From positions 1,464 through 38,203 of the forward strand of contig JBBAWZ010000006.1 of the NCBI GenBank assembly GCA_040396875.1: a stretch of 36,740 nucleotides of DNA, given 5' to 3'. A program made the position numbers and the translations under genes. Under the pieces are notes generated by a model that did not search any database, was not told the DNA's origin, and saw only the letters and a program-made list of their open reading frames with translations. Below, piece after piece: positions 1 to 36,740 of the stretch (within the stretch, counting starts at the first letter, position 1; each line of letters begins with the position of its first letter). This DNA comes from Bacilli bacterium (GTDB lineage Bacteria; Bacillota_I; Bacilli_A; RFN20; CAG-826).

Positions 1-654
1 GCACCAGTTAAAGCTGTTGAACCTAAAGTTGTTGCGGCAAAACCTGAAGTCAAAAAAGAAACTGCAACCAAAGAAGCACCGGTAAAAACCAAAGCTCAAC
101 CTGCGGTTAAGTTGACCTCACGCTTACAAACCAAATATACAAAAGAAATTCGTCCTTCACTTTTTAAATCTTTGAAATTGGCTTCGATTATGGAAGTCCC
201 AAAAGTGGAAAAAATTGTTGTTAACGTCGGTGTTGGTGATGCTACCGGTAACTCAAAGTTATTAGAAGAATCGGTTAAAGAATTAACTGACATCACGGGT
301 CAAAAGCCTGTGATCACTAAATCCAAAAAATCAATTGCAACCTTTAAGTTAAGAGAAAATCAAGCGATTGGTACGAAGGTCACCCTACGTGGTGTCAAGA
401 TGTATCAATTCTTAGATAAACTTGTTTCCGTTGCACTTCCACGCGTTCGTGACTTCCGCGGCGTTTCTCGTAATAGTTTTGATGGTCGCGGCAATTATAC
501 GTTAGGGATTAAAGAACAACTTATTTTCCCTGAAATTAATTTTGATCGCGTCAACAAGATTCGTGGGATGGACATCGTCATTGTCACCACGGCACAAAAT
601 GATGAGCAAGCTTATGCTTTATTACTAGCATTAGGCATGCCATTTAACCGTTAA
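1..654 (+). CDS. rplE: 50S ribosomal protein L5, 5'-partial, with a low-complexity N-terminal extension
   Basis: L5 motifs ([37 protein letters not shown]). Frame 1 is open from base 1 ([37 protein letters not shown]) and the TTG at 112 has no SD, so the true start is probably upstream of the window. Confidence 0.95.
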
Positions 655-662
655 GGAGCATT

Positions 663-848
663 ATGGCAAAAACTTCGACAAAATTACGTCAATTAAGAAA
701 ACCTAAATTTGCTGTTAGAGCTTACACGCGTTGCCAACGGTGCGGTCGTCCTCGCGCTGTGCTTCAAAAGTTTAAAGTCTGCCGGATTTGTCTCCGGGAA
801 CTCGCCCACCGTGGTGAAATCCCAGGGATGAAAAAGGCAAGTTGGTAA
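663..848 (+). CDS. rpsN: 30S ribosomal protein S14, Zn-binding 61-aa type
   Basis: 61 aa, CQRCGRPR...CRIC; SD AAGGAG upstream. Confidence 0.97.
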
Positions 849-862
849 GGAGGAAAAAAGTT

Positions 863-1261
863 ATGTCATTTACCGATCCAATTGCCGACATGCTTACCAG
901 AATTCGTAACGCTAACTTATTAAAACAAGAAGCGGTGACGATCCCAAGTAGCGGTTTAAAAGTTCGCTTAGCTGCGATTTTAAAAGATGAAGGTTTTATC
1001 AATGGCTTTGAAGTCATTGGTGATGCTAAAAAGCAAATCGTCATCTCACTTAAATATGCAAATAGCGGAACTTTACGCGTTATCAATGGTATTCGCCGTA
1101 TTTCAAAACCAGGCTTACGCGTCACAGCCCCAGTTGATAAATTACCACGGGTCATTCGTGGTTTAGGTGTGGCCATTATTTCCACATCCCAAGGCATCAT
1201 GACCGATGCTAAAGCAAGAGAAAAAGGTTTAGGCGGCGAAGTGCTAGCCTATGTTTGGTAG
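863..1261 (+). CDS. rpsH: 30S ribosomal protein S8
   Basis: [17 protein letters not shown]...ISKPGLR...GGEVLAYVW; start moved to ATG 863 after AGGAGG. Confidence 0.97.
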
Positions 1262-1272
1262 GAGGATAACGT

Positions 1273-1842
1273 ATGTCACGTGTTGGTAATAAACCGATTA
1301 ATCTTCCTGCGAATGTCAAAATCTCGATCAAAGATTTAAATGTTAATTTTGAAGGTCCTAAAGGTAAATTAACGTTAACCTTGCCTAAAGGTTTCACGTT
1401 AAAACAAGAAGGTACAACGCTTAACTTAGTCCGTCCCAATGATAAAGAAGAAGTTAAAAAAATTCATGGAACAAACCGAGCATTGCTTGCCAATGCTGTC
1501 ACTGGTGTTTCTGTTGGATTTAAAGAAGAACTTGATTTAGTTGGGATTGGTTTCCGTGCTGCGATGAAAGGTGCCAATTTAGAAATGTCGATTGGTTTCT
1601 CTCATCCAGTCGTGGTCACACCTTTACCAGGAGTCAAAGTTATCATTAATGAAAACACCAAGTTATCAATTGAAGGTGTTGATAAACAAGCGGTAGGTGA
1701 AACTGCTGCAACCATTCGTATGCAACGTCCACCTGAACCTTACCAAGGTAAAGGGATTCGTTATAGAGGCGAAAGAATTATCCGCAAAGAAGGTAAGCGT
1801 GCTGCTGCGGCTGCTGCTCCTGCTGGCGGCGCCAAGAAATAG
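1273..1842 (+). CDS. rplF: 50S ribosomal protein L6
   Basis: [28 protein letters not shown]; Ala-rich C-terminal tail. Confidence 0.97.
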
Positions 1843-1853
1843 GAGGATGGCAT

Positions 1854-2204
1854 ATGATTAACAAACCATCAAAAAATTCGCAACGGCAATTACGCCACGC
1901 CCGAATTCGCAAAACTCTTTCTGGAACAACCGCACGTCCTCGTTTATCGGTTTATCGTTCAAACACTGGGATTTATGCTCAAGTGATTGACGATAGCAAA
2001 GGTATCACCATCGTTGCTTCTTCTTCGAAAGTTTTAAAAATTGGCAAAACATTAGATGCGGCTAAACAAGTCGGTTCTGATGTTGCCAAGAAAGCTTTAG
2101 CCAAGGGAATCAAAGCAGTTGTTTTTGATCGCTCTGGTTACCTCTATCACGGTCGCATTAAGGCGCTAGCCGATGCAGCACGTGAAGCGGGCTTACAATT
2201 CTAA
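1854..2204 (+). CDS. rplR: 50S ribosomal protein L18
   Basis: [36 protein letters not shown]. Confidence 0.97.
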
Positions 2205-2214
2205 GGAGAACCCA

Positions 2215-2874
2215 ATGGAAAAAACAGGCATCAAAACTGAAGTTAAACCCACAATTAAAACTGACGTTAAACCAACTATCAAAACTGAAGTCAAACCAAT
2301 GACGCCAGTTACGAATGCTCCACAAGGCAATCGTCCTGCTAACCCAAACGATCGCGGTGGTCCTCGTCGCGATAATCGTGGACCAAGACGTCCTCGTCGG
2401 GATAACGAACCAAAAGAATTTGAAGAAAGAACCGTTGCCATTAAGCGTGTTACCAAAGTTGTCAAAGGTGGTAAGCACATGCGCTTCACTGCTCTTGTTG
2501 TCGTTGGTAATGGTAAAGGAAAATATGGCTTTGCTCATGGTAAAGCTGGTGAAGTTCCTGATGCCATTAAAAAAGCTTTAGAAGCAGCACGTAAAAATAC
2601 AAGCATGATTCAATTCGTTCGCGCTGGCACCATTAACCATGAAGTTCAAGGTCAATGGGGTGCAACCAACGTCTTTTTAAAACCAGCACCAGATGGTACC
2701 GGTATTATTGCTGGTGGACCTGTTCGCGCTATTTTAGAATTAGCGGGATGCAAAAACGTTTATTCTAAAGTTTATGGTTCACGGGCTGCAATCAATATCG
2801 TCCGTGCAACACATGAGGCTTTAAGTCAACTCAAATCAAAGAAAGAATATCTTGCTTTAAGAGGCAAGCTATAG
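2215..2874 (+). CDS. rpsE: 30S ribosomal protein S5 with N-terminal extension
   Basis: RVTKVVKGG, GKAGEVPDAI, PAPDGTGIIAGG; ATG 2215 follows AAGGAG overlapping the rplR stop. Confidence 0.96.
   Translation: MEKTGIKTEVKPTIKTDVKPTIKTEVKPMTPVTNAPQGNRPANPNDRGGPRRDNRGPRRPRRDNEPKEFEERTVAIKRVTKVVKGGKHMRFTALVVVGNGKGKYGFAHGKAGEVPDAIKKALEAARKNTSMIQFVRAGTINHEVQGQWGATNVFLKPAPDGTGIIAGGPVRAILELAGCKNVYSKVYGSRAAINIVRATHEALSQLKSKKEYLALRGKL
2230..2301 (+). repeat. 24-bp in-frame tandem repeat, 3 copies (IKT[E/D]VKP[T/M])
   Basis: atcaaaactgaagttaaacccaca / attaaaactgacgttaaaccaact / atcaaaactgaagtcaaaccaatg. Confidence 0.9.
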
Positions 2875-2887
2875 GAGGATTTTCTCA

Positions 2888-3331
2888 ATGGCTTTACATC
2901 AATTAAAAGCAAATAAAGGTGCGAGAAAAAAACGCACGATATGGGGTCGTGGGATCGGTTCTGGTTTAGGAAAAACTTCTGGGCGTGGGATTCTTGGTCA
3001 AGGTTCGCGTTCTGGTGGATCCGTCCGTCCAGGATTCGAAGGTGGACAAAACCCACTCTATCGCCGTATTCCAAAAAGAGGATTCAAAAACTACACCACG
3101 CTTCGTTATGATGTTGTTAATGTTGGCGATTTAAGTCAATTCAAAGATGGAACTGAAGTCAACCCAACCATGTTGATTGAAAAAGGCTTAGTGAAAAGCA
3201 AAGCCCGAGCGATTAAAATTTTAGGCACGGGTAAATTAGACAAAAAATTAAAAGTCCTTGCCCACCATTTTTCTGAATCAGCATTAAAAGCAATCACAGA
3301 AGCTGGCGGTACCACTGAGGTAATTAAATAA
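2888..3331 (+). CDS. rplO: 50S ribosomal protein L15
   Basis: GRGIGSGLGKTSGRG, GFEGGQNPLYRRIPKRGF. Confidence 0.97.
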   Translation: MALHQLKANKGARKKRTIWGRGIGSGLGKTSGRGILGQGSRSGGSVRPGFEGGQNPLYRRIPKRGFKNYTTLRYDVVNVGDLSQFKDGTEVNPTMLIEKGLVKSKARAIKILGTGKLDKKLKVLAHHFSESALKAITEAGGTTEVIK

Positions 3332-4689
3332 TGAAAAAAATTGCTGCCATCTTTACAAACAAAGAAATCGTCAATCGCATCTTTTTCGTGGTGATGATTT
3401 TATTCGTGTTTCGCATTGGGGCTGCAATTACCGTTCCTGGAGTCACGGTGCAAGATGTTGATTTCCAAACCAATAATGCTTTATCACTTCTCAATTTATT
3501 AGGTGGTGGCGCGTTACAAAGTTTCTCCGTATTTGCTTTAGGTGTCTCACCTTACATCACCAGTAGCATCATCGTGCAATTGTTAGGAATGGATGTCCTA
3601 CCTGCTTTAACAGAATTAAGTAAGCAAGGTCAATCTGGCCGAAAGAAAATGGAAATGACCACGCGTTATTTAACCCTTTTGCTCGGTGCAGTTCAAGCTT
3701 ATGGTATTGTCAGAACGATGGAAACATCGTCTTTTATCACCTTAAATGACACGTCATTCTGGAGTTATGCTTACATCGTCACCGTCTTAATGGCCGGTGG
3801 CATGTTAGTGATGTGGCTTGGTGATCAAATCACCTCGAAAGGTATCGGTAACGGTATTTCGATGATCATCTTTGCTGGTATTGTTCGTAGTTTACCTTTA
3901 CAAATTGAAGGAGCCTATAACAATTGGGTCTTATTAACCTTAGGGTTAGATGTCACGGTGTTATTACAAGGCATTTTCCAATTTGCGATTTATGTTCTTT
4001 CCTTTATTTTAATTATTGCTTTTGTTACCTTTATCGAATCGAGCAAACGCAAAATACCAGTTCAAAATGCTGGTAAATCCGGATCTGCTCAATATGCAAA
4101 AGCAAGTTTCTTACCGATGAAGATCAACTCCGCTGGTGTGATTCCAGTAATCTTCGCTTCCTCGATTATGTTGGCACCCAGTGTCATTGTTAGTTTTATC
4201 ACAGGTGCGAATCCCAATGCGGAATGGCTCAAGATTTTTGATTCATCTGCAACGGTGACCATGCCTTGGTTCAATGATCAAACCTTCCAATTCCCTTGGG
4301 GATTGGTGATTTATTTATTTTTAACGGTGGTCTTCACGTTCTTTTATTCTAATTTACAAATTAATCCGCAACGTCTTGCTGAAAACTTCCAACAAAATGG
4401 TTCTTATATTCCTGGCATTCGTCCGGGTGTTGAAACCGAACGTTATGTGACCAAGGTTTTAAATAGAATCACTGTATTAGGTGCAGCCTCATTAGCGTTT
4501 ATTGCCGCACTTCCTATCGTACTTGTGCTGTTAAATATTGTCCCTGATCAATCTTTAGCATTAGGTGGTACAGGTTTGATCATCGTTGTCGGTGTGGCTT
4601 TAGAAGTGAATAACCAAATGGATGGTTTACTTGCGGGTAAATCCTATGAAGAAGTCTTAGCATCAGGTGGAAGAAATAAAAATGATTAA
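3331..4689 (+). CDS. secY: Preprotein translocase SecY
   Basis: FALGVSPYITSSI, GIGNGIS, AGVIPVIFASS, IPGIRPG; multiple hydrophobic segments; TAATG overlap with rplO. Confidence 0.97.
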   Translation: MKKIAAIFTNKEIVNRIFFVVMILFVFRIGAAITVPGVTVQDVDFQTNNALSLLNLLGGGALQSFSVFALGVSPYITSSIIVQLLGMDVLPALTELSKQGQSGRKKMEMTTRYLTLLLGAVQAYGIVRTMETSSFITLNDTSFWSYAYIVTVLMAGGMLVMWLGDQITSKGIGNGISMIIFAGIVRSLPLQIEGAYNNWVLLTLGLDVTVLLQGIFQFAIYVLSFILIIAFVTFIESSKRKIPVQNAGKSGSAQYAKASFLPMKINSAGVIPVIFASSIMLAPSVIVSFITGANPNAEWLKIFDSSATVTMPWFNDQTFQFPWGLVIYLFLTVVFTFFYSNLQINPQRLAENFQQNGSYIPGIRPGVETERYVTKVLNRITVLGAASLAFIAALPIVLVLLNIVPDQSLALGGTGLIIVVGVALEVNNQMDGLLAGKSYEEVLASGGRNKND

Positions 4690-5335
4690 TGCAATCTTAT
4701 TAGGACCACCAGGCGCAGGAAAAGGTTCGGTTGCAAAATTAATTGCAGACCAATACAACATCCCTCATATTTCAACCGGTGATATGTTTCGCGAAGCGAT
4801 GGCCCAAGGCACCGCGGTTGGTAAACTCGCAGCAACCTTCATCAATGCAGGTAAATTAGTTCCCGATGATGTCACGATTGCCTTAGTCAAAGAACGTCTT
4901 CAAGCCCCGGACTGCAAAAAGGGATTTATGTTCGATGGATTTCCTCGGACCCTTCCGCAAGCAGAAGCGTTACAAACCTTACTGATTTCAATCAAACGTC
5001 CTATCAACACGGTGATGGAGTTTGATTGTGAACGAAAAGAATTGATTCGTCGGATTACGGGTCGACGTGTTTGCAAAGTATGTGGCACGCCTTACCATGT
5101 TGATACGATGAAACCGAAAGTTGAAGGCATATGTGATCGCGATGGCGGTCCGTTGATTCAACGCAAAGACGACAACCTCGAAGCCTTAACCGTGCGATTA
5201 AAGGCCTATGAGGAACAAACCTTTCCATTAATCGGCTTTTATAAAGCCAAAGGGTTATTAACCCCATTTGATGGCGCGAAGCAAACGAAGGATTTATTCA
5301 AAGACGTCAAGAAATTTCTTGACCGCTTGAAATGA
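4682..5335 (+). CDS. adk: Adenylate kinase with Zn-binding lid
   Basis: GPPGAGKG P-loop, HISTGDMFR, DGFPRT, lid CKVC-x16-CDRD; ATG at 4682 overlaps the end of secY. Confidence 0.96.
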   Translation: MINAILLGPPGAGKGSVAKLIADQYNIPHISTGDMFREAMAQGTAVGKLAATFINAGKLVPDDVTIALVKERLQAPDCKKGFMFDGFPRTLPQAEALQTLLISIKRPINTVMEFDCERKELIRRITGRRVCKVCGTPYHVDTMKPKVEGICDRDGGPLIQRKDDNLEALTVRLKAYEEQTFPLIGFYKAKGLLTPFDGAKQTKDLFKDVKKFLDRLK

Positions 5336-6093
5336 TCATCGTTAAATCTCCGCGAGAAGTCACCATGATGCGTGAAGCTGGACGCATGGTGGCGAAGACG
5401 TTACGACATCTCGAAAGCCTCGTTCAAGTTGGTGTGACAACCCAACAGCTCAACGATGCGGCCGAAAAGATGATTACCAGTTTCGGAGCCAAAGCCTCTT
5501 TCAAAGGATATGGTGGATATCCAGCCAGTATTTGTACCTCTGTCAACGATACGCTGATTCATGGCATTCCTTCTAAAAAAGAAGTGCTAAAGAACGGCGA
5601 TATCATCAAAATTGACATTGGCATTCAATACAATGGATACCATGCGGATGCAGCAAGAACGTATTGGGTTGGGAATGTAGACAACTCGGTCAAAAAACTT
5701 GTTGAAGTCACCACCGCGAGTTTCTTTGAAGCGTTCAAGGTGATTCGTCCAGGTGTGTATGTCGGTGATCTATCCCATACGATTCAAACGTATGTGGAAA
5801 AACACGGATACAGCTTACCTGAGGATTACACTGGACATGGAGTCGGACAAAACCTCCATGAGGACCCGCAGATTCCTAACTTCGGGCGGCCAAAGACAGG
5901 ACCGATACTTAAAGCAGGAATGACGCTTGCCATTGAACCGATGGTGAATCTTGGTAAAAAAGATACTAAGGTGCTCGCGGATGAATGGACCGTCAAGACG
6001 AAAGATGGCACATGGTGCGCTCATTATGAGAACACAATTGTCGTCACAGCAACGGGTGCAGAAATTCTCACCCTAGAAGATCAAGGAGGATAG
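5332..6093 (+). CDS. map: Methionine aminopeptidase type I
   Basis: HGIP, DIG..GYHAD, GHGVG..LHEDP, AIEPM, AHYENT; ATGA overlap with adk. Confidence 0.97.
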
Positions 6094-6098
6094 ACAGC

Positions 6099-6317
6099 AT
6101 GAGTAAAGAAGATGTCATCTCCCTCGAGGCCACCGTCCTCGAAACCTTACCGAACACATCGTTCAAGGTTAAATTAGAAAACGGTTCAGTGATTCTGGCT
6201 CACGTTTCTGGTAAAATCCGTATGCACTACATTCGCATTTTACCAGGCGATAAAGTCACGGTTGAAATGTCCCCGTATGACCTAACACGCGGCCGCATCA
6301 CCTATCGTCACAAATAG
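6099..6317 (+). CDS. infA: Translation initiation factor IF-1
   Basis: 72 aa, [29 protein letters not shown]. Confidence 0.98.
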
Positions 6318-6332
6318 TGACAAGGAGAAACT

Positions 6333-6446
6333 ATGAAAGTAAGACCATCCGTTAAGCCGATTTGCGACAAATGTAAAGTCATCAAGCGTCATGGACGCGT
6401 GATGGTGCTTTGCGAAAACCCAAAGCATAAACAACGCCAAGGATAA
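6333..6446 (+). CDS. rpmJ: 50S ribosomal protein L36, Zn-binding
   Basis: Not in the ORF track; hand-translated as [37 protein letters not shown]; SD AAGGAG. Confidence 0.97.
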
Positions 6447-6455
6447 GGAGCACAT

Positions 6456-6833
6456 ATGGCACGTATTGTAGGTGTAGATATTCCAAATGAAAAGCGCGTC
6501 GTGATTTCACTGATGTACATTTTTGGCATCGGTAAACCACTCTCGCAAAAGATTTTGAAGGATGCAAAAGTTGATGAAAGTGTTCGTGTTAAAGATTTAA
6601 CTGAAGATCAACTTGTTGCCATTCGTACTCAAGTAGCCAAGTATAAAGTTGAAGGTGATTTACGTCGTGAAATCTCACTTAACATTAAACGGTTACAAGA
6701 AATCGGTACCTATCGTGGTTCCCGTCACCGTAAAGGCATGCCAGTTCGTGGTCAACGTACCCGAACCAATGCCCGTACGCGCAAAGGACCAAGAAAGACC
6801 ATTGCCAATAAGAAAGAAGCCGTACAAGGTTAA
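6456..6833 (+). CDS. rpsM: 30S ribosomal protein S13
   Basis: [32 protein letters not shown]. Confidence 0.98.
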
Positions 6834-6845
6834 AGGAGAACTGAC

Positions 6846-7292
6846 ATGGCCAACGAAAACAAAAAGCCAACTGCGCCTGCTGCAGCTGCAACCAGTCCAA
6901 CTGGTGCGCCTGCAAAAGCGCCTAGAAAAAAGAAAGTTAAGCGTGCATTTACCAAGGCAATTGCCCATATTCATGCCACGTTTAACAATACAATTGTGAC
7001 CATCACCGATGAACAAGGGAATGCAATTGCCTGGAGTTCTGCTGGTGCATTAGGTTATAAAGGAGCAAGAAAAGCCACACCATTCGCCGCACAAGTTGCT
7101 GGTGAAGCCTGTGCTAAAGCTGCTTTAGAACAAGGGATCAAACAAGTTGATGTGAATGTTAAAGGTCCAGGTCCTGGTCGTGAATCTGCAGTGCGTTCAC
7201 TCGCTGCTGCTGGTTTACAAATCACGATGCTAACGGATACAACACCAGTTCCACATAACGGTTGCCGTCCACCTAAACGCCCACGCGGTTAA
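6846..7292 (+). CDS. rpsK: 30S ribosomal protein S11
   Basis: [30 protein letters not shown]; Ala/Pro-rich N-terminus. Confidence 0.97.
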
Positions 7293-7323
7293 GCAGACTT
7301 GATCATTGGAGGATCACAAACAT

Positions 7324-8292
7324 ATGGCAAATATTGCACGTCCATTCGAAAAACCACGCTTTACGAAAAAGTTGTTTGATTCAACTCATCACTATGGTCG
7401 TTTCGTTTTAGAACCACTAGAAAGAGGATTTGGATTAACGCTCGGTAACGCATTGCGTCGTGTTTTACTCGCTTCTTTACCAGGTGCATCTGTCTACGCA
7501 ATTGAAATTGAAGGCGCTCGTCATGAGTTTTCTTCATTAGAAGGCGTGCTTGAAGATGTCACGGCTATTGTTTTAAGTCTTAAGAATTTAGTGTTAAAGA
7601 TTGATGCCGAAGGCACCGATTCAAAAACCATCGAGCTTGATATCAAAGGTGAAAAAACTGTCACTGCTGGTGATTTAATTCTTCCAGGTGGTGTGCAAGT
7701 GATGAATCCAGAATTGGTCATTGCTCACGTCACGTCTAAAGGGGTATTAAAAGGGAAATTCTACGTCCGTAATGGTCGTGGTTATGTCACCTCAGAAGGT
7801 AATAAGGCAAACCGTTACAATACGCGCTTAGGTTTAATTGCAACGGATTCAAATTATTCTCCTGTTACCAAAGTTTCTTATACCGTGGATCCAACCCGTG
7901 TTGGTAACGATGCACGTTATGACAAATTAACGTTAGAAATTTGGACCAATGGTTCTTTAACGCCACAAGCGGCTTTAACCTTCGCAACCCAAATTTTAAT
8001 GGCTCATTTCCAAGGTTTCTTAGAATTAGAAGACACCACAACGGATGTCAATATTATGAAAGAACCCACCCTTGAACCAGAAGACAAGTTCTCAAATATG
8101 ACGATTGTGGATTTAGATTTATCGGTTCGTTCCTATAACTGCTTACGCCGTGCAGGAATTGAAACCGTTTATGAATTAACCCAAAAGTCAGAAGAAGAAA
8201 TGATGAAAGTACGCAACCTCGGTAAGAAATCCTTAAAAGAAGTCAAAGAAAAACTTCTGGCGCATGGATTAAAATTCCGGGATGCAGAATAA
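7324..8292 (+). CDS. rpoA: RNA polymerase alpha subunit
   Basis: EPLERGFGLTLGNALRRVLL, HEFS, LSVRSYNCL, RNLGKKSL; ATG 7324 lies downstream of GGAGGA. Confidence 0.96.
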   Translation: MANIARPFEKPRFTKKLFDSTHHYGRFVLEPLERGFGLTLGNALRRVLLASLPGASVYAIEIEGARHEFSSLEGVLEDVTAIVLSLKNLVLKIDAEGTDSKTIELDIKGEKTVTAGDLILPGGVQVMNPELVIAHVTSKGVLKGKFYVRNGRGYVTSEGNKANRYNTRLGLIATDSNYSPVTKVSYTVDPTRVGNDARYDKLTLEIWTNGSLTPQAALTFATQILMAHFQGFLELEDTTTDVNIMKEPTLEPEDKFSNMTIVDLDLSVRSYNCLRRAGIETVYELTQKSEEEMMKVRNLGKKSLKEVKEKLLAHGLKFRDAE

Positions 8293-8302
8293 GGAGTAAC
8301 CT

Positions 8303-8707
8303 ATGCCAACCCAAGGTAGAGATAATGTACACGGTAAAGGTGGGATGCGATTTAAGGCCCCGTTTACCAAAAGTAAGTATGACAATCAATTACGTAATTT
8401 AGTGTCCACCTTAATCACAGATGAAAGAGTCATCGTCACCGGACAAATGGCCCAAGGGCTTGTCGTCCTTGCCGATCGTTTGATCACCTATGCGAAAAAA
8501 GGTGATTTACACCACCGCCGTTTAGCCGCAAGTGTGGTTCGTCAATATATTGCGGACGAAGCGAATGGTGTGCTTGCATTGAATAAACTTTTCTCTGAAT
8601 TAGGTCCTCGTTATGCAACCCGCAAAGGTGGCTATACTCGGAAGCTAAAAATGGCCCCTCGACTTGGTGATAACGCCAAACGCGTCTTGGTGGAATTCGT
8701 TAAGTAA
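8303..8707 (+). CDS. rplQ: 50S ribosomal protein L17, divergent N-terminus
   Basis: Position after rpoA; LITYAKKGDLHHRRLA, KLFSELGPRY..RKGGYTR, RLGDNA. Confidence 0.9.
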   Translation: MPTQGRDNVHGKGGMRFKAPFTKSKYDNQLRNLVSTLITDERVIVTGQMAQGLVVLADRLITYAKKGDLHHRRLAASVVRQYIADEANGVLALNKLFSELGPRYATRKGGYTRKLKMAPRLGDNAKRVLVEFVK

Positions 8708-8713
8708 GAATTG

Positions 8714-8739
8714 AAACCTTGGGCAACCAAGGTTTTTTT
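8714..8739 (+). terminator. Intrinsic terminator of the spc-alpha operon
   Basis: aaaccttgg-gcaa-ccaaggttt followed by a T tract. Confidence 0.85.
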
Positions 8740-8742
8740 ATC

Positions 8743-9414
8743 ATGATTAAACATTGGATATTTGACCTTGATGGTACCTTACTTGATACCGCTCCTGATC
8801 TTGCTCGCGCTATTCAGGATACGCTTTTAGCGTTTAAACTTCCCTCCGTTACATTGGAAGAAACCAAAACGTTTATCGGCGGAGGCGCTAGACAATTTGT
8901 CAAAGCGGCGTTAAAAGGTAAAGGTGAAGATCCCGAATTTTTTGAAAGATTCTACACCGCATATATGGTGCGTTATGAAGCGTATCAACTTGCAAATGCG
9001 CGAATCTATCCTGGAATAAAGGACGTCTTAACTTACATTCAAAAAGAAAAGATACAAGCGTATGTTTTTTCCAATAAACCTCATCATTTAACCGTTCAAT
9101 TAATTCAGCACGTCTTTCCAAATATGTTTAAAGGTGTTCATGGTCATATCCCAGGAACGCTACCAAAACCTGATCGAACGATGTTTGATCAATTTGCCAA
9201 AGTTCACAAGATTAATTTAAAGGAAGCGGTGATGATTGGCGATGCACCACCTGACATTTTGTTTGGCAAACAACTGGGTATTCCAATTATCGCTTTGAGT
9301 TATGGTTACACCGATGTGAAGGTTCTAAAAGAGCATCAGCCTGATATCTTGATTCCAACAGCCTTTGAGATTATTCCTTCGATTCAAACATTAGAAAAGA
9401 GACGATTAAAGTAG
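8743..9414 (+). CDS. HAD-superfamily phosphatase (phosphoglycolate phosphatase-like)
   Basis: FDLDGTLLD motif I, SNK motif II, KP and MIGD...D motifs III/IV; ATG 8743 preferred over TTG 8719, which lies inside the terminator. Confidence 0.85.
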   Translation: MIKHWIFDLDGTLLDTAPDLARAIQDTLLAFKLPSVTLEETKTFIGGGARQFVKAALKGKGEDPEFFERFYTAYMVRYEAYQLANARIYPGIKDVLTYIQKEKIQAYVFSNKPHHLTVQLIQHVFPNMFKGVHGHIPGTLPKPDRTMFDQFAKVHKINLKEAVMIGDAPPDILFGKQLGIPIIALSYGYTDVKVLKEHQPDILIPTAFEIIPSIQTLEKRRLK

Positions 9415-9422
9415 GCTCCATC

Positions 9423-9452
9423 AACGATCGGCATCATCACGATCGTTTTTTT
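9423..9452 (+). terminator. Intrinsic terminator after the HAD gene, at the convergent junction with crtM
   Basis: aacgatcg-gcatcatca-cgatcgtt followed by a T tract. Confidence 0.6.
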
Positions 9453-10302
9453 ATTTGGATTTTAATGTATTTAAAATCTTCAATTTTTCTTCTTGGGTGA
9501 CAAATTGTTTTTGGTTCATCACTTGATAATGTTCTCTTCGAATCACGTTTAATATTTCTCGATAGAGAACTAAACTTGCTTGTAATGAAAAACGAACATC
9601 GCTTGGGAAGAATTCAATCCAAGTTTGAGCGTCTTGATAATTGGTTTCTGCTATCTTGGCGATATCTTCCCATACGTTGATAAAGGATGGATTGACGCGT
9701 TGTGATTTTAAATCTTCGATTGAATAACCATATTTTTTCATCATTAAACTTGGTAAATAGATGCGATCACGGCGATAATCTTCACCGATATCCCGAAGGA
9801 TGTTCGTCAATTGAAATGCTCGACCTAATGAGACGGCAAAAGGTTTTAAATCTTTTTTGGAATCTGGCGCTAACATCGGTAATAACATTTTACCCACACT
9901 ACTAGCAACCAAGTCGGCATATTTAAGGAGTTGCTCCATTGATTCAATCCGCACAGGGTGGGCATCCAATTCTTGACCTTCAATCATTTCGTAAAATGGG
10001 GCAAAATAACGTTCATCAGGATAAAAACGATCTCGCGTATCGGCAAGGGCGCGCCAGCGGAATCCTTTTTTTTGATAGCCTTTTACAAAGTCATCTAATT
10101 CGCTTTTATAGCTTTGTAAGCCCTTGATGTCATGTTGCTCATCAATTAAGTCATCGACATGACGGCAAAATGCATAGACAGCGAAGATACCTTGGCGACG
10201 ATGTTTATCTTGAATGTTTGAGAAGGCTCGATAAAAAGTAGCAGAATGTTTTTTAATCACTTGTTCGCAACGCCAATGAGCGTATTGTAATCGAAGTCCC
10301 AT
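9451..10302 (-). CDS. crtM: Dehydrosqualene/phytoene synthase (CrtM/CrtB family)
   Basis: KKHSATF, VYAFCRHVDDLID, VASSVG, LGRAFQLTNILRDIGED..RDRIYLP. Family call is firm; CrtM versus CrtB is inferred from the partner gene. Confidence 0.8.
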   Translation of the reverse strand: MGLRLQYAHWRCEQVIKKHSATFYRAFSNIQDKHRRQGIFAVYAFCRHVDDLIDEQHDIKGLQSYKSELDDFVKGYQKKGFRWRALADTRDRFYPDERYFAPFYEMIEGQELDAHPVRIESMEQLLKYADLVASSVGKMLLPMLAPDSKKDLKPFAVSLGRAFQLTNILRDIGEDYRRDRIYLPSLMMKKYGYSIEDLKSQRVNPSFINVWEDIAKIAETNYQDAQTWIEFFPSDVRFSLQASLVLYREILNVIRREHYQVMNQKQFVTQEEKLKILNTLKSK

Positions 10303-11787
10303 TTATTTAATTTCTTTCATGATCGTATCAACTGCAATTTTTGCTGATTTCATCACAATGGGAATCCCCGCACCTGGATGCGTACTAGTCCCGGCAAAAT
10401 ATAATTGCTCAACTTTTAATGCTTTGACTTGAGGGCGAAAGAAATTACTTTGAAATAGAATCGGTTTAAATCCAAAGGTTGCAGCATATTGTAAATTAAA
10501 TTGGATTTCCCAATCTTTGGGTGTCATGATCTTTTCAACTTCAATCGATTGATCAAATTGTTCAAAACCAGGAATGGTTTTAATTCGTCCAACCATTTTG
10601 TCACGGAAATTCTTTTTCATCGTTTCATCCCAGGAAAATTGGTCATGTTCACGATTAGGTACGGGTACAAGAACATAAATAATTTCTTTCCCCTCAGGGG
10701 CAAGCGTTTTATCAATTTGTGTAGGAGAATAAATATAAAACGATGGATCTTCTGGAAGGGTTGGTTCAAATAGGTTATCAATATTCTTTTTGAAATCCTT
10801 CGCATATCGAATTTGATGGACCGTGGTATTGATTTTTTTATTTAATCCAAAATACATGATAAAACTACTCGATGAATATTCCATTTTTTGCAGTTTCTTA
10901 GGTTGATATTTACCACGATATTGGGATTCGATTAAATTGGAAACCGCATAGGGGAAATCTGCATTGACAAGCACGGCATCACTTGGAATAAATGCGTTAT
11001 TGACGATAATACCTTTTGCACGACCCGATTCAATTTTGATTGACGTTACATTTGCATTGGTGACAACTTTACCACCAAGTTCTTCAAAACGTTTCTGCAT
11101 GGCCTTCGCCATCGCATACATGCCACCCTTGATATACCAAATACCATAAAGCAATTCAATCATTGGAATAATCGTGTAAATGGAAGGACCGACAAAAGGA
11201 GATACCCCGATATAAAGCGTTTGAAAGGATAACGCTTGGCGAAGTTTTTCATTTTTAACAAACTTAGCAATGGATTGATATGCAGAGTTAAAAGTTCTTA
11301 GTTTGAAAGTGTTGAGAATATTTTGCCAGTTAAAAATATCTTTGCTCGACAAAAAAGACCGATCAATAAATCCTTTTCTAGCGATGTTATATCGAGCGTA
11401 AATATCGGCAAGATACGCTAAATAACCTTGGGTATCTTCCAAAGAAATTTTTTCTAATGCAGGAATAAGTTTGGTAAGGTTACTTGAAACCGTAAAAGAA
11501 GTTCCATCTTGATAGTGCAGTTGATATAAAGGATCTAAGAGCTGCATTGAAATATAATCATCGGGATTCGCACCGCTAAACTCAAATACTTCTCGGTATA
11601 TTTCTGGCATCATCACAATCGTAGGGCCTACATCAAATTGAAAACCTTTTTCTTTGAAGGAATACATTCTGCCACCCACTTGTGGATTTTTCTCATAAAT
11701 GGTGACTTGATAACCTTTGGTTTGTAAACGGATGGCACTCGCTAATCCAGCGGTACCTGCTCCAATGATCGTGATACTTTTTTTCAT
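10303..11787 (-). CDS. crtN: Diapophytoene/phytoene desaturase (CrtN-like, CrtI family)
   Basis: GAGTAG FAD motif, FDVGPTIVMMP, FQTLYIG, GPSIYTIIPMIE, IKGGMY, YVLVPVP, HPGAGIP; the GPTIVMMP, FQTLYIG and IIPMIE segments resemble staphylococcal/lactobacillal CrtN as I recall them. Confidence 0.82.
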   Translation of the reverse strand: MKKSITIIGAGTAGLASAIRLQTKGYQVTIYEKNPQVGGRMYSFKEKGFQFDVGPTIVMMPEIYREVFEFSGANPDDYISMQLLDPLYQLHYQDGTSFTVSSNLTKLIPALEKISLEDTQGYLAYLADIYARYNIARKGFIDRSFLSSKDIFNWQNILNTFKLRTFNSAYQSIAKFVKNEKLRQALSFQTLYIGVSPFVGPSIYTIIPMIELLYGIWYIKGGMYAMAKAMQKRFEELGGKVVTNANVTSIKIESGRAKGIIVNNAFIPSDAVLVNADFPYAVSNLIESQYRGKYQPKKLQKMEYSSSSFIMYFGLNKKINTTVHQIRYAKDFKKNIDNLFEPTLPEDPSFYIYSPTQIDKTLAPEGKEIIYVLVPVPNREHDQFSWDETMKKNFRDKMVGRIKTIPGFEQFDQSIEVEKIMTPKDWEIQFNLQYAATFGFKPILFQSNFFRPQVKALKVEQLYFAGTSTHPGAGIPIVMKSAKIAVDTIMKEIK

Positions 11788-11793
11788 AATTTA

Positions 11794-11799
11794 AGTCTA
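11794..11799 (-). promoter_or_regulatory. Candidate -10 box for crtN (TAGACT, 6 nt before ATG)
   Basis: Minus strand reads TAGACT-taaatt-ATG with no SD; an alternative extended -10 (TGaTAAGAT) lies slightly further upstream. Confidence 0.45.
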
Positions 11800-11838
11800 T
11801 TCAATCTTATCATAAATGACCTTAAATGTATGGTTTTA

Positions 11839-11847
11839 TGCTATGAT
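11839..11847 (+). promoter_or_regulatory. Extended -10 promoter for the photolyase (probably leaderless)
   Basis: TGcTATGAT-ttccct-ATG(11854); no SD. Confidence 0.65.
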
Positions 11848-11853
11848 TTCCCT

Positions 11854-13173
11854 ATGGATACGCTCAATTCAAGAGGTCAATTACTGAATACAATACCCAT
11901 CCAAAAGGGCCCTGTTGTCTATTGGATGAATCGTGAGATGAGATTAGAAGATAACTGGGCACTCATTTACGCTCAAACCAAAGCGGTTGAGCTTAATCAA
12001 CCTTGTATCGTTATTTTTAGTTTATTTGACCATTTTGAAAGTGCGAAGAACACAAAAGATGATCCCATGTTCACAAGAATGAAAATGGGTTTGAAGCTTG
12101 TGATTCAACAAGCCAAAGAAAAAGCTTTGCCTTTTTATGTCCTTCATGGACCAACAGTTAAAACCATACAACAATTTTTAAACCATATTCAAGCTGGATT
12201 GTTGGTGACAGATTTTTCACCTCTAAAAGAAATGAGAGCATTAAGAGAATCTCTATCAAAATCGGTTAAGATTGCCATGATAGAAGTTGACTCTCATAAC
12301 ATTATTCCGGTTCATGTGGCGAGTCAAAAGCAGGAATGGGGCGCCTATACACTTCGTCCTAAGATTCATAAATTATTACCGACTTATTTGCATGCGTTTC
12401 CAACGTGGATTAAAACCCCACCATTCGACTATAAAGGCCCGCATGATGAAACGTTTTTAAATGGTATTAAAGAAGAAATCAATCCAACATTAGCGCTTCG
12501 TCAATTTATAACGCTGCGTTTAAACCAATATGAAAACCGCAATGATCCTAATTTAGAAGCAACCAGCAGATTATCTCCATATTTTCATTTTGGGCATTTG
12601 AGTTCCCAAAGCGTTGCATTAGCCGTAAAAGCCACTGGTGGGCAGCATGAATCATTCTTAGAAGAAATGATTGTGCGAAAAGAACTTGCAGATAATTATT
12701 GTTTTTATAATCGTGAATATGATTCATTTAAGGGATTTCCTGATTGGGCTAAGAAAACATTAGATCTACACCGTAAAGATCGTCGAGAATATATGTATTC
12801 AATTGACCAATTCGCTAAAGCACAAACGCATGATGATGCATGGAACGCTGCACAAATGCAAATGGTTAAAACCGGTTATATGCATGGATACATGAGAATG
12901 TATTGGGCTAAAAAAATTCTTGAATGGACTGCCTCACCTGAAGAAGCCCTTACGATTGCAAACCAATTAAATGATCAATATGAATTAGATGGTCGTGATC
13001 CCAATGGTTATACCGGGACGGCTTGGGCTATTGGAGGCGTTCATGATAGACCTTGGCAAGAAAGACCCATTTTTGGGATGATTCGCTATATGAATGCTGC
13101 AGGGCTTAAACGTAAGTTTGATATCGGTGCATATATTCAACGTTGGTTAAATCCATCAATCATCGTAAAATAA
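11854..13173 (+). CDS. phr: Class II CPD DNA photolyase
   Basis: VVYWMNRE.R..DNWAL, SRLSPYFHFG, ELADNYC.YN, GYMHGYMRMYWAKKILEW, DGRDPNG, GGVHDRPW.ER.IFG.IRYM are class II signatures; alternative start at 11830. Confidence 0.93.
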   Translation: MDTLNSRGQLLNTIPIQKGPVVYWMNREMRLEDNWALIYAQTKAVELNQPCIVIFSLFDHFESAKNTKDDPMFTRMKMGLKLVIQQAKEKALPFYVLHGPTVKTIQQFLNHIQAGLLVTDFSPLKEMRALRESLSKSVKIAMIEVDSHNIIPVHVASQKQEWGAYTLRPKIHKLLPTYLHAFPTWIKTPPFDYKGPHDETFLNGIKEEINPTLALRQFITLRLNQYENRNDPNLEATSRLSPYFHFGHLSSQSVALAVKATGGQHESFLEEMIVRKELADNYCFYNREYDSFKGFPDWAKKTLDLHRKDRREYMYSIDQFAKAQTHDDAWNAAQMQMVKTGYMHGYMRMYWAKKILEWTASPEEALTIANQLNDQYELDGRDPNGYTGTAWAIGGVHDRPWQERPIFGMIRYMNAAGLKRKFDIGAYIQRWLNPSIIVK

Positions 13174-13177
13174 ATAT

Positions 13178-14521
13178 ATGGACATTCAATTATTTAATGG
13201 ACTTCATGATCGTTTAGAAACATTTAAACCTATCCAACCTGGAAAAGTAACGATGTATGTATGTGGACCGACGGTTTATGATTTTGTTCATATTGGTAAT
13301 CTTCGTCCCTTGGTTGTGTTTGATGTATTAAAAAAATTATTTATTGCACTGGGTTATCAAGTTCATCACGTTTCTAATTACACAGATATCGACGATCGAA
13401 TCATTGAAAAAGCGCGAAAAGAAAATGTGGATGAGGCGACCATTGCTAAGCGTTATATTCAAGCTTATCAGCAAGATGTTGCAAAAATGAATGCGCTATT
13501 GCCGGATCAAACGCCCACAGTTACCGAACATCTTCAGGCCATGATTTCCTTTATCGGTAAGTTAATTAAAGATGGTTTTGCGTATAAAACTCCTTCAGGA
13601 GATGTATTTTTCCGCGTTCATAAAATCAAACAGTACGGTCAACTTTCTCATGTTGATATTCATGAAAACAAAATTGGTGCTAGAGTTGAAGCCAATCCAG
13701 ATAAGGAAAATCCTTTTGATTTTGCTTTATGGAAACACACAACACAAGGCATTACATTTGCTGCCCCTTTTGGTGAGGGTCGTCCGGGTTGGCACACGGA
13801 ATGTGTTGTGATGATCAAAGAGACTTTTAAACAAACCCTGATTGATATTCATGGCGGTGGATTTGATTTAAAATTTCCACATCATGAAAATGAAATGGCC
13901 CAAGCCCAAGCAGCCTATCAAACTCCATTAGCAAATTACTGGTTGCATAATGGCTTTATTAATTTAAATGCTGAAAAGATGAGTAAATCAACAGGTAATA
14001 TTTTCCTTGCGAAGGATTTTTTGGCAACGTATTCTGGTCCTTTACTACGATATCTTTTACTTGCAACCCATTATCGAATGCCAGTGAATATTTCTCAATT
14101 AATCATCGATAATGCCCAGCAAGAGTTAAAGAAAATCCAAATTGGTGTTGCTCAATTGGCTTCCTTCATTCAACTTCAAGGTGGTACCATTCGTCATCAA
14201 GATGTGACTGCTCCTCAACCATTCTTGGCGGCACTTGCAGACGACATTAATACGTCAAATGCATTGACCATCCTTCATCAATTCTTAAAAGAAGCGAATG
14301 GTTTATTAAGACAATCATCAACCTCGGTAGATGTACTTCTTAACAGATTCTTTACAATTCAATCAATGTTGTCTATACTTGGTTTAGCGATTGAATTTCC
14401 GATTTTAACTGCTGATGATCGCCGGTTATACAAGGATTACTTAGAAGCAAAATCCAATCAAAACTTTGGGCGATCGGATGACATTAGAAAAATCCTTCAT
14501 AAGCGAAATATTCTCTTTTAA
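13178..14521 (+). CDS. cysS: Cysteinyl-tRNA synthetase
   Basis: YVCGPTVY, HIGN, DFALWK, GRPGWHTEC, DIHGGG.DL.FPHHENE, KMSKS. Confidence 0.98.
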   Translation: MDIQLFNGLHDRLETFKPIQPGKVTMYVCGPTVYDFVHIGNLRPLVVFDVLKKLFIALGYQVHHVSNYTDIDDRIIEKARKENVDEATIAKRYIQAYQQDVAKMNALLPDQTPTVTEHLQAMISFIGKLIKDGFAYKTPSGDVFFRVHKIKQYGQLSHVDIHENKIGARVEANPDKENPFDFALWKHTTQGITFAAPFGEGRPGWHTECVVMIKETFKQTLIDIHGGGFDLKFPHHENEMAQAQAAYQTPLANYWLHNGFINLNAEKMSKSTGNIFLAKDFLATYSGPLLRYLLLATHYRMPVNISQLIIDNAQQELKKIQIGVAQLASFIQLQGGTIRHQDVTAPQPFLAALADDINTSNALTILHQFLKEANGLLRQSSTSVDVLLNRFFTIQSMLSILGLAIEFPILTADDRRLYKDYLEAKSNQNFGRSDDIRKILHKRNILF

Positions 14522-14541
14522 AAATTTCAAGGAGTAGCTTT

Positions 14542-15282
14542 ATGAACTTACTAACTGTGACAACCATTGATCAATTACTTGTTGATTTTTTAAATCAATT
14601 GATTCCACCTTTTGGCAATTTTTTATTAAGTTTATTGTCCTTAATGATGGCAACTTTTCTCGCAGGATTAATTGGTTATGAACGTGAATATCATGGACAC
14701 TCTGCGGGCTTAAGAACCCACATTTTAGTGGCGTTAGGTTCATCCCTCATCATGCTTTTATCGATTTATGGATTTGGAGATTTTAATCTAGATCGAGACC
14801 CTGCTAGATTGGCTGCTCAAGTTATTACCGGTGTTGGTTTTATCGGTGCTGGAACCATCATTCAAAATGGTTTTGATATTAAAGGTTTGACGACTGCAAC
14901 GACCTTATGGTTAGCAATGGCGATTGGCTTAGCAGCCGGTGCTGGCCAATTTTTACTCGCTACCACAGGCTCATTAGTAGGATTATTTACCTTAACGATG
15001 TTAAGAAAGTTTGAAACATTCATCAATCGTAAAGCTCCAAAAATCTTTTTACTAGTCAAAGATAATCAACCAGTTCTCAGAAATATCCATGAATCTGCTA
15101 GAGAAGTCAAAGCTGCGATTCGCAATATCGATTCACAAATCACAACCTTTCAAGGAAATAAAGTGCTTCGTATTACCGTTACCTATGGGCAAATTAACCA
15201 TGCTACTGAACTGATGTTAGTGGAAGATTTAAAACTACGTATTAATCCAATGGAAATTACCACTTCTTTCCACATAGAATAA
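14542..15282 (+). CDS. MgtC/SapB family membrane protein
   Basis: IGYERE..GHSAGLRTH, DPARLAAQVITGVGFIGAG, GLTTA; C-terminal soluble domain; SD AAGGAG. Confidence 0.92.
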   Translation: MNLLTVTTIDQLLVDFLNQLIPPFGNFLLSLLSLMMATFLAGLIGYEREYHGHSAGLRTHILVALGSSLIMLLSIYGFGDFNLDRDPARLAAQVITGVGFIGAGTIIQNGFDIKGLTTATTLWLAMAIGLAAGAGQFLLATTGSLVGLFTLTMLRKFETFINRKAPKIFLLVKDNQPVLRNIHESAREVKAAIRNIDSQITTFQGNKVLRITVTYGQINHATELMLVEDLKLRINPMEITTSFHIE

Positions 15283-15318
15283 TTTGAGACAAATATTGGA
15301 TAGGTATTACGTATCACT

Positions 15319-16044
15319 ATGGAACAATATCGCTACGGAAAACATGCTGTAGAAGCAAGTATTCGTTCGGGTAAAGTGAAAAAGATTTTTTTAGTGTCGC
15401 ATTTTAAAGATGCTTCTATTCTTTCACTGATTCAAGCGAAAAACATCTCCGTAGAAAGGTTAGAGGATTCTCGATTAACGTCGCTGGTGCAGTCCACTCA
15501 TCATCAAGGCATCGTTGCGAGTGTGGTCCCATTTGCCTACACCGATTTAACTACCTTTTTAAAAACCATTGATACCATCTCTAATCCCTTATTAATTTTA
15601 TTGGATGGGATTGAAGATCCACTCAATTTGGGTTCTATGATTCGTACAGCAGTTGGTTTTGGTGTGCATGGCTTAATTATTAAAAAGGATAGACAGGTTG
15701 ATGTGAATGCGACTGTTGCAAAGATTGCAAGCGGCGCACTAGACTATCTACCAATCATCCAAGTTACCAACTTATCGCAAACAATTATCAGACTTAAAGA
15801 TCATCGCTTCTGGCTTGTTGCAACAGCATTAGAAGGAGCTCAAGATTATCGAAGTGTTGATTATCAAGGTCCAATCGGACTCATAATTGGTAGTGAAGGT
15901 GATGGCATTTCAAGACTGGTACTAGAACATGCTGACTTTAAAGTTAAAATACCGATTCAACATCTCAACTCGTTTAATGCTAGCACCAGTGTTGCGATTA
16001 TGCTAGGCGAAGTTTATCGACAACGTTTTCCTCTTATAAAATAA
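15319..16044 (+). CDS. rlmB: 23S rRNA (Gm2251) methyltransferase, TrmH/SpoU family
   Basis: YGKHAV, HQGIVA, LDGIEDPLNLGSMIRTA, IGSEGDG, SFNAS; conserved position before sigH. Confidence 0.9.
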   Translation: MEQYRYGKHAVEASIRSGKVKKIFLVSHFKDASILSLIQAKNISVERLEDSRLTSLVQSTHHQGIVASVVPFAYTDLTTFLKTIDTISNPLLILLDGIEDPLNLGSMIRTAVGFGVHGLIIKKDRQVDVNATVAKIASGALDYLPIIQVTNLSQTIIRLKDHRFWLVATALEGAQDYRSVDYQGPIGLIIGSEGDGISRLVLEHADFKVKIPIQHLNSFNASTSVAIMLGEVYRQRFPLIK

Positions 16045-16051
16045 TTTACTG

Positions 16052-16633
16052 ATGTCGACACTTTCTGATGATGAACTTATTTTTTTAATTCGCGGTCAAC
16101 ATCTTGAAGCATTTCAAATGCTATTAGAAAAAATGCAGCCCAAGCAGGATCGACTGATCCATAAGTTGATGTATATGCATCGATACTGTGGGGTTGATTA
16201 TGACGATTTAAAAATTGTTGCGATTCAAACCTTACTACTAGCGATTGATGCTTATCACCCCAAGAAAAATAATTTTGATGCATATTATCATTTTTTACTT
16301 CAACGAGAGTTAGTGAATGAATTAAAGCGATTTAGTTCCGATCAACATGCACCGATTAATCATGCAATTTCTTTTGATTATGAAGTTGAAGAAGGATCTT
16401 CGCTAAGTGAAATGATCGGTGAAGATGACCGCAAAATATACCAGCCATTTTCTGATCCTTTTTATCAATTATTAGAATCCGATAATCTCTCCTTAACCAT
16501 AAAAGAAAAAGCAATCATCGCATATTTAAAGTTGGGATATTCCTATACAGAAATTGCCAAGATTATGAAAGAACATTATCGCCAAATTTCAAAAATTGCC
16601 AAACGAATTCTTGAAAAATACCGTGATCAATAA
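16052..16633 (+). CDS. SigH-like alternative sigma-70 factor
   Basis: LSDDELI, DYDDL region 2-like segment, C-terminal LT.KE...GYSYTEIAK helix-turn-helix; occupies the sigH position between rlmB and rpmG. Confidence 0.8.
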   Translation: MSTLSDDELIFLIRGQHLEAFQMLLEKMQPKQDRLIHKLMYMHRYCGVDYDDLKIVAIQTLLLAIDAYHPKKNNFDAYYHFLLQRELVNELKRFSSDQHAPINHAISFDYEVEEGSSLSEMIGEDDRKIYQPFSDPFYQLLESDNLSLTIKEKAIIAYLKLGYSYTEIAKIMKEHYRQISKIAKRILEKYRDQ

Positions 16634-16642
16634 GATGAAACA

Positions 16643-16671
16643 TTGACTTTGTAAATCAGTCTTGGTATATT
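16643..16671 (+). promoter_or_regulatory. SigA promoter for rpmG-secE-nusG
   Basis: TTGACT-17 bp-TATATT with a TG extension. Confidence 0.75.
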
Positions 16672-16705
16672 CTTTACAAGCTTAGATGTAAATAGGAAAT
16701 CCCGA

Positions 16706-16858
16706 ATGAGAAAAAAAATTATTTTAATCTGCACAGTATGTCTCGCTCGGAACTACCAAACATCAAGTAAAGGTCAAGGTGTCGCCGACCAACGTTTGGC
16801 TTTAAAAAAATATTGCCCGACTTGCAATCGTTCAACCCTTCATCAAGAAAGTAAATAG
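16706..16858 (+). CDS. rpmG: 50S ribosomal protein L33, Zn-binding
   Basis: Not in the ORF track; hand-translated as MRKKIILICTVCLARNYQTSSKGQGVADQRLALKKYCPTCNRSTLHQESK. Confidence 0.93.
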   Translation: MRKKIILICTVCLARNYQTSSKGQGVADQRLALKKYCPTCNRSTLHQESK

Positions 16859-16866
16859 GTTCTCTC

Positions 16867-17064
16867 ATGAATGTAAAAAAATTCCTTCAAGAAGTAACAC
16901 GCGAATCTAAACGTATTCGCTGGCCAAAATCAGACACACTCATTTCATCCATTGTTGTGGTGATCGTGATTACGGTCTTTTCTGCTTTAGCTTTAACACT
17001 CGAAGATTTAGCGGTAGCAGAATTGCTCGGACAAATTCGCAGTGCGTTTGAATCATTAAGATAG
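16867..17064 (+). CDS. secE: Preprotein translocase SecE
   Basis: E.KRIRWP motif plus one transmembrane helix, between rpmG and nusG. Confidence 0.92.
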   Translation: MNVKKFLQEVTRESKRIRWPKSDTLISSIVVVIVITVFSALALTLEDLAVAELLGQIRSAFESLR

Positions 17065-17074
17065 GAGAATCAAT

Positions 17075-17662
17075 ATGGAAAATCCAAATCCAATTCAACC
17101 AACCGTTCCTACTGCCGTTAATGGTGATAAGCAATGGTATGTCGTCAGTGCCTATGCCAGTCATGAAAATAAAGTTGCTGACAATCTTCGTCGTCGTGTC
17201 AATTCGATGACGATGGAAAATTATATCTTTAGAATACTGGTCGTCGAACAAGAAGAAGCGGTGTTTAAAAATGGTTCTCCAACTGGAAAGAAAAAAATGC
17301 GTAATGCATATCCAGGTTATGTCTTCATCGAAATGATCATGACCGATGATTCTTGGTATGTTGTTCGTAACACCCCAGGCGTCACGGGATTCGTTGGTTC
17401 ATCGGGTGGTGGTACTAAACCGATTCCAGTCACACCAGAACAAATGGAACCAATCCTAAAGAGAATGGGCATGGTGGATGCAGGCATGTATGACCGTTAT
17501 GCTGTTGGTGATCATGTCAAAGTGATTCACGGACCGCTTGAAGGCACTGAAGGTAAAATTGTCACCATCGATAAGGCCTCAGGTCTAGTGAAGGTGGAAA
17601 CCGTTTTCTTTGGTCGCTCAACTTCAGTGGAAGTCGATTTCTCTGAAATTGAAAAAATATAA
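17075..17662 (+). CDS. nusG: Transcription factor NusG
   Basis: WYVV..Y..HE, YPGYVFIEM, VRNTPGVTGFVG, KOW domain, FFGR.T.VE. Confidence 0.97.
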   Translation: MENPNPIQPTVPTAVNGDKQWYVVSAYASHENKVADNLRRRVNSMTMENYIFRILVVEQEEAVFKNGSPTGKKKMRNAYPGYVFIEMIMTDDSWYVVRNTPGVTGFVGSSGGGTKPIPVTPEQMEPILKRMGMVDAGMYDRYAVGDHVKVIHGPLEGTEGKIVTIDKASGLVKVETVFFGRSTSVEVDFSEIEKI

Positions 17663-17680
17663 TTAAAAATTGAAGTAAAC

Positions 17681-17711
17681 AAAAAAGTTTGGGGTTAACC
17701 AAACTTTTTTT
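17681..17711. terminator. Bidirectional intrinsic terminator between nusG and ktrA
   Basis: aaaaaagtttgg-ggttaa-ccaaacttttttt, with A and T tracts on both sides between convergent genes. Confidence 0.88.
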
Positions 17712-17718
17712 ATTTAAA

Positions 17719-18414
17719 TTACTTATTTATTGAATTTGAGAAGGTAATGATATCCTTATTTTTCCCAATAACGTAGATGATATCTTTTGCCTCCACAGAC
17801 TCTTGAGCTTTAGGAATTTCAGGAATGATTCCTTCAATGTCTTCAGGTTTCGTTTTCCCTTTTGTTTTCTTGATTAACACAATGTTGATGTTAAATTTAT
17901 TTCGCCAATCGAGTTCGATTAACTTTTTTGTTTTAAAATTGACGGGGATTGTTAAAGAAGAAACTGAGTAGAAACGATCAAAAGCAAAATACTGACTTAA
18001 ATTGCTACCGGATAATTTAAAGGCTAACGAATATCCTGCATCTTCGGTAGGATGAATGATTTCATGTGCACCAATTTTGGTTAAAATCGGAGCATATTCT
18101 TCGTTATCAACTCGGACTACGATATGTTTAATTTTTAAGTCAGACAATAAAGCAGTCGTGATGATCGCATCATGTAAATTATCACCAAACGTAACAATTG
18201 CTACATCGACATTTTGTACACCCACTTCTCTTAAACTTTCGCGATTGGTGCAATCTGCTTTAAAAACGGATGCGGTCTTTTTTTCAAGCATCTTCACGCG
18301 TGCTTCGTCACGATCAATACCAATGACTTGTTGATTATTTTCAATCAAAGCGTTGGCAATACTGAGACCATATTGACCCAAACCGATCACGGCAAATGAT
18401 TTTTCTCTAGCCAT
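17719..18414 (-). CDS. ktrA: Ktr/Trk potassium uptake regulatory (RCK) subunit
   Basis: FAVIGLGQYG nucleotide-binding motif, ID.DE, L.KIGA..II.P; SD GGAGG upstream. Confidence 0.9.
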   Translation of the reverse strand: MAREKSFAVIGLGQYGLSIANALIENNQQVIGIDRDEARVKMLEKKTASVFKADCTNRESLREVGVQNVDVAIVTFGDNLHDAIITTALLSDLKIKHIVVRVDNEEYAPILTKIGAHEIIHPTEDAGYSLAFKLSGSNLSQYFAFDRFYSVSSLTIPVNFKTKKLIELDWRNKFNINIVLIKKTKGKTKPEDIEGIIPEIPKAQESVEAKDIIYVIGKNKDIITFSNSINK

Positions 18415-18425
18415 ATTGAATCCTC

Positions 18426-19769
18426 CTACCCAATGGGTACCGTAGCTTCCATATATTGGACTTCACTTTGTTCCGTCCATGAAAGTTTATCTGAAAAGAC
18501 TGAAATCGCAGAAATAGGTCCAATACGACCAAGCAACATGACAACCACAATGATGACTTTAGATGGGTCGGCTAAATAAGGTGTCACTCCTTCTGAAAAT
18601 CCGACTGTACCAAATGCAGAAACCACTTCAAATAGTAAAGCAGTTCCAGTCTTTAAACCTTCTGGATAAGTGGTGTTAAATTGCTCAATATATTCAATGG
18701 TCATGACCGTAAATAGAACAAAAACCAACGAGATGACCACAAGTGCCATTGATTTTAGGATGGATTCAATAGAGAATGTACGTTTAAATGCATGGACCTT
18801 TTTCCCCGTGATTAATGCCCAGATCGCTAGGAATACGATGAAGGTCGTTGTGGTTTTAATCCCACCACCTGTAGAAATGGGGTTAGCGCCGATGAACATT
18901 AACACCATAATGACAAACTTACTAGCATTGGTTAAGTCCCGTATGCTAACGATGCTGAGACCTGCAGTTCTTGATGAGATGGATGTAAAAAGTGCTAAAT
19001 CTAAACGTAAAACCTCCGCAGTACTATATTCGGTGAGGAACAATGCTAAAGTGCCCACCACAATCAAAATACCACTCATGATTAAAACAACTTTGACAAA
19101 GGTGGACACTTTAGATAGTTGAAACTTAAATTTGAACAACTCCACCCAAACCAAAAATCCTAATCCACCGGATACAATTAAGATCATCGTCACGATTTGA
19201 ATCAGGGCGTTGCTTTGAAAATTGATAAGGCTATTATCTCCAAGAAGGTCAAGTCCAGCATTATTAAATGCAGATACGGCTAAAAAGATGGATTGAAAGA
19301 TACCTTCTTCCCATCCATAGATAGGTACCATGACAATGGAATAGAGTGAGGCACCGAAAAAAATGAATACAAAAGCAATGAGTACCACCCGTTGGACGAA
19401 TTTTAGGGCACCGCTCATGGTAGTTAAGTTTAATGCCTGCTTCAGTAGATATCGTTCCATAATTCCGATTTTTTTACCAATAAGGATGGTAAAAAAGCTA
19501 AAAATCGTAATAATGCCAAGGCCACCAAGAATCATCAAGATCATCAAGACAACCTGACCAAAGGTCGAGAATTGAATACTAATATCCGCATAGACGGAGA
19601 GGCCGGTGACGGCGATAGCTGAGGTCGCCATAAACAAGCTATTGATGAAGTTACCCCATTGACCATTCTGCTGGGCAAAAGGTAGGGCTAAAAAGAGTGT
19701 CCCAATTGCGATACCAATGAGATAACTCAGCAAAATTGTATAGTAAGGTTTTTTTGTAAAAAAGTTCAT
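18426..19769 (-). CDS. ktrB: Ktr/TrkH potassium uptake membrane subunit
   Basis: Four pore loops ATSAIAVTGL, SAFNNAG, SRTAG, SAFGTVG; STGGGIKTTT. Start 19769 is preferred because ATG 19793 overlaps the -10 box. Confidence 0.9.
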   Translation of the reverse strand: MNFFTKKPYYTILLSYLIGIAIGTLFLALPFAQQNGQWGNFINSLFMATSAIAVTGLSVYADISIQFSTFGQVVLMILMILGGLGIITIFSFFTILIGKKIGIMERYLLKQALNLTTMSGALKFVQRVVLIAFVFIFFGASLYSIVMVPIYGWEEGIFQSIFLAVSAFNNAGLDLLGDNSLINFQSNALIQIVTMILIVSGGLGFLVWVELFKFKFQLSKVSTFVKVVLIMSGILIVVGTLALFLTEYSTAEVLRLDLALFTSISSRTAGLSIVSIRDLTNASKFVIMVLMFIGANPISTGGGIKTTTTFIVFLAIWALITGKKVHAFKRTFSIESILKSMALVVISLVFVLFTVMTIEYIEQFNTTYPEGLKTGTALLFEVVSAFGTVGFSEGVTPYLADPSKVIIVVVMLLGRIGPISAISVFSDKLSWTEQSEVQYMEATVPIG

Positions 19770-19791
19770 AAGATTTCTTAGTACGAGGGTC

Positions 19792-19820
19792 ATTATAGGA
19801 CTAACTTTTATAAATGTCTA
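19792..19820 (-). promoter_or_regulatory. SigA promoter for ktrB-ktrA
   Basis: Minus strand TAGACA-17 bp-TATAAT. Confidence 0.75.
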
Positions 19821-19859
19821 TCCTCCTGAAAAAATCTAATCAAAACTTAATGTTTTTTC

Positions 19860-19888
19860 TTGCATTTTAAAGATTATCGCATTATAAT
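19860..19888 (+). promoter_or_regulatory. SigA promoter for rplK-rplA
   Basis: TTGCAT-17 bp-TATAAT. Confidence 0.8.
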
Positions 19889-19924
19889 TCTCGAGCATGG
19901 ACTTTTTGGTCCATGATTGACGCT

Positions 19925-19958
19925 GCGTGGAAGGACTGATTCATCCGTCGACCACCGC
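19925..19958 (+). promoter_or_regulatory. L1-binding mRNA element upstream of rplK
   Basis: gtgg-aa-gga-loop-tcc-gtcga-ccac, resembling the GUGG(G/A)AG...ACCAC L1 site. Confidence 0.65.
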
Positions 19959-19992
19959 ACGAACAACACACATCCAAAAGGAGGATTGTAAC

Positions 19993-20415
19993 GTGGCTAA
20001 ACGAATCGCTAAAGTTGTCAAAATGGAATTACCTGGTGGAGAAGCAAAACCAGGCCCAAAACTCGCATCGGCCGGGATTGTTATGCCGAAGTTTTGCACA
20101 GACTTCAATGCAAAAACTGCTGATAAAAAAGGTGAAATTATTCCTGTTATCATCACAGCCTTTGAAGACAAATCATTTGAATTCGTTATTAAAACTTCGC
20201 CAGTAGCTGGCTTAATTAAGAAAGCCGCAGGCGTTGAAAGTGGATCAAGCAATGCAAAAACTACCAAGGTTGGTAAAATTTCTCGCGCAGCTTTAAAAAA
20301 GATTGCCGAATATAAATTACCTGACTTAAATGCTTATGACATTGAAGCTGCTATGAAAATCGTTGAAGGTTCTGCTCGCAATATGGGCATTACCATCGAA
20401 GAAGATAAGAAGTAA
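19993..20415 (+). CDS. rplK: 50S ribosomal protein L11
   Basis: GTG start after AGGAGG; FC..FNAKT, IIPVIIT, KTSP, PDLNA, GSARNMG. Confidence 0.95.
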   Translation: MAKRIAKVVKMELPGGEAKPGPKLASAGIVMPKFCTDFNAKTADKKGEIIPVIITAFEDKSFEFVIKTSPVAGLIKKAAGVESGSSNAKTTKVGKISRAALKKIAEYKLPDLNAYDIEAAMKIVEGSARNMGITIEEDKK

Positions 20416-20443
20416 GTGGAAGAGCGTAGCTCGTTAACACCAC
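20416..20443 (+). promoter_or_regulatory. Second L1-binding mRNA element upstream of rplA
   Basis: gtgg-aa-gagc-gta-gctc-gttaaca-ccac. Confidence 0.65.
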
Positions 20444-20458
20444 AGAAAGAATAAAACT

Positions 20459-21145
20459 ATGAAACGCGGAAAGAAATATGAGGCTGCTTTAAAGCTCGTT
20501 GATATCAATAAGCTTTACACGATTCAAGAAGCCACCACCTTAGTTAAGAAAACTTCAACAGTTAAGTTTGACGCAACTGTCGATGTTTCCTACCGTTTAA
20601 ATGTTGATACTACACAAGCTGATCAACAAATTCGGGGCACGATTGTGCTTCCACACGGTAATGGTAAAACCAAAAAAGTGCTTGCGGTTACCTTAAGCAA
20701 AACTGCTGATGCAAAAGCTGCAGGTGCAGATTTTGTTGGTGGTAAAGAACTTCTTGAAAAGATTAACAAAGAAAACTGGTTTGATTTTGATGTCATCGTT
20801 GCCACTCCTGAAATGATGGGTGAAATTGGTAAGTTAGGTAAAGTCTTAGGTCCTAAAGGTTTAATGCCAAATCCTAAAACTGGAACCGTCTCTGTTGATA
20901 TCGGTAAGGCCATTAAAGAAATCAAAGCTGGTAAGGTTGAATATCGTTTAGATAAAGAAGCAAATGTGGCCGTTTCAATCGGTCGCGTCAGTTTCACAGA
21001 AACCCAACTTGCTGAAAATTTACAAGCACTTACGGATGCAATTGTTAAATCACGTCCTGCTTCTGTTAAAGGTAACTTCTTTAAAGCGGCAGCGATTCAT
21101 ACGACCATGGGTCCTGGTATTAAGTTTACGTTCGAAGGTCGCTAG
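20459..21145 (+). CDS. rplA: 50S ribosomal protein L1
   Basis: [38 protein letters not shown]. Confidence 0.98.
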
Positions 21146-21162
21146 TCTCTCTCTTCCCTTAG

Positions 21163-21260
21163 TTTGAGTGTTTTAGAACCATAGACAGCAACGGCCACGG
21201 GGGCTTAATCATGTTGCCGAGGATCTCAGCATACTGAATCTCTTGGATCTACAACTCAAA
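21163..21260 (+). promoter_or_regulatory. L10 leader (L10(L12)n-binding element)
   Basis: ccaTAGACAGcaac...gcTTAA..gttgccGAGG core with an outer stem tttgagt...actcaaa, upstream of rplJ. Confidence 0.75.
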
Positions 21261-21292
21261 AATATAAAACGGTAATCCAAGGAGGTGAACCA

Positions 21293-21796
21293 ATGAACAA
21301 AACAATTCTTAAAGAAAAAGAAGCGTTAGTTAACGAAATCGAAACGTTAGCAAAAAAGAGTGCATCGGTTGTTATTGTCGGTTATCAAAAAATGACCGTC
21401 GCAGAATTATCGGTTTTGCGTCGTAATTTACGAAAGAACAATGCACAATTTGGTGTATATAAAAATACACTCGTCCGTCGGGCTGCAGATAAGTTAGGCA
21501 TTAAAGACAATGCATTAACCAATATCTTGCAAGGTTCCAACGGCTTTATTTTTACCAAAGATGCCCTTGAAGGCAGCAAGATCGTGGTCAAGTTCTCAAA
21601 GGCCAACGAAAAGCTCGTCGTTAAAGGTGCCATTCAAGATGGTAAATTTATTGATGCCGCTCAAGTAAAAGTGTTAGCGTCTTTACCCGGAAGACCACAA
21701 CTCTTATCCATGCTTGCCTCGGCCTTACAAGGTCCGATTCGCAAATTGGCAGTAGCAGTCAAGGCTGTTGCTGACAAACCAAAAGCCGCTGCTTAA
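21293..21796 (+). CDS. rplJ: 50S ribosomal protein L10
   Basis: LRRNLR, VYKNTL, LASLPGR; perfect SD AAGGAGGTG. Confidence 0.96.
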   Translation: MNKTILKEKEALVNEIETLAKKSASVVIVGYQKMTVAELSVLRRNLRKNNAQFGVYKNTLVRRAADKLGIKDNALTNILQGSNGFIFTKDALEGSKIVVKFSKANEKLVVKGAIQDGKFIDAAQVKVLASLPGRPQLLSMLASALQGPIRKLAVAVKAVADKPKAAA

Positions 21797-21818
21797 ACTG
21801 CCATAGGAGGAAATAAAC

Positions 21819-22196
21819 ATGGCCAAATTAACGAAAGTCGAAATTATTGCCGCAGTCAAAGAAATGACAGTTGTTGAACTCAATGACTTAGTCAAAGCGA
21901 TTGAAACCGAATTCGGTGTCACCGCTGCTGCTGTTGCTGCTGCTCCTGCTGCCGCTGCTGATGATGCTGGTGCTAAAAAAGGCCCAGCTGAAGTCACCCT
22001 CACCTTAAAGAGTGCTGGTGCACAAAAAGTTGCCGTCATTAAAGCTGTTCAAGCCATTACTGGTTTAGGCTTAATGGATGCAAAGAAACTCGTTGATGGT
22101 GCTCCAAGCAAAATCAAAGAAAAAATTTCACCAGTTGAAGCTGAAGAACACAAAAAAGCATTGGTCGCTGCCGGTGCTGAAGTCGAAATTAAGTAA
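21819..22196 (+). CDS. rplL: 50S ribosomal protein L7/L12
   Basis: [15 protein letters not shown], Ala-rich hinge, [23 protein letters not shown]. Confidence 0.98.
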
Positions 22197-22216
22197 GCTC
22201 AATTTCGAAAAGTTAC

Positions 22217-22245
22217 AAACCTGCCTTTTCACTAAGGCAGGTTTT
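22217..22245 (+). terminator. Intrinsic terminator after rplL
   Basis: aaacctgcctt-ttcact-aaggcaggtttt. Confidence 0.8.
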
Positions 22246-22268
22246 ACCACTTTATAGGAGGGCGTGAA

Positions 22269-22862
22269 ATGGGTCATTATTTTGAAAATAATCCACCCAA
22301 ATCCATCAAGGAATTTACGGTAACGTATGACATTGGTGGTAAAAAATTCACCCTTTTAGCCAGTAGCGGGATCTTTGCTAAGCAAGGTCTTGATGCCGGT
22401 AGTCGATTGCTGATTAATGTATTGTTGCAAGATGCATTAAGCGGTTCGTGCTTAGACCTTGGCTGTGGATACGGCCCTGTTGGATTAACGTTAGCAAGTC
22501 TTAATCCAAAATTGATCCTAACACTTGCCGACGTCAATGAACGGGCAGTCATTGATGCCAGACACAACGCCCAACGTCTTGGCTTGACGAATCTCCACAT
22601 ATTGACGAGTGATGGTTTTCAAGAATTGACGCGAACCTTCGATGTGATTGCCTTTAATCCACCGATTCGCGCCGGAAAAAAAACAATCTATCGTTTATAT
22701 CAAGAAGCCAAACAGCACCTCAATCCCAATGGCAGTTTATACATTGTCATTCGTAAAGATAAAGGCGCTGAATCCCATGAGACCTATTTGCTAACGTTGT
22801 TTAGCAAGGTCCTGCGCAGAGACCGAGACAAAGGCTATCTCGTGTTAATCGCAAAACCATAA
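22269..22862 (+). CDS. rsmC: Class I SAM methyltransferase, RsmC/YbxB-like
   Basis: [28 protein letters not shown]; conserved position between rplL and rpoB. Confidence 0.85.
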
Positions 22863-22872
22863 GGAGAGACAT

Positions 22873-25800
22873 ATGGCAAAAACGACAAAGAAAAAAGTAA
22901 AAGTTGGACGCGATACCGTCGCATTGACTGGACCCTTAAAAATCGGTACCGGTGGTGCTCGTCATTACCAAAACATGGATAACAACCGTGTCAATTATTC
23001 GAAAATTTCCGGGGCATTACCATTACCAAACCTCGTGGAAGTGCAAACTGAAAACTATCAATGGCTTTTAGAAAAAGGTCTTGATGAAGCACTCAAAGAT
23101 ATTTTTCCAATTGAAAATTATGCTGGTACATTAAAACTTGAATATTTAGGTTTCCGTTTTGATGCGCCTAGCTACACATATTTAGAATGTAAAGATCGCG
23201 ATATGACTTATTCCGTACCATTACGGGTTAACTTACGTTTAATCTTTAAAGAAGATGGCAACATCAAAGAATCAGAAGTGTTTCTTGGTGACTTCCCACT
23301 CATGACGAACTCTGGCACCTTTATTATTAACGGTGTTGAAAAAGTAATCGTTTCGCAAATTCGTCGTTCGCCAGGTGCTTATTTATCCAAGGCGATGGAT
23401 AAGACTGGAAAGTTTTTATTTAAAGCAGACTTGATTCCAATGAGAGGTACTTGGTTAGAATTTGAATCAGATGCCAAGGATGTCTTATCCGTTCGTATTG
23501 ATCGTCAACGGAAAATGTATGCATCGATTATTTTGAAATCCTTACTTGCATTTGATGAATCGACACTCGAAGGTAAAAATAAAGAACTTCGCGCTCAAGA
23601 ATATGCCAAGAAATTGGATGAAACCATCATCGGATTATTTGGTGATAAAGATATTTTAAGAAATACCTTAGGTAAAGACTCTGATACCGTTTCCACCCAT
23701 TACGCCTTAAGCCAAATTTTCTCCAAAATGAAACCCGGAGAACCAAGAACGGATGACGGAATCAATAACTTTATCATTCAAAAATTCTTTGATGCAAAGC
23801 GCTATAACTTAGGGATGGCGGGTCGTTATAAATATGCCAAGAAGTTAGGTATTTATAACCGCTTAGCAGGTCGCGTTTTAGCAGAAGACCTCATTGATGC
23901 GGATGGCGAAGTGCGTTTAGATAAAGGTACTTTACTGACAAAAGATTTTGTGGAAAAACTCCGTGCTGAAAAGTTCTTTGAAAAAGGTGCACACGAAATT
24001 AAAGTACCCATTAACACCGATTTAAACAATCGCAATAAAGTTAACGTGATTAAAGTTTTCCCTAACGCCAAGAAAGAAACCATTTCCCACATCGTTGGTA
24101 CGGATCTGAACTTAAAAGATGAAACCGTTACGATTCCCGATATGCTTGCCACTTTCTCTTATTTCCTAAATTTAATGGATGGCTTTGGTGATACGGATGA
24201 TATCGATCATTTAGCGAATCGTCGGATTCACTCTGTTGGTGAATTGATTCAAAACCGTTTCCGTCTAGGTTTATCCAAGATGGCAAAATCAATTCGTGAA
24301 AAGATGTCGATTTCCGATATTACAAACGTTACTCCTCAAACCTTGGTGAACATCAAACCTTTAACAGCACAAGTGAAAGAATTCTTCTCCACTGATCCAC
24401 TTTCACAATTTATGGATCAAACGAACCCCTTAGCGGAATTAGCCAACAAACGCCGTATTTCTGCTTTAGGTAGTGGCGGTATTAAACGTGACCGAGCGTC
24501 CTTTGACGTTCGCGACGTTCACTTCTCTCACTATGGTCGTATCTGTCCAATTGAAACGCCTGAAGGTCAAAACATTGGTTTAATCACCAATTTAGCAACC
24601 TACGCAAAAGTAAACCATTATGGATTTATTGAAACCCCTTATCGTAAAGTGGATAAGAAAAATGGTCGCGTTTTAGTAGAAACAGAATACTTATCTGCTG
24701 AACAAGAAAGACCTTTTGTCATTGCCCAAGCTTCCAATAAACTTGCCAAAGATGGTAAATTCTTAGAAGATAAAATCATCGCTCGCTTCAACGGCGATAA
24801 TATCATGGCCAATATTGAAGACGTTGATTATATGGACGTCTCGCCAAAACAAGTCGTTTCCATCGCCTCTGCTTGTATTCCATTCTTAGAAAACGATGAC
24901 ACTACTCGGGCTTTGATGGGTGCAAACATGCAACGTCAAGCGTTACCATTATTAAGACCACAAGCTCCATTCGTTGGCACCGGTATTGAACACGCAATTG
25001 CCCGCGACTCTGGATTAGCGGTTGTTGCACAACAAGACGGTGAAGTGACCTATATTGATTCACGTAAAATCGTTGTTAAGACCAAAGGCTCTAGCGAAGA
25101 AATTTCTTATCCATTACAAAAGTTTAACCGTTCAAACCAAGGGACTTGCATTAACCAAGTTTCGATTGTTAAACCAGGACAAAAAGTTTTAGCAGGACAA
25201 ATTCTTGCGGACGGTCCAGCGATGGATAATGGTGATTTAGCCTTAGGACAAAACGTGACGATCGCCTTCATGACCTGGAATGGATATAACTTTGAAGACG
25301 CAGTCATCATGTCTGAACGCTTAGTCAAAGAAGATGTCTATACTTCCATTCATATCGAAGAACACACGCTAGAATGCCGTGCCACCAAATTAGGTGATGA
25401 AGAAATCACACGAGATATTCCTTCAACCAATGAAGAAGCCAAAGCCTACTTAGATGAACGCGGCATCATTATTCCTGGTGCTGAAGTCAAAGAAGGCGAC
25501 ATCCTTGTTGGTAAAGTAACACCAAAAGGTGTGACAGAACCAACCAGTGAAGAAAAATTATTACGCGCGATCTTTAGTGAAAAAACCAAAGAAGGTAAAG
25601 ATTCCTCGCTCCGTGCTCCACATGGTGGTGCAGGTATTGTCTTAGACGTCAAAACATTCTCACGTGAAAAAGGCGATGAACTCGCCCCAGGCGTGAATGA
25701 AGTCGTTCGCGTTTACATTGTTCAAAAGAGAAAAATTTCTGAAGGTGATAAGATGTCAGGTCGCCACGGTAACAAAGGTGTTATCTCGCGCATTCTTCCA

Positions 25801-26619
25801 ATTGAAGATATGCCTTACTTACCAGACGGTACCCCAGTCGATATCATGCTTAACCCATTAGGGGTTCCAAGCCGGATGAACATTGGACAAATTTTAGAAA
25901 TCCATTTAGGGATGGCTGCAAAGAAACTTGGCATGAAAATTGCCACACCAGTTTTTGATGGTATTTCCAATCAAGAAATTATGGACTTAATGAAAAAAGC
26001 CGGTCTCGATGAAGATGGTAAATCCGTCCTCTTCGATGGTCGTACGGGTGAAGCTTTTGATGAACGTATCTCGGTCGGTGTCATGTACATGATTAAACTT
26101 GTGCACATGGTCGACGATAAATTACACGCTCGGGCAACAGGTCCTTACTCCTTAGTTACCCAACAACCGCTTGGTGGTAAAGCACAAAACGGTGGTCAAC
26201 GTTTCGGGGAAATGGAAGTGTGGGCATTGGAAGCGTATGGTGCTGCCAATACCTTACAAGAAATTCTTACGATCAAATCCGATGACCGCGTTGGTCGTCG
26301 TAAAACGTATGAAGCGATTATCAAAGATCGTGATATTCCACGTCCAGGTATTCCAGAATCATTCAAAGTTTTACAAAAAGAATTACAAGCCTTGGCAATT
26401 GATGTCCGCTTGTTTGATGAAACCAACCAAGAAATGGATATGGAACAACTTTCCAAAGATGCACTAGCAGAAGAAAGAAAAATTAATTCTTCCATTCGTG
26501 CTTATACATCTGAATCTTTTGATGAAGATGAAAATGAAATGTCCGTAAGTGAAAGCTTTACGATTGTTGACGAAAAAGGCGAAGCGATTGCTGAACCTAA
26601 AGTCGACGAAGAAGAATAG
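22873..26619 (+). CDS. rpoB: RNA polymerase beta subunit
   Basis: [58 protein letters not shown]. Confidence 0.99.
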
Positions 26620-26633
26620 GAAGGGAGCACACC

Positions 26634-29600
26634 ATGGTTGATATTAATAAAATTAGTAAAATCCGCGTTGGTTTAGCTTCACCAGAAACCATTCGTAAAT
26701 GGTCACATGGAGAAGTGATGAAACCAGAAACGATTAACTATCGTTCACAAAAACCAGAAATGCAAGGCTTATTCTGCGAAAAGATTTTTGGTCCTTCTAA
26801 AGATTATGAATGCCACTGCGGTAAATATAAGAAACAACGTTATGTTGGTGTTGTTTGTGAAAAATGTGGTGTTGAAGTCATGACCAAAGATGCGCGAAGA
26901 GAACGCATGGGTCATATTGAACTTGCCACACCATGTGCGCATATTTGGTATGTCAAAGGCATCCCTTCTCGTACAGCATTAGTCTTAGACATTAATGCTA
27001 AGCAACTCGAAGAACTTGTCTATCTTGTTGGTTCAACGTTAATCTGTTTAAATCCTGGTCAATCCAAGATTTTAAAATATCGTCAAGTGATCGATGAAAA
27101 AACCGGACGTGTTGATTTTGTTTCCGTCATTAAAGAATTCCAAGGACGTTTGGAAGGTTATGAAGCGGCACGCGCAGAAGAACTTGTTAACCGTTTAGAA
27201 AACCGTAGCGAACCAATTAACTTTGAAGTGGTGACTGCTTTCATTCAAAAGCATTTAGGTGCTGAATTTGGTGAAGGTGCTGAAGCCATCAAGCGTTTAT
27301 TAAAAGAAATCGATTTAGAAAAAGAATTCCAAGCGATTAATAAAGAAATGGTGAATGCACCAACCCAACGTCGCAACAAATTGATCAAGCGTTTAGAATT
27401 GATCGATAGTTTCCGTTTATCCAACAACCGTCCTGAATGGATGATTTTGGATGTCTTACCCGTCATTCCACCGGACTTACGGCCGATGCTTCAACTCGAT
27501 GGTGGTCGTTTTGCCACGTCAGATTTAAATGATTTATACCGTCGCTTAATCGCTCGTAATCGTCGTTTAAAAAACCTTATCAACATGAATGCACCTAGCA
27601 CCATGTTACGTAACGAAAAGCGGATGTTACAAGAAGCAGTCGATGCATTAATCGATAATGGTCGTCGTGGTAAACCTGTCTTATCTTCAGGTGGTTCGGG
27701 ACGCGAACTCAAGTCCTTATCGTCAGCTTTAAAAGGTAAACAAGGTCGCTTCCGTCAAAACCTACTCGGTAAACGTGTTGACTATTCTGGTCGTTCCGTT
27801 ATCGCAGTCGGTCCAGATTTAAAAATGTATCAATGTGGATTACCAAGAGAAATGGCGATTCAATTATTAAAGCCATTTATTGCTTCGTTATTAATTGATC
27901 GTGGTTATGCGAACTCTCACAAACAAGCAGAAAAGAAAGTCGACGCTTATGATGAAATCGTCTTCGATATCCTTGAAGAAATTATTTCTTTCCACCCTGT
28001 GTTACTCAACCGTGCTCCAACGCTTCACCGTTTAGGTATTCAAGCTTTCCAACCTAAATTAGTTGAAGGTCGAGCCATTCGTTTACACCCACTCGTCACG
28101 ACTGGTTTTAACGCTGACTTTGACGGTGACCAAATGGCCGTGCACGTTCCATTAAGTAAAGCCGCACAAGAAGAAGCGGTGAATTTAATGTTAGCGTCTA
28201 ACAACATTTTAGGTCCAAAAGATGGCTTACCGATTGCCACCCCTTCTCAAGACATGGTTATTGGTAACTTCTATTTAACGATGGAAAATACCAAAGCATG
28301 GTACGAAGGTAAAGCTGCAAAAGCTAGAAAAGCTGGCGATGAAATCTCTGCTGAAATGTATGATGCATTTGCCATCAGCGAAGGTAAAGTCTTTAAGGAT
28401 TTATCTGAAGTGATGATGGCCTATCAAACGAAGCAAGTTCATTTACACACGCGTATTGCCGTACCAGGTGCTGCGTTAAAGAAGATTAACTTTACCCCGA
28501 TGATGAATGAAGGGTATTTACTTACTACGGTCGGTAAAATGATTTTCAATAGCATTTTCCCAAATGATTTCCCTTACATCAATAATAAGAACACTGCTAA
28601 CTTTAAAGCGGATTTAGAAGAATACTTTGTACCAAAAGGTACCGATATTCCTAAAGTCATTGCCAAGAAGCCATTATTGACACCATTAGGTTCTAAGGAT
28701 TTATCCGCGATTATTAAAGAAGTCTTTGCTCGCTATGGCACCAGCCGTACCAGTGTCATTCTCGATAAGATGAAAGATCAAGGATTTAAATATGCGACGG
28801 TTTCTGGTTTAACGGTTGCCTTAAGCGACATCGTGAAATTAGAAAACAAAAAAGAAATCATTGCCGAAGGTGACCGTCGTGTTGAAGACATCACCGATCA
28901 ATTTAATCAAGGTTTATTAACGGATGAAGAACGTTATAATCTCGTCGTTCAAATTTGGAAAGAAGATGTTCAAAAGAAAATTGCCAGTAGCGTTCTTGAA
29001 CTCATGGCCAACAAAAACGACAATCCACTCAACATTATTTTCAACTCAGGTGCTCGTGGTAAAGCATCGAACTTTAACCAATTAATCGGTTATCGTGGTT
29101 TGATGTCAAAACCAAATGGTAAATTTATCGAGTTACCGATTCGATCCTCTTTCCGTGAAGGTCTATCGATCTCTGAATTCTTCATCGCCACCCACGGGGC
29201 CCGTAAGGTCGGTGCCGATACAGCGTTAAAAACGGCTGACTCAGGTTACTTAACCCGTAAGCTCGTCGATGTTTCTCAAGATGTGATCATTCGTGAAGCC
29301 GATTGTGGCACAGACCACGGTACCAATGTTTATGACATTAGGGATACCTCGCGTGACACCATCATTACTCCATTACAAAGCCGTTTAATTGGTCGCTTTA
29401 CCGTTCGGGATGTGATCCATCCAAAAACCAAAGATGTGGTTGTTGCTGGTAATCATCTCATGGATGAACGCGATGCGAAGAAAATTGTGGATGCTGGTGT
29501 AACAGACGTTGAAATTCGCTCTGTATTAGGTTGTGAATCCAAAGGTGGCATTTGCCAAAAGTGCTACGGTCGTCATCTTGCCACTGGTAAATTAGTGGAA

Positions 29601-30518
29601 ATCGGTGAAGCCGTTGGTATTATGGCTGCGCAATCCATTGGTGAACCAGGTACGCAGTTAACGATGAGAACGTTCCACGAAGGTGGTGTTGCAGGCCGTA
29701 ACATTACGGACGGTTTACCACGTGTTGGCGAAATCTTTGAAGCCCGTCGTCCAAAAGGTGAAGCTGTCATTGCCTCCATCAGTGGTAAGGTCAGTAACAT
29801 CGAAGACAATAACGGTCGCTATAAAGTGACAATCACCAATGAATTAGAAACACAATCCTTTGATACCCCATTTGGTTCTAGACTCCGTATTAAGACTGGT
29901 GACAAAATTTCTGCTGGAGCTAAAATTTCTGAAGGTGCCATTTATCCAAAAGATCTCCTAAAATTTGCCGATATGAACGCTGTGCAAAAATACATTATTA
30001 AAGAAGTTCAAAAAGTGTATCAATCGAACGGTGCAAGTATTGCAGATAAACACATTGAAGTGATCATTCGTCAAATGACCCGTAAGGTTCTCATTATCGA
30101 TGGCGGTGATACCGATATGTTAACGGGTTCAAAAGTGGACATTACCACCTTTACCGAAAAGAACGAAATCGCATTATTATCTGGTAAAAATCCAGCAGTT
30201 GCGATGCCACGTTTATTAGGGATTACAAAAGCTTCACTTGAAACTGAATCCTTCCTCTCCGCTGCATCTTTCCAAGAAACAACCAAGGTGTTAACCGATG
30301 CTGCCATTAAAGGCAAAACGGATATTCTCCACGGTTTGAAAGAAAACGTCATTACCGGTAAATTAATTCCAGCCGGTCGAGGTTTACTCGATGATGCTGC
30401 TAAAAAAACCACCGCAGAAAACTTCTCAGTGGAACAATCTATGCGTCAAATTCGCGCCAACTATCGTTCGAATGACGAACAATATTTGGAAAAATTTGAA
30501 GACTTTCTCGAAGATTAA
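26634..30518 (+). CDS. rpoC: RNA polymerase beta' subunit
   Basis: Zn finger, [46 protein letters not shown]. Confidence 0.99.
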
Positions 30519-30536
30519 TTCTTAGAAAGTATCAAG

Positions 30537-30574
30537 AAGACGAGCGAGATCATCTCGCTCGTTTTTTATTTTTT
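30537..30574 (+). terminator. Intrinsic terminator after rpoC
   Basis: acgagcgaga-tca-tctcgctcgt followed by a long T tract. Confidence 0.9.
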
Positions 30575-30582
30575 GTTATGAT
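30574..30582 (+). promoter_or_regulatory. Extended -10 promoter for the peptidase (probably leaderless)
   Basis: TGtTATGAT-gaagtt-ATG(30589); no SD. Confidence 0.65.
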
Positions 30583-30588
30583 GAAGTT

Positions 30589-32103
30589 ATGCTCAAAAGA
30601 ATCTTAACGTTTGTTTATTTGCCCACGCTCAGTTTATTTGCAATAATCTCCACCATGCAAACAACCTTTTTGACGGGTCCTACTTATCGCGATGTGAGAA
30701 TTCGCGAAGGTTATACAACGGTGATGCCGACGACGGGTGATGTCAATATGCTTGTGATTCCGATTAATTTTTCTGATGCCAGTTGTCAGTTGATTCTTGA
30801 AGGTTGTCAGCAAACCAAAATCAATATTGAACAAGCCTTTTTTGGTGATGCTGAAACAATGCGATGGCATTCTGTTTCCTCTTATTATCAAGCTTCGAGT
30901 TATGGGCAATTAAATATCGATGGCATGGTGACGGATTGGTATACCCCATCGATCACAGCAGTTGCCTTGTCTGAAAATCGTGGGTTATTGGGTAGCCAAG
31001 TGATACAACCTGCGATTGAACAATTTAAATCACAATTTCCAAATGATGTGGTTTCTTATGACCAAGACCGAGATGGTTTTCTGGATGCTGTTTATTTTAT
31101 TTATTCATTACCATTTGATCCTGAAGATGAAATTTATGGAGAGGATAAGGATGTTTTTTGGGCGTTTGTCGCCTATCAGGGTGGTCAGGCTAATGTCACC
31201 AATCCTAACTTATTTCATTATGGTTGGAGTAGTTATCAATTTATGTATGAAGATGGAACTTATCAACGGAGTGATAATGGAAAAGTGATATGGGATGATG
31301 AAAACGAACCGATCTTTCATGTTCATCTCGATGCATTTGACCAACGGCAAGTTGATGCGCATGTGTTCATTCACGAGGTTGGTCATTTACTGGGATTACA
31401 AGATTATTATAGTTACGATCGTGAAGCAGGCGATTGGGGACCAGCTGGTGCTTTGGACATGATGGACTTTAATATTGGTGATCATAATGGTTTTTCAAAA
31501 ATGGCCTTAGGCTGGGTTGAACCTTATGTTGCGAATACTCAATTTCAATCGTTAGTGTTACCGGCATTATCACAATCTGCAAAGGTGTTGATTTTACCAA
31601 AATTGAATTTGACGACGATGATGGATGAATATATTTTAGTTGAGTTTTATCAACCCACGGGTTTGAATCAAAAAGATAGTCAAGAATCCTATGCGGGTCG
31701 CTATCCAAGAATGTTTACCCAAGCAGGAGTTAAGATTTATCATATTGATGCTAGAATTGCTCAACTGAGTGTGACGTCTCAAGGTCTTCAGTTAGATGGT
31801 TTTGTGACAGCGATGCAGCCCACTGGTTATCGCTATCAAATCGCCCATAATAATACAGTATCTAGAAACGCTATTGGTACGAATCCAAATCATAAATTGA
31901 TTCACTTGTTAGAAGCATCTGGACTGAATACCTTCCGCCATGGTGGATTTGCCACCAATGCCAGCTTATTTCAAAATGGCATGGTATTTAACGCAGATTC
32001 GAATCCCTTTTTGATGCATGATGGCACGCGATTACCCTGGGAGTTAACGATTGGTCAGATGGGCCAATCTGGTGTGCAATTAAACTGGCGATTTGTGAAT
32101 TAA
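30589..32103 (+). CDS. Secreted or membrane-anchored metzincin metallopeptidase, M6 (immune inhibitor A)-like
   Basis: N-terminal hydrophobic signal, LVIPINFSD, SV..YY..SSYG, D.D.DG..D, HEVGHLLGLQD (31372-31404), Met-turn LDMMD, K..LGW. Confidence 0.85.
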   Translation: MLKRILTFVYLPTLSLFAIISTMQTTFLTGPTYRDVRIREGYTTVMPTTGDVNMLVIPINFSDASCQLILEGCQQTKINIEQAFFGDAETMRWHSVSSYYQASSYGQLNIDGMVTDWYTPSITAVALSENRGLLGSQVIQPAIEQFKSQFPNDVVSYDQDRDGFLDAVYFIYSLPFDPEDEIYGEDKDVFWAFVAYQGGQANVTNPNLFHYGWSSYQFMYEDGTYQRSDNGKVIWDDENEPIFHVHLDAFDQRQVDAHVFIHEVGHLLGLQDYYSYDREAGDWGPAGALDMMDFNIGDHNGFSKMALGWVEPYVANTQFQSLVLPALSQSAKVLILPKLNLTTMMDEYILVEFYQPTGLNQKDSQESYAGRYPRMFTQAGVKIYHIDARIAQLSVTSQGLQLDGFVTAMQPTGYRYQIAHNNTVSRNAIGTNPNHKLIHLLEASGLNTFRHGGFATNASLFQNGMVFNADSNPFLMHDGTRLPWELTIGQMGQSGVQLNWRFVN

Positions 32104-32111
32104 GAAAACCC

Positions 32112-32140
32112 TTGCAAATTCAAGGATCCATTTATATAAT
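32112..32140 (+). promoter_or_regulatory. SigA promoter for the str operon
   Basis: TTGCAA-17 bp-TATAAT. Confidence 0.82.
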
Positions 32141-32145
32141 CTTCT

Positions 32146-32220
32146 CGTGCCTATGGAATGACCTGAAAAGGTCTTTTTTAAAGTAGGTGCTTGATACACC
32201 CGGTATTGTGAAACAATACC
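32146..32220 (+). promoter_or_regulatory. Structured rpsL 5' leader
   Basis: Hairpins gacct-gaaa-aggtc and ggtattgt-gaa-acaatacc, plus possible gtgcctat/gtaggtgc pairing. Confidence 0.5.
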
Positions 32221-32235
32221 TTAAAAGGAGAAAAT

Positions 32236-32703
32236 ATGCCAACCATTCGCCAACTCGTTCGAAAAGGTCGTCAAAACCCTTTCTACAAATCGAAGTCACC
32301 AGCATTAGGAAAACGTTGGAACTCATTGACCAAGCGTACGGTCAACCAAGCTTCTGCTCAAAAACGTGGTGTTTGCACCCGTGTTGGAACGATGACCCCT
32401 AAGAAACCAAACTCTGCGTTAAGAAAATACGCACGTGTCCGTTTATCCAATGGATATGAAGTCACTGCTTATATTGGTGGTGAAGGTCATAACTTACAAG
32501 AACACAGCACCGTGTTAATTCGTGGTGGTCGTGTCCCAGATTTACCAGGTGTTCGTTATCACATCGTCCGTGGTACGTTAGATACTGCTGGTATTGAAAA
32601 GCGTCGTCAAGGCCGTAGTCAATACGGAACTAAGAGACCTAAAGCAGGTGGAAGTGCTGCTGCCGCTGCGGCCCCTGCTGCTAAACCAGCTGCTGCTAAG
32701 TAA
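32236..32703 (+). CDS. rpsL: 30S ribosomal protein S12
   Basis: [34 protein letters not shown]; Bacilli-type N-terminal insertion. Confidence 0.98.
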
Positions 32704-32726
32704 TTAAGAAAGAGAAGGAACTATTC

Positions 32727-33197
32727 ATGCCACGTAAAGGTCAAGTCGCAAAACGCGACGTCTTACCAGATCCAATTCATAATTCCAAGCTTGTCACACG
32801 ATTGATTAATAAAATCATGATCGATGGCAAACGCGGAATTGCTCAAAACATTTTATACAAAGCTTTCAAGAAAATTGAAGAAAAATCTGGCAAACCTTCG
32901 ATGGATGTCTTCGCAACTGCGATGGACAATATCATGCCTGAAGTTGAATTAAAAACCCGCCGTGTTGGTGCCTCTAACTATCAAGTCCCAGTGGAAGTCA
33001 GCGGACAACGCAAAACCACTTTAGGATTACGTTGGTTAGTCTCTTATGCAAGATTAAGAAACGAAAAAACAATGGAAGATAAATTAGCTGGTGAAATCAT
33101 TGATGCCGCAAATAATTCTGGTGCATCTGTGAAGAAACGCGAAGACGTCATTAAGATGGCCGAAGCGAACAAAGCTTACGCCCACTATAAGTGGTAG
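32727..33197 (+). CDS. rpsG: 30S ribosomal protein S7
   Basis: [29 protein letters not shown]. Confidence 0.98.
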
Positions 33198-33206
33198 GAG
33201 GAGACT

Positions 33207-35291
33207 ATGCCTAAACGCGAATACGACTTTGCTCATACGCGCAATATTGGGATCATGGCCCATATTGACGCAGGTAAAACAACCACAACCGAACGAATTC
33301 TTTATTTCACTGGTAAGATTCATAAAATCGGTGAAGTTCACGATGGTTCTGCAACGATGGACTGGATGATCCAAGAACAAGAACGTGGTATCACCATTAC
33401 TTCCGCTGCTACGACTGCCTTTTGGAAAGGTTATCGCATTAACATTATTGATACTCCTGGACACGTTGACTTTACCATTGAAGTTGAACGTTCTCTCCGT
33501 GTATTAGATGGTGCTGTCACCTTATTAGATGGTAAAAACGGTGTTGAACCTCAAACAGAAACTGTTTGGCGTCAAGGTACAAAGTACGGTGTTCCTCGTG
33601 TTGTTTTTGCAAATAAAATGGATGCGATTGGTGCCGACTTTGATATGTGTATCGAAACGTTACATACTCGCTTAGCGGCGAATGCTGAAGCCATCCAATA
33701 TCCAATTGGCTTAGAAAGTAATTTCAAAGGCATTATCGATTTGATTGAACAAAAAGCTTGGATGTATTCTGAAAATAAAGATGATGCTCCAAAAGAAGCA
33801 CCAATTCCAGAACAATACAAAGATAAAGTTAAAAAATTAAGAGCTAAACTCCTTGAAGCAATTGCTGGTTTTGATGATGATCTCATGGTCAAAGTCTTAG
33901 ATGGCGTTGAACCAAGTGTCAGTGAAATTAAAAAAGTCATTCGTAAAGGGGTCTTGCAAGGACAATTCTTTCCAGTCCTTTGCGGCGCATCCTATAAAAA
34001 TAAAGGGATTCACCAATTATTGGATGCGGTTATTGATTTCTTACCTTCACCAACTGATATTGAAAACGCTGAAGCAACATTACCCAATGGTGAAAAGTTT
34101 AACGTTGTACCAAATGATGATAAACCTGTTGCTGCCCTCGCTTTCAAAATCGCCACTGACCCATTCGTTGGTCGATTATCTTATGTTCGTATTTACACCG
34201 GCACTTTAAAAGCTGGTTCTTATTTAATCAACACCACCAAAGGCGTTAAAGAACGTATTGGTCGAGTTGTGTTAATGCACGCGAACCACCGCGAAGAAGT
34301 TGATGAACTCCACGCTGGTGATATTGGCGCTGTCGTCGGCTTAAAAGGCACCACCACAGGTGATACCTTATGCGATGAAAAATTTGAATTACTCTTAGAA
34401 AAAATGGAATTCCCTGCACCTGTTATTGAACAAGCAGTCGAACCAAAGACTAAAGCTGACCAAGAAAAAATGTCAATTTCATTAATGAAATTAGCAGAAG
34501 AAGATCCAACGTTCCGTGTTTCTACCAATGGTGAAACTGGTCAAACGATTATTGCTGGTGTTGGTGAACTTCACCTCGATATTATTGTGGACCGCTTACG
34601 CCGTGAATTTAATGTCAACGTCAACGTTGGTGCCCCACAAGTTGGTTATCGTGAAACGATTCGTGGCGCCGCTGAATGCGAAGGAAAATATATTCGTCAG
34701 TCCGGTGGTCGTGGTCAATATGGACACGTGTGGATTCGCTTTGAACCAAATCCAGGTAAAGGTTTTGAATTCGTCGATGCCGTTGTTGGTGGATCTGTTC
34801 CACGTGAATTTATTAAACCAACCATGGAAGGTTTAAAAGATGCCTTGCAACGCGGTATGGTTGCTGGCTATCCAGTAATTGACTTAAAGGCAACTTTATT
34901 TGATGGTTCTTACCACGATGTTGACTCTGCGGAAGGTGCTTACCGAATTGCTGCTAGTATGGCTTTAAGAGAAGCAGCAAAACGTTGCTTACCCGTTATT
35001 CTTGAACCGATTATGAAAATTGAAGTGACGGTTCCAGAACAATATTATGGTGACGTGGTTGGTGATATCGCTAGACGCCGTGGTCAAATGACGGGTGACT
35101 CTCAAAGAGGTAATGCCAAAGTTGTGGAAGCTGAAGTTCCGCTCGCACAAATGTTTGGTTACGTTACCGATTTACGATCCTTCACGCAAGGTCGCGGAAA
35201 CTATACGATGCAATTTGATCACTATGGCGAAACTCCACGCTTTGTTGCGGAAGAAATTATTAAAAAGCATGGCGTTAAAGCTGAGAAATAG
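33207..35291 (+). CDS. fusA: Elongation factor G
   Basis: [36 protein letters not shown]. Confidence 0.99.
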
Positions 35292-35304
35292 TAAGCAAAT
35301 ATCA

Positions 35305-35333
35305 TTGATTTTCTAAAAGAAGTGCGTTAATAT
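35305..35333 (+). promoter_or_regulatory. Internal SigA promoter for tuf
   Basis: TTGATT-17 bp-TAATAT in the fusA-tuf spacer. Confidence 0.65.
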
Positions 35334-35378
35334 ATAAAAGTTAAATAACTAAAAAGTTATAAAAAAAGGAGAATGCTT

Positions 35379-36563
35379 ATGGCAAAAGAAAAGTTTGATC
35401 GGAGTAAAGTACACGTTAATATCGGGACCATCGGTCACGTTGACCATGGTAAAACCACGCTTACTGCAGCGATTACCACAGTGTTAGCAAAACAAGGTGG
35501 CGCAGTTGCAAAGAAGTATGATGAAATCGACGCAGCCCCAGAAGAAAAGGCTCGTGGTATCACCATTAACACTTCCCATATTGAATATTCAACCAAGAAC
35601 CGTCACTATGCTCACGTTGACTGCCCAGGACACGCTGACTATGTTAAGAACATGATCACCGGTGCTGCTCAAATGGACGGAGCGATTCTTGTTGTTGCTG
35701 CTAACGATGGCGTTATGGCACAAACGAAGGAACATATCCTACTTGCTCGTCAAGTTGGCGTTCCATTTATCGTTGTGTTCTTAAACAAAGTTGACTTAGT
35801 TGATGACAAAGAATTAGTGGATATTGTTGAAATGGATATCCGTGATACCTTAAGCAAATATGGTTACCCAGGTGACAAAATTCCTGTGATCCGTGGTGCT
35901 GCTGTGAAAGCTTTAAATGGTGATGTCACAGAAGGAAAAAATATTCTTAAATTAATGGAAGCCGTTGACACTTATATTCCTACACCAAAGCGTGAAAAAG
36001 ATAAGCCATTCTTAATCCCAGTTGAAGACGTTTTAACCATCACTGGTCGTGGAACGGTTGTAACTGGTCGTGTTGAACGTGGTACCTTAAAACTTAACGA
36101 TGAAGTTGAAATCGTCGGTATTCGTGACACCATCAAATCTGTTGTTACTGGTATCGAAATGTTCCGTAAACTTCTCGACGAAGCACAAGCTGGTGATAAC
36201 GTCGGCGTGCTCTTACGTGGTATCGTTCGTGAACAAGTTGAACGTGGACAAGTTGTTGCAAAACCTGGTTCCGTTACCCCACACACAAAGTTCTCTGCCA
36301 CTGCTTATATCTTAACCAAAGAAGAAGGTGGCCGTCATACTTCTTTCTTATCAAACTATCGTCCACAATTCTACTTCCGTACCACTGACATTACTGGCGT
36401 CATCGACTTACCAGCAGATGTGAAGATGGTTATGCCAGGTGATAACGTGACGTTCAATGTTGAACTCATTCACCCAGTCGCGATTGAAAAGGGAACAAAG
36501 TTCTCGATTCGTGAAGGTGGTCGTACCGTTGGTGCGGGAACCGTTAACGAAATCGTTAAGTAA
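35379..36563 (+). CDS. tuf: Elongation factor Tu
   Basis: [37 protein letters not shown]; ATG 35379 is 6 nt after AGGAGA. Confidence 0.99.
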
Positions 36564-36584
36564 GCTTCTCATTCTTACGAATAT

Positions 36585-36612
36585 AAAAAGACCGATAAAT
36601 CGGTCTTTTTTT
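36585..36612 (+). terminator. Intrinsic terminator after tuf
   Basis: aaaaagaccga-taaa-tcggtcttttttt. Confidence 0.9.
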
Positions 36613-36613
36613 C

Positions 36614-36642
36614 TTGCAAATTCAAAGTGAATTCTTGATAAT
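36614..36642 (+). promoter_or_regulatory. SigA promoter for the RDD-like gene (probably leaderless)
   Basis: TTGCAA-17 bp-GATAAT-gaattt-ATG(36649). Confidence 0.65.
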
Positions 36643-36648
36643 GAATTT

Positions 36649-36740
36649 ATGAAAACAAATCCCTTTGCCGTTCCTGCCAATTTATTAAAACGTACGGGTG
36701 CTGCTGTGCTAGATTTATTTTTATGGTTAATCAGTAGTTT
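36649..36740 (+). CDS. RDD-family membrane protein, 3'-partial
   Basis: Hand-translated MKTNPFAVPANLLKRTGAAVLDLFLWLISS; the A...KR..A...D motif followed by a hydrophobic helix fits an RDD N-terminus. Only 30 codons are visible. Confidence 0.55.
   Translation, partial: MKTNPFAVPANLLKRTGAAVLDLFLWLISS

Follow-up and report, generated by a model that had tools for sequence, protein, structure and literature searches.

A C30-type carotenoid gene pair placed in front of a probably older class II photolyase gene in surface-water Bacilli

Carotenoid synthesis and photolyases act together against light stress in several bacteria, where the available parts of the reports describe them as linked in position or control: the Thermus thermophilus LitR/LdrP system, in which crt-photolyase coupling is known (PMC5401885), the CRT and phrB genes of Mycobacterium kansasii, and actinobacterial clusters that combine crtR with phr. 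These systems are described there as making C40 or C50 pigments under a LitR/CarH or MarR regulator. The closest C30 relatives of the locus presented here are the crtNM/crtMN operons of Lactobacillaceae and the staphyloxanthin genes crtOPQMN, which share with it the CrtM and CrtN pair, homologues of CrtP, CrtQ and CrtO, a mevalonate supply and, as far as the accessible text of PMC11615344 goes, a link to UV-exposed habitats. A Bacilli precedent for a class II photolyase among light genes is the heliorhodopsin operon of Trichococcus flocculiformis (PMC9769723, in the portion available).

The window, that is, the whole stretch of DNA analysed, comprises 36,740 nucleotides of a Bacilli genome that is 86% complete (G000; contig JBBAWZ010000006.1). 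We take its genus to belong to RFN20. A first-pass annotation had reported crtM and crtN head-to-head with a class II photolyase gene, 66 bp apart, and all of these open reading frames are present and intact. The features of the region are the following:

8713–8736, plus strand: terminator-like hairpin 3' of rplQ, with a 10-bp stem and a T run, kept in the genus mates shown
8743–9414, plus strand: HAD phosphatase, phosphoglycolate-phosphatase-like (PF13419, E 2.7e-27)
9451–10302, minus strand: crtM, predicted 4,4'-diapophytoene (C30) synthase, 283 aa (PF00494, E 3.5e-62; best PDB match CrtM 8IS6, E 1.8e-63)
10303–11787, minus strand: crtN, predicted 4,4'-diapophytoene desaturase, 494 aa (TIGR02734, 445.8 bits against a cut-off of 238.1)
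11809–11814, minus strand: -10-like hexamer TATGAT, predicted crtNM promoter (column identity 0.75–1.0 over 16 genomes)
11839–11847, plus strand: extended -10 element TGcTATGAT, predicted leaderless housekeeping promoter of phr, 6 nt 5' of the phr ATG
11854–13173, plus strand: phr, class II CPD photolyase (TIGR00591, 509 bits; 2XRY)
13166–13171, plus strand: TAAAAT, predicted separate cysS promoter, within the 3' end of phr and 6 nt 5' of the cysS ATG

The crtN stop abuts the crtM start (10303/10302), and the block is flanked by rplQ-HAD on one side and cysS-mgtC-rlmB-secE-nusG-rplK on the other. The hairpin at 8713–8736 closes the ribosomal-protein/rpoA run. Counted to the phr ATG at 11854, which is the one that relatives conserve, the crtN/phr gap measures 66 bp; counted to an upstream ATG at 11830 it is 42 bp. 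Such tight spacing had been read as the mark of a special unit, a reading that the genome itself does not bear out: by rough gene calls, 22 of its 97 divergent pairs have a gap of at most 70 bp (median 108). Taken one by one, the components of the locus are unremarkable.

The products of crtM and crtN point to a C30 pigment. CrtM has squalene/phytoene synthase fold membership and keeps both Asp-rich motifs (DDLIDE and RDIGED), together with the size-limiting aromatics of the S. aureus enzyme: F22 and F26 are kept and the W38 site is aromatic (alignment at the F233 site is not clean). F26 and W38 correspond to F27 and F40 of the window, and all seven genus mates aligned carry F at the former and F or Y at the latter; mutation at these two sites opens the enzyme to longer backbones (PMC4510654, in the text available). 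In an 18-row tree, CrtN falls into one clade with its staphylococcal namesake (95/99), to which neither CrtP nor Pantoea CrtI belongs; it is 44% identical to staphylococcal CrtN versus 33% to Pantoea CrtI. The genome holds one prenyl synthase (IspA), which scores above the FPP-synthase cut-off; five residues ahead of its first DDxxD it carries Tyr, whereas Pantoea CrtE has Ala there. Further pathway genes sit on another contig than crtNM (C2:111825-114721): a crtP whose product groups with staphylococcal CrtP at 100/99, a candidate CrtQ (GT2, 33% identical to the staphylococcal protein) and a CrtO homologue (PF18927, E 2.8e-31). Because CrtM has the size-limiting aromatics, the prenyl synthase is of the FPP type and crtP, crtQ and crtO are present, crtNM likely encodes a C30 carotenoid backbone. 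The first-pass names are supported by PF00494, a TIGR02734 score above cut-off and placement in the CrtN clade, and the C30 type is supported as well. The first pass also noted that CrtM and CrtN suffice for 4,4'-diaponeurosporene; given crtP, crtQ and crtO, the pair is here probably only part of the route, and the end product is likely staphyloxanthin-like rather than plain diaponeurosporene.

In the route that we propose, IPP from the mevalonate pathway would be converted to FPP by IspA, CrtM would join two FPP into 4,4'-diapophytoene and CrtN would desaturate it, after which CrtP, CrtQ and CrtO would likely oxidise, glycosylate and acylate the product into a staphyloxanthin-like membrane pigment able to quench singlet oxygen and radicals. 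HMG-CoA reductase scores above cut-off in 13 of 17 genus (g1) mates versus none of four genomes of the sister genus g29, and none was seen in the 86% complete genome of the window itself. Two aldehyde dehydrogenase queries (AldH/CrtNc) gave no tblastn match at E<1e-4 in that genome. A third CrtI-family, CrtN-like gene, which groups with a Microvirga enzyme, is a candidate for the missing aldehyde- or acid-forming step; it has open frames of at least 486 codons in 12 of 13 loci, and apparent internal stops in some mates proved to be alignment overhangs.

The photolyase assignment of the first pass likewise holds. The protein scores 509 bits with TIGR00591 (phr2), which is below the cut-off of 550, as are all 78 Bacilli matches to this model, and far above the class I and DASH models (36.8 and 34.1 bits, that is, no more than 37). 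Among solved structures the best are the class II enzymes 2XRY and 8OET (E about 1e-120; 2e-120 for 2XRY), with class I at 5e-7, and the electron-transfer residues of the Methanosarcina mazei class II CPD photolyase (2XRY), a member of the same family, are kept. The reference residues of the class II chain are the Trp triad W381/W360/W388 and Y345 (PMC5885780, in the part available). Their equivalents are found in all 21 photolyase loci read. Also kept are R378, N403 and D409. The enzyme likely repairs cyclobutane dimers in the light, with FADH- that would be recharged through the W381-W360-W388(-Y345) chain. Class II enzymes had been called rare in Bacilli, which does not hold: a TIGR00591 match at E<=1e-60 turns up in 78 of the 400 genomes sampled, a count that leaves class I out and in which about 22 matches cover the C-terminal half only.

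The linkage of the two sides proved durable among relatives. In 15 of 17 genus mates, divergent crtN and phr share a contig; the remaining two are cut by contig ends, and no genome contradicts the layout, which is kept at 58–60% protein identity. Against three genus mates, dN/dS is 0.03–0.09 for crtM, crtN and phr, and these genes are thus under purifying selection. The sister genus g29, which forms a clade with g1 at 100% SH-aLRT in an RpoC tree, has the order rplQ-HAD-phr-cysS in 4/4 loci, without crt genes; in each, the HAD stop and phr start overlap or lie 2 nt apart, a coupled arrangement, and the g29 phr groups with that of the window (SH-aLRT 88). crtN is present in 0/5 g29 genomes and 0/190 family genomes outside g1. 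Because the sister genus has the photolyase at the same site, coupled to HAD and without crt, we consider that crtNM was likely inserted later, in front of an older photolyase gene, the tree alone fitting crt loss in g29 as well as gain in g1. We rejected entry of the three genes as one block on the evidence of g29, where phr occurs without crt, and of the nearest crtN outside the genus (families f19 and f25, 54–60%), which accompanies photolyases 33–38% identical to that of the window. We therefore favour, as the probable though not assured explanation, that a C30 crtNM pair was inserted before an older photolyase gene and that each side works from its own housekeeping-type promoter with no shared light switch. 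The genes, their residues, synteny and distribution and the promoter-like boxes are observed directly, whereas we infer the enzyme products, the insertion order, the promoter activity and the lack of light control. The sister genus would then keep the state before insertion, and the locus likely marks a step into sunlit lakes and rivers by a small-genome Bacilli lineage.

The intergenic sequence is in line with separate promoters. TGnTAnnnT occurs 5–8 nt before the phr ATG in 16/16 genomes and, since TAnnnT peaks genome-wide at a 6-nt gap (69 versus about 17–38 at other gaps), the predicted phr and crtNM promoters would be of the common leaderless type of this genome. Over the 16 genomes, conservation in the gap is limited to the pair of -10 boxes and a central AA, the spacer being poorly kept (mean column identity 0.70); the crtN-side box was scored by column identities, as in some cases the minus-strand pattern picked up the start codon of crtN. 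A generic sigma-70 scan returned 21 sites versus 29.2 in shuffles and missed both intergenic boxes. The (6-4)-type photolyase gene and ribD are joined by a similar back-to-back layout. We dropped the idea that phr heads an essential cysS operon and must be constitutive: a TAnnnT box lies 6–7 nt before the cysS start in the genus-mate junctions shown, and with this conserved -10-like box cysS would not depend on constant transcription of phr.

The first pass had proposed instead an undescribed co-regulated light-defence unit, in which one regulator bound in the 66-bp gap would switch pigment synthesis and dimer repair together. We regard this as unlikely. The conserved layout speaks for it, as do the overlap of the predicted promoters, whose -10 boxes lie 27 bp apart so that one protein could cover both, and a near-palindrome, ACTTTAAAAGT, in mid-gap in near relatives; the palindrome, however, is lost in G013, G008, G016 and G004. 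crt and phr also meet independently in f19, another Bacilli family, where the class II photolyase is of a different clade: G209 and G312 have a co-directional crtN-crtM-x-DUF92-(x)-phr, and in G156 and G237 crtNM and phr lie about 10 kb apart. Such repeated meeting suggests selection for the neighbourhood, favouring co-expression, and counts against our explanation. So do the MarR-family gene and the three LacI-family genes of this genome, and a MarR-type light control with no known sensor is described (PMC6739363, in the text at hand). Joint control of crt and phr by light has precedents in Thermus and M. kansasii, as far as those reports were available. Against the proposal, phr probably occupied the site before crtNM, crtP, crtQ and crtO lie on another contig, tight divergent pairs are common in the genome, and searches for a switch returned little. 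The B12-binding domain (PF02310) was found in 0/5 genomes (control positive in 13/14), and LOV, PYP and phytochrome signatures gave no match in pattern searches, which are prone to false negatives; one BLUF-pattern match fell in a 574-codon frame. No regulator gene was found beside the locus. The genome has one MarR-family gene, on another contig and present in two of three g1 genomes searched, and three LacI-family genes, all missed by the LacI pattern. With no operator or sensor found, the photolyase probably older at the site, the remaining pathway elsewhere and crt-phr coupling already known, an undescribed unit of this kind is not supported.

The sunlit niche suggested by the first pass holds and is the better lead. 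Sample labels and record titles point to surface water, and the genus, whose members are ~1-Mb surface-water (lake, river) Bacilli, carries an NDQ rhodopsin, a heliorhodopsin, a second photolyase of the (6-4) type and a Na+-signature ATP synthase, all of them, like crtP, crtQ and crtO, elsewhere in the genome than crtNM-phr. The rhodopsin has N112-D116-Q123 and the retinal-binding Lys in the genome of the window and in 12 of 13 genus-mate loci (G004 was not read by the pattern), and is predicted to be a light-driven sodium pump. It resembles the NDQ sodium pumps KR2 and IaNaR in the N-D-Q motif and the helix G lysine (E about 1e-58), and Leu at the KR2 L74 position places it in subgroup 1 (PMC11006869, from the part available). 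In the ATP synthase, the c-subunit reads GPGIGEG...ETTGIY in 4/5 loci, the fifth being unmatched by the pattern, with 4BEM as best PDB match; it contains the ligand set of Na+-translocating F1Fo enzymes, namely Gln/Glu32, Glu65, Ser/Thr66, a polar residue 67 and Tyr70 (PMC2359735, as far as available). No paper on the rhodopsin of this lineage was found in a search that covered few subscription journals.

From these elements we tentatively sketch the locus as the protective component of a light kit that defines the genus. In a ~1-Mb, probably wall-less freshwater photoheterotroph, an all-sodium circuit (NDQ pump and Na+-type F1Fo, with Rnf and an Nqr-like complex also present) would make ATP from light with scavenged retinal. 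The pump would be turned on through a LacI/CcpA-type operator that senses sugar, for which the palindrome before the rhodopsin gene is a candidate, and the C30 pigment and two photolyases would allow life at the sunlit surface. Assembly would have gone in steps: the photolyase and heliorhodopsin, which the sister genus has too, would have come before crt, the genes for mevalonate supply, the sodium pump and the (6-4)-type photolyase.

Two other roles for the pigment merit consideration. In a cell that probably lacks a wall, it could serve mainly to stiffen the membrane or as a general antioxidant, its place by phr reflecting neutral insertion at a permissive junction. MraY and MurG signatures were absent by pattern search (a weak point, the same script having missed LacI proteins), most RFN20 genomes are described as lacking mraY/murG (PMC7301438, in the portion available), and the genome has superoxide dismutase and two glutathione peroxidases, with no catalase signature. 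We nevertheless hold this role improbable: crt occurs only in the genus in which the NDQ rhodopsin and the (6-4)-type photolyase were gained as well, 190 genomes of the family do without it, and in Lactiplantibacillus UV resistance is higher in C30 producers (PMC11615344, same part). Alternatively, the product of the pair might be a C40 carotenoid from which, through unidentified steps, the two rhodopsins obtain their retinal. Both rhodopsins are present, yet none of five genomes searched has a retinal-making gene (blh or RPE65-type oxygenase), in a search that ran without a positive control for blh; for Aurantimicrobium, retinal formation in the absence of known genes has been reported (PMC7734400, in the available text). 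The third CrtI-family gene, moreover, lacks an assigned role. Acholeplasma laidlawii, whose relatives may hold the nearest crtN, is also said to make the C40 carotenoid neurosporene, a report that our literature search did not find. The C30-type CrtM residues, the FPP-type synthase and crtP, crtQ and crtO speak against a C40 product, as does the lack of a lycopene cyclase match and of any match to CrtY or CrtZ in the genome of the window, and we give this route very little credence. The genome context is the larger point: a freshwater cell that combines an NDQ pump and a Na+-signature ATP synthase would open sodium-based phototrophy at low outside Na+ to direct testing, along with the question of where C30-only bacteria obtain their retinal.

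Set against the described systems, the host of the rhodopsin differs from those of KR2 and IaNaR in being a freshwater Bacilli of ~1 Mb whose carotenoid genes are all of the C30 type and in which no gene for making retinal was found. Unlike the T. flocculiformis operon, heliorhodopsin here lies on another contig than the photolyase. Compared with the Thermus, M. kansasii and actinobacterial systems, the pigment is predicted to be C30 and the photolyase is of class II, and neither a B12-binding domain nor a regulator next to the locus was found. In contrast to the Lactobacillaceae crtNM and staphylococcal crtOPQMN operons, the pathway is split over three contigs with no AldH found, a third CrtN-like gene groups with the Microvirga enzyme, and crtNM faces a photolyase gene.

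The carotenoid and photolyase genes lie within the ribosomal region, where coordinates and flanks confirm the head-to-head layout, 66 bp apart, described in the first-pass annotation:

9451-10302, minus strand, crtM-like open reading frame
10303-11787, minus strand, crtN-like open reading frame
11809-11814, minus strand, TATGAT, kept in 16 genomes
11839-11847, plus strand, TGcTATGAT, 5-8 nt upstream of the phr ATG (16/16 genomes)
11854-13173, plus strand, photolyase (phr) open reading frame

The 66-bp gap between crtN and phr presumes ATG 11854 as the phr start, as conserved in relatives. The block is flanked by rpoA-rplQ-HAD (HAD, a phosphatase gene) on one side and cysS-mgtC-rlmB-sigma-secE-nusG-trkAH-rplK on the other, and dN/dS against three genus mates is 0.03-0.09 for crtM, crtN and phr each. 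HAD and crtM converge, and the stretch between their ends (9423-9450) likely contains a terminator: an 8-bp inverted repeat without mismatches, with a loop of 9 nt and a T run, that differs in sequence among relatives. Elsewhere in the window, an M6-family metalloprotease-domain protein is inserted between rpoC and rpsL (30589-32103; 85 bits against TIGR03296, below cut-off).

Model scores, structure matches and chain residues agree that phr encodes a class II photolyase: its score is 509 bits for the class II model versus at most 37 for those of class I and cryptochromes, solved enzymes of class II match it at E 1e-120, and the Y345/W360/W381/W388 chain of this class (PMC5885780) is retained in 21/21 phr loci read. 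Such enzymes had been called atypical of Bacilli, yet 78 of 400 sampled Bacilli genomes carry one, so they are not rare; all hosts among the matches listed have genomes of at most 2.2 Mb.

The crtN and crtM names and the C30 type likewise fit. The closest structures to the synthase are CrtM, and at S. aureus positions 26 and 38 it has Phe and an aromatic residue, respectively; mutation of these sites allows CrtM to make longer backbones (PMC4510654). The sole PF00348 gene of G000, the genome holding the window (942,941 bases, 16 contigs, 86% complete), scores 284.8, over the FPP-synthase cut-off of 275, and its product carries Tyr at the fifth position ahead of the first DDxxD motif. In a tree of 18 rows, the window's desaturase clusters with staphylococcal CrtN (support 95/99); a second desaturase gene (contig C2:111825), adjoining crtO (PF18927) and a CrtQ-like GT2, clusters with staphylococcal CrtP (100/99); and a third CrtI-family gene (C1:49025-50572), present in most genus mates, groups with a Microvirga CrtN-like enzyme and may supply the missing aldehyde oxidation or act as a second desaturase. 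CrtN and CrtP mark C30 pathways (PMC9907078), with roles for CrtP and AldH/CrtNc as described in PMC12821545 and PMC10745290. CrtY, CrtZ and aldehyde dehydrogenase had no match in the 86% complete G000. Lower mevalonate genes were found there; HMG-CoA reductase, over cut-off in 13/17 genus mates, was not, likely through an assembly gap. Given the CrtM residues, the FPP-type synthase, the CrtN/CrtP/CrtO/CrtQ set and the mevalonate genes, the pathway likely ends in a C30 pigment that is glycosylated and acylated, the aldehyde-to-acid step being without an assigned gene. The proposed sunlit niche also proved right: close relatives' records have river and lake titles, and the labels of runs sharing a sample or study read lake water or estuary.

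In a first comparison set phr occurs in 17/17 genus mates and 0/23 other relatives. The linkage holds in these genus mates: 15 of the 17 have crtN and phr divergently oriented on a single contig, and in the other two (G001, G009) the locus is broken at contig ends. A record titled Staphylococcus epidermidis (L029) has the crtNM/phr locus at 73-80% identity in the gene order of the window's genus, g1; its label is probably wrong. Across 200 family genomes, crtN is found in 10/10 of g1 and 0/190 others. A phr ortholog is also present in 4/5 genomes of g29, the sister genus of g1 (100% SH-aLRT on a 30-row RpoC tree built by a quick method, locus G163 excluded). Genes in g29 run rplQ-terminator-HAD-phr-cysS; HAD is preceded at 6-7 nt by a -10-like box, and its stop codon overlaps the start of phr or almost abuts it. 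A further family genome (G020) has rplQ-HAD-cysS without phr. The simplest reading is a two-step history: phr would first have been acquired downstream of HAD, before g1 and g29 split, and crtN-crtM would then have been inserted backwards between HAD and phr. Loss of crtN-crtM in g29 instead of gain in g1 is possible, but requires more events. In g1 the -10 box of HAD is missing and a terminator-like rplQ hairpin abuts the HAD start (within 8713-8743), so HAD may depend on read-through.

The first-pass annotation had proposed that crtNM and phr form a co-regulated light/UV-defence unit. Two -10-type elements are kept in the gap, the spacer between them weakly (mean column identity 0.70, 16 genomes). 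Across G000, TAnnnT is most frequent at precisely 6 nt upstream of the start codon (69/813 genes versus 16-38 at other gaps), and intergenic DNA holds TGnTATAAT/TGnTATGAT at 8 to 26 times the density seen inside genes; from this pattern the phr box is predicted to be of a common leaderless housekeeping type. Many G000 genes are apparently leaderless, the TAnnnT peak standing beside a normal Shine-Dalgarno peak. Tight gaps are common (22/97 divergent pairs at 70 bp or less), the second photolyase and ribD have a similar back-to-back layout, and no B12-binding domain was found in five genomes. A joint switch is unlikely. Counting against the housekeeping reading, cysS has its own -10 box, so that phr could be regulated separately; a MarR gene is present on another contig; and for Corynebacterium, light control of MarR type with no known sensor has been described, phrB there not being light-induced (PMC6739363). 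We consider the locus real, conserved and of ordinary parts, and most probably made by insertion.

Other parts of a light kit lie elsewhere in the genome. An NDQ rhodopsin (C3:59492-60289; L033:1465-2262) most closely resembles sodium pumps, KR2 among them (E 1e-58); NDQ is the motif of such pumps (PMC11006869). The rhodopsin occurs in 13/17 genus mates, 0/23 other relatives, 0/4 g29 genomes and 4/400 other Bacilli, with named near homologues in Spirochaeta, Acholeplasmataceae and Bacillota bins. Its gene has a strong ribosome-binding site, and a palindrome, TGAAAGCGCTACCA, which we take from the consensus to be of cre type, overlaps the predicted -35 (10/10 relatives shown); it also precedes several lipoprotein genes, and G000 has three LacI-family genes. 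The C30 pigment may act as an antenna for the rhodopsin, given Gly at the window site of helix E and a reported sodium pump that binds salinixanthin (PMC10026069), but we know of no acyclic C30 case. Searches of five genomes found no blh or RPE65-type oxygenase (the blh search without positive control), so retinal is likely scavenged; retinal made without known genes is also reported (PMC7734400). Heliorhodopsin is present in g1 and g29 (5/5). At C2:44429-46217 (L214) it is followed by a tocopherol-cyclase-like gene, a pair that recurs in G209 (L199), there divergent from crtN. Our literature search on this lineage's rhodopsin found nothing relevant, though these genomes may already figure in supplementary tables of rhodopsin or crt hosts.

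The F-type ATP synthase c subunit (C1:38792-38983; L080:1486-1779; best structure match 4BEM) has E32, E65, T66, T67 and Y70, a Na+-binding signature by the ligands in PMC2359735; G010 has a V/A-type ATPase operon besides (L085). G000 carries Rnf and Nqr-like sets, including an nqrBCDEF-like run without nqrA (C3:27786-31715, L222); G210 has a similar run close to its NDQ rhodopsin (L202). An FeS-type (6-4) photolyase, in 15/18 g1 genomes and 0/10 others, is divergent from ribD-ribBA, the 37 bp between them holding -10 boxes back to back (C3 ~73700-77200; L223, L230), and rnfCDGEA follows. The lumazine antenna of such photolyases derives from the riboflavin pathway. Possible sodium-based phototrophy in this streamlined freshwater genus is a stronger lead than the crtNM-phr locus.

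That locus had been put forward as a candidate for an undescribed system. Among 77 other class II photolyase genomes, 25 also carry a CrtM/B gene, within ~2 kb of the photolyase in two, at ~10 kb in two and far off on the same contig in three; in the remaining 18 they lie on different contigs and the distance is not resolvable. G209 and G312 have crtN-crtM-x-DUF92-(x)-phr on one strand, with heliorhodopsin divergent from crtN in G209, and their photolyases fall across a 100% split from the window's phr. In f19, the family that includes G209 (L199:5403-6870, L200:5574-7037, L201), crtNM is accompanied by a DUF92 protein and a 222-aa membrane protein lacking any Pfam match, both of which sit between crtM and phr in two genomes. 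The pairing thus arose at least twice, which favours some benefit of neighbourhood and speaks against novelty in kind. Lactobacillaceae have C30 crtMN with a UV-survival benefit (PMC11615344), Acholeplasma laidlawii makes carotenoids via the mevalonate route (PMC3942410), Trichococcus has a class II photolyase within a heliorhodopsin operon (PMC9769723), and crt genes and photolyase are under joint light control in Thermus (PMC5401885) and Mycobacterium kansasii (PMC9861118); the crtNM-phr locus belongs to this already known crt-plus-photolyase neighbourhood.
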